From Paragordius varius (Eukaryota > Animalia > Nematomorpha), in assembly GCA_964247055.1 (NCBI GenBank), contig OZ176056.1, positions 2,666,001 to 2,730,000 of the forward strand: a DNA stretch of 64,000 bases, given 5' to 3'. Both the position numbers and the translations under genes were made by a program. This document shows, one piece after another, positions 1-64,000 of this stretch (positions are counted from its first letter, which is position 1; every line of letters begins with the position of its first letter). The notes under the pieces were generated by a model. It saw only the letters and a program-made list of their open reading frames with translations. It did no database searches and was not told the origin of the DNA.

Positions 1-934
1 AAAGTTTGCACTTATATAACATTGATATACCGGAATATAAAAGTGAATTATTTAAAAACATTATGTTATGGATAAGCCTCACACCGTTAAATTTAATATT
101 AGATGTGATTTAACTAAAAATTAGCTTTATTTTAGTTTCAAAATCAAACACAATATTTTGCAAATATGTTGTTAAATAAAAATGGCGCTAAATAGTTTGA
201 TATGAAATTTTATTTCAAAACTAAATATTATTTGATATTTTGGCCTATTTATGTAATTTTTATCAGGAGACAAGCATAAATTAAAATAAAATTTGCTTCT
301 TTCTTTCAAAAATTGAACTAAAATAAGTATCGGGGTCCCTAGATACACCAATTTGAATCGAAATGTTAAATATATGGCAATTAAATTGGGTTTTTACGAA
401 AATACACCATATTTTGGCAAATGAAGCAATAAATTAAACTCAAAAGCGATAAAATGTTCAGAATCAACGGTATATATAATAATTTAAAATTATCGCTTTC
501 TAGTAACATTTTTAGTTGTTGCCACAATCTCGGAATCGTTTACTGTAAGAAAACTGGCCCATTTTAGAAGAGCATAAAATTCGAGACTTTCTCAGTTCAC
601 ATATAAAAATTTAATTTTTTTAAAAATATTATTTAGCTTTTTATATGTTTATAATGTATTTTAGTGTTAATTTTTGGAATGAATTATTAAGTTTGCACCA
701 AAATAATGCTCTTCAAAATATTGCTCAAATTTAGCCTTTTCTGATATGAATTTACCATGAATTACACAACTTTCTTAAATTACTCGTTAGGCCAAAACCA
801 AAAGGACTATGGTTCCTTACATTTTATTAAACACTGTATTAATCATTCATCAAAATGTTTAATAGCCCCTCCTGCCAATTCGCACAGTGTTGTGGAGGCT
901 ACAAATATTGGCATTCTGAATATGGTACATATAC

Positions 935-1435
935 CATGGCACTTCAAGAGTATTCATAAAATTTTAAGTTGGTTAACAGTATCCTTCAACACTTCTAGTT
1001 GGCCTTAGACTTGTTTTGTATTATCAATAAAATCGTGTATTATTCATTTCTTTTATCAATTTTAACCTATTTTCTTTATTTAAAAGGAACTATAAATCAA
1101 CATCAACTTTAATTCGGAAAAGTATATTTTATTGATAAAAATTATTATAAATTAGAAGATATTAATACGTTATAAAAATTAAATATAAGTTTTTTGGGTT
1201 ATTATTTATTCAAAACCTTCATAAGTTAATAATTATTTTAAATGGCAGATTAGTTTGAAAATAAGTGGTTTTATAATAAACTAATTTGTTAATGACTATT
1301 TACATTAAAATAAAAAAAGCAAAAATTTGGTTTAATTAAAGCATTCAAATTTTAAGGACCAACTTGAAGTGTTTAAAGACCAACTTAAAACCCTCAAGGG
1401 CCAACTTGAAGTGTAGGACACTCTTGAAGTACAAA
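935..1435. repeat. Inverted repeat pair with short subterminal repeats (MITE-like)
   Basis: CACTTCAAGAGTATTC and CACTTCTAGTTGGCC (~938-1005) are reverse complements of the (GG)CCAACTTGAAGTG / CACTCTTGAAGTAC units repeated 3-4 times at ~1355-1435; termini not defined. Confidence 0.4.
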
Positions 1436-2782
1436 TGATATTTTATAGATATTTTAGTAAGAATCATTTCGCTTCTTCCAAAAAAATCTATTTGGCAGCA
1501 GTTACCATAGAAGTTATAATTATTCCATTGACTTGAAGTTTAAATTTTAAAATACTATAACCCTTATACGTTTTTCTATCAAAATTTTTACTATGATAAT
1601 AATAAATAAATTTGAAATTTTTTGAAATAAAAAACTACACACATAATGCGGTTACTAATTATAGCGTAAATCTCGTGCTGCTACGCAGCCCGATGAAGTC
1701 CTTCGGACTTCTGTGTGGGGTATTTGAAATAAGGGACAATAAAATGATCCACATATGTGGATTATTTCGAAACAATATTTAATGGATATCATTTTATTGG
1801 AATTTTAAAACGGTGCATTCATGCTAATATATTGTTTACTTGGGGAAAATAGATTCAAAAAGTTATTTTTTTGGACTTTGTTTTTTTGAAAAAAATGGCA
1901 TTTTACGGGAGGAGCGGGTAAAAAGAGGGCCTATATTAAAAAAGCGGAGACTATGTTCGGAGCAATCGAAAATAACTAAACAAAAATCATATTTTAAATT
2001 AAGTGGTCCAAGTTCTCCGGAAAATTGTCTCAAAGACACGGTTATCGTGGACCTCTGTTTTCAAAAAAACCGTTTTTTACACGGGGTGGGCCCAAACTGG
2101 GGACCTAATTCAAAAAAAGGGCGAAGCTATTGTCGGGCCATTCATTAATAAATACCTTTTTTGATATTTGGATTTAAATGGGTGTTACAGAACCAGATCA
2201 CAAAGCCACCACTTTCCATTTTCATAAATTTTAAATTATAAAGCCAATTTTATTTTTAAAAACTTGCATATCTGCAATGCCTTCAGAGATTATATCAATT
2301 CCTATTATTTTAATAAATTTACCAAATAATAATCAAACTGCGGCCCAAGTAACGCATGGAAAGATATTTATGGTTTTAAAGTACCTCATTTGATATAATT
2401 AAACAGGATTAGAATTTTATCAAACTATGCAGACAAGAAAAACATATTTTAGCCTTTAACATTTGCTTGTAAGTACCACGTATTTGGACATTCAAAAAAA
2501 TTTAATTTATTATGTCCGTTAGTTTTTACCGAATTATTATTGCTATAATTTACAATAAGCGTTAGAAAACATAATGAATCAATATTTGGCACAGGCCTAT
2601 AACATCTGCTTTCACTTTTTTAAGTAATAATTTTATCCATTTCCAAACGAGCCTCCTTGCCTTAACCTTTCCGTTTACAAATGAATATCATTCACAAAGG
2701 AGTTGATTATATCAAAGATCATGTAAATAGTGTTTTATTTAACTATTTTTTGATATATTAAACGATATTTATAAGTTTTACA

Positions 2783-5700
2783 ATGGCTAATGTAGACTGG
2801 TCTTAATGGAAAGGATAAATGTAACAATTGCGATCAAGAGAAGCATCTCTGCCCCTGTAATCATGAGGATATCGTTACGCAATTACAGCACATGTGTTCC
2901 CTAAACATTCAATTGCCACCCGCTATAGTTAGAAAAACGTCCGTCATCTGCACAATCGGTAAATTTATTTTATATCTTAAATCAGAGTACACAATAAAAT
3001 ACTATATTTTTCAAATTTTTTAGCTAATGTAATATATCGTTTAAGCGAAATTTGGATTAGAGATTTAAATTTTGACGATATACTCAATTATATATTTTAC
3101 AATATTTTAATCATTAGACTTAAAACAAAATCGTTTAAAAATATTATGGTGTGTGTAGTATTAAAAAATATTTTTCACCTTTTACTTTTTGGTTGTTTAT
3201 AATTCTCCTTTATTTTTTTTATTTTCTGTTAGGGCCTGCATGTAAAAATTTGGAGATGTTAAAGAAAATGATTAAAGCCGGTATGAATGTGGCTCGTATG
3301 AATTTCTCCCATGGTACACACGAGGTTAGATTTTATTTTCTTGTAAATTTTACAAATAATATATATAATTAATATTTAATTAATAATATTTGTCTGATAT
3401 TCTACAGGTATATGCAAAAAAATGTTTATATTTTTATTATTTTTGACTAATTAAGGAGTAAGTTTGTAAGAAGATTTATTCTGCTTTGAACGATTATAAC
3501 TTTAAGTTAAGGCATATAATTTAAAAACTGAAAAAGATTATGAAGATCAGCCTGATCTAATAAGCGCAGTTTATCTGAAAAATGTTATTTTATAGGGGAG
3601 GGTCATTTACTGTTCACTCTACTTTTTATGATTACAATTTTATTTCTAAGTCTAAATTTAGTATATCATACCGAAACCAATAGAGTCCTTAATTTTTACG
3701 TTTCTTTAAAATCTCAAAATTCTAAAATATTTATTTCCATTTCCCTATTTTATTTAGTATCATGCCGAAACCATTAGATTGGTTCGGGAAGCGATCGCTT
3801 CGTTTAATCCACCCGTCCCTGTTGCTATTGCACTCGATACGAAAGGACCTGAAATTCGAACTGGAATGGCTGATGGCGGAGTATAAATTTTATTTTTGAA
3901 ATTTTACTTTTTTGAAAAATAAATTAAAAACTGTTTTTAGATTATTCTTTAACTGGTTTTGCATCTGCTATTGTAGATTGCATTTATAATCGTTTTAGGG
4001 TTTTTACATATTGAAAAAACTAAATTTAAGATTAAAATAATACTGAAAAAATAATAAACTATGCCAGTAAGATATATTTTGTATTAATGATGAATTAGTT
4101 ATATTAGTCCGAAAATACGTAATTTATTTATAGGGTTAATTTGATGTATTAACCCTTTAAATAAAACTTTTTATGTTGAGTAGCAATGGTATTTCTTTAA
4201 ATTTTATTATTTTTCTCCCTTTTTTTATAAATATGTGTAAACTCTATAAGTTAAATTTTAACGAATTTATATATTATATATATTACACTCGTTTTATTTA
4301 ATTTATTTGTTAGGAAATTGTTTTGGAAGCAGGCCAACCCGTTAAAATTACGACTGATAAGAGTCATTTCAATAATTGTACCAAAGACTTGATTTACCTC
4401 GATTATGTCAATATTGTACACGTTATTAAACCTGATAATTTGTAAGACCTTTTCTTTTCGATATAGTCAATAATTTTTTTGCTTTTTTAATTCTTCTATA
4501 AAATATTGATTGGAAAATTATATTTTTGACTATTCCTTAAGATAATGAATAAAATGGAATATTAACATTAAAATTTTATTTTCTTTTAAATAAATTTACT
4601 GAACGCTTAAATTATTTTGGTAAAACAAATTATTTTTAAATTTATCCATATTACCCTATCATTTTTTGATTTTATTTCATTTATCCATTATTTCTCACAT
4701 TTGCAATAGTTTTAATATAATTAGATTTCTAACATTGAGTTTTATATATAAAGTTCAATTATGCCCTATTTATTAGTATTTATATATTTTTTCTACCTGA
4801 TTTAGCATTTACATTGATGATGGTCTAATTTCCCTGCGTGTAAAATCGATTGATGCCACCAAAGGCACGTTAGATTGCATTGTTGAGAATGGAGGGAAAC
4901 TCGGTAGTCAAAAGGGGGTTAATCTTCCAGGAGTCCCGGTTGATTTACCCGCCGTTAGTGAAAAGGATAAGAGTGACTTGTTATTTGGCGTTCAAAATAA
5001 TGTATGCCTCTATTTCTTTTAGGGTGTTTCAGTTTTGTTTTGAAATGTTTTAGCAGGTTAAAAAATTAATACAGTAATAGTTAATTATATTTAAGATTAA
5101 AAATTTTATATGAGGGAGTATCAAACGTCAGGAAATAGATGACATTTACTGTTTGGTATAATGTATGTTTCTATTTCTCTTGTTATGTTTTAAAATGTTT
5201 CAGAAGTGTTTTCCTGTATAAAAATTTATTATAGTAATAGATCATTTAAATATTAGATTAAAAATTTTAAATAAGGGATCATCAGACGTCAAGAAAATGA
5301 ATAAGAATAACTTGTTATTTGGCGTTCAAAATAATGTATATGACGGTTTTTCTATTTGTTTTAGGGTGTTTCAGTTCTGTTTTAAAATGTTTTAGAAGGC
5401 TTTTGATGTATCAAAAATTAATTCAGTAATTATAATAATTAAATGTAAGATTAAAAATTGTAAATAAGGGATTATTAGACGTTAGGAAAATGGATATGAT
5501 TTACTGTTTGGTATTCAAAATAATGTATATGATGGTTTTTCTATTTGTTTTAGGGTGTTGTTTTGTTTTAAAATTGTTTTAGAAATTGCTGATTAAAACC
5601 ACTACAGTAATGTAAGATTAAAAATTTTAAATATGGAATTATTAGACATCAGAAAAATGGATAAAATTTACTGTTGGATGTTCAAAATAATGTATATGCT

Positions 5701-8700
5701 GTTTTTACTATTTGTTTTAGGGTGTTTTGTTCTGTTTTAAAATGTTTTAGGAGTCTTTTGTTGTATACAATTTATTACAGTAATAGTAAATTAATCAAAC
5801 ATAAGATTAAAAATTGTAAATAAGGAATTATTAGATATCAAGAAAATAATTAAGAGTGACTTGTTATTTAACGTTCAAAATAATGTATATGGTGTTTTTC
5901 TATTTGTTTTAGGGTGTTTCAGTTCTGTTTTAAAATGTTTTAGAAGGCTTTTGATGTATCAAAAATTAATTCAGTAATTATAATAATTAAATGTTAGATT
6001 AAAAATTGTAAATAAGGGATTATTAGACGTCATGAAAATGGATGACATTTACTGTTTGGTGTTTGAAATAATGTATGATATACCTATTTGTTTTAGGATG
6101 ATCTGATTTAAAATGTTATAGAAATTTTTTTGCTGTATAAAAATTTATTATAATATTAATGTATTGAATAAAAGTCTAAATAATTAATTATTAGAAGTCA
6201 GGAAAAGGATAGATTTACTTTTTGGTGTTTGAAATAATGTGTATGTTTCTATTTCTTTTAGGGTTCTGTATAAATATTTTTAAATGTTTTAATTGCTGAT
6301 AAAAACCACTACAGTAATGTAAGATTAAAAATTTTAAATAAGAAATTATTAGTCAGGAAAAGGATAATATTTACTCTTTGGTTTTTAAAATAATGTACCT
6401 TTTATGGTGGTAATTTAAAACTTTTTCGGGATATATAAATAAATAGGTAGAGCAAATGTGTCTATTGGAGAATGTAAATTATGAAATTTTGCTTATTTTG
6501 TTTAATATATAAATTCGGTTATTGCTATGGAGTTAAGAGATGTTAAACTTTCAAATATTATAATTTCATATATTAAAAACTGAAATGCTTAGTTTTTGTC
6601 AATATTAAAATTCGGCTGTTTATATTATTTTACATATTTTGCGCTTATTTTTCAAAAACATTCATGTTTTACTTTATAAAATAAAGAAAAAGATGCATAC
6701 CTTGGTAGTTTGAATATTTTTTGTTACATAACTTTACTATAAAGTTAAATAAAAAAAACTTTTTTTCAAATTTTCATATTTTTGTTACATAACTTATACG
6801 AATCCATATATATATATGTTTGACAACCCGAAATGCATAGTTTTTGTCAATATCAAATTGTGCGGCTGTTCAATAATATATTTAATCTTACATATGTTGC
6901 GCTTATTTTTTAAACTTTACTTATACTTTATAAAATAAAGAGGAAAATACATACATACCTTGGTAATTTGAATATTTTTTTAACATAACTTTCCTGTTTT
7001 ACTGTAACGTTTAATAAAAAACTTTTTTTTAAATAATCTAATTTTTGTTACATAACCTAATCCACACATATGTATACATAGGTCGATATGATTTTCGCCT
7101 CATTCATCCGTGATGCCCAAGGTGTTCGGGATATACGGGCTGTGTTGGGGGATGCTGGAAAGCATATTGCCATAATCCCAAAGATTGAAAATCATCAGGG
7201 GATTTACAACATTGATGAAATTATTGCTGAAAGTGAGGGTATTATGGTAGCCCGTGGAGATATGGGCATTGAAATCCCTGCTGAAAAAGTGTTTTTGGCC
7301 CAAAAAATGATTATTGGTAAGTTTGGCAAAATCTATACACATTTGAGAGAGTTTTAACTGTAAAAGTTGCGATTAATCGATTTGGGTTAAATATGGAAAA
7401 GATTATTAAGATAATAATAGTTTTCAATGGTTTATAATCGTTAGGTATGTGTATATATGGGCATTGAAATTCCTGCTGAAAAAGTGTTTTTGGCCCAAAA
7501 AATGATTATTGGTAAGTTTGAGGAGGGGGGGGGGGCAAAATCCATACACATATGAGAGAGTTTTAACTGTAAAAGTTGCGATTAATCGATTTGGGTTAAA
7601 TATGGAAAAGATTATTAAGATAATAATAGTTTTCTATGGTTTATAATTGTTAGGTCTTTGTAGATATGGGCATTGAAATCCCTGCTGAAAAAGTTTTCTT
7701 GGCACAAAAAATGATTATTGGTAAGTTTGAGGGGGGGGGGGGAAATCCATACATATGAGCGTTTTTACAATTAAAGTTGCGATTTATCGAGATTTTGGCT
7801 AATTTTATGAAAAAATATTAAGATAATAATAGTTTTCAATGGATTATAATTGTTAGTCCTGTGTATATATGTGGGCATTGAAATCCCTGCTGAAAAAGTT
7901 TTCTTGGCCCAAAAAATGATTATTGGTAAGTTTGAGGAGGGGGGGGCAAAATCCATACACATTTGAGAGAGTTTTATCAATTAAAGTTGCGATTTATAGA
8001 GATTTTGGCTAGTTTTATGAAAAAAATATTAAGATAATAATAGTTTTCAATGGTTTATAATTGTTGGTCCTGTGTATATATGTGGGCATTGAAATCCCTG
8101 CTGAAAAAGTGTTTTTGGCCCAAAAAATGATTATTGGTAAGTTTGAGGGGGGCAAAATCCATACACATTTGGGAGAGTTTTATTCATTAAAGTTTCGATT
8201 TATAGAGATTTTGGCTAAATATGGAAACGATTATATGAAAAAACTATTTTGATAATAGTTTTCGATGGTTTATAATTGTTAGTCCTGTATAGATATGTGG
8301 ATTAAAATAACCTACTGGAATTCAATAAATGATTATTACTAAGTTTGAGAAACGCGCGAGTTTTGTTTAAAAAACTGGAAGATTGCCATGAATTTTGATT
8401 TTTTTATTCTTTTTGGCGAAACTCAGATTTAAGTAACCGCACACTATTATAATAATAGTTTTTGTTAACTTTAAATGTGGTGTGGTAAAAAAATATATTT
8501 ATACAGTGGCCCATTCCTCCCTTATGAGAACTCGCGGTGGTTTAAAAACACAAGTAATTATATGCACCGTATGATATTTAATTTTATTTTTAGTTAATTA
8601 TAAGGGTTCCTTAATGTTGGCAACATATTAATATTTTTGTGGATGGTTTCAGCTTTGAACGATTATAACTTATAAAAGCCTTATATAATTAGAGTCATGA

Positions 8701-11700
8701 AATTAACATGTCTTAGTTTTCAGGCCTTTATTATAATATTATGATGCTTATTACCAACTTACAGTTAAAAATTATTTTTGAAAAACACATTTATTTTTTT
8801 CAAACCATGAATAAACTCTACCATTACAATTATGATATGTATAAATGATTAAATAACCAATTTACACCTTTATTCCTTATTTTTAAACCCAAAACGATAT
8901 TTTACATTAAAAAATACAAGAAAAATATGGTTGTCACGTAGAAATAATATTTGTCTTTATATTTTTCATTTTGTTGTAATTTATTTCACCCATGGTTTAT
9001 TTTAGTAGGTAGAGCGCCGGACTCTATTATGTGTGTAAAGTTCCAGAGTTTTAATTATGAAACTACGCATTTTTTCATATCATCACTGTCAGCCCTGAGT
9101 ATGCGAGCGTTAGAAATCTACAAATTCTGATACAATTTACAGTGGATTAAAGAATATTTGTAATAGAAATTAATATTAGGAGTAAAATTAATAATATCTG
9201 TGAAAATAAAAAAGAAACAAAGGTCCAGTTGCACGAGGAAGCATTACCATACACATTAAATTATAATAATTATTTTTTACTATTGGTGAAAGAAAAAAAG
9301 GAAAGGAAGGCCATAGTATGTAATACTCTACTACTACGTAATAATATTTCCCTTCATTAGTAAATAATAAAAAATAATTATTATTTGACGGGCATGATAT
9401 AGCTTACTCGTGTCCTTTGTTTATTTTCACTAATATCATTTTTTACTCCTAATATTCATAGCTATAAATATTCTTTTATTTAATCCATTGTAAGACCTTA
9501 CCATCTATAAAAAAAATGGAAAAAGAGACTTTAAAATGAATATTTCTTGCTTATTTTTACATCATTCCTAGGTAAATGTAATATTGCTGGTAAACCATCA
9601 ATTTGTGCGACGCAAATGGTAGAATCTATGGTTAATAACCCACGGCCAACACGTGCTGAAGTGAGTGATGTGGCAAACAGTGTCTTAGACGGAGCCGATT
9701 GTAATATGTTGAGTGGGGAATCTGCCAAAGGAAAATACCCGCTTCAAGCCCTTGAAATGATGATTAGAGTATGTTTTATATAAGTTTTTTACAGAATTTT
9801 TTTAGTTTTTTTAAGTTAAAATTGTTATGAGATATATCCTCTGCAGGCCCTTGAAATGATGATTAGAGTATGTTTTATAAAAGAGTTTTACATGAATTTT
9901 TTTAGTTTTTTAAGTTTTAATTGTTATGAGGATAGATAAAAGACTAAATTTTGTTATTGGGCTAGAATTACTTTTCCAAGTTTTTTATTGGTTGTTTTAT
10001 TGACACTTTTATTTAATATTATTCCTTTTACAGTTAAAACTATATAGAAAAAGCAAAAAAAATACAAAACTTTAGTATTTTTTGTTGTAAATATCGCATA
10101 TTAAATTTGTTAGTTAAGATAACTTTGTAAGTATGTTTCTTGTATTATTGACATTTTGAGTTAATATTATTCCTTTTGCAGTTAAAATTATAGAGAAAGC
10201 TAAATTACAATTTAATAATTTTTTTGTAATTATCGCATAATTAATTTGTTTAAAATCACTTTACAAGTATAATTATGGTTTTGTTTCTGATTATTTATTC
10301 TTTTGCAGTTTAAATTTTAGATGCAAAGCAAGAAAAATTGCAAAACTTAATAATTTTTTGGTAAATATCATATATTAACCTTAGTTTCGTAAATTTATAA
10401 AATTTTTTATTTTTCAATAAACATTCTTCTGTACGACAAAATCTATTCTATTCAATCATAATTTTAACATTATTTATTTTTCTTAACATTCTTTTTTCTG
10501 ACAAAATCTATTCTATTCAATCATAATTTTAACATTATTTTCATCATTTAGATTAATAAAGAAGCCGAGGCCGCCATCTTTTACAAGCAAAGATTCCATG
10601 ACCTTTTACTTCACACGTCAGTTCCCACGGGGAGTGCAGAATGTGTTGCTATTGGCGCTGTGGAGGCTTCATTTAAAAGTTTAGCTCGTGCTATCATAAC
10701 CCTTACTACGACTGGAAGGTAAAATGAAATTGTGAGTTTGGTTAATTGAAAAAAATTTTAAGTTTTTAAAAGGTTTCTGTTAAAATTTGGCTGTTTCAAG
10801 GCGGTTAAACAAGATTTTTCTAATTGAGATGAGTTTGTATGAGTGCCAACTCTTTTCCATATGTTTGTTTGGTCTTTGTTATCAACTTATATTGTTGTGT
10901 AATAATTTTAACATTTCAAAATTTTCTTTTAATAAATTATTTTTTGGGTTTTTTTTGGAATAGATACAAATCATTAATCGAGCGACACTTGGCTCTCCTA
11001 AATTTTTCCAGCTCTCGACAAATTCACAAATATATCGAATTCAATTTTATAAATAAAAAATGCTATATTCAATTAAAAATAATAATAGTTTTCCCAAATT
11101 TCGACAATGAACTAGCAAAAATTTTAAAAATAAATGGTAAATGAATTACTTAGTATACAGTCTTATAAATATATATATATACTTTGAATACGGCCCACTT
11201 TAAGAGGGTCATTCTTGATCTAATTTATTATATTCATAATGTTTTAGGAGTGCGCAATTGTTATCAAAGTATCGACCTAAATGTCCAATCTATGCTGTTA
11301 CCCGTATCTGGCATGTAGCTGCTCAATTGCAATTACATAGTGGTGTTATACCTATCTATTGTTCAGGTTTTTAACATTAAATAGTTTTAAAAATGATTTT
11401 AAACTTTGTGAAATGTATTGACTATTTAATCGAGAACATAAAAAAAATCAATCTTGTATTTTGGTTTGGGTTTTTTGCTTTAAAATTAATATAATTTTTG
11501 TTTTATAAGATTGTTTTTTTGACTAAGTTATAAATGTGTGTTCAGTTTATATAAAAAAATTGATAAATTATTACTTGGTTTCGTTGGATAAATATTGAGT
11601 TTATTTTTGCATAAAACTTTATTTCTTTATAATATACCAGTAACCGACAAAGTGGAAATAAATTGATTAAACATGTTCCAAGTATTTAAAATAAATAGAT

Positions 11701-13271
11701 TCTTTTGGATATTTTTGCTTATTACAAACATATTTTTTTAATTTATTTGCTTAAAAATTTTAAATTTAAAATAATGAGTTATTTAATGGATTTAATAATC
11801 TTTAAATAACATAATTGATTACAATATTAATATTGTGTTTTTTAAGACAAAAAGCTGGGTTACAAACAATTTTTTAAAAAAAATTTTGATCAATAATACA
11901 TATAAATTTGAGCCAAAATATATTGATTTCATATTGTTTGTTTTTTAGAAATAGATATATATATTTTTTAATTTTCAAAACAATATATCTAGATTGCTGT
12001 TTTAATTTTAAAGTTGCAAAATTAGGCAAATTTTTAAAATCTTCTAAGAAAAAATATATAATATATATATATGTTAATACAAACAATTTTATATGCAGTA
12101 TAAAATTGTGTTATTTAACCTTATATTACAAGATATAACCATAAAATGATTATATAAGCACTTTTTAAAAAAAGTTTCGCTTGCCACATATATTTACGTT
12201 TTTTATATTAATTAATTTTTTATAACCATATAAGCCGTCAAATATATTACCAACTGTAAAAATTTAACCCTATTTTCTTTAAAATTCGCAAGTTTAATCA
12301 TTTATACAAATTATAGGTTTTTTTAAATAAAAAATATTTTCTTGAATCATATGATTGCAATTTGATTATAAAATTTATATTTTTGCTTTCAAAAAGCTTG
12401 CAAGGTTAAAAAAATGTAGGAATTTTAAATAAATTTATTATTTACCCAGCTCAACGTATAATAATTGGTGGACAAAATCTCTGAAATAAATCGTGCATAA
12501 ATTAAGATACTTTGCAATAAAAATAACCTTTTTTTAATAGATAAAGAATAGAAAAACGGATTAATTTTAATTTTATATTCTTAGTATACATATATATATA
12601 TATATTGTATAAAAGAATTTTATCTCTTAAAATTTAATCTTATTTTGTAAGTAATTTTATCACAATATATATCGCTTTTGCTGAAAAAGATAAGTAAAAA
12701 TTAATTTTTCTTAATATACAGTGGATTAAAAAAAAATATTTGTGGTAAAGAAATTAATATTAGGAGTAAAAAATGAATAAAGGTGAAAATAAAAAAGAAA
12801 CAAAGGGCCATGGTGCACGAGTAAGCATTACCATACACATTAAATTATAATTATTTTTTATTTACTAATGAAGGGAAGGAATAAGTAGCATGGTATTACA
12901 TACTCAATAAATCCTTTTTTTTCTTTCACTAATTGTAAAAAATAATTATTATTTAATGGGTATGGTAATGCTTGCTCGTGCACCATGGCCCTTTGTTTCT
13001 TTTTTATTTTCACTAAGTTTACCCCTAATATTTATTTCTTTATGACAAACATTTTTTTTATTTTATGCACTGTAAATATCTAGCTGAAAAAGACAAGGAT
13101 TGGGTCAAAGATGTTAATATGCGCGTTCAAATGGCCATTCAAAAGGCCAAAGACACTGAGGATGCTGATCATCGAAGACCTCTAAAGTCTGGAGACACGG
13201 TTATAGTCGTTACTGGCTGGGAATCGGGTTCTGGAAAAACTAACACTATGAGAATCCTTAAAGTTGATTAG
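2783..13271 (+). CDS. PK: Pyruvate kinase, ~532 aa; model join(2783..2791,2814..2958,3233..3324,3758..3880,4314..4441,4806..5001,7082..7316,9572..9768,10552..10718,11248..11366,13084..13271)
   Basis: Continuous frame across GT..AG junctions (1599 nt = 533 codons). Canonical motifs [85 protein letters not shown]. The 9-nt first exon and 22-nt first intron are the least certain part. Confidence 0.97.
4955..6400 (+). repeat. Tandem array, ~9 units of 155-190 bp, each beginning with the 3' end of a PK exon plus its donor
   Basis: GTCAGGAAAA..GATAAGAGTGACTTGTTATTTGGCGTTCAAAATAATGTATG-like anchors recur near 4955 (real exon end), 5127, 5288, 5481, 5648, 5838, 6029, 6197 and 6352. Confidence 0.9.
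6580..7060 (+). repeat. ~250 bp direct duplication in the PK intron just upstream of an acceptor
   Basis: GAAATGC(T/A)TAGTTTTTGTCAATAT...CGGCTGTT...ATACCTTGGTA(G/A)TTTGAATATTTTTT occurs at ~6582 and ~6831. Confidence 0.8.
7255..8360 (+). repeat. Tandem array of ~195-214 bp units each carrying the last 18 codons of a PK exon and its GTAAGT donor
   Basis: TGGGCATTGAAAT(C/T)CCTGCTGAAAAAG...ATGATTATTGGTAAGTTTG at 7263 (real exon), 7458, 7667, 7873 and 8084, with a degenerate copy at ~8298. Confidence 0.95.
9140..9490. mobile_element. Tc1/mariner-type MITE (copy 1)
   Basis: TA|CAGTGGATTAAA ... TTTAATCCATTG|TA, ~130 bp imperfect TIRs, TA target duplication; homologous to 12719-13072. Confidence 0.85.
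9735..9930 (+). repeat. Single tandem duplication of a PK exon 3' end plus donor
   Basis: GCCCTTGAAATGATGATTAGAGTATGTTTTATAA at 9748 (real exon) and 9847 (intronic), with similar downstream intron sequence. Confidence 0.9.
10010..10320 (+). repeat. Three ~140 bp tandem units in a PK intron
   Basis: TTAATATTATTCCTTTT(A/G)CAGTT(A/T)AAA anchor at ~10013, ~10161 and ~10295. Confidence 0.7.
12719..13072. mobile_element. Tc1/mariner-type MITE (copy 2) abutting the last PK acceptor
   Basis: TA|CAGTGGATTAAA ... TTTTATGCACTG|TA; inverted arms AAAGAAACAAAGGGCCATGGTGCACGAGTAAGCATTACCATAC / GTATGGTAATGCTTGCTCGTGCACCATGGCCCTTTGTTTCTTT. Confidence 0.9.
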
Positions 13272-14829
13272 GAAAGCAAACCTTAATATTACAAAAACAG
13301 AATTTTGTTTCCAATTAAAAAATATCTTATGTACCAAAATTATACTATATAGAGACAAAACATAAAAAGTTATATGGCCAATGTTTTTTTCCAGTTACTC
13401 GAAAACCCTATTTTCAAGGCTTTAGTATTACTAATTTTGTGCCAATACGATATTAAGTAAAAAATTAAGGTTAAAAAATATGATAATTCTTATTAAATTT
13501 GACAGTCTTTTTATGTTTTGTCCCTCTTAAAAATTGTAATTTTTACTGTTAAAACAACTTTTGGTGTTAATATCTAAATATATATATTTTGCATATAAAT
13601 TATATTTTCTGTTCTAAACAACAAAAACATTCTGCTATCATAGATACCCTTAATGCAATCAATTATCAATTTTCATCTTATATATTGTAGTTTTATCATA
13701 GTTAAATGTTTAATTTTATTGTCATTTCAAATATTTTATTATATGTTTTAATTATCATAATAATAGCCATTCTAAGGATGTGATATAATACTTCATTCTA
13801 GTCATCATAATATATTACTTGAAAATTACTAGCTATTGTAATTTTTTTCGATTTTTACCTATATTGTATTCTGATTTTATTGATTATACATTGTGCTATC
13901 AACTCTAGCCTGCTTATATACTGTTTTATTTTACACATATACAATCGTTTTCTTAGTATAATGTTGTACTAGTCTCTATAATACCTTAGTCACTTTGTGC
14001 ATTACCAAAATTCTTTTGTGTTCATATGGCTAAATTTTAATTGCAACAATATTTAAACATTTAACGTATCAATAAATTGGATAATCATATTATTGCAATT
14101 ATTACTTTATATATCACAGATGTTTTTTTCTTTCGTTATATCTAAGGTCAATTTCGCTCGTTTCTACTTTTATAATGGCGTTAATTTTAATGGTAAGGCT
14201 TCTAGAAAAGTTATATGAAAAAAAATTTTGGTTTTGATTTCGCATGTAAATACATTATGCTCCTACAGGTAATAACTATTTTGTTTTCCAGAATTAGAAT
14301 TAAGGGCAATTTATAAATCAAAGGTGGTTAACACACAGTTAAATGGGCCGCATTTTGATGCACTCTGGTGGGCCAGTGTCAAAAAAATATTTTTTTTAAA
14401 GAACAAAATGTTAATTATTTGATTAAACAGATTCGATAACCAGGCGTAATAATAAATTAACGGTTTAACTAGGATAAGAGGTCAGCGAGTACACAGACGA
14501 ATAATTTGTAGGTAGTATATTACTGTTTGTTATTAATAAAATTAGAGTTTTATTTATGGCATTGTTAAAATCAGACGTATTAATCAAAAATGAATTGATG
14601 GGCCGCAATTTGACCCCAAAACACTGCCGAGCAAACACCAAAAAAATATTTTTTTAGAAGAAAATAATTATATCAAACAAATTTGAATGTGTTGCCATAT
14701 GTCATTACCAATATGCCTAAGTGACGACTTCATCGAAAAGTATTCACACGTTTAATTTTGACCCTTCATCCGGCCCGACAAACACAGTTGAGTTCCCCCA
14801 CAACTAGCACTTTATGTTCATCATTCAAT

Positions 14830-15540
14830 AATTATATCGAATTTGAAATAGCACATTTGCGGTACGCACCATTAGCAAAAAAGGCGTTAAAAGTAATCGT
14901 TTGCTGGCTAAAACATATGGTAAACATGTTCTATTTAACACATGTGAAACAGTTTCGAAATGTATCAATGTGAAATAGGCTCTCTAGATCACCACATGCC
15001 AAGATACTTAAGTGCAAGAGTTAAATGATCCTCTTAAATTTTACAATAGGCAGAGGCATTTTATTTATCATAAAAAAACAAAAACTAGATGCTTGGTGAA
15101 TTTTTCCCAGACAGTATAACGCAAAATTTATATCGAAAAATGATTTATGAAATCCTGCTTCAACGTCACGAAAAGAAATCAAATTTGCATCGAATCGGTG
15201 ATAAACTATGGCTTTATTTGGCAAATCCAAAGCGGAAAAATCGTGACTTTACCTTGCAAAGCCATTATAGACACCGATGCCAAATCGCTTCGGTAATAAG
15301 ACCGAGTTCTGTGTCTGGTGGGGCCTGAACGATTATGTAATAAATTTTTGAAGCTTGGTGAAACCATTAATTCACAAAGCTGTCGCTGACAATTCGAAGA
15401 AATGGCAAACTGTTTAATACATTGATAATGTTCAAAACAAAAATACCAGTAAACACATTGAAATCGCTTCGATAAGAAAATCTTTCACATCCGTTGAATT
15501 CCTTGAAAAAACTGACAAATGTTGAGATTTAAAATAAATT
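14830..15540 (+). mobile_element. Degenerate mariner (Mos1-like) transposase relic
   Basis: Frame-hopping translation gives HLR...SNRLLAKTYG (N-terminal HTH), LLQRHEKKSNLHRI(V.)GDKLW, NPKRK, LCVWWG and LKLGETINSQ, matching mariner D,D34D transposase motifs; multiple stops and frameshifts. Confidence 0.85.
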
Positions 15541-18500
15541 TTTAATACATGGTATATTATGACATCAGAAAAAGATTTTGTAAATGAAGCATACTTTTTT
15601 AAAAAATTGTTATTTAGTAAATTTTGAGGGCCCGTATTAAAACGATAGCAAACATTTTTGGATATTATAAATGTACCTACACACCAATGATGCTAAACAT
15701 TCCTATCAATTCAGTTCGGAGGTGATAGAAATGCTTAATATCATTAACCAGAAAAAAGTATTTATAATATTTTTAGTGGTTTTCTACCTATTTAACCATT
15801 CTCCATGTCAAAAACGTTTTATTATTTTTTTTTAAAAAATCAATAAACGCAAGTTTTAAAAATTTAATTTTTAGCAAAACTTTAAAGCGTAGTTTATGGT
15901 ATTTAGAAGCATTGTAACAACAAAGACTTTTTTAAAACATTGAAATAATTATATTTTTATGACATATTTATTATTATATATAAAGTTGAGTCGATCAAAT
16001 TTAATCAAAATTGTGAGGTGACATGTTCAATTTTTCCATACTCTAAAATGCCAAAAAATACCGTTCATTAAAATTTTATAAATATTATATTTTTAAACAA
16101 AATATGCCATTCATAAAATAGTTTTTTCTTGATATCATAATCTACCATAAGTAATGTTTCTATCACAAAATCAGTTTTTAACTTTTTTTAAAACTAGCCC
16201 ATTTGGTTATAAAATTACCCCAAAAGGTCATGAAGTGTTAAATATAAAAAAAAGAATTATCAATAACATCTTAAATCCACAACAACCAAAAAACGATGAG
16301 TTTTTTTTACTAAAATTAAGATGTGTCACATATGTGTCTTTTAAAGTATACATTTGTATTTTCAATTCATTTTATACGTTTTATCTGGATAATAATATTT
16401 AGTTCTATTATATTTTATTACCAATTTAAGCCTGTGAATTTTTTAAAATATATTTTTTGAATAAAAATTTTAAAATAATAGTGTTAAATGAATATGCTAG
16501 AAAAAATTTTAATTAATTGAAATATTATCTACGAATCTAAGTAATTTGATTATAATAAATGATAAGGTATATTACCTGATAGTTTGTGCAAGCTTAGCTT
16601 TTAATTTTTTTAAATTATATATTTTAAATTTTAAAAATTATTTTTTTACCTTGATTAAAATGTATTGTAAGATAATTTTAATCTATATAGCTATTAGCCT
16701 CTTGATTAATCACACTTCGTGTGGTGGGCACACTACTAAAAAAGGTATAATTAAATCAGTTTTATTTTGACAAAATATCCATATAATTTATATTTCTATG
16801 GATCGAAACCGTTTTCAATTAGTATTTCTGCCGGAGTTTCTGGAATCATTATTAAAAATATTTGTAAAAACAATATTAATCTAATTTTTAAATCATTTTT
16901 CGTATTCATAAAATATTCAATATGAATAGAAAACCCAGTGAAACCAAAAAATAGGTTAAAAATTGAAATTATACAGACAGGACTTAAGAATTAGAAACTT
17001 AATAGAACATAATTTTGTTTTAATTTATTAAAACCAACTTTTAGATATGATTTCTTCGCCTCCACCAAGATCAACCAATACCCCTAAATATTCGAGAGGT
17101 CATAATCGAGGAAAGAAAACTTTTGGTAACCTATTAATTAAACCGAAATGGATGGGATAATAAGCATTTTAATGTATGATCAAACTTCGTATGCCAAATA
17201 AATATGAAAAATAAATATGAAAATATACTTTATTTTTCCCTTTTTATACTGTGGTAAAACAAAATTATAAACAATAAATTCTGCCCAGAGCAGACATTGA
17301 TATGATGGCAAAAATGACAGTCGGATTTCTTGTAATCATATTTTCTTGATTGAAACAACTTGGGAATTTTATAGTTTAAAAAAATTTCTGTTATTTCCAA
17401 TAACATGTGTAAACAGTTTATACGGGCTTTCGTGACAATATGTACCGCCCGAAAATTCGGAAATCACCTTATAAATACGGAGTTTCTTTGCAAAAAAATC
17501 TTAGTTAAATCGCTGTTCCTAAAATTTTTTTGAATAAGTCCTTACGATTGGCAACGAACTGGATAAAATTTGTGAAATAAAATGTTTTTTTATTGCTTTT
17601 ACACATATTTTAACCGTCTTATGTTTGAAATCTAAAAAAATATTTTAATCATCCATATATATTTACAGAGGCCCGAAAAGCCATTTGTGTTAAACAGCCA
17701 ATACATAAAATTAAATAATACACATTCAAGCAAAATGTAAAAACCTAAAGACAACCTACCCTATTATTTATTAAACCTTTTAAATTTAAAACATATTGTT
17801 ATGTGTTGTAAAATTTTTAGTTTCTATTTTATTTTTGTTGTACGTTTGACAAAAATTACTTGTAGTAATCGACAATTTACTCTATTAAATTCATTCAATT
17901 TTAGCTGAATTATCATTGCAAAATAAATTTTGTTAACTGTTCTGGTGTTTAAATAGTACAAATACCACTTTATTTTTTACTTTAACCTGGTACAGTGTAA
18001 ACTATAGTTTGTTAACCTATTTAATATTAGGTAAACTTAATAACCTTTTATAAAATATATTATAGATGATTGTGAATAATGCTTTTACCTTATTTAACGA
18101 ACGTATCTTAAACTTCAAACATTGAAATACCTTGTTATTATCCACGAGAACGAATATTTTGTTTAATTTAAATTCTTAAAAAATATATTAAATTGAACTA
18201 TATCCAATGGTAATATCTATTTCAATGGTTGAATTTAAAACATAAGAGAATAATATTGAAAATATAATTAAAACAAAATTTGAAAGAAATTATTATAAAT
18301 TATGATAAAAACAAAAAATGTAAAGTGTGATGTCCATGTCCTTTCTCTTTATTGTTTTTTCCTTGGAGTGGATATTTTAAAATGATCTGTTTCTTTTAAG
18401 AAATCTTTAGTGGCCTTTTTAAATTCTTTTCTCTCCTCTCTTCTGTTAATAAGGTGGATATTATTTGAATGGAGGAAACAAGCCTGCAAAATCAACCTAT

Positions 18501-19046
18501 CGGATAATTTGTCGGCTTGTGCTATAACAACTATATATACGTTTTTTATAAAAATACTTTTTTTTATAAAATTTGTAGCTGAGCATTTCTATTTCTTCAG
18601 AAGCAAAAATTCGAAGAAGAACGAAAATCTTTATCCGATTTCTGAGGTACTAAAAATGTTCAGCATCATTAAATTTTTAAGTGTAAACGTTTTACCGTTA
18701 TATGTCTTAATATACTATGAAAACTACATTTCAACCAAATTTAACAAAGTAGATTTTTTTTTAGTTATTAAAACAAAACCGCAATATGGAGAAGTTTCAT
18801 TTACAATATTGCAAAAAGTCGACCTCGACTGTAGCAATACATACACACACACAAGCACAGAGATTTTTTCCAAAATACTTTTTTTGATGTAAAAATTTAG
18901 GATATATAATAGTTTTATCAAGAAATTTTGGCATTTTTGCCTTTTTTCGGAACACTGACCCATTATAGATACAAAAATCGGTTTCGTAGCATACATTAAA
19001 ATTTAAGGTTTTATAGAAATACTGTTTTTCCTTTTAATTGGACTAT

Positions 19047-20137
19047 GTCCACAAAAATATCTTGGTGAAATGCATATATTATTGAAAAGGCCTTAAGAAA
19101 GTTATTTACACTTTTGTCATAACTGCTCCATATCAGAAAATAAAATTTGCGCACATTTATGCCAATTCATCACGTTTTGGGGTAGTTTTGAACCCCAGGG
19201 CTATTAAAAACTTAAAAACCTTAAGGAGTATTTTTAATATTGGGCAGATTTAAAATATGTTACATTCACCAACTTTTTCGCCGCCATTTTATTCTTTGGA
19301 TTTTTGTAAATAGCTAATACTACTGACAAATCAATGTTAAAAATATAAATAGTTAAATTTGGGGAAGCTTTCCAGAACATTCTACTAGCAAATTTTAATT
19401 ATAAAATTTAGTATAAACTATTATTTTCAATCGTAAAAAAAATAATTTATTTAAAAGCAAAGTATTAGAAGCCATGATAAAAATGGATGCGATCTAAAAT
19501 TTTTGGCCTTTTTTATCAAAAAAACACATTTTTATTTATTATATATTTAAAGATGAACGAATATTTTAATCGAAATTCTGACGTATTAGAAATGTTTAGC
19601 ATTATCGAATTATATAGAAAAGGTATTTTTATAATTACTTAAAGCGATTTTATACTCTTTCCATCATGTTTCATAGTATTTTGAAATAGGCTTGAACATG
19701 GGGAAAATTATATTTTTGTAAAAAGTTTGCATTTTATAAAAAATATTTTTAGTTGATATCAAAATTTAGCATATATTTAAATTTTTTATCGCGCATTTTT
19801 GAGTTAATTTTGAAAAATTAGCCCATTTTTTAAGAGCAAAATATTTGGTACTTTATGGATCCCACCTCTAAAAATATTTTTTTTGAAAATATTGTTTTGC
19901 TTTTTATATGTAGTTCATGATATATTTTACTGATATTTTTTGGAATGAAGCCTCTAGCTTTGATCAAAAAATTTTTAAAAAATGCGCAAATATTGCCATT
20001 TTCTGATATAAGAAACCTACCACAAAAGTGTGAATTTCATTGATTTACTCGTAACGGTTAAAACCAAAAGCACCATGATAATCCTGATACATTTCCTAAC
20101 AAAATATATTATATTTAATCAGGTTATTTTTGTGGAC
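19047..20137. repeat. Foldback element, family A (long imperfect TIRs)
   Basis: Ends GTCCACAAAAATA.. / ..TTATTTTTGTGGAC; arms carry GGCC..AAAAGCACCATGAT, AAAATGGC/GCCATTTT and TTTTTGGAATGAAGC motifs. Related arms at ~540-760, 23040-23640, 35790-36200, 50190-50420 and 54140-54290. Confidence 0.65.
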
Positions 20138-20169
20138 GCTGTGTATATGGGACAAATCTGGATAATTTG

Positions 20170-20350
20170 CGCCTGAGATCCTCATTATCCTTTAATTTGC
20201 TCCTAATTTCATGTTGTAATCAAACCAAGGCTAAGCCAGTTTCACATAATTACGTTGATCCAGAAGTACCAAAACACGCAAGGCGATTCGAGACAGTTTT
20301 GGATACAGATGCTTTATTCAAAATTTTTGATCACGACTAGCAAAGCACTT
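20170..20350 (-). mobile_element. hAT transposase C-terminal dimerisation-domain relic
   Basis: Minus-strand translation YPKLSRIALRVL and ST*LCETG...EIRSKL resembles the hATC motif; stops present. Confidence 0.5.
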
Positions 20351-20949
20351 TTTAATAGTTGAATCATATTTTAACTCTAATGATCCTTCTTGTACTTCTA
20401 TAGGAAGCATGTTTATATTAGTTGTACTCCAATCGGAGACATGCGGCCCTAACGTACCTTTCTATGGTCTGGAAATATTTATTAATTTTTATATAATTAT
20501 TTGGAGTTTAAATATCTGCAAATGGTCAAACATTTATAGGTACGGTCCTTGGGACCAGAAAAATTTTTCGGGCCCTTTAATTTTTTAACTGTAAATGGAT
20601 TTATTGTTAAGGTAACTGACCAGGATAAAAGATCTGGAAAGTATTGAACAAAATCATCCCTAAGAAATTCATAATCCACTATTGAATTAATAATAATGAA
20701 TTTATTAGATATAATGTATGTCGATCTAAAGGTCGGGAACTAGAATTTATTATATTTAGCTCTTAAAATACGCAATTTTAGATAAATGCGTTTATATCCT
20801 GAGAGATATAATATTATAATAATTATTTAGATTTTAAAAAAATATGCCCTAAATATGAGTATTCTAGTTGAAAACTGAAATCGAAAGATCACGATAAATT
20901 TACCTTGATAGTCCAAAAAATTAATGCTTTATTTTTATATTCAGATAGA

Positions 20950-21510
20950 CGCCGTAGCATATTTTCGTTGAGCCACCTTACATCAGTTAAAATAATAACT
21001 GATGATGATTGGTCGATAACTCTTCGCATATTATCGTAAATATTTTTGCTTCAAAAACGCTACTCATTTGATAGATATTTTGCAGCTCCCAAAGCATTTA
21101 CACAAAACAAGATGTTCCTGTTATTGATGCATTCTTATGAGACAAATTGGATCAAGCACCAATCATCTATGGAGCATAATCGGTGTAAACGCCGATTTTA
21201 TCCGTAGATAAATATTTTGAAAAAAAATCAATACAAGCGGAGACATCAACCCATTTAGAAGTCCATAAACTCTTCTAAAAAAATCCTCCTTATTGAAAAT
21301 AAATCTTAGTTTTTTTAACTGACAAATATCTGTGCTATCAAGACATTGAATTGCAAAACAGAAAATTTATTGCTTCTAACGTTTCGCTTTCAAGACTGTC
21401 CGCCATGTTACCTGCCTTGAGAGAGTATTTTCCAAAAATAAAATCTGAGTATAGTAAATTATCTCAGAAACCCGAGATCAATTGAAACGACTTAAGGATA
21501 GCGGGTTAAA
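20950..21510 (+). mobile_element. Degenerate hAT transposase relic
   Basis: Fragments ITDDDWSITL, LSRLSAMLPA and ERVFSK...IISETRDQL resemble hAT motifs (T..DW, LS.LA..YL..PATS..SERVFS....T..R..L); heavily disrupted. Confidence 0.5.
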
Positions 21511-22283
21511 TCAAAATCTCTTCCATGTGCAGATTTATGGGTATCAGATATGAATAAAGGAGGCAGATTTATATTATTATAATTCATAAATATATTTTCT
21601 AAATTTTCAAACAAGTTTGGATTGAATATAATATTGCTCTTTTTAAATGGTTTGACCTAAGTTGCCGGTCTATCTTGTCGGGCGTAAAGAATCAATGGTA
21701 AGAACATTGTGGCTATTTTACATTGTAATAGTTTGTCTCCTTGTTTATAGCTATATATCCATATTTAAAATATTCTTAATTGAGAAAAAATGTAAATATT
21801 AAGTAAGAATTAGAGGTGTATGTATAAATATACCATAAACTATATGTATAAAGTAAAATAATAATTTTAAAAAATTATAATTTATAGAAGGGGTTTTGAA
21901 AGTCCCAAAATTTTTATATCTTATAAAATGAACTCTCTTAAAATCAAATGCAAAAATTTAAAACAAGCTTTTAACATCAAAAAATCTTATACGAAATGAT
22001 ATTTTTGACCAAATATGAATTAAGGAAAAAAATTTGTTGAAGCGTACTTCTTTCTCTTTTGAGACAGGATGGAAACGGTATACGTCTAATATATGATAAA
22101 AATTTCTATGTAATTCAATGAGTTAACATTTTTTCACCCCAGATAACTTTGTTTGCTATTAAATTTGTGGGAATTTTGAATTTGTATTTTAAATTTGAAG
22201 ACGAACAAATATTTCAAAATTCTCAGGTAATAATGTTCGGCCTCATCTTATTATATGGAAAAGTGTCTTTTATTAATCTTAAC

Positions 22284-22987
22284 TAGGGTTGTGCATTTGA
22301 CTGCTTTTCCAAAAAAGTCCGGTCAGACCCAGTCAGACCATGGTCATGACCACGGTATGACCACTTAAGTAAATACTGTTCGATATTGGATTGCGAAATT
22401 AATGTTCGAACGACACTTGCGTTTCACTATAATGTCATGTTTTATCTTTAAAGCTTGTATTATACTTTTAAATATTTATTATTTACGAGTATATTCAATC
22501 AAATTTAATCAAAATTTTGTGTTCAAATAAATTTTGCCACATGTTTGTGGCTTTCTGATCTACAAATATATAGCTTTTAAAACTATATTTTCAAATAAAA
22601 TTTTACCTAGTTTGGTTTACAATTTCTTTCATCATTGAAATATCCAATTATAAAATGTTTTTTACATTTTATTTGTTCACAAATATGGAATAATTGCATA
22701 TTTAGCAAAGTGCTTGATTATTTTGTTTTTCAAAATGACTGGATATGCTTAAAATGTTATAAGGATGCAATTTTACCAATTTTAAATTTTTAGATAAGCA
22801 AAATTCAATATTTAATTTAATTTTTAAAAAATGTATCAAAAAGCAATATAATCTCTCTTCCAATTTATCAGCAATTTTTCAGAAAACAGCTGTTATTTTA
22901 AATGTCCATAGTCAAAAAATAAATAGTCAATGACCTGGTCATGACCCAGTCAATTGACGGGGTCATGACCAGGTCAGCACAACCCTA
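22284..22987. mobile_element. hAT-type MITE, 704 bp
   Basis: TIRs TAGGGTTGTGC / GCACAACCCTA; perfect 8 bp TSD ATCTTAAC (22276-22283 and 22988-22995); subterminal GGTCATGACC-type repeats at both ends. Confidence 0.92.
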
Positions 22988-23641
22988 ATCTTAACATTTA
23001 CCGTTCCTCATGATTAATAATATGAAGTAGGCTTATATAAACCTAATTAATTTTTTGAAAATATGCATTTTTTATAAATATTTTTAGTTAATAAAATTTT
23101 TGCCGCGCATTCTGGCCTTTTTATGTTTATTTAAAGAGAACTTGTTTATTTTTGGCGAGCGAAAAAATTGAGATTTTCTGAGCCGACATCTAAAATCAAT
23201 TTTTTTTAAAAAATATTGTTTTCCTTTTTAAGGGAATTTTTGTGATATTTTTCGGAATGAAGCATTTAGCTTTTACAAAATTTTTATTTAAGAATGCGAA
23301 AAATTTTCTGATATGTGGCACTTATTCCAAAACTGCTAATAAATATTTTAATTGCCTAAGGGCCAAAACTAAAAGCACCATGTACATTTTCCTATCAGAA
23401 TATATATATTTCATCAACTCATATTTTTTTGTACTCCCCGATTTTTCTGGCATTGTATATGGTATTGATATTTTTTAGCGATATTTTTTTAGAACGAAAC
23501 ATTTGGCTTCCATAGAAAATTTTATTTGACAAAATGTGAATTTGCTATTTTCTGTTATGGAGCAGTAACCGCAAAATCCAAAATAACTTCCCTAACTCTA
23601 AGGACCTAAGCTAAAAGCACTTAGATAATACAATTTCTCAT

Positions 23642-23643
<2 letters not shown>

Positions 23644-23695
<52 letters not shown>
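23644..23695. repeat. (TA)n microsatellite
   Basis: About 25 TA units read directly. Confidence 0.98.
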
Positions 23696-23698
<3 letters not shown>

Positions 23699-25360
23699 GG
23701 ATAGTTTGGACACTGTGTTATAACTATGGTTTTGTTGGGATTCGAACTCTCTAGCCTGATTCCCTTTTATAGTTAATTTTTTAATTATTATATTATACTA
23801 GGGCTCAAACCGTACCAGAACCACTCGGCTCCTTAGATTTTTACAGGAAACGTTTTCGTTGGGTATTAACCAGGCCGGTTCCGCCACTTTTTCCAACCTA
23901 ATTCGAAGTCCTGTATTATATTATTTTTTTATAGTAGTATAATCATGATTAACACATGCGGAAAAACCTGCTATAGATTGCAAATTATAAATTTGCAATC
24001 CCTAATATAATTACTACACATGAATTATAAGTTTATATTATGGTCAAAATGCAGGGTACTCTTGCAAAAACCAGAACACTATAAAGACTAATATAAAAAT
24101 GGATCCCTTATCATTTTATTGTTTGTTCGATTGGCCTTTCATATTTTCAATTTTTATTAAAATAATTAATTTGATATATTTTCGAGTAGGTATCTTACGC
24201 TATCATCCTCAAAGCTAACATAGAAAATAAGGAATATTAAATGTTTTAAAAAATTTATTTTTTTTATTAATTTACTGTCATAATTATTATTTTACAATGA
24301 TTGAGCATTTGATGCATTATAATCTTTAACAAAAATTAAAAGGAATTAACATAAAAATAAAACTCAATTTAAACGAAGTCGTGCCATTTTGAAATGGGCT
24401 CTCGTAAGTTATGGATCATTATTTCCCATTGTTCTCGGCTAATGGTGTTACCTATCAAGAATATAAATATATTTATAACTATTTTTAACTCACTAAAAAT
24501 ATTCAGGGTGACTGTTTTATATTTATTAGCGGACAAATATATTCATAACAAATAATATCGATTAATAAAATTGTATTAATGGCATTTATAATGTCAATAT
24601 AAATAAAAACTAAGACATATGTCCTAAACTTAGGACTTTTTCCAAATTTTTAGTTATATCTCTGTATCTCAGCATTTTAACCGAAATATAAACCATCAGT
24701 TTCTTAGAAAAACTACGTTTTATAACCAAATGCCAAAAACGATTCCGGATTCTGTAACAGTTCTCGAAAAAGTTATATTTTATTTTTTTTATTTTAAATT
24801 ACTTCAGAATTTTATTTGTTATTTTAGTTCAATTATTAAAATTATTTTTTTTGATTATTTGTATACATAAATTTGAAAAAACTAGTTTTAAAATGAAACG
24901 TGGTGGATAATGAAATAGGATCCACAATTTTTTAGCTTGGGTGGCGAAGCCAAAGATTTTTGAGAAAATTTAGAAACCGGGACCATTTGGTCCATCAATA
25001 TTTTTTCCATAAAAATGTTTGATTCAGTTCTTATCTCTCTGATAAATTTATAAATTATATATGTTTTGTATCTTTGTAGGAACGCATTTTGGTCATCAAC
25101 ACCAATTATATTGTACATCAAATATTATAAAAACCAATTGTAGTATCCTTAAAAGTCGTAATTTTAGCATAAATATTTAGTCTTAATCAGTGATAAGACC
25201 AGAAAATATAATACTTATATAAGCAAACCATTAACATATTTTACAATGCATCGATGACAAGAGTTAAACCAGTCAAATTAAACACTACCTAGAAAAATAA
25301 AGAAGATTATTTTGGATTTCAATGAAATCCATAACTGATTATATTAAAAAAGGATGAATA

Positions 25361-28300
25361 TTATTTTAAATTAAAAATACCTCGTGGTCCTAATATGACA
25401 GAACCAACAGTAAATTTTCTAAACAATTGGATGGGATTTTCTGGGTCAACGGCTACCAAACACACAAAGATGGTACATCGTTTTTGTTCATCGGCATTTA
25501 ACATGAAAAGCATGTCTGTGGGGCGGCCAGCTACCTTTCTATTATCCTTTTTGCTATTTCTGTGTTTGGTATTATTGGCTTTTATTGATGTTGTTGTTTC
25601 AGATTCCGATTTAGATGGTCGATGCGTACTTTTTTTCCGTTTTTGATTGGACGCAGTAGAGGAAGGCGAAACAGTTTTAGCTGTGTTTTTGACTACGTTT
25701 TCGGAGTCATTATTAACAGTACTATCATCCGATGAACTGGAAGAATACTCTCGAAAATGGAATGAGGGGAGAAATAATTTTTGATCCGAATTTATTTTGT
25801 AGGCTTGTTGAGGGTGTTGCACTTTTTCTTGGCCACTTTGTGATTTGTTTTCTATCATATTGTCATTATTCGTTGGTGTGGATTCATTTACTTTTGGTTT
25901 AGACGATGTAACATTTTTAAAATCGAATTTATCTCTAAGTGTCTCCAGCAATTTCGGATTCGTTGTATCTAAAGATTTATATCCTTTTTGATCGGTTTTA
26001 TCAGTGGTAGTTCTACGCTGATAAGGGGCGATTGTATGTGGTATTATATGATATATCGGCGTCTTTTTCATAGCCATTAATTTTTGATCGATACAAACGG
26101 TGACTTTTATGTACAGACCTAGTTTATAAACGTAATCCGTAATAGAGTAGTTAGTGGACGTTCATAAACCATAAAAAGTATTAAAATGCCTTATAAAAAA
26201 TAAAAAACCACGACAAACACCTTAAATTTTTTAATAGCTAAAGTATTTAAAATATTTAAATTTATGATATATACTGGTAAAATCAGCTGTTTAGCTCAGT
26301 CAGTTGGTATTTCTTTATATTTATGTGGCGTATGATATATTTTTTGGATTCTTAAAGCCATTTCTTTGCAAAAAATTAGGTATCGACTTGTAAAGCAACC
26401 TCAAAATTGAACAAATTCGAAAACTGCTAAAGGCGTCAATTAAAAATAAATGGTAATTTAATTTTTTAATAAAAAGCTATATTGATTTCCTGAACATATG
26501 TACTTAAAAATTAATGGATAAATTTAACAGAATCATAAAAGGATATACAAACGCGCTAATAAGTTGTGTTTATTTGATAACCGCATATGACAAAATAATT
26601 TTATGTTAATTCAAATTTTACTTTAAATTGTCTTTCGAATACCCTATATCTTATAGATAAAAAATGGCTTAAACTGTTTAAAATATAAATTATGAATAAG
26701 CTTATATATATATTTCTATAAATCATATTTGTAAAATATACCCTGTATACTATGAGCGAAAAATGGAAAAACTATGTTTCTAATGCTGTTAAAAGATATC
26801 TGAAGTCTCCCGGATGTAGGTAGGTATCGAAGTGTTATGTCAATTTGACCCGTAGACTAGATATAATATCATTAAAATATATTATTTTTTACTAAGAAAA
26901 ATTTTATTGAAATAATATTAAATTTGGAATAAAATGTACCAAAAACCTTATTGGATGAGCTAAGTTTCTTGCTTAAAACGACATCGAACGTTTTTGTGAA
27001 ATCATGGCAAATTATATCGTTTTCCGTATTGGAGGAATTTTTCGGGGTTGTCCCACCCCTGTCATTTATTGGCCCAAACAAAAGTTGCGAGTTAGGTGGT
27101 ATAGAACCGAGGGCATCTAATAGCTTAAAAACTATTTCGCCATTTTCAGTTAAGCCACCTATTTTAGTCTTTGAAAACATACAAATTTTGCAACGATACG
27201 ATTCAAGTGCTGTTTTGATAGCGTTGCTTAACCAGAGATTACCATCCATACATTCCAAATAGTATTTATATAAGGCAGTATTGGTTGAAGAGTGATTCGC
27301 AAATTGACTTTCAAGACTTTGTAGGTCCTTATTTAATTTTATGAGTTGTTCCTCTGTAATCGGCATTTTCAGCAGGATAGGAATGTTGAAAGTTACATTC
27401 TCCCCGAATTGAGGTTTGGATGTTCGGTGGTGCATTTTAGTCACAAACACATGTGCCTCGTAAACATTATCTAATGAATATTTTTCGGAGGGTGTAACTT
27501 TAGTAGTTGTATGATCATCCGAATTTTTTGGGATTTCTTCAATATGTATGCCATTCCCGTCTTCATTGTAATTTTTGATGCAAATTCCATCCAAAATAGG
27601 CGTATACAATTGTTCTGAAACAAACTTCATAATTTCACGCATAGTTGGATTGATTGGAGGTACTTTGACGCACGGCGGGGAAAATATATTGGATGAACCA
27701 GTGCGTGATAATATTTGCCGTTTAAATTGAGTGAAATTTGGTGTTGGCGCAATTTTCCCATAAACTTTATCCTTTTTCTCTTCAACTATGCTTCCCGAAG
27801 AAGCAGCTTTGTGAATAACAAATCCATTTTCTTGGCCAGGGATGACTGGTTTTAAATTATCTCTAGTTTGAACTGAGTGGGTTGTCAAATTTGTTCCAAT
27901 TTGTCGGCTATCTAAATCTTTGTATGAATTTCGCTTTTGTTTTACCTGCGGATTCTTTAATGTCGTACTGGGTGCTAAAGTGCGCATATCCTCCACGCAA
28001 ATCATTACAGCTGTATTCATGGTGTGTGAGAAAAAGCGATTATTTAAATCCCAAGATCTAAACAGTTTAATTCGAAACGCAATGCTGTATACGGCATTTT
28101 GACTATCTATTATTCCATGAGATATCAAATTAATATTTCCCTTTCCCACTCTTTCTAAATCGATGGGGTTAGGTCGTTGAGTATTTTGGGATAAATCCGA
28201 AATCATATTTATCGCCAAGGATGGTATATCAAAATGAAGCCCATATTGGATTTGACCCCGATAAAAACTACCTCTATTATAATACCCATTTCTGGTTAAT

Positions 28301-30382
28301 AAGGACTTATCCCCACTTTTTCCCATATATTTTCCATCGGTATTGGGATGATCTGTTTTTGCCGAAGATTTAGTCGTCATCCATTGAGGGAGGAAAGTCA
28401 AAAGGTTATGAAACCTTTGGAAAGTTAAACTAGGTGTGGGCCTATTCATATTTAATAGCGTAGTGTCCTAAACAAACAGAAATGATATGATAAAATGTAA
28501 AAAAAAATTTAAATAACTATATTTTGTATTTTATTATAAGAGTTAAAATTGAAATAGGATATACATTTTCTAATATGTCTCCCATGGAACCAGTAGCCTG
28601 ACTGCTGTTATGAGAAGGGTATCGTTTAATTCTAAATATGTGCCACCATTGGTGAGGCTCTTCTATATGCTTCAAATTTTTATATGTATCTATAAGAAAA
28701 ATATTAATGGTTTTATATAAATTAAAATAAATTTAAATTTCTAAAAATGAGTCTAATTTATTTGGTACTCACCAAAAAAATTTAGAGCCGTGTACCATGT
28801 AATACCGTTGAATATTTCATAACTTTGACATATTTGTAAACAATTACACTCAAAATAAGTACATCAAAAAAATTAATGAATGATTGTCATAAAAAAGAAC
28901 TTTTAAAACGACATGCGATCCATGAATCGCGGTATACTTATTTTTATCTACAACGTTGAGATTTAACCCAAGAAGAAAACCTGTCCTGGTTTTTAATATT
29001 TATTTACAAGAGTTATACGTGGTTTTTCATTTAAATATGCATTCAAACTTATTTACTATATATTTCGTCGACTGTTTGAATTAATATTTTATGGTTAAAT
29101 ATTTGCACTGGTAGCAACCAAACCCAATTGTTTGAAAAAAAGCCTCTTTAAATATTGCCGATTTAACAATTACCAACACTCAATGAATTATAAATAGTTT
29201 ATTTATTGGAATGGCAAATTAAAAAATAGTAAAATAATAGTGACTAGTTTTAAATTCTCACAAGGGCATTCATTTTCAAACTGTTTATATGAGTGTGTAC
29301 AAATAACCTGATATACAACTATAAAAATAATTAAAGAAATGTGAAAAAAACTAAGGTTTGCTAAGATGAAACCGATACGTCTCCAAGAGCAGGTTAAATC
29401 GGAAATCTGATAACTTGTCGCTTTTTATAATAAAAGTTAGGCTTATTAAGAAGGCTTTTTTTAATTTTGTAATGTGTTGCATCTTAAATCAAATATAATT
29501 TATGATCATTTCGATTTGGTTTTTTGTTTAAAAGGTGTTTGTAAAAGAATATCAAATTGTTTAAGGAAGTAGATTAATTTGAATTCATAAACATATTTAT
29601 TTTTGCATGGAATCGGAAAGCCTTTGCAGGCAAAAAACAAAATAATTTTTGAGATCCGAAAGGACATCGCCTATTTTTTTGATTGATGGGGATTAAAAAT
29701 ATTTGCTTTTAAACATTTATTGTTTTTCTAGACATTATTCGCTAATTTCAATGGACAATTTTCTGATTACTGTCCCAACATTTTCTATATTTTAGTGATA
29801 CTTTAGAGCACACCGTTTTTGGTTTAATATTTAAAACCAACAAGGGTTTATTCACAATTCTATAAACTTTCCAAACATGCAAGCAATTTCCCTCGTTCCC
29901 CAATAATAAGCCCCCTTCATTACAATGAGATTTTTCAAATAAATAATGTCTATGAACTAAATAGCTCATGCTCATCGACTTTCCAATTCGTAAATACGGA
30001 CCTAATGATTTGATTCCCATAAACTAGTGTGTTGGTATAAAGCTATTATACGGAACCAAGATGATAAAAAAAATCAATCATTTTTTTCACAAATATCTGT
30101 ATATATATTATATAATAAAATTCAATTTTATATATCTTTTAAAAAGAATCACGTTGCGAATAAAGACCCATGTATTTTTTCCCAAAGTAGACGTTTATAA
30201 GAGGGGGGTCAGCAAAATAATAATATAAAATTACTGAAATAATCCAAATTCTGGGCAAATACATCATCCAAAGTGTTTTTTCGCCGTCGCCGTTTCTTTA
30301 GCAAATCGATCGCCAGGTAAATTAGGAATAAAAATATAACCGCCATCAACGTTAAGAGTCCAATCAATACATAAATATTCAT
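25361..30382 (-). CDS. Divergent synaptotagmin-like protein (N-terminal TM + two C2 domains with large insertions); model incomplete
   Basis: Exon 1 (30382..30235) MNIYVLIGLLTLMAVIFLFLIYLAIDLLKKRRRRK is a TM plus basic patch. C2A-like RGQIQYGLHFD, FVTKMHHRTSKPQFGENVTFNIP and CKICMFS...GEIVFKL lie in the 525-aa ORF (donor at 26946). Exon from 26856 gives STGQIDITLRYLPTSGRLQISFNSIRNI (cf. Syt C2B GDICFSLRYVPTAGKL). GLYIKVTVCIDQKLMAMKKT and TIFVCLVAVD...TVGSVILGP lie in and just upstream of the 238-aa ORF. Some middle exons and the final exon are unresolved. Confidence 0.72.
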
Positions 30383-31129
30383 TTTTTAACAAGAGCGTAA
30401 ATTACATATACTATGCCGTTTGTGAGATGACTAGTAAAATTTTGAATTGTGTTTTAGTAGTTTCTACATATTTTAAACAGAAACACTTTCCAGGAATCGC
30501 TCTCCTTATGGATGATAATTTTCCGAGAATTTTGTTTTTAAAAATGAAATTTAATAAACATCACAGGCAAAAACATTTTTTGGATATTGATAAAACATTA
30601 TTGATACAATAATTGGAATGTTATATTACTGAAAAATAGGATATTTTGGATAACAATAATAATTGGAAAGAGTCCATTTTAAATGTGTTAAATTCCAAAT
30701 TTTATAATATATATTACATTTCCCATAAAAATGAAGTGTTACATGATCAAAGGCCAATATAGACAAGATATGAACACCTAAATAAATAAATAATGAAAAA
30801 TATTTCATTTACATTTTTTATAATTAACCAATAAACTAATATATTTATAAAACCTTACCTATATTTCCATATAATAATATAAATAAAAATCTATTTTTAA
30901 ACTATTATTATGGATTTAATCTTAAAATAATATTTATGACAAGGTAATTATTTCATAATCATCTCCAACAGCTGAAAAATAATTTTATTAAAAGACAAAA
31001 ATATAATAATCTATAAGTTTATTTAAACATATTGATTTAAAACCATAGAAAACATTTATTAATTTATTTATTAGGAACTCTGACTGAAAGCGAAAAATTA
31101 CTTTTTGATATACTGGTTGAACAATTAAC

Positions 31130-32789
31130 CAGGGCTTTGAACCGAGTCGAAAAAAGTGAAACATTTAGGGTATTTCCTAGACGGTTGGAATCGGCCTGAA
31201 AAAAAATAGATTCGGAACAGGTTGGCCCTTTAAAACGGTTCCAAACCGGTTCTTTACTGTTTTCATGTTTATGGTTTTTTACCAGAAGTTTTATAAAGTT
31301 AATGCTCTTAATCCATAGATTTGACATACGTAAATAGTTATGCATGTCATCTTCAAGTGTAGGTAAGTATTTGGAAAAAAATTGTTAACATGGTAATTCC
31401 ATTTCAATCGGGTACGAGAAAAAAATGTTATCATACACCAAAGAAAATCGGGGATATATAGAAATAACCGGATGAAATATATATATTTTGATAGAAAAAT
31501 GTATCGAATTATCATGGTGCTTTTGGTTTTGTACCTTACAAGTGATATAAGAAAGTTATTAACACTTTTGTGGTTTAGATACTCCACATTAGAAAATGGC
31601 AAATTCGAACACCTTTAATAAAGATCTTTTGCGAAAAGTAAATGCTTCTTTTAAAATACTATATATCATAAAATACCTATGAAAACCAAAACGATATTTT
31701 TAAAATATTTTAATTTTTAGATGTGGGCTCCTTCGCTTTACTAAAAAGGTCTTTTAAAAAACGCAAAAATTCAAGGACTATTTTATATATATGCTAAATT
31801 TAGATACCAACTAAAAATACTTATTTTTCACAACTTTAATATTAGTAAAATTTTGTTGTTAATAATAGAAGCGGTTTAAAAACGCTTTTAGATATTATAA
31901 AAAGACTATTTCTCTCTAATTTAGATGCGAACATTATCGCTTCAGAATTATGATTATAGGTTTTACTTAAAATTTTGGTGAATTTTTATAAAAAAAGCAA
32001 TATTGACATTAATTTGAATACGAATATTTTAACCTATATTCATAGGTAAATGTTCAGCATTATCAAATATAGAAAAAGTGTTTTTGCATAAACTGTTTTC
32101 TTTTCCATTATGCCTGAAAATAGAATGAAGTACGCTTCAACATTTTGACAAAAATAAATTTTTTTGAAAAGTATGCATTTTTTAAAAATATTTTTTTAAT
32201 ATGTCAAAATTTAGGATATATATAATAATTATCGCGTGATCCAAACAATTTTGCGTTTATTTTAAAAGAACTGGCCCATTAAAGTGCAAACATTTGGGGT
32301 TTTCGGAGCTCACATCTAAAAATTATATTTTAAAAATATTGTTTTGCTTATGGGTTTAAAATATATTTTAGCGTAATTTTTTGGAAAAATTATTTCACAA
32401 AAAATATGCTCAAATTTAGCCATTTTATGGAAAACTTACCTTTAAAGTTTTAATAGCTCTCTTATATCACGCGTAAGGTCCAAAAATAAAAGCATCACTA
32501 TAAACCTCATTTTCCTGTCAGAATACATATATTTTAGCAGGTTACCTTTTTGTGGACGTGATATAATCAATGCCAATAATATTTAAACAACCAGTTTAAA
32601 CTGTGACGGTCATTCGACATAATGATACACCAGAAAATAAATATATAAATAAATTTTTAAAAATAAAATATGAGAACAACTTATTTCGGAGGTGTAACTA
32701 GGCTGGTTCTTAAGCATTTTAAACCGGGATAATTCGCGATGTTTTTCAGAACCGATTCCTGCTAAAATATACGGTTCCGTTTAGCCCTG
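31130..32789. mobile_element. Putative non-autonomous hAT element containing a family-A foldback
   Basis: CAGGGCT ... AGCCCTG ends; degenerate 8 bp flanks CAATTAAC / TAATTAAT; AACCG/CGGTT subterminal motifs at both ends. Confidence 0.5.
31432..32557. repeat. Foldback element, family A
   Basis: ATCATGGTGCTTTTGGTTTTGTACC (~31512) inverted to GGTCCAAAAATAAAAGCATCACTAT (~32477); right end TTTTTGTGGAC as at 20137. Confidence 0.65.
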
Positions 32790-33420
32790 TAATTAATTAT
32801 TATTGGCTTTCTTTTTAATTCACATAATTTTTATTTAGACCGAAACGTAAAATATTTTTACCATATTTATTGCATAAAAGTTTGAGACCAAATAATTTAA
32901 TTAGAATAGTTATAATTGCCATATATAAAGTGAACATCCTTCCCCGTTATTATTCTCCGTATATCATATTCGGGGAAAAAATTAAATCCTATTAATATTC
33001 AGTTATTTTTAAAATAGTATATGATATAATATATTCTTCATACATACTTCTTATTTTTAAAAAATTGTTTTTTTGCTTTTGGCTCATTATAAGGGCCTTA
33101 AAATAATCTCGCTAAGTTTGTGGGAAAGTATACTCAGCTTCAAACCCTTATTAATCAAATACTTAACATGATGATTAGCTTTGAGTCATTGATTGGGAGA
33201 TGTTTGTTAAAAGGCTCTTTGAGGGGTCCATATTAAAAAAGAATGCCGTAAAAAATGGTATTGTTTTAGAACCAAGGCTAATTTTAAAATTAAAATCCAT
33301 ATACAATGTAAATTTAAATTAGAGCTAGGCCTCATAAAATATATTTTATACCGCTCGCTATTTTTAATCAAACTTTATTGAATAATTATATTACCCCATA
33401 TGATATTAACAATTTAAAAT

Positions 33421-34792
33421 ATGGAAGACCCCAAGTCAGCAGTTCATAGATTTGAACCACCAGTTTTTATAAAAATAATCTTTAGCCCTTTTCAGCCTTG
33501 ACCCCAGAAGAAATTAGGACTTTGCGGGAATGTAATCGTTTATCCTTTTATTATCGTGGTATATATTTTTTTGTTTTATCTAAGCACTGCCAATTTCAAC
33601 CTTATCTATGCTTTCTATGGGACTTGCTATCCGAAACGGTATAACGATGATAAATAAAATTTAGGTTATGTGAAAAAATCATATACCATGGCAAAAATTC
33701 TCTCAGTTGGCTTGGCTGGTTTTATTATCGGGAAAGTTTCCTACATTGGAAAATGTAAAGAAATGATTAAACATTTGCCAAATAGCCCGCTTGGCTCTAA
33801 ATTAAGGCAAATCGAATCATCTCCCAACCCTACGCAGCTATATCAGGAGTTTATTAAAGAAATGTATATTTTATGTTTACATTGAAACCTTTTTTTCTGC
33901 GTACATTTTTGTGTAAAATGAATCTCTGTAACTTTTTTGATTAACATTCTTTTATATAATGATAATAAAACGGATTTTAAATTTTTTCTACTCAAAATTA
34001 TTATTGTTAACGTTATAAAACATATAAATATTAAATTTGGTTGCAATGGAATAATATGTTTTTATAAAGCCGTTATTTTAATGTTATTAACAAAATTTTT
34101 TGCAATTTTTTCATTTTTATACCGATTAAGCGTTTATTAAATATTTTAGGTCTCCATTGGCAACCAGTACGGAAAGTTCATCTCAAAATCCGCCTTCTAC
34201 TTTTAGACGGGACGATTATGATTGGCAAACAACCAAGGGATTGGATGACCGTTTTAGACCAACTTTAGATCGTAACATTTTTAAATTTAATTTATTTATT
34301 ACAAAATATTGTCGTTTTTAAATTTAAGTCTTTCGATAAAAAATTTACTTAGCGTTTTTGGGGATAAAAAATCAATTATTTTTTAAGTTTTCAGAACTCT
34401 TCATAAGTTTATCTAATGGTAAGCTGGATTTTTGTAATATAATTGCTAAAAAGATAATTATAAAGAATTCATTTACTATTTTTATGTTTGATAAAGTTTA
34501 CTTATATAGTAAACGAAAATTTTATAGTTATAAAAATAACAATTATTGCTGAATGTGCCTATTTTTAATTAAATTAACACTGCAATAAGGGGAAAGTGGT
34601 TATAAAACATCATCCGGCCTCTTACAAGACGATAATAACCCGCCATCTTTGTTTAAACCGTTTAACCAATCGATGAAAGATGCATTGCCAACGCAAGAGA
34701 GCTCTAATAAAAATGGGACCTTGTCTTATGACGAATTACGTTACCTTAATAGGCGAGGTATGGGTTCAAATATTGAATATTATGGATTATTA

Positions 34793-34841
<49 letters not shown>

Positions 34842-35307
34842 AAATTGGATAATAAATTTTGAATGAAAATAATATTTATAATTTAATCTTTACTTATTTT
34901 AAATTTTTATCGAAATTTATAGGATTTAAATAATTTAAAACAAAAATCTATTTTAACCCTCTTTACACTAAATTGTGTGGATAATATGATTGTAAAATAA
35001 AAGCAATGCAAGGGCATTGTTGAATTCAGAGTTAACTAAAATATAAGGAAAACTTATATTGAAACTTTAAATTTTCAATTGTTTAATTATCGTTTGTTTA
35101 TTTTATCCACCAAATTTACACTAAGATTTTTGTTATTTTTTGGACGAAACTAACACAAAAAACTCGGTTTGAATCCCTAATATCAATATTTTTTTTATTA
35201 TATACATTTTTAATATTTTCATTTTAGGACAACAAGGATTAAATGCGGAATTAGGAGATTTGGGAACTAAACCCAAACCCAATGAAAGATCTCCTTATTC
35301 GTTTTGA
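33421..35307 (+). CDS. OCIAD1: OCIA-domain protein (OCIAD1/asrij-like); join(33421..33462,33486..33558,33585..33638,33665..33863,34150..34271,34590..34757,35228..35307)
   Basis: LTPEEIRTLRECNRLSFYYRALP, GFIIGKVSYIGKC, LPNSPLG, GLDDRFRPTLD and LSYDELRYLNR match the OCIA family; introns of 23, 26 and 26 nt are needed for frame; the last exon is less certain. Confidence 0.9.
34799..34838. repeat. (TA)n microsatellite in an OCIAD intron
   Basis: About 20 TA units read directly. Confidence 0.98.
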
Positions 35308-37502
35308 TTTTCCAGTTGATGCAAAAACAACCAAATTACGACAATTTGTTTTAATTCTCTATTAATACCTGTGTTTTTAGAAATTAGTATTCTTGAAATC
35401 TAAATTTTACATATATACATATCAATCAAAAATACGATCAATGTAAATTAATTTCCATACATCAAAAACAACAAAAGATGTATTTTTTGTAATTAAAACG
35501 AATTTACCTCTCTAATTTAAAATTATAAAAACAATATCAATTTTATTTTAACGTTTTATTTTCATACCTTTAGTTTTATAATTGGCTGGTTTTTATTTAC
35601 AATGCCGATTTAAATACCATCACTAATACTATTTTGCAAACAAAATTAAACATTTCAAATTAAAAGAGTTTTTTACTTTTAGGCTCAAAACTGGCAAAAA
35701 TATTTAATGTTTTTTTTGGATAAATCCTTGATTATTATCAAACAATGGACACCCATATGAGCCCCGGCCCCTCATTAGCTCTTTAAAATAAAAAGCATCT
35801 TAAAATTCTCGGCTCATTTTGATTAGATTGCCTCCGAAATCGGTAACATAAAATTATCCTGATAAAATATATTTATATTAAACCGAACATTTATTAGGAA
35901 TGTCATGGTGCTTTTGGTTTTGGCCCATACGGGTCATATAAAAAAGTTATTATAACTTTTGTGGTAACTGCTCTATACCAGAAAATGGTAAAATTTATGC
36001 ATATTTCGTTAAACAATTTTTTTTGCTTCATTCCTAAAATATTACCAAAATCTACACCTAACTACATAAAATAAAAATATTTAACAAATTTTCCTTATTC
36101 CTCAAATGTGGGCTTAAAAAGTCCTAATTTTTTGTTCATAAATGGGGTAGAATGCCTAGATGGCGCGATAAAAATATTTAAATATATGTTAATTTAATAA
36201 TTTTTTAAATAATCCATACCTTTTAGAATTATTTAATTTTTAACAACATTTTGTTGAAGCGTAGTTCACACCATTTTCACGCATGATGGAGACGATAAAA
36301 AAATGCTTGTAGATTTTATTAAAACTGTTTTTCTATATTTTTCAATGGTGCTGAACGTTTCTATGACCTCAGGACTTCGATTATATGTTTGCCTTTAAAT
36401 AGAAAAAAGTGTTATATAAAAATTATAACAAATGGGTAATTGCGTTAATATTTCTTTTGTGGGCATGGTTCAACGAAAAAATAAGGAGCTATTTTCAGAT
36501 CTTGTTTATTTATCTTGAGAATAATCATTGTCATTTTTCTACTTTCTTATCGTTTGTCACGACAAAAGATCTCCAAAATTTATTTGTTAAAATTGCTAAA
36601 ACTTTTAACAAATTTCTAAGAATAAATTTTAAACAATCAAAACATAAACCAGGCTCATTAATAAAAATTTAAAAAACTTGTTAAAAATTTCTGCAGGTAA
36701 AATGAAAGAATGCGTAGTAGGCAACACTTAAAGAAAACTAGGTAATGTTTATTAAATTTGTTAAATAAAATAAAAATTTTGCACAGTAGAGCTAAAAATT
36801 TATTAATTTTTTAAGACTTTTTGAAAATATTTTGGGGCGCACGTCACCGACCCCTGATGTGAATAATAAAATGGAAAAATATCATACATGGCAACTGACA
36901 TGTAATTTGAATACCCTTACATTAAAAATTATAGATATGGACTATGCGCTGTTTATAGTAATATGCCTAAAAGTGAAAAATTATTTTTTAATTGGCTTAG
37001 GTATCATCTAAATATTTTACAAAATAATATCGTTTAAGGTAAACAACTTTAATAAATAAACACATTAATTTTGTTGTTTATATTTTGTACTAACTGACTT
37101 TTGCCCAATATAAAAAAGAATAGCATTTATACTTAATTTGGAAATGGTAAACAATTTTATTAAAATCTACAATAATTATACTGATAATTTGATTTAATTT
37201 ATAAATGTGTTTGGCTTAGTTCTTAGAATTCTAATGTTTGATATTTACGATTTCGTTAATAAAAATATTTATAAAGCCCAACCTTTGTATTAATAATATA
37301 CTTTTAGCTCGTTTGAAATTATAAGATACACAATTTTGAGAAATTATACGTGCGTATGTTTACATGTGTAAAAATACGATTCATCTAAATGAATTAAAAC
37401 TCTTTATATGATATTTCTTGGAAACGAAAAAAAAATTTAGCTTAAAAGCACGACGTTTGAAATAATATATTCACTTTATATTTTTTTTATTTTCGCCCCT
37501 AT

Positions 37503-40215
37503 ATGTTGTCTATGTACCAACTTATTATGTCAAAAATGGCATTCCTAATGTTAACAATCATGGCAATTTTTGTGATAACTTCTGCCCAATCGTCAGCTAT
37601 TAAATGCCCAATTATGCCAACTACTGTTGAATGCACTTGCAATGCAACAATACTTGATTACAAAGATATGTTTTATGATGTTTTTTGTCATAGTTTAACT
37701 GATCAGGACCATATTTATAATGTTTTAAGAGTGTTTGATGATGCCGAATATCGTAATACGCCAATTAAATTGTTGATACAAGATTCAAAGTTTGACGATA
37801 TACAAATAATGAAATTGCCCAATATAAATGTCAAAATTGTATCCTCAAATACTATTTACTTCAATTGAAAAAATAAATGAAACTGCATTTGAAAATATGA
37901 ATGCCGAACTTGAAGAATTGGTTATTAAGGATCCACAAAGTTCGTTTCTGCGCGCAGATCAATTTCAAATGATAATGAAGGCGATGAGGCGCCTCACCAA
38001 CCTTAAAAAATTAACGTTAGATTTTTCGGATATAAAAACCTTAAATTTAAAACATTTCAATATTTTTACCCGATTGCATGAATTAACTTTGGCCTTAACT
38101 CATGTTACTGATGTACAAGGTGAACTAAATTAATCGAAATTAAAAAATTTACATTTTCAAAGCAAAGTAAGTGTGTTGCCTTTTCAAAAAGGTAATTTAC
38201 CGAATTTAGAAATGCTCACTGTAACGTCCAACTATCTCAAAAATATTGATAACAATTCTTTCAAATCTCTGCCAAATATCAAAAAATTGTATTTAAATGG
38301 AGGACAAAACATTGCCTTAAACGCCCTAGAGAACTTTAAATAATTAGAAATGCTTACTATGTCCAATAATAATTTGCGAAATTTACCCCTATTTTGTAAA
38401 TTAACAAGGTAAAATATTATTATTAAATGGGTTGCCAACAGTAAATACTTTGTTTGCTCTATTATCTATATGATACTTTATTGAATAATTGCATTACATT
38501 TTTTAAATTATCTTAATAAAAACGTGGTGATAAAGTGATTAACCCAAAATCATAGGCTATGTGTGAATGTGGCAAAATTTTATGCCTAAAACTCCGCATT
38601 TTTTTTCATCAATACTAAATTTAAATGAGAATCACCCGCTTTTGTAGTTTATAAATAATATGTATCCATTTACCCAAATTTGTATCGAAGTCTTGTAAAG
38701 AATAAATAATTTTTAACGCACATACTCGAATTCTTTTTTATTAACTTATTTGAAACACTTAGAATCAATAATTCTCTTTGCTGTATAGAAAAAATCAAGG
38801 AATTTCCGTGTTATCCCATATTATTGTTTCGAACACCTTTATTGCCGATGATGCTTTAACCAGTGATGTTTTTGACTATTGTAAAAACCTAACAGTTTTA
38901 ACATTGAGTGGAAGTAAAATTAGATATCTTCCCAACAATCTTTTACATGCCCGAAATCTCACCTATTTAGATCTAAACCATAATTATATGACTACAATTC
39001 CATCCGGTTTATTATCCAATCTACCTAATTTGGATTTTCTTGATCTGGGCTACAATAACATAACAACACATGTATCATCAAATGCATGGATCCAAAATCC
39101 TAAGTTAAACAGATTAAGGTTGGATGGAAACAATATAGAAAGCCTTAAAATTGGTAATACCGACCTACCATACTTAATGGCATTTGGTTTGATTAAAAAC
39201 AAACTTTCTACGTTCCTATTTCGATCTTTTATGGAACATAAAAACATTTCCCTTATTTACTTAAATGACAATAAGATTAAGAGCATTGATGGTTTGCTGG
39301 AACTCATTAGAGCTAATCCAACAATAATTATTGATCTTGAAAGTATGTAATTTATGTATAGACATATATATATAAAGATATAGAATACAGTCATGTATCC
39401 TTTATTTTATCAAAAAATTATTTTTTTTCATTAAATGGGTATAAATATTTGGTAAAGAATGGAAAAAACAAGACCTCCATGGTATTAATAATATCATATT
39501 TATCAAAAAAGTATAAGAATTATTATAGAGATCTTGTTTTTTCCATTCTTTACCAAATAATTATACCGATTTAACGCAAAAAAATAAATTTTTGATAAAA
39601 TAAAGGATACATAACTGTAAAGCTAAGAGCATCATTAGCGGTAAAAAGCGACTGTATAAGTATCTGGCAAAAATTATTTACTTATCCTGTTTATATTAAA
39701 ATTAAAGCAACCTTATTAGCATTAAAAATCCATCATTATAATCGAATTAATCAACGTTTATTATCAGCAAAACGTAACTTGGTTAAAACGCTTTTCTATA
39801 ACAATAAAGCCAGCTTAAATTTTGTTTTTATGCTAAGTAATCATAGCTATAACGAGCTGAACTTTTAATTCTTATTATTATTGTAGACAATCCTATTGTA
39901 TGTGATTGCGACGTGTATAATTTGGTGGATTGGTATCATCAAAATTACAAAAAACCTGTTCCAGAAAACGATGCAAAAATTGTTTCTACCGATAAGAAGG
40001 TTACTATTGATGTACCCCAACTTTACTTGAACGGATTATGTTCTAATCCGGAAATGAATATCACTGACATTTCAATTTTAGATGTAACTTTGATTGAAAA
40101 ACTTTCTCCTCTTTGCGCCGGGCAAAAAGACATAGGACACAGTTCCTCTGGGATTGGAGGACATAGTTCTTATGGCAGTGCCCACAATTCTTTGGGATTC
40201 AAAGATATGATTTAA
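37503..40215 (+). pseudogene. Secreted leucine-rich-repeat gene with disablements; exons ~37503..38408, 38789..39342, 39887..40215
   Basis: Signal-peptide-like start, LRRNT CP..CTC, many LxxLxLxxNxL repeats, LRRCT NPIVCDC..W, intact GT/AG sites. A frameshift near 37835 and in-frame TAA at 38131 and 38341 fall inside LRR units. Confidence 0.8.
39388..39617. mobile_element. Tc1/mariner-type MITE, 230 bp near-perfect foldback in an LRR intron
   Basis: TA|CAGTCATGTATCCTTTATTTTATCAAAAA ... TTTTTGATAAAATAAAGGATACATAACTG|TA. Confidence 0.9.
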
Positions 40216-40759
40216 ATTTTTAGAATATTTTTAAATGTACCTGTTTATTACATTGAATGTTTACGGGTTTATTCAATTTTTAAAATTTTTATAAATAATT
40301 TTTTAACACACAAATATTGTAATTTGAGCAATTATTACTCATTCTTAATTTGATTATAATTATATTACGAGATTTTACCATTATATATTTTTCATGTATG
40401 CTTGGGTATGTTTTAGCAAATTGAATAAATATTTTTTGCAGCGATATATATTTGGAGATGATTATGTGGTAATATCCTTTATTTGGTTATATGTCGAAAT
40501 TAACAAAATTTTAAAATTTATTTTTACCAAATTTTTATTGTTACAGTGTTGTTTAAATATCAAATCCGAAACCGCGTTAAACCAAATTACAAGTTTCCAA
40601 TCAGATAACCCTAAATCTTTTGTTATTTAAACAGCGCCTTAATAAATGGACCCATATTTATAAAGTCCTAATTTTAAAGTTACAATTAAAAAAACCAGTG
40701 TAGCTATCTATATGGCGGATAACTGTAGCTCCGGAGAAAAATTTTTTTTGAAAAAATGT

Positions 40760-42330
40760 GTATATCCTGGTAGACAAATGTATCTAGATTATAATAGTGC
40801 TTTTAATTTTGGCCTTTACGAGTGATTTTAATGACAACTGCTTCATATAAGAAAATGGCGAATTTGCACTTATTTTGCTGATACAATTTTTTGGTGAAAG
40901 CTAAATTTTTCAAACCAAAAATTATCCATCAAATATGCAAAAAACTAAAAGGAAAAAAAGACTTTTCGCGATTCGGTCGAAATCGTGGCCTTATGGATAT
41001 GAGAAGAACACACCAAACCATCAAACACATTTTATATATTTATACTTTAGGGATATGGATGATTCCTTATTTGTAAAGAGCGCAATCCAAAGAGGCTTAT
41101 TACCCTGATGAAGTTTTTCGATACTCGGAAATGAATTCTTTTATAATAAAAGTTGAGTCACCCGTAAAACTTTAATTGTTTAGGGGAACAGTACCTATGC
41201 CACAGGAAAATCAAAGATAAGTACCTTTTTCTACTAAATTATATTTTTAATAATCTTTTAACCATATATTCTTATAAGTTTTATTTGGGTTATCGTCTGC
41301 TCGGTTAAATCATTATTGTTTTTTGTCGTTACGTTTCATTTAATTAAAACTATTGTTGCATATCAACAACTCAATTATTATCAAACCTCTGTTCCAAAAA
41401 TCAAACAATAATGTCCTTTCCATTTTAAATTTTAGAGACTGGCCCTAAAAGTCTTTTTGAACGTGTCTTAAATGTGCATGTTCTCACAAACTAAACCCAA
41501 AAAAGCCTATATGCGCGACTTTCAAATATATGTTAAATTTGATATCATAAAAGTTTTTCCGAAAAAATGTATATTTTGCTTAAAAAGTTAAGCTATCGTA
41601 AACTTAGATGAAGCGAGTTTCATGGTAATTTGAGGCATTGTGGAAACAAAAATATTCTAAGATTAAAAAAACATTTTTCTATATAATTCAATTGTGCTGA
41701 GCATTTCTATTACCCAGATTGATTTTTGATTTAATAATTGACTTAAAATTGTAAATATTTTTTGAAATAAAACTTAGATATAGCATAAATTAGTAAACGT
41801 AACTTTCAAATGAAAAATATTAAAAATAATTCAGCCGCATCGAATAAAATGTCCAAATTGTTTTTATACAGCTTGCCCATGATCTGTAATACCAAAACAC
41901 TCACTTCCACAAAATTTGGCTATATACTTATAATTTAACAAAATATAAGATTTTCTAAAAAAATATTTTAGATGACAAAATTTAGCATACCTTTAATATT
42001 TTTATTAGGCAATCTCAGCATATTTACCTCTAATTGGATAATGCCCATTTTAGAGAGGTAAAATGGGACTTTTAAGACCTATATCTAAAAATCATTATAA
42101 TATTTTGTTTTTTATATATATTTGTGACATAATTAGTGATATTAGAATAAAGCCTTTAACTTTCGCTTAAAAATTGTATCCAAAATGTACGCTAATTTGC
42201 CATTTTTTGATATAGAGCAGTTGCCACAAAAGTAAAAATACCATCTTAAATCATTCATAATAGCCAAGACCAAAAGCACCACCGTGATAATCCTAATGTA
42301 TTTTTGTAATATATAATCAGGTTATTTAAA
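40760..42330. repeat. Foldback element, family A (longer copy)
   Basis: GTGCTTTTAATTTTGGCC (~40797) inverted to AAGACCAAAAGCACC (~42266); shared internal GCTGAGCATTT motif. Confidence 0.55.
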
Positions 42331-42542
42331 TCTCCCGATTTTAACCGTAGTGTAGAAGACAAAGGGCTAAAATCCGAATTAAATTTAGGAATAGTTAAAC
42401 CCCATGAATCGTCGTAATTTCAATAATTAATTTTGAGTTTTAAATTTTATCAATACCAATGTTACTTAAAAACTAGTGTCTATAAAATCTAATCGTACAT
42501 ATGGAAAATAAATTCATGTATATATGTTAAATTAAGTCCATA

Positions 42543-42548
<6 letters not shown>

Positions 42549-42589
<41 letters not shown>
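42549..42589. repeat. (TA)n microsatellite
   Basis: About 20 TA units read directly. Confidence 0.98.
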
Positions 42590-42592
<3 letters not shown>

Positions 42593-43384
42593 CACAAAAA
42601 ATATTCTTTATTTATAATTATCAAATATTTTATTCTTTCACAGTCTCCAAAAACCAACTACATAATTTATTTTTCACGTATTTTTCATCCTTTAAAGTTG
42701 TTTTCAGGATTATCATTTTCTTTTTTCGCAATACCCATTGAATGACTATTATTAATACTATTTTGAGTTTCACCAGTAATGTGTTTAGTTTTTCCAAAAA
42801 ATTGGGAGATTTTACTTTTTATATCAGAAAAATTATTATCCTTTTCGTTTGTTGAAGGTGCCGCCGTTGAATCAAAACTAAAGCAGAATTATAGAAATTA
42901 GATTTAAAAAAACTATAATATTTATTAGAAATTTTTAATCATTCTTGTGATGCTTGAACAGAAGTCGACCAACCCCATTGAATGATTTATTGTTCATAAT
43001 CTAAAGCGCGTATAAATCAGGCTTATTTCGATTTTGTGTCCTTGGATATATGAATTAAATACACCCTTCCCACATATTGCGTTAGTGGGTATTTAGGAGG
43101 ATCCCCAAAACAATGAAATAATTAAAATGGTAATTATTTTTTAATATTTCATCATCTGTGACATTTTTGTCCGCGATGACATATTGGGTTAGATTTATAT
43201 CCCAGAGCTTAGCTTAATCTTGTAAATAAACTAAATAAACTACTGTTTTAAAAGTTATTTTAGTTAAATTTTAATTATCAAACATTGTTACCCGGTATTA
43301 GATATAAAACTTATATTTTTTACAGTTTTGTGACTTCTTAAGTCTAAAACTTACACATCGTGATTGAACTAAACAGCTGATTTT

Positions 43385-44809
43385 GTTGTTGTTGTTGTTG
43401 CTAAGGTCGATTCCGACTAACTGCAACATTGAAAATATAGCTTCTCCATTCACTGCGATTACCGGATCTGGTGTTTAGTTAGGATAACGATTGGTTGGTT
43501 TCTTTGAGGATGTTATCCATCCAACGAGTTCGTCTTCTCCCTCTTTTTCGAGCACCACTCACTTTTCACAGCATCAGTGACTTTTCAATGAGTTGGCTCT
43601 CATAATGTGCCCGAAAAAGGAGAGTTTTTGCCGTATTAAGCTGCCTACAAGTGACATTCCTGGGTTAATTTTGTTTAGAATAGTGGTTTTTGAAATTTTG
43701 TCTATCTGTCCATTTTATTTGGAGAAGTTTCCTCCAAACTCATAATTCGAAAGAATTTATTTGACGTTCGTCATATTTTTTCAGTGTCCAGCTTTCCCCC
43801 CATACATGAATGTGGGAAAAACTGTAGCCTTGATTGATTTTGGTTTGTAGTTTAATGTCATGTGACATCCAAATCTTGTTATATTTAAAAGTGACTGCTT
43901 TAGCAATAGTAATTCTTCGCTTTCTGGCGTAGAGTTGTTCTCACTGTTAATAATGCTACCTAAGTACGTGTAATTGCTAACTGTTTCGATCTGGTTGCCG
44001 TTGAGGATTATTCGATTGGTTTGACCCTGATCCAATCGATATACTTACCAAATTATTTCAAACCATATTTAAGATGGAAAAAATTCCTGAGGATTGGTGC
44101 ACATCCATTATAATTCCGATTTTAAAAAGGGATTACCCAGAATTGTGCGACAACTATCGCACCATAGCGCTCATAAACCAGGTGTCCAAAGTTTACCTAA
44201 AAATAATACAGTTTCGACTAAATACGATTCTTGACCCCGAGATATCCACGATTCAGGCTGGTTTTCGAAAAGGTGGAGGATGCCGAGATATGATATGTAA
44301 TATGAGGTGGATAATCGAGAAACACATCGAATTCAACAAAGTTTTGCATATGTGCTTTGTCGATTTTTCCAAAGCATTTGATTCCATCCAGCACAATAAA
44401 CTACGGAAAGCTCTAAAACAACTTGGAGTGTCAACACATCTAATCAACGTCATATTCTCAATTTACTTATATTCCACGACTGTAATATCTACACCTCACG
44501 GTATATCTGACTCATGTAAAGTACAAATCGGCCTACGTCAAGGATGCGTTTTATCCCCAATTCCTTTTAACGCATACCTCGAGTGCATAATAAAAAAACA
44601 TCCCAGAAACTTATGGCATAAATGTAGAAGGAAACCTACTTACATCCGTTCACTACGCGGATGATACAATCTTATTCGCAGACAGTGTAGACACATTATC
44701 GCAAGCCTTGCAAGTGTTTACAACTGAATGCAATAAATTTGATTAAATATCAATTTAAAAAAAACAAAAGTAATGAAAATAAATCCGGCTCAAACCAATC
44801 CAATAATCG
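43385..44809 (-). mobile_element. 5'-truncated, 5'-inverted RTE-like LINE with (CAA)n tail
   Basis: RT motifs on + at 44044-44808 (IPEDW, NYRTIAL, QAGFRKG, FVDFSKAFD, RQGCVLSP, YADD). The RT C-terminal part and tail lie on - at 44040-43385 (YTYLGS, RTRWMD, CAA repeats). 10 bp TSD AGCTGATTTT at 43375-43384 and 44810-44819. Confidence 0.9.
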
Positions 44810-45289
44810 AGCTGATTTTACAATCAATTACTAAGTTTTTGCTGGTAAAATAAAACCTCAAAGCTTACTAAAGTCAATTATCACTTTCTAATCATATTAT
44901 AAATTTATATGCATATTGTATTAGCGATTAAAATGGCGGTGAAAAAATTTTAGATGAGGATATTTTTATACATTTTTTAAATTTTTTTGTATTATGCGCC
45001 CAAAAGACTATAAAATCATATTTTAAATTCAACCTAATACTTCAATCCCTTTTATAAACTTTAAACTTTAATGGCTCTGAGATATAAATCTACCCCCAAA
45101 AGGTTGTGAAGTGTTTAAGACCAAAATAGTTGATATTTAAAAATAGAAGAATAAAAATTGTTATCTATATAATATAAATTAATATTTTACATTAGACCCA
45201 AATTGTTGCATATTTATTACAAAAAAGGCGGGGGTTAAAATCATCATTTTCCTTTATTAAACATAAGTTTTTTTAATAAAATAAATTTT

Positions 45290-47419
45290 TTACTGTATTT
45301 CCTTGTAATAGAGTCCACCAAGGACCATGGCTAAAATAGTAAAACCCTGAGCAGCTATCCTAGCTCTCATCCAAAATTGGGTTTGAACATGACTGTGTTT
45401 ATGCATACCACCCACACCCTTGTAAAGGATCCAAGCGGTAGCTAAACAACCTATTAAAGACGTTAAAAAGTGAAATAACAGTATGAGTAAGTATATATAT
45501 ATATATATATATGGCGGCTAGAAAGTTATTAATTATTACAAAAAATAGCATATTCAGCAGCACAAAGAGAAGTTAAAAGTGAAAAAAATAACTATAAGCC
45601 ATTAATACTACCCCCTTTGTTGTATATGCTATTTGGCAATTATTAATAATTCTAGCAATGTATACTTATTCATGCAGTAATTATATATTAAAAATTACAC
45701 AATAATATTCATAAAGTTGGTGGACATTATAAAAAGAAAATACAAAAATATTTATGGAAAAACACCATTTAAAATTTATAAAGAGATATGTATACTGATG
45801 ACTCGCCCAATTTTTTATTTTAGAATTGTAATTGTAATTCAAATGGCATATATAAAAAATCAACGATCGTAAACTTATGTTTTCGTTATTAAAAACATAT
45901 TAGTCTTAATTTTTTTCGTTTTGTCTCTTAAATTTTAATTACTGCTTATTGTGAATTTTATCAATATAAAGCATGTGTTCTAATCGGTCAAAAAACCCGA
46001 TAAATGTTTAATTTAACTTAAGTCATAACTATAAGACAACAATATATGTCCTAATCTAAAAAATACAGAATACTACATAATTTTTTATGCATATTAAAAA
46101 ATAACTATCCAAGAAAAACCGCGAAGTATAGTTTATGAAAGTTATATAATTATCGATGGTAATTATGAATTTAAAATACAGCTTTCTAAAAAAGAGAGCA
46201 TATTTTATGATTTTGAACTGTTTATCCATCGCTTTAACCACCGACTTATTTTTTATATGCCTGCACTAAATGTACATGGTAGTTCATAAGCCTACCCGTT
46301 TAGGTATTTTCAACGCTATTAAAAGTTACGTGAACAATATCGTTTGGTTTTATAATTCAAATATCTAATATAATGTGCGAACGCGATTCTTCGATTTTGA
46401 TAAATTAAGGATGGTAAAACAACTTTTTTGATTGGTTCAAATATATTTTTGAAATGTGACTATTGTTTCACTGTATAAATAATTAAAAACAGGGTGAGTC
46501 GATGATTTATGACCATGATCTTTTATATAAAGAGATATTAATGCTTAAAATGGTTTATTAAGTAACATTAATGAATGTATCATAGAAGCCTAAAAATAAA
46601 GCAATAATTGTCAATTTTATGACTGTTTATATAATTGTCATTGATAAAATTTTGGTAACATCAAATTGCAAATGATATTTCGTTTTTATATATAACATAC
46701 ATTTCCAATCATATTATTATATAACTGGTAATGTTTCTGACGATTTGTATAAAATTGAAAAAAATTCATTATGTTAATTCTATCACAATTTTTATAAACG
46801 TATCTAGAAAAAATTAAATATATATGAAATTTAGTTAATCTGTTTTAAAAAATTTGTTGTTTCGGAAAACACTACCAGGAATGTACTAAATTAGATCTGA
46901 TAAATTCTGACCCCCAATATACTTAAGTTTTTTACTTAATTATAATAAAGTTAATATAATAAATTGGAAATTTTAAAATGATCATCATGATTTTTTAAAT
47001 TGATTAATTATATTATAATCTATTATAAGTTATTGAAAAAAAAAATTATTATAGACTTTACTTTTCGAGCAAGATGATTAAGAATCAAGCAAAAAACTTA
47101 ATGCAATTTGAATGACTTATCGATATTTTAATAAACAGAGTCAAGAAATTAATTTCGGATATACATAATGTTATAAACAATTCTATAAAGGATTAACCGG
47201 TTACAAGATGCACTACAATGGAAATGCTCAAATAAAACAAATTAATTTATAAAATGTACCGAGTGGAACAAACGGATTTTCTTTGCATTTTCGAATAGCT
47301 TTTTCCTGAAAACTTTCAATTTTTTGATTTGGATCGGCAATAGATTCCAAGGCTAATCTACGAGCTTCAACCCAAAACAAATTCTTTTTTTCGGGGTCCT
47401 GATCATCAATTTTATCCAT
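45290..47419 (-). CDS. HIGD2A: HIG1-domain mitochondrial protein (HIGD2A/Rcf1-like); complement(join(45290..45450,47260..47419))
   Basis: FQEKAIRKCKENPFVPLG|CLATAWIL...QFWMRARIAAQGFT is the HIG1 signature; phase-1 GT..AG intron. Confidence 0.92.
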
Positions 47420-47430
47420 AATATTCCAGC

Positions 47431-48361
<931 letters not shown>

Positions 48362-48431
48362 ATCAAAATTCAAATTTATACTTTTTACTTATTTGGGCAA
48401 TATTTTAGTGTGGCACAAATTTATTTAAATA

Positions 48432-49181
48432 TTAGGTATCATTGTATAACAGTATATTAAATTTGGTTTCACATTTGCGAAAATAGTAAAAATAATTTTT
48501 TGTTAACGTAGTATTATTGGGTATATTTGTGACTTTTTGATTTTTAAAAAACCATGAATATAATAATTGAGTGGTATTGGACACATTATAATTAATCATA
48601 AGATTATGTAATATATTTGTGTTACAGAGCGCAGAAACAATGTAATAGTAAATTAAAAATTTATGTAATAACTCTCCTTTGAATTGGTAAAGCGATTGAG
48701 AATTTTCTGCCCATTTTACATTGACAGGTTGGTACTTGAAAATAAAAATTTTAGTAGTGGACTTGTTACCGATGATATAAAGCGCATTTCCTGTAAAAAC
48801 TGCGCGTGATTTTGATTTTTCAAATATCTTAACCAATGATTCCGTAGTTTTAGGAGTATTAGGTATTAAAGTTCTATTAAGTTTTAGCTGTGAGATATCC
48901 TGAGACAATGAGATTACTAGTTGCAAACAGTGATTAATGTAAGATTGATGCTTTTGTATCATCTCTTTGGCATAGTTATAAAAATATTGGTTATATTCAT
49001 CTAAGTTATTATTATTTCCTTTTTGGTATGATAAATAAAAAGTAGGAAAGCTGTTATTTTCGAATGTGTTTCCATATATGACTGGGTATTGTACTTGTAA
49101 TGTTAAAATTTCCTTAGTTTCAACGATAAAAACAAAAGTTGTGTCCAGAAGCGTTTTATGTGTTTTGAAAGAAATTTTCAT
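48432..49181 (-). CDS. Intronless 249-aa ORF of unknown function
   Basis: ATG-initiated 750-nt ORF in DNA where random ORFs rarely exceed 100 codons; no motif recognised. Confidence 0.55.
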   Translation of the reverse strand: MKISFKTHKTLLDTTFVFIVETKEILTLQVQYPVIYGNTFENNSFPTFYLSYQKGNNNNLDEYNQYFYNYAKEMIQKHQSYINHCLQLVISLSQDISQLKLNRTLIPNTPKTTESLVKIFEKSKSRAVFTGNALYIIGNKSTTKIFIFKYQPVNVKWAENSQSLYQFKGELLHKFLIYYYIVSALCNTNILHNLMINYNVSNTTQLLYSWFFKNQKVTNIPNNTTLTKNYFYYFRKCETKFNILLYNDT

Positions 49182-50038
49182 GCTGTAAAATGCATGTATA
49201 AAAAACAGTGCAAAATTATTCTTGAATTTTACATTTTAAATAAAACAAATTTATAATCAAAATATGCCTAAATCATCATATATAAACAGGTAAATGAGAA
49301 TTTTTTGTTATAACTAAAGCAAAAAAAGTTTTTACAAAGTTTTTGATATGGGTTCCGAAAGGAATTTTTGAACCGGTCGTAAATGGGCAAATTCTCTTAA
49401 AATAAAGGCGAAAAGGCCAAGTTTGAGCCATAAATACTATTATTATATATGCCAAATATATGAGATCAAAAAAACTTTTGCCCAAAAAAAATATTTTGCT
49501 TAAGAATTTAACTTATAGGGAAATTTTGTCGAAAGGCATAATGCGACCGGTGTAAAAGTGCACTTCAACCACAGTTTTTTAAAATAAACGTTAATTTTTT
49601 TATAATAGCAAATTACTCAAATTTCCCATCAAACCAACGAGTTAAATTTTGAGATAAAGAACAAGACCCTCGAATTACCTAGCAAAAATGTTTTTATAAT
49701 ATATTATAGCGTTTTTATACCAACACAGCCCAAGTTCCTAAAGAGCTAGAGGGCCAAAACTTTGGAGAAAAGATCGTAATTTATATTGATTAACATAATT
49801 TTTTTCCCTTATTTGATATTTATTTATTATTTATAGGTTAAATTATATATTATTGGGAAGTGATCATTTTAAGATTGTTAAATTTACACATAATGCATTT
49901 AAATATTTTTTTTACTGGTTCTTACTTATTTTAATATAAAAAAATAAAACAAAGCTAAAAAAATGGAAATTGTCATCACAATAAATATGAATATATTCAT
50001 ACATATATTCACTTGATCTTGCCCATTCCTTCCTTTTA

Positions 50039-50185
50039 CACTGTGCGCAAAAAGGGGGGTAAAAAATAAACATGATTTTTATCTAGAATAATAAGAAATC
50101 CCTCGGAAAAGAAGACCCCATTCCGAGGGATTTCTTATTATCCCAGATAAAAATCATGTTTGTTTATTTTTTTGTGCGCACTGTG
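50039..50185. mobile_element. 147 bp hairpin MITE
   Basis: CACTGTGCGCAAAAA ... TTTTTGTGCGCACTGTG; inner arms ATAATAAGAAATCCCTCGGAA / TTCCGAGGGATTTCTTATTAT are perfect. Confidence 0.8.
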
Positions 50186-50576
50186 TTATATGATATTTTT
50201 GAAATGAAGCACTTATCCCTTAAAAAAATTTAGCAAAATGTGCGAAAATAGTGCCATTTTCATATAGGGAACACGTAATACATATGTAAAATAAATAGCC
50301 ACGGCCACCAAGCGCATCATAATAACTCTACATTTTTCTATTAGATATGTATAAGATATATATGTAGACATATATCATCTAGATATCTTTTATGGTGGTT
50401 TATCTTAAACGCAATAAATGTGCGCTAATTGGCCTATTATGTATAGTAACTCAAACCTTTTATCATAACATAAATATATATATTGGTAGTTTATTATACC
50501 ACACGATTTTTTGCACTGTTTCTAATAATATTTTATCAGTTTAATTTCATACAATCATAAAACAAACGAATAACGC

Positions 50577-52289
50577 ATGTTACCGTGGAAGCTTGCAAAA
50601 CAGGCAGCAAAAAAACTTAGCATTCGTAAAACCAAATCAATATTATTTCAATTTAACCCTTTTTGCGAAAATCAACAAACTATACGGTAATGGATCACTT
50701 TGATAACCATTATTTTTTACCCCTAATTTCTAATATAGTTTTATCATTTTTGGCTTACATAATATGTGGAAAGTTAATTGTCTCCCTTAGTCCACTGTTT
50801 TTAAATGCTAAAATTGTTGGGAAGGATATGCATAAAAAAGAAACTGTTTTGATTCCTGAAGCTATGGGGATTGTGTCCGGATCTATATACATAATTACGA
50901 TGTTTACATTTATACCCATGTACTTTTACAAAGTACTCATGAATGAAACCATTTTCCCTTATGCGCCTTTTGTCGAATTTTTGGCCGGACTCTTGTCCAT
51001 ATGTTGCATGCTGTTACTTGGATTTTCGGATGACATTTTAAATTTAAAATGGCGCTATAAACTTATATTACCTACTGTTGCAACACTACCTTTGTTAATG
51101 GTTTACATGATTAACATTAATTCTACTACCGTTATTTTACCTCAACCGTTCAAAAGTTTGATTGGACCAACCTTAAATTTGGGCTTTTTTTACTACATTT
51201 ATATGGGTATGTTGGCCGTTTTCTGCACCAATTCCATTAACATCCTCGCCGGCATTAATGGACTTGAAGTTGGTCAATCTTTAGTCATATCGATCTCAAT
51301 TCTTATCTTCAATTTCATTGAGTTTTCCGGTGAGTATTGGAAAAATCATTTGTTTTCCATAAATTTTATTATGCCATACATTGGTACTTCGGCAGCTCTG
51401 TACTCATATAATCGATACCCTGCTCATTTGTTTGTGGGTGACACCTTTTGCTATTATTCAGGTATGACATTTGCAGTCATTGCCATCCTGGGTCATTTCA
51501 GTAAAACTGTCCTGTTGTTTTTTCTGCCCCAAATTTTTAATTTTCTTTTCTCATTTCTTCAACTTATGGGTGTTATCCCTTGTCCAAGGCATCGCATGCC
51601 CTTGTATGATGCCGAAAATGATGTCCTTATTCAAAGTTATACAGAATTTTCGCCCAATCAACTTTCGAAATTAGGGCATATACTTTTATACATTTACCAA
51701 AAATTGGGTTTAGTATCATGTCAAAATGTTAGCACCGAGAAAGACAAAACAATCCTGCGGTGTAGTAATCAAACGCTTATAATTTTATTGTTAAAGGTGT
51801 TTGGTCCCATGAGGGAAGAAATTTTATGCCAAAAACTTTTAATACTTCAAATAGTTGGAACTTGCATAGCATTTGTAATTAGATATCCCTTAGCCAATAT
51901 AATTTATTGATTTATAATTATTATAGATGTGAAATATGCTTTGTAATAAATGGGAAATATTTCTTTTCAATAGACGATGTTTACAAATGTTCAGTCAAAA
52001 GAAAAATTGGTGTGCCCTTTCAGATCTTGTAATTAGGAGCGATGTGATAAACGAAGACCTAGAACCCATTATAACTTTTACCTTAAGTATATTAAATTAA
52101 AATATAGGTGATAACTATAACATTGTTATGAAAGCAAGGAACTTAAATTGTGTCGAAATTGTAGAGATATATAAAAACATTGTAGAGGCCCGATTTCCAG
52201 TTCCTGTAGAATCTGTTACAAAAGCGCCACAAGAAGTCTCAAAAGCCCAACAAAAGATAAAAGCAAAGATTAAAACAAAAATATCATAA
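50577..52289 (+). CDS. MRPL53: Mitochondrial ribosomal protein L53, 134 aa; join(50577..50686,51974..52086,52108..52289)
   Basis: KSILFQFNPFCENQQTIR|RCLQMFSQKK...SDVINEDLEPIITFTLS|DNYNIVMKARNLNCVEIV aligns without gaps to recalled mL53 (VQFCPFEKNVESTRTFLQ...DVRHDGSEP...LIMRGAHLT..EM). Both junctions are phase-matched GT..AG; intron 1 is 1287 nt and intron 2 is 21 nt. Confidence 0.85.
50690..51910 (+). CDS. DPAGT1: UDP-GlcNAc:dolichyl-phosphate GlcNAc-1-phosphotransferase, 406 aa, intronless, nested in MRPL53 intron 1
   Basis: IPEAMG, LGFSDD, FCTNSINILAGINGLE, FVGDTFCY..G, FSKT.LLFF.PQ and CPRHRMP motifs. The first in-frame ATG is at 50690 (the ORF-track start is a TTG). Confidence 0.97.
   Translation: MDHFDNHYFLPLISNIVLSFLAYIICGKLIVSLSPLFLNAKIVGKDMHKKETVLIPEAMGIVSGSIYIITMFTFIPMYFYKVLMNETIFPYAPFVEFLAGLLSICCMLLLGFSDDILNLKWRYKLILPTVATLPLLMVYMININSTTVILPQPFKSLIGPTLNLGFFYYIYMGMLAVFCTNSINILAGINGLEVGQSLVISISILIFNFIEFSGEYWKNHLFSINFIMPYIGTSAALYSYNRYPAHLFVGDTFCYYSGMTFAVIAILGHFSKTVLLFFLPQIFNFLFSFLQLMGVIPCPRHRMPLYDAENDVLIQSYTEFSPNQLSKLGHILLYIYQKLGLVSCQNVSTEKDKTILRCSNQTLIILLLKVFGPMREEILCQKLLILQIVGTCIAFVIRYPLANIIY
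51945..51950 (+). terminator. Candidate poly(A) signal for DPAGT1 inside MRPL53 intron 1
   Basis: AATAAA 34 nt after the DPAGT1 stop and 23 nt before the MRPL53 exon-2 start, followed by a T-rich tract. Confidence 0.55.
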
Positions 52290-52311
52290 ATTTATTAATT
52301 GCATATCGAAA

Positions 52312-52615
52312 TCAATTTAATCCTCCACATTTTTCTGCTTCCTTTTGCGAATAAATTTTATTTTTAACAACATATTTTTGTTTTTGCTTGTGTGTTTTTG
52401 ATTTTAAATGGTCTTGTAGTGAAATTTTATCTATAAATGTCCGGGCACAATATTTACAATATAAATCTGAAAATTATAATTCATAAACCATTGTTATGAC
52501 CCAAAGTAATATCATCATGTATTTGATCCAAATCTTTAGCTCTACGTTTGGTTTTAGCCTTTTTTCTCTGATATAAATTCTTTTTGTGAACGTTATGAGA
52601 CCGATACCGACCCAT
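52312..52615 (-). CDS. ZNF593: Zinc finger protein 593 / Bud20 (pre-60S factor), two exons
   Basis: MGRYR...KAKTKRRAKDLDQIHDD, LYCKYCARTFID...HLKSKTHK and YSQKEAEK..G; acceptor at 52467, donor at 52488 (22-nt intron) or 52500 (34-nt intron). Confidence 0.92.
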
Positions 52616-55056
52616 GTGGATGTTAAACACAAATTAGTTTTGATATCTGGAAAAAATATAATTTATATTTATACACTTCATCACCTTTTAACAATTAAAT
52701 ACCTCTTCACTTTTTTGTCGTAGTTTACATATTGGGGTAGTTTTATAAAGCACTTTATAAATAAACTAGAGTTTTGAAGCTGTTATAGTTAATATTATCA
52801 AACAATGTTCTCATCTATCTATATATAAAAGTGAGCTTTAAACAAGACAGGAAAACGCCATTCCAATTCCAAAGTAATAATTATTTAATCATTTATTAAT
52901 ACGCCGACAGTGACTTACCCCTTTTTTAATTAGGCACCCAATTTTGTCCCATCCCGTGTAAGTCGCTTTTTTGAATGAATGGAAGTCTATCTAATTTTAG
53001 ATTTGAATAATGTTTCCGGAAAACTTATGGAGTTTCAATAGTGTACTTTCATAATATTTCGCAAGTGCGCCGAGAGCTAAGCCTTAGTGTCCCCTCACTT
53101 AAGCCCACACTTATGAAAAAATGAGGTCTGATACCGAAAAATGTGTGGCCACAATCAGTTTCAATAGTCTACTTTTTATATTTTTTACAACACAGAGGGT
53201 GCCTAATAAATAAGACCTTCAGTTTTACCCTTTCCCGTGTAAAAGAGGAGTTTTAGAAAAATGGAAGTCCCTAAACTGGTTTTTTAATAATATCAATATA
53301 AATTTGGTATGGGGTCACTAGTTAATTGAAATCCAAATGTTAAGACATCATGTATAGATTTTTCTAAAAAATTCGACGATATTTTCATCACCTCATATGA
53401 TTGAAGAAATGATTTTGATCCACTTTTATATTCTCATTTTGTAGGGAATGACATATTGGGGTAGTTTTCTACATCTGAGCTTAAATTAGTATACAAAGTA
53501 CTGTTAATAAAGTCTTGGTTAAAATTTAATTACTACTTTTTTCTAGTAGCTAAAACTTAAAATTTTAACATTTTTTAACTTCCAGAGTTAAAAATTCAGA
53601 ATCCATCGAAAGTTCCAAAACACGACTAAAAACAGCTGATAAAATTTAATAAATAATGCCGGCAAATTAATTATAAAAGGTTTCCAAATTATATTTTTAT
53701 GATATACATTTATTTACCTGTTGTATTCACGATTTAAAAATTGAAGAAAAAAAAGGCGGCGAAAAAGTTTGATGTGAGATTTTTACAGTTTTACAATTAA
53801 AAAATGTATCATGCGCCAAAAGGCTATATAAAGCATATTTTTAAATTTGTCCCAAGGTTATAACGCCCCAAAAGATCATGAAGAAGGAGATACTTAACAA
53901 TTAAATTTATATTTAAAAACAATTTTTTTAACAATATTCTGAAATGATAAAAATGTTCAGCATCCACGAATTTAAATGCTTTTTATCGTTTTTACCAGAT
54001 ACTGGCTCTTTATTGTTTTGCTAAAAATAAATTTACCAAGTATATACCTTTAAAAAATTATGTAATATTCTACCATATGCTAAAAATTTCCCGAAAACTT
54101 AGCATTTTTGCGTTTATTTTAACAAAAATCCATAATTTAAGACCTCAGGGCCTACATCTTAAGATTAAAGTTTATAAAAATATCTTATATATCATTTAAT
54201 ATATATTAATTATGTATTTTGAAATGAAACATTTAACTTTCAAAAAATTAATTAGCATAATAATTTCGATTTAGATATAATTAACAAGTGTAAATTTTTT
54301 TATAAAATGTCATTCAAAGATCTAGTACAGAGGTGTCCAACACAAATGGTTTCGCGAGTAAAAAATATTTTAATTAATCTCTTTTTAGATTTTATGCAGA
54401 AAACTTCTAAAATAAACTATGGATAAAATTTTAATAGTTTTTTTATCACTAATTTTTGCTAGCTCGTTGCCAAAAAATTGGAAAGACTTATTCGGAAATC
54501 GTTAAGAAATCTAAGAAAATCAATTTACTTAGATTTCTTGTAAAAGGATTATTTTGGCGAATTATGGTGGTATTTATAAGTATTTTTTCAAAAATTTTGT
54601 GGCCCACTGTAATTTTATCGGAGAGCCGTATGTTGTGCACTGCGATATAGCATTAACCTTATATATAATTTATTTCTTGTAAAACGGTATGTCTATATTT
54701 TTCTCATTCATCAAAAATTAACTAAATCGTTTATTTTCTTAAGGGCGTCCACATAAAAATTCACAAGTAGTAACGTTCTATCAAAATTTATACCAATTAA
54801 AACTTGATCAATAGCAACTTTCTAATGCTTCAAAACTTGATATCGATTATATAAATTAGAATGAAAGCTAATCAAAAAATATTTAAACAATTGTTAATAT
54901 CATAAAAGCAACAAAACTTTAAAAAATACAATAATGAGATCAATAAGAAAGCATTACCATTAATTATTAGACTATTTAACATTTATTTGTATTATAATTT
55001 TTATTCCTCTAAAACTGTATGGTAAAAAATGAAATCATCGTAAATAGTATCAAAAT

Positions 55057-56809
55057 TTATTTTAATATTCCAATGATTTTTTCTAGAGTTTCAGGCTTGG
55101 TCAGATCATTTACCTAACAAAATATATTAAGATATAAAAATTATAAACTATATCCCCAAAAATATACGGAAAGTCATTAAAAAAATGATAAACTTAAAAC
55201 CAGATTAAAAAAGTTAATTTTTAACATATCAGAGTAATCAACTTTAGAATCCCTGATAGCTAAACAATAAACCTAAAATCCTTTTAAATGAAAATATTGT
55301 AGAAAAATTATATAAAAAATAACGAGAAATACTGAAAAATCTTGGCTGGCATCAAAGAGTTTCACTACTAAATCTTGAGTTATGAGATATTGGGATTGTG
55401 CCATAGACAAAATTATATTACGAAACCGTATAATAGCTAGCGATATATCTTCATTACTGCCGTAATTATGTTTAAGGGTTTGAATTAAGGATGGTTTTGA
55501 GGGTGAAATTTTATTCACTTTTTCTTTAAAGGGGGAAGGATTGCTAAATGAAGTGGTATCCATAATATTGCTTTCTTCATTCGTTTCTAATTCAATATTT
55601 TAAAAGTCTATTATAATTCAATATTTCAAAGGTTAAAAGGATCTAAATATATTTATACAGAGTTGTTTATATGACAATTCAATTTGTCAAATGTAATAAG
55701 CCAATAAAATTTTTTAAAAAACAATAATTTTTATATTGCATGTAAAATATGCCCTATCGCTGACTATTCAAAAACAATATACCTTACCCAATTTAAACAG
55801 CCTATGAAAAAAGTTTATAACCATAAATGTTTTTTGGATAAGATGGTATAATTCATTTTAAATATTCGAATGAAAGAATGATTTATATGAAAAACACAAC
55901 ATTATCGCTATATATATTGAGTTTTTAAAAAAAATTAAAAAAATAAAGTAAACCCATTTTATAAACAATAAATTTTTACCATATTATTCAAATTGCAGTA
56001 AAAACTGAAATTATACGGACAAAACGTAAATATATAAAGACAGATATTTTTTTCTAAGACCATACTTTTATAAAATTAAATTTTCCATATATAAATTGAT
56101 CTATTTACAATAATAAAATATATGATTGATTGTGTTACCAAACATATTTACTTTGTAATTTTAACAATTATTTAAATTTTAAATAAAGATTCAACAAGAA
56201 TGGTTTTCTCTTAAAAAAAATATTTGTCTTTATATTTTTACGCTTTTGTCCGTATAATTTCAATATTACTGTAAAAATATTTTAAATTCGTTTTACAACG
56301 TCTTCAAAAAATAAATTTTCATAAAAAATATACTATCATTTTCTGGTGTTTGAGAAGATATCCATATATATCCATTTGTCCCCAAATATATGGTTAAATG
56401 CTTTGGTATATGTGGACTTGGTAGGTTAGTTAAAATATGATTTTTACATTTTTGGATAAGGTATGGTGGTATGGCTACAAATACCCCAGGTTGCGTTAAC
56501 TAAATTTATATAATATCAAAAAAATTCATCAATATTTTATTTTTTTAAAAACTTAATTATGTATAGATCAAACAGGATTTATTATAAAAATAGGCTTCTT
56601 AATGTTTATAAGGGCTATTAAATATCAGCAAATATATTTTTTGAAGAAAAATGCTTCTTAAAAAGTATTTTTTTCCCAGAAACTAACCTTTCCAGATTGT
56701 AAATTACGAGTTTGTAATGCCAAGGATCCATCTTTATGTAACATTTGAACTTCGGCCTATAATTGCATAAAATTTATGACCTTAAGTCAAAATAAATGTA
56801 AAAGAATTA

Positions 56810-56841
<32 letters not shown>

Positions 56842-58146
56842 TAAGAAAAAAGTGGATGTAAGTTACATATAAAAAAAAGGCCAAATAATTAATTATTATT
56901 TGTTTAAATTTACATAGTTCTGAGTAGGGTTTATTTTAGTTCAATTTCCTAAAATATTTTTTTAAAAGAGTTTTATTTGGATGGTAGGTATATTTTCTCA
57001 ACACTTGGTTATAGGGTATTATTGAAGTCTTATTTTTTTAAAATTTCTCAACAATTACCATGATTAAGTCACCCTCTTTCAATAAATCCCGCATATGTAT
57101 TTCATCCTCCAACGATCTTCTTCTCTGTGTGATAAAAAACAAAAAATTAGATTAAAATAAATTAAAATTTTAATATATTTGGCTGGACCCGATATGTACT
57201 TATATACAATATTTGGACATCATTTTAAAAAAAAAGTTTTTATCAAAAAATTAACAATTAAAAATGATAAAAATGAAAAAAATATTAATAATATACATTT
57301 CATAACTTTAAAAATTTTTACCGATTCCCCCAGTTAAAATAAACGCAAATAAAAAAATGGAGTTTTGGGCAAATTTTTCATATCATAAAAACGTTTAATA
57401 TTTTGCGGTTTTTAAAAGTTAAAAAATAGACAAATTCCATTGATATCTGAAATTACTTTATTTATAAAAGAAAGATAAAAATGAATTAATTTTTTTCAAA
57501 ATTTTAAATTATTAAAGATATTAGTACCAATTCACCCCCAGGTAAATTAAGTGCCGATAAAAATAAAATTGAGTTTTTGGACGAATTTGTATCGACTAAC
57601 CAACGTTTTGTGCCAACTTCTATAACGCGACCAATTATCATATCTCCAACATGACCCGAATAACTTTTAGTAAGAATGCATTTTAAAAAGTTTTAAATAT
57701 AATATATATACATAAAAAACTGCGGATATAATTATAAATTAGTCATAGAAATTTAAAAAAAACAGATTGGCTAGATAAAATAATTGGTCTATTAAAAAGT
57801 AACATTGAGTGTCGTAAACATTAATTAATTAAATAAAAAGTTTTAAAAAGGTTTAAATATAGAACAATTGTGATAAAAACGGAATATAATAAACAAAATA
57901 GCCCGATTACTTTGTGCAATAGTGATGTGTTTGGACAAGTTTGTTCATAATTTTAACCTCACCAAGCAATGATGAATATAAACAATTTTCATTTATAAAA
58001 GTTCCATGACCCCTTTATATTAAGATTGCAATAGGAAACCTCATATGACCAGCTCCTTCAGAAATAATTTCGCCAGGAATCACAATATTAGCACTTTTAT
58101 GCGTTTCAGAATCGGAAACATCTAATTTATTAAAAGTTTCTTGCAT
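55057..58146 (-). CDS. EXOSC2: Exosome cap subunit RRP4, 318 aa; complement(join(55057..55113,55333..55586,56334..56499,56688..56756,57059..57124,57528..57663,57911..58012,58040..58146))
   Basis: VIPGE...MRGHGT, GDMIIGRVIEV..KRW.V, LNLPGGELRRRS.EDE..MR..L.EGDL, AEVQ, LGTNGYIW and I.R.RN.I motifs; 957 nt = 319 codons. Confidence 0.96.
55996..56271. mobile_element. MITE with ~55 bp TIRs in an EXOSC2 intron
   Basis: CAGTAAAAACTGAAATTATACGGACAAAACGTAAA ... TTTACGCTTTTGTCCGTATAATTTCAATATTACTG|TA. Confidence 0.75.
57318..57396 (-). repeat. Decayed intronic duplicate of the EXOSC2 exon-3 3' end and donor
   Basis: TTACCGATTCCCCCAGTTAAAATAAACGCAAATAAAAAAATGGAGTTTTGGGCAAATTT resembles GTACCAATTCACCCCCAGGTAAATTAAGTGCCGATAAAAATAAAATTGAGTTTTTGGACGAATTT ~207 bp away. 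Confidence 0.75.
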
Positions 58147-58207
58147 TTTTATTCAAATTTAAAAATTAAAACTCTTTAATATTCGGTGCGCATGGTTATT
58201 GGCAAAA
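58147..58207. promoter_or_regulatory. 61-bp bidirectional promoter/5' UTR region between the EXOSC2 and MPP6 start codons
   Basis: Divergent ATGs at 58146 (-) and 58208 (+); the spacer contains GGTGCGCATGG and ATTGG. Confidence 0.7.
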
Positions 58208-58768
58208 ATGCCTCGGCTCTCAAAAAATTTATTGAAAATGCAGGTTATCAAATATATTTATTAGTTTAGTTTATGAAGAAAAGTTCATATAATAAAGAAA
58301 TTGCGACAAAACCTAAAGATGACACAATCGAAAATATAATCATTCATACGAAAGAGTAATTCTCATAGTAAAACCTTAGACAAAAAATATTTTTTCAGCC
58401 AAGTCTTTTCATATGCAACGATTTTCCCGAAACTCATGCTCGATTCTCTGTTCGTGGTTTTAATAAAAATTATGAAGTTTTATTTTTTTATTATATGATT
58501 TAAGAAATCTTTAAACCCTGTTGAAGATGAAATAAACGAATGTGACGAAGATGAGAATATTAAATCCCAAAAGTTATTAATTTTGTACTAAGTTTAGAAT
58601 TAAAGCTCTTATTGAATCGATAGAAAAAAAGTTTACTCCCAAACAACGAGGCGGTAAACGCCGAAAAAATAAATTGCTAAACAATAAAAAAACAAGTTTT
58701 TTACTTTGATTTATCCATAATAATTTATAGAGTTTGATATAATACGTGGTGTTGAAGTTGAGGAATGA
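58208..58768 (+). CDS. MPHOSPH6: M-phase phosphoprotein 6 (nuclear exosome cofactor); join(58208..58243,58270..58355,58380..58476,58505..58572,58598..58695,58731..58768)
   Basis: MPRLSKNLLKMQFMKK (cf. LSKNLLRMKFM), PSLFICNDF...ARFSVRGFN (cf. GRMSFRGFN) and IESIEKKF. Needs five introns of 26, 24, 28, 25 and 35 nt; the last is less certain. Missed by the ORF track. Confidence 0.85.
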
Positions 58769-58896
58769 TATGTAACAGTTTAAATAAATTATATTTTTTT
58801 TATTTCATTTTCTTTATTTTAAATGAGTAAATATTGTCCAAAGCGAATCATGTTTATTTTACCGCCGCGGTTTTAACAGCTGATGTTAAATATTAT

Positions 58897-61800
58897 CAAT
58901 CAATCAATCAAGTCGTTGTTTGTCCAGCATGTGCTAGCTTCCAAATTCTTGAGCGAAATAGCTTGCGATCGAGACAATCGTCTTTGTTCAGTTGAGTTAA
59001 GTGTAAGTCATTGCTGAGTGTTTTTTCCCAATCATGGTATGGTCTACCTCGTTTTAAATTGCCGTTCGGATGAAAGGATCTAATTTTGTTAATCCAACCA
59101 TTTGAGCGTTCAATGTGACCCCAGTATCTGAGACGATTTGCTCTGAGAAAAGTAGACATAGGTGCGATATGAAACAGATTATGTATGCTTTTATTATTAT
59201 TTGTTTTATCATTGTGATACTGATTGGTGAGGCAAGAGTTGAGGATTTTTCTTTCTATGTCACATAATTTATTTTCATTAGTTTGGTTTAAGGGCCAACA
59301 TTCGCTAGCATAGGTGAGGGCAGGGCGAATGGCAATCGTATAGATTTTGCCCTTGTTTGGATTTGAAATGTGTTTGTGTTTCATTATATACTTGAGTTGA
59401 TGAAATTTGGCCCAAGCCTGATGTGACCGTGTTGTTATGGCGTTTTTAATATTCATATCAGCTGCTATTGTATCACCCAGGTAATTGTACTTGTTTACTA
59501 TTTCGATGTTTGTAGTTGGAAGGTAGGTGGTTTGTGTGGGATTATTTGGGTTTATATCTGGTGTTGCACAAGCTTTACATATAAAATTTTCAATTCCCAA
59601 TAAACTTCCTTTAATTTGTGAGTACTTTTTATGGACCCACAGCTGGCATTTAGTGCATTTGATGGAATTAAGTTTCACTTCAGAGTGACAAATGGAGCAA
59701 GGGAATTTTATTACAGGTACCGGTGAGCCTGTTATTTAAGCCTTTGTTTTATCTGTGTTAATTTTGAGGCCAAATTTTTCTAAAGTAGATTTCCAGAGGT
59801 TATATTTATTGATAATGTCTGTTTCGCTGGTGGCTGTTAGTATTATGTCGTCAGCGTACATCATCTCAAAAGGTAAACCTGTTTTTATATTATCAGTTAT
59901 TACATCCATAATGATGATAAATAGTAATGGACTGAGGATGGAGCCCTGGTGTAGTCCGACAGTTACTGGAAATTGATTGGTATCACCCACGGGAGTTCTC
60001 ACGCAACTAGTGGTGTTCTCATATAGTAAGTTTATTATTCTTATTATCCATTCCGGAATTTCTTTTTTTCGTAACGCAAATGTGATCATGGACCACGGGA
60101 TGCAGTCGAATGCACGGCTTAAATCAATAAAGATGTGATATAAGGTTTTGTTTTTGCATCTGTAGTTCTCTTGTAGCCTTCTAAGAATGAATATGGCGTC
60201 AGAGGTGCTGATCCCCTGTTGGAAACCGAATTGGTTTTCGTCAATCGAGCAAAGCTGACGTATTTTCTTTTCTATAATTATTTCGAATAATTTGGTTGCG
60301 TGTTCAAGTAATTTTAATGGTCTGTAGGAGGCGCAGTTGAGCATGTCGCCTTTGTTTTTATATATTGGAATTATGACACTTTGGTTCCAGTCGTTCGGGC
60401 TTTTTTCCTCCATTATAATCAGATTAAATAGATCTGTGAAATAGGTAATTGCTTCAGGAATATTTTTGTACATTTCAGTTTTAATTTCCGTTGGACCAGA
60501 TGCCTTATTGATTTTACATTTTTGCATGGCTAAGCTCACATCTTCTGCAGTAATAATTGGGGGTGGCCCAATAACTGGAGGTAAGTTTGGGATCTCGACA
60601 TTTGAATGCTGGAAATTCAGTGTATTTTGCATGTATTGTGTCCATACATTTTGAATGCTAAGAGTGTCAGTAACTGTGTTGTTATTTTTATCTTTTATGG
60701 CTTTCACTACCCGAATATCTTTTTTATTATTATTAATATTTTTTAGTGTTTTAAAAACTTTTAAGTTTTTAATTTCTCCCTCAAGTTTTTTGGCCATTTC
60801 CAAACATCTTTCATTCATTTTGTCAGCTATTATTTTCTTTACTCTTTTTTTAACCATTATGTAAAAATGTTTGTCATCATCATGTTTAGAAGCTTTCCAT
60901 TTCTTAAAGGCATCTCTTTTCTCATTCAATAAGGGTTTAATATCGCTTTGCCACCACCATTGAGATTTTGTTTTGGTACGTTTTCTTCCGCAGATTTTGG
61001 AAACGTTTGAGAGAAGGGTGTTTTTGAGATGCTCCCAGCCGTCATGAACGTTGTTAGGGGAATGTTTTAGTTCAGGTGTAATTTGGTTGATGTATTGATG
61101 CTTTGTTTTAGGATCATTAAGTTTTGCAACGTTAAGTTGTGGCAATTTTTTAGGGCTAGGTCGGTTCTTATTTATTATTAAAAAAGCAACTATTAGTTTA
61201 TGTTGTGTATCATATTCATAAGTTTTAAAGTTGGTTATAATTTTTCTAAGTTGTTGGTTCAGCAACACAAAGTCTATTTGCGATGTGTGATTTCCGCTTT
61301 TATATGTGTGGATTTGGCTAGGTTTTTTACAGAAGTGTGTGTTGCAAATCAATAAGTTTGCGGCACTGCAGAATTCCAAGAGGGTTTCGCCCTCTTTGTT
61401 GCGAGAGCCAATACCTACTCCACCGTGTATACCTTCATAACCATCAGCGTGCATTCCAATTGTCCATTAAAATCTCCGCCGATCAGAAGTATTTCATTTG
61501 TGGGAACATTTTGTGCGATCTGATAAAGCTGATTCCAAAATTCCTGTTTGGTAGTTTCATTTTGACCCTGTTGAGGGGTATAGATGGATAGTATGTTAAG
61601 GGTGGTATTATTGAGAGCCACTCGCATTTGAATAATTCTGTCGTTGTGACGTGTAATGTCAATTATATTTTCTTTTATCTGATCGTTTATGGCTATTGCT
61701 ACCCCTGATTTCCCTGATTTTCCTCCTTCATAATACAGTGTAAAACCTTCATGTTGATAATTACCTCCGTTTTTAAAACGAGTTTCTTGTAAACAACATA

Positions 61801-62527
61801 TGTCAAGCTTTTGTTCTTTAATCGCATTTATTATCATCCAAGCTTTTCCAACAAGAGTTCCGACATTCCATGTGCCAAATTTAAAGTTGTTATTTTTAAT
61901 ATTAAATGATTTTTTCTCAGGTAATATTTCACTTTTCCGTAGATGTATTATAAATATAATTATTATTATTATGCAGTATAAAAATAAATAAATAAAATGA
62001 AGTTTCAAAGACGCTTTTATAAGTAGTATTTATTCATTATTATTTCGCTGTTGAACATGGTAAAAGTAATGAGGCTTGATTTTTATAGACTATATGCCCT
62101 TATAGCCAACCTCTTAACTCAGAGGAGAGAGTACCTTATTCGCTGTACCAGGCTAGAGAGTGTCTAAAAAAACTTCGAATCTCTCAATCCGTTTGTAGAT
62201 TTAAGTCTACGGCCGAGGGAGGTGCCTTTCTGGGCTTTGGAAGCTCCCACTCCATCTTTCGTTTTAAGTACTTATATTATCGTTATTATCATCTGGCTGC
62301 TGGTTATAGCGCCCAGATAAACCCGCTTTAAAACCATGTGTGTGAATACAGGCATTGTGGTATTTTGTAAGAAAATGAGACAGCCAATCTCAATTCCGCC
62401 ACGCCCCACACACTAGTTTTCCTCCTTGTGGATTGATGTTCATTGACTGTTCTTTACAAACAGTGCCGCTCCCGTTAGCGTTACCCGGGATGCCCCGCGA
62501 GGAGGTGGGAGTCGGTCTTTGCATCCC
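58897..62527 (-). mobile_element. Full-length RTE-clade non-LTR retrotransposon (APE-RT, internal PHD-like finger), recently disabled
   Basis: APE motifs GTWNV, LQETR, SIYTP, GGDFNG and SQIDF; RT motifs QFGF, FIDLSRAFD, GLHQGSILSP, YADD and YNYLG. One 1-nt frameshift at ~61460 and one in-frame TAA at 59738-59736. (ATTG)n tail; TSD TGATGTTAAATATTAT at 58881-58896 and 62528-62543. Confidence 0.97.
62466..62527 (-). ncRNA. HDV-like self-cleaving ribozyme at the RTE 5' end
   Basis: Minus strand: GGGAUGC(P1) AAAGA CCG-A-CUCCC(P2) ACC(P3) UCCUCGC(L3) GGG GCAUCCC(P1') GG(P1.1) GUAAC GCUAA(J4/2, catalytic C) C GGGAG-CGG(P2'). The core closely matches antigenomic HDV (CUCCACCUCCUCGCGG...GGCUAAGGGAG); G1 is the first base after the TSD. 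Confidence 0.88.
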
Positions 62528-64000
62528 TGATGTTAAATATTATATATTTTTATTGATTTTTAGGTAAGGTTATCCTCATTAAATAATTCTTGTGTCCGTT
62601 ATTATAAAAGCTATTTCTTCGGTAAATTAAAAAAAATGGATAAAAAAACCGAAATTAGAAACTTTTGATTCAGAAAGACGAAATGGCATGTTCTTTAGAA
62701 CCGAAACCGTTTACAGTAACAGGTTTATTTAAAATATAACCGGAAGAGATATAAATGATTTCAAACCGTAACCTATTTCATTTCCCAACATTTTTGTTCA
62801 AACCCACCAAATTGTAAATAAAAATTCTTGCGTCCTCCTCAAAAAAATCCAAGATAAAAATGAAAAATTTATAATGATATTATAAAAATCCCAATCAATA
62901 AGATCCTTATATCTGCAATTTTCGAAATGCCATTTCCATATCGATGTCTTGATACAGACCTGAAATCCATCAATATGTTTCTAGCTTTTATTAGTTAAAT
63001 TCTCCAAAATTTTCCCCACCTTTTAGATTTTTCTACACCCCCCTTTTGGGTACCACTGGCCTACATTATTTTTTGGTATTCTCTAATCAAGACTGCGAAA
63101 AATAATTATATAGCATTCGATAGCTGAACTTGTTGTTTTTGCAATCTAGGCATAAAATTATCTTGCTTAAATTTTTAACCCTGTTTTTCTTACCAAAAGC
63201 CTCCGTCTTCTTGCATGTTTCATTTTCACCGAAAGAGTGATAATTCCTTATTATAAATGCATATTTTTTTGGGCTCTGATAAATTTGGGAATGATAAAAT
63301 TAACCGTATAGCAATACCAATTTTCTTGCAGATGAATAGGTCTGGAAATCTTAAATGATATTCACACATGTCAATTATATGGGATAGCTAATCTGTGGCA
63401 CAAATTAAATATATTTATTCCATAAACAGCTGCAAAGCTTAGTTAAGTATATGACTCTTTTAGTAATATCAATATACATATATTTTTCTTAGATATTAAA
63501 ATTTCAGGAGAAAATGCAATCTTCTCGTAAAAAAATAAAAATTTCGGATGGACGTGGAATGTGAATGTGGTTAAAATAAAAAATACTTAAAATAATATTA
63601 CTATAGCTCTCTTTACATAAGTCGCAATAACTGGTATTACTTTGTTAAATGGCTCGGCTAAATTTTTTAATTGAAATACCCAAACAATATTTTTTTAAAT
63701 TAATATATGGTTTATAATATATTACCGCATTTTTCGATTTGAACAACCTTTACAACATTCAACCAAAAGCATTAATAATATAAATTTTACCTTACATAAA
63801 AATGTGGACACCATTCGCATTGGTATGATGGCTTAGGATTTTTTTCAATTAGTTTCAGAATGCCAAGTTCTGAGAGGGGCTTTTACTTATTCAACCTTCT
63901 GTACCTTTTCTCTTTTTGAAATAACAACCCAAAAAGTGATCATAAAACTAATAGTATTTGAAAAATTTGGACCAAAAAATTAATATGTATCATTAGTCAG

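Follow-up and report, generated by a model that had tools for sequence, protein, structure and literature searches.

Structure of the mL53–DPAGT1 locus

In a 64-kb window of the Paragordius varius genome, by which we mean the whole stretch of DNA analyzed, the + strand segment 50577..52289 contains two genes, the host gene mL53 (MRPL53) and the guest gene DPAGT1 (ALG7). The host has three coding exons: exon 1 at 50577..50686 (36 codons and 2 nt), exon 2 at 51974..52086, and exon 3 with the stop codon at 52108..52289. They are separated by intron 1 (50687..51973, 1,287 nt), which was predicted from the alignment with an orthologue, and by intron 2 (52087..52107), which is 21 nt long, has GT-AG ends and contains an in-frame TAA. 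The DPAGT1 orf (50690..51910) is intronless, encodes 406 aa with helix 1 in codons about 9–29, and takes up 1,221 of the 1,287 bases of mL53 intron 1, leaving 3 nt at its 5' side and 63 nt at its 3' side. A previous sequence-only reading of this DNA placed DPAGT1 wholly inside MRPL53 intron 1 on the same strand, and the intact 406-codon orf within 50687–51973 bears this out.

The two genes meet in the hexamer GTAATG (50687..50692). The GT at position 50687 is the phase-2 donor of mL53 intron 1; if the intron is not spliced, the TAA at 50688–50690 closes exon 1 as a 37-codon upstream orf; and the ATG at 50690–50692 opens the 406 codons of DPAGT1.

The junctions were examined in contigs from runs X1–X5, which behave as DNA (intergenic DNA and introns are covered, splice joints are absent). 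Contigs from four DNA runs of one study, possibly the runs from which the assembly was made, span the hexamer; in three of these four runs the full set of differences is listed, and none of them touches it. The acceptor of mL53 intron 1 is spanned by contigs of two of the four runs. The contigs of the single DNA run of a second study do not span the hexamer. Runs X6–X8, presumably RNA, gave no records at 80–85% likeness, a result that does not bear on expression. An assembly artefact, or a dead copy of one of the genes, is thus highly improbable and largely refuted: the 5' junction and the acceptor are bridged in four and two runs, respectively, both orfs are intact, and the listed variants are mostly synonymous (15 of 19 in DPAGT1, 2 of 2 in mL53). 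In addition, the linkage recurs in Gordionus, as described below.

Identification and splicing of the host gene

Neither the single exons from the window nor exons 2 and 3 together gave an mL53 match in Pfam MRP_L53, in PDB or in a word-seeded search. A HMMER scan with exons 2 and 3 matched four proteins, including the 116-aa protein CAK9302148.1 from Gordionus; the other three were 899–7427 aa long and matched in many stretches. CAK9302148.1 covers the whole Pfam MRP_L53 model at 23.5 bits (cut-off 25.3; E 6.1e-5) and by itself matches the solved human mL53 with E 2.3e-5. The three window exons tile this protein from end to end, with both introns at the predicted places; the spliced window product and CAK9302148.1 share 45% identity (E 2e-31), and exon 2 taken separately is 57% identical. 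The HMM check of mL53 identity that had been suggested earlier was thus made through the orthologue: a profile built from the orthologue and the three window exons, when compared with solved chains, found mL53 in all seven of its matches (best E 4.1e-8). On these sequence comparisons, the host gene is confirmed as mL53/MRPL53, assigned through its Gordionus orthologue. When Gordionus mL53 was used as a query for a third worm, it returned only itself among 36 candidates.

The sequence-only reading assumed that splicing of intron 1 is enough to encode an intact mL53. It was right about the identity of the gene and about intron 1, but removal of this intron alone gives a product of only 78 aa, and the second, 21-nt intron must also be removed to obtain 134 aa ending at 52289. 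Among five splice models compared with the orthologue, the one with the 21-nt intron 2 scored best (236 vs 201, 192, 161, and 59). Acceptors at 51926 and 51994, a 48-nt intron 2 and a retained intron 2 fitted the orthologue less well and were rejected.

The N-terminus encoded by exon 1 is basic, with seven K/R and no D/E in 25 residues. Judged from its composition, such a beginning would suit mitochondrial import rather than an ER enzyme.

The nested DPAGT1 gene

DPAGT1 is the enzyme of the first step of N-glycosylation. The nested orf matches PF00953 (Glycos_transf_4) with 99.5 bits against a cut-off of 27 (E 2.5e-28). For the eukaryote-specific insertion domain PF21383 it scores 21.4 bits (cut-off 27.1; E 2.6e-4), and its Gordionus sister reaches 31.2 bits, above the cut-off. 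Over its full length the protein is 51–67% identical to named animal DPAGT1 among the 120 matches listed; the closest of these is the Gordionus protein (67%), and the others reach at most 59%. A tree that included 27 of the 120 homologues together with the window protein placed the latter as sister to the Gordionus protein (100/100), at a distance of 1.14 changes per site.

For human DPAGT1, ten helices are described, and its N- and C-termini both face the ER lumen (PMC6218659). We compared the N-terminus of the nested orf with a helix-1 profile made from 112 of the 119 other DPAGT1 homologues (seven with fewer than 15 residues in this region were dropped). Residues 1–29 counted from the ATG at 50690 scored 18.9 bits, a value reached by none of 2000 shuffles, and the best other segment of this protein scored 4.8. 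The next in-frame Met is residue 47. Since helix 1 is intact and the next Met lies so far downstream, the ATG at 50690 is the sole start that gives a complete enzyme, and, to judge from codons 1–29, which still encode helix 1, this start is probably the one used by DPAGT1.

The lack of introns in this gene and the presence of introns in one animal DPAGT1 suggest that the guest may have originated by insertion of a processed copy. A metagenome scan (26 stretches) revealed one locus, with an unrelated animal-type DPAGT1 that has introns and no mL53 match beside it.

The donor–stop–start hexamer

According to the sequence-only reading, a single hexamer serves as donor, stop and start. All three hold, but they are not independent, since a phase-2 donor starting with GTAA always yields an in-frame TAA, so that donor and stop are coupled, and the "strong" -3 G of the DPAGT1 ATG is the donor's own G and hence is forced by the splice site. 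The hexamer is less surprising because a phase-2 GTAA donor gives the stop by itself; likewise, the position of the stop needs no selection for translational coupling, because the donor consensus produces the TAA. Among ten donors called by hand in the window, nine start with GTA and three with GTAA. The + strand of the window contains 15 copies of GTAATG, and the 14 others open orfs of 82 codons or fewer. What goes beyond chance is a conserved 406-codon orf that begins at intron position +4.

One way to read the overlap is that both genes share a promoter and that DPAGT1 is translated from the unspliced mRNA mainly by reinitiation after the 37-codon orf, through UAAUG coupling. The stop and start overlap by 1 nt, which is inside the 20-nt range given for coupled reinitiation (PMC10275272), and 1-nt overlaps are recorded for five dicistronic gene pairs of the fly (PMC4528330). 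As for the length of the upstream orf, PMC10275272 cites one study in which ribosomes retained eIF3 over as many as 60 codons and another in which its half-length was 12 codons, so that a 37-codon orf makes reinitiation possible but uncertain. However, neither TGGGA nor GGG occurs in 50577–50690, hence there is no TURBS-type motif (the absence of the calicivirus-type UGGGA had been noted correctly before), and the donor consensus by itself accounts for the stop. As the main route, reinitiation is quite unlikely.

A 16-nt inverted repeat pairing the end of exon 1 with the end of DPAGT1 was considered as an aid to splicing and rejected, as its energy of -9.7 kcal/mol was matched by 174 of 1000 shuffles. 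An Rfam scan of positions 49000–54000 gave no family at its cut-off.

Comparison with Gordionus

Two Gordionus protein models, the mL53 model CAK9302148.1 and the RefSeq DPAGT1 model XP_065321201.1, come from contigs of equal length and are identical in residues 1–36. Residue 37 is R in the mL53 model and S in the DPAGT1 model, which is what a single phase-2 donor with two acceptors would give. The shared Gordionus exon is identical to the window exon 1 at 13 of 37 positions, and none of 20000 shuffles reached its score; the similarity score of exon 1 was 54 for Gordionus as compared with 23 for the best of 119 other DPAGT1 N-termini. The position and phase of the mL53 intron 1 donor are also the same in Gordionus. 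As far as the sequences and models tell, mL53 exon 1 is directly upstream of DPAGT1 in both worms, and the identity of the first 36 residues of the Gordionus models indicates that the linkage of the two genes is old. A shared first exon gains indirect support as well, because two separate models join one exon 1 to mL53 and to DPAGT1. The Gordionus montsenyensis annotation is reported to be built on RNA-seq and protein evidence (bioRxiv 10.1101/2023.06.26.546503), and CAK9302148.1 presumably comes from it. With the 37-residue Gordionus exon as the query, no usable Atlas match was obtained.

XP_065321201.1 does not reproduce the stop–start overlap. It is a spliced chimera in which exon 1 is joined at about DPAGT1 residue 23, with no second start for DPAGT1. 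Against the helix-1 profile, the N-terminus of this model scores -1.1 bits, which is no match, and its N-terminal hydropathy of 1.36 is low, though inside the range of 112 other DPAGT1s (0.85–2.53). The fusion may be genuine, or the annotation may have been drawn so as to avoid an upstream orf. The retention of helix 1 in Paragordius varius makes it likely that DPAGT1 originally had an ATG of its own, the Gordionus chimera then being either derived or mis-modelled.

The same route, splicing of exon 1 into DPAGT1, was overlooked by the sequence-only reading although it is that of the relative's annotation. In Paragordius varius, DPAGT1 would then be an alternative 3' exon, and the fusion would start at the mL53 ATG. 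A candidate in-frame acceptor with a pyrimidine run is present within DPAGT1 at 50789..50790 on the + strand and would give an exon 1/DPAGT1 chimera of 409 aa without helix 1; a further candidate acceptor on this strand, at 50738, is out of frame. Such sharing has parallels in Drosophila, where 11 gene sets with a common coding first exon (10 pairs and a triplet) are recorded (PMC4528330). Nevertheless, the acceptor residue differs between the worms (about 23 vs 35), and in-frame AGs are common, making up 9 of the 32 AGs of the DPAGT1 CDS. The Paragordius varius fusion would lack helix 1 (hydropathy 0.05), yet codons 1–29 stay a good helix 1, which would be surprising if they were intronic. 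Moreover, the basic N-terminus of exon 1 appears to fit import into mitochondria. Overall, we regard a fusion as a decidedly improbable source of DPAGT1 in this worm.

Proposed mode of expression

Because only 3 nt part exon 1 from the DPAGT1 ATG, the DPAGT1 mRNA must carry exon 1 sequence, with the donor unused or a near acceptor used. The context of the mL53 ATG at 50577 is -3 C/+4 T and that of the DPAGT1 ATG at 50690 is -3 G/+4 G, so the earlier description of a weak first and a strong second context, with no ATG between them, stands as given; in the region 50400–50700 the + strand ATGs are those at 50418, 50439, 50577, and 50690 only. All three candidate starts of the neighbouring genes have -3 A, a comparison that rests on two genes, and the -3 C of mL53 set against the -3 A of these neighbours favors leaky scanning.

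The initiator-like TCAGTT at 50536..50541 (+ strand), 36 nt before the mL53 ATG, is a candidate shared start site. It conforms to the initiator consensus TCAKTY and is the sole exact match in 50400–50690, lying 5' of the first ATG. The evidence is weak, as the + strand of the window contains 102 copies of TCAKTY, and TCAGTT at 50536 also resembles a 3' splice site. At the other end of the intron, the + strand AATAAA at 51945..51950, a candidate DPAGT1 poly(A) signal recognized by its motif, lies 35 nt past the DPAGT1 stop, and the mL53 acceptor follows after another 23 nt; by chance, 14.5% of 63-nt windows contain this motif. From its distance to the acceptor, cleavage at this point would be expected to compete with use of the 3' splice site. 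A second AATAAA on the same strand, at 52350..52355, was likewise recognized by motif as the candidate poly(A) signal of mL53.

From these features of the sequence we tentatively favor, as plausible though short of probable, a scheme with one promoter, a choice between splicing and its absence, and translation of DPAGT1 from intronically cleaved unspliced RNA mainly by leaky scanning. mL53 and DPAGT1 would share the promoter, a start upstream of 50577 and the first exon, so that one primary transcript could give either protein. Splicing from the donor at 50687 to 51974, together with removal of the 21-nt intron, would yield the mL53 mRNA and discard the DPAGT1 orf. If instead the RNA is cleaved behind the AATAAA at 51945 before that splice, exon 1 would become a 37-codon uORF with its TAA on the DPAGT1 ATG. 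DPAGT1 would then be made chiefly by ribosomes that pass over the first ATG, in its poor context, while scanning, with a minor contribution of reinitiation. Here we infer the shared start site, the intronic cleavage and the leaky scanning.

The shared start competes with the view that DPAGT1 transcription starts inside mL53 exon 1 or at a broad promoter reaching across the mL53 ATG, or that a leader is spliced at AG 50620. The DPAGT1 mRNA would then have no uORF, and its first ATG would be that at 50690; the locus would simply be a nested gene in very dense packing, in which the TAA/ATG overlap plays no part in translation. Exon 1 has no ATG between 50580 and 50689 and contains near-consensus initiator motifs at 50620, 50643, and 50648 (one mismatch each), while the only exact initiator match in 50400–50690 sits 5' of the first ATG. 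The start codons of HIG1 and HINT, 3 kb upstream, are head to head and 11 nt apart, which suggests that start sites within coding exons occur in this genome. The 3' genes of fly dicistronic loci, as characterized in PMC4528330, usually get a monocistronic mRNA through a downstream promoter. On the other hand, AG 50620 is preceded by an A-rich run and not by a pyrimidine tract, and the Gordionus RefSeq model joins the entire exon 1 to DPAGT1, as would be expected of transcripts reaching from the mL53 start into DPAGT1. We consider a start within exon 1, in any of these forms, a serious alternative, though somewhat unlikely.

The favored scheme, with its shared promoter and leaky scanning, can be extended into a wider reading that we believe unlikely when all its parts are taken jointly. 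Across horsehair worms, DPAGT1, an essential ER enzyme, would have neither a promoter nor a leader of its own, and its start codon would be part of the host 5' splice site. Its poly(A) signal would abut the host 3' splice site, the balance of splicing and cleavage setting the ratio of DPAGT1 to mL53, and host coding exon 1 would act as a regulatory uORF for DPAGT1. In Gordionus, DPAGT1 would later have lost its own start and taken the host exon in frame, the nested gene thereby becoming a compound gene like eIF2gamma/Su(var)3-9. Finally, guests of this kind would have settled in mL53 intron 1 more than once in animals.

Significance of the arrangement

The nesting of the two genes is real and old, and the unit, which belongs to the shared-first-exon kind, is unusually compact. 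Its most striking feature would be the translation of DPAGT1 behind the host's own exon. If this is true, one exon codes for one housekeeping gene and serves as a uORF for another, and a single intron has splice sites, stop, start and poly(A) signal crowded into its two ends. Splicing versus intronic polyadenylation, and leaky scanning versus reinitiation on a cellular mRNA, are then testable in a unit of 1.7 kb. In the relative's annotation, the DPAGT1 chimera appears in one source and mL53 in another, and nested genes can thus be mis-modelled or missed. This matters because the genome of the phylum is reported to score only 71.6% in BUSCO completeness (bioRxiv 10.1101/2023.06.26.546503).

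No report of this locus or of its layout was found in the literature searched, most subscription journals being outside that search. In the same literature MRPL53 and DPAGT1 occur together only in one unrelated paper, and none was found linking "spliced leader" with "nematomorph". Each part of the arrangement has precedents, in ChAT/VAChT, in eIF2gamma/Su(var)3-9 and in the 1-nt overlaps of the fly; the combination was not found in print. Among the rows of PMC4528330 examined, there was no nested guest whose start overlaps a stop closing the host's coding exon 1.

Comparison with known systems

Termination–reinitiation at UAAUG is described for influenza B M1/BM2 and for caliciviruses (PMC3035654; PMC10275272). 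The locus shares with these viruses the same pentanucleotide overlap, of 1 nt and within about 20 nt. The analogy with influenza B drawn in the sequence-only reading is weak, however, since 50577–50690 has no TURBS-type motif or UGGGA. The upstream orf is short and encodes no complete protein, and the overlap is explicable by the splice-site consensus.

In Drosophila, stops and starts overlapping by 1 nt are recorded for CG33785/CG33786, mus312/CG42307 and Pif1A/Pif1B among five dicistronic pairs, retained-intron variants disrupt the 5' CDS of the dicistronic genes Tim10 and CG7071, and the fly mRpL53 is itself dicistronic with CG33155; same-strand nesting is treated as ordinary by FlyBase (all PMC4528330). 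As in these dicistronic genes, the downstream protein of the proposed mRNA would lie behind an upstream orf whose stop touches its start. But there the partners are normally complete genes in tandem, and here a truncated first exon is followed by a nested gene. Nor would any one mRNA give two complete products: the unspliced RNA would encode 37 of the 134 mL53 residues, and the spliced RNA has no DPAGT1.

The exons shared by ChAT and VAChT are non-coding. These two proteins act in one pathway, whereas mL53 and DPAGT1 do not. ChAT and VAChT have a common first exon, with VAChT located within ChAT intron 1 (PMC3469465), and CPNE1 and RBM12 share non-coding exons (PMC2568002). The unit resembles both in that an unrelated guest, its orf wholly within an early host intron, lies on the same strand and presumably uses a common first exon and promoter, in which case the choice of splicing would select the protein. 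It differs from them in that exon 1 codes for the host (mL53 residues 1–37), whereas for the guest it runs into a stop, and in that DPAGT1 begins 3 nt into the intron.

Sharing of a coding first exon is known for the eIF2gamma/Su(var)3-9 genes, which have a common promoter and the Su(var)3-9 exon in a host intron (PMC1435931), as well as for the fly genes mRpL13/CG10602, Rpb4/Ada2a and sud1/PIG-S (PMC4528330). The Gordionus DPAGT1 model has this form, with the exon in frame in both proteins. In Paragordius varius, in-frame sharing could arise through the acceptor at 50790 but is absent for the product of the ATG at 50690, as the frames differ and a stop lies between them. Unlike the eIF2gamma/Su(var)3-9 type, DPAGT1 here keeps its own ATG and its full N-terminus, out of frame with the host and behind the stop of exon 1.

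Compact Gene Arrangement and Very Short Introns

Two genes of the window, a HIG1-family gene on the minus strand (first ATG at 47419) and a HINT gene on the plus strand (first ATG at 47431), are arranged head to head. Their first ATGs are 11 nt apart, or 89 nt if the second methionine is the HINT start. The transcripts of the two genes probably overlap, because their first ATGs lie so close in this orientation. Very short introns of 31 nt (47623–47653), 30 nt (47759–47788) and 21 nt (52087–52107) were also noted, the last of them, intron 2 of mL53, being supported by the orthologue.

Unassigned and Irregular Reading Frames

A 249-codon ORF without a Pfam match (48432–49181, minus strand) faces HINT tail to tail, its end and the HINT stop being about 70 nt apart, and is spanned by intact contigs in the sequencing runs that behave as DNA. 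Two further long ORFs on the minus strand (531 and 266 codons), also without Pfam matches, occupy a more GC-rich stretch at 25361–28467, which is possibly a mobile or virus-derived insert.

In the stretch 37780–37930, the reading frame of a leucine-rich-repeat gene switches near 37830, where no GT-AG intron is evident; a frameshift, an assembly error or an unusual intron are possible explanations.

Repeats, Retroelements and the Gordionus Model

About 400 nt 5' of mL53 lies a long palindromic hairpin (50015–50185; −72.8 kcal/mol). It is a high-copy MITE-like repeat, over which DNA depth is tens of times higher than in the sequence on either side. Two LINE-type retroelement ORFs, one with RVT_1 and endonuclease (58908–62029, minus strand) and one recognised by eye (44005–44664, plus strand), are a possible source of reverse transcriptase for retrocopies.

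Among the matches listed in a search of 223–711-aa proteins, none was a DPAGT1 from Gordionus that has an N-terminus of its own; the Gordionus RefSeq DPAGT1 model (XP_065321201.1) contains the first 36 residues of mL53.
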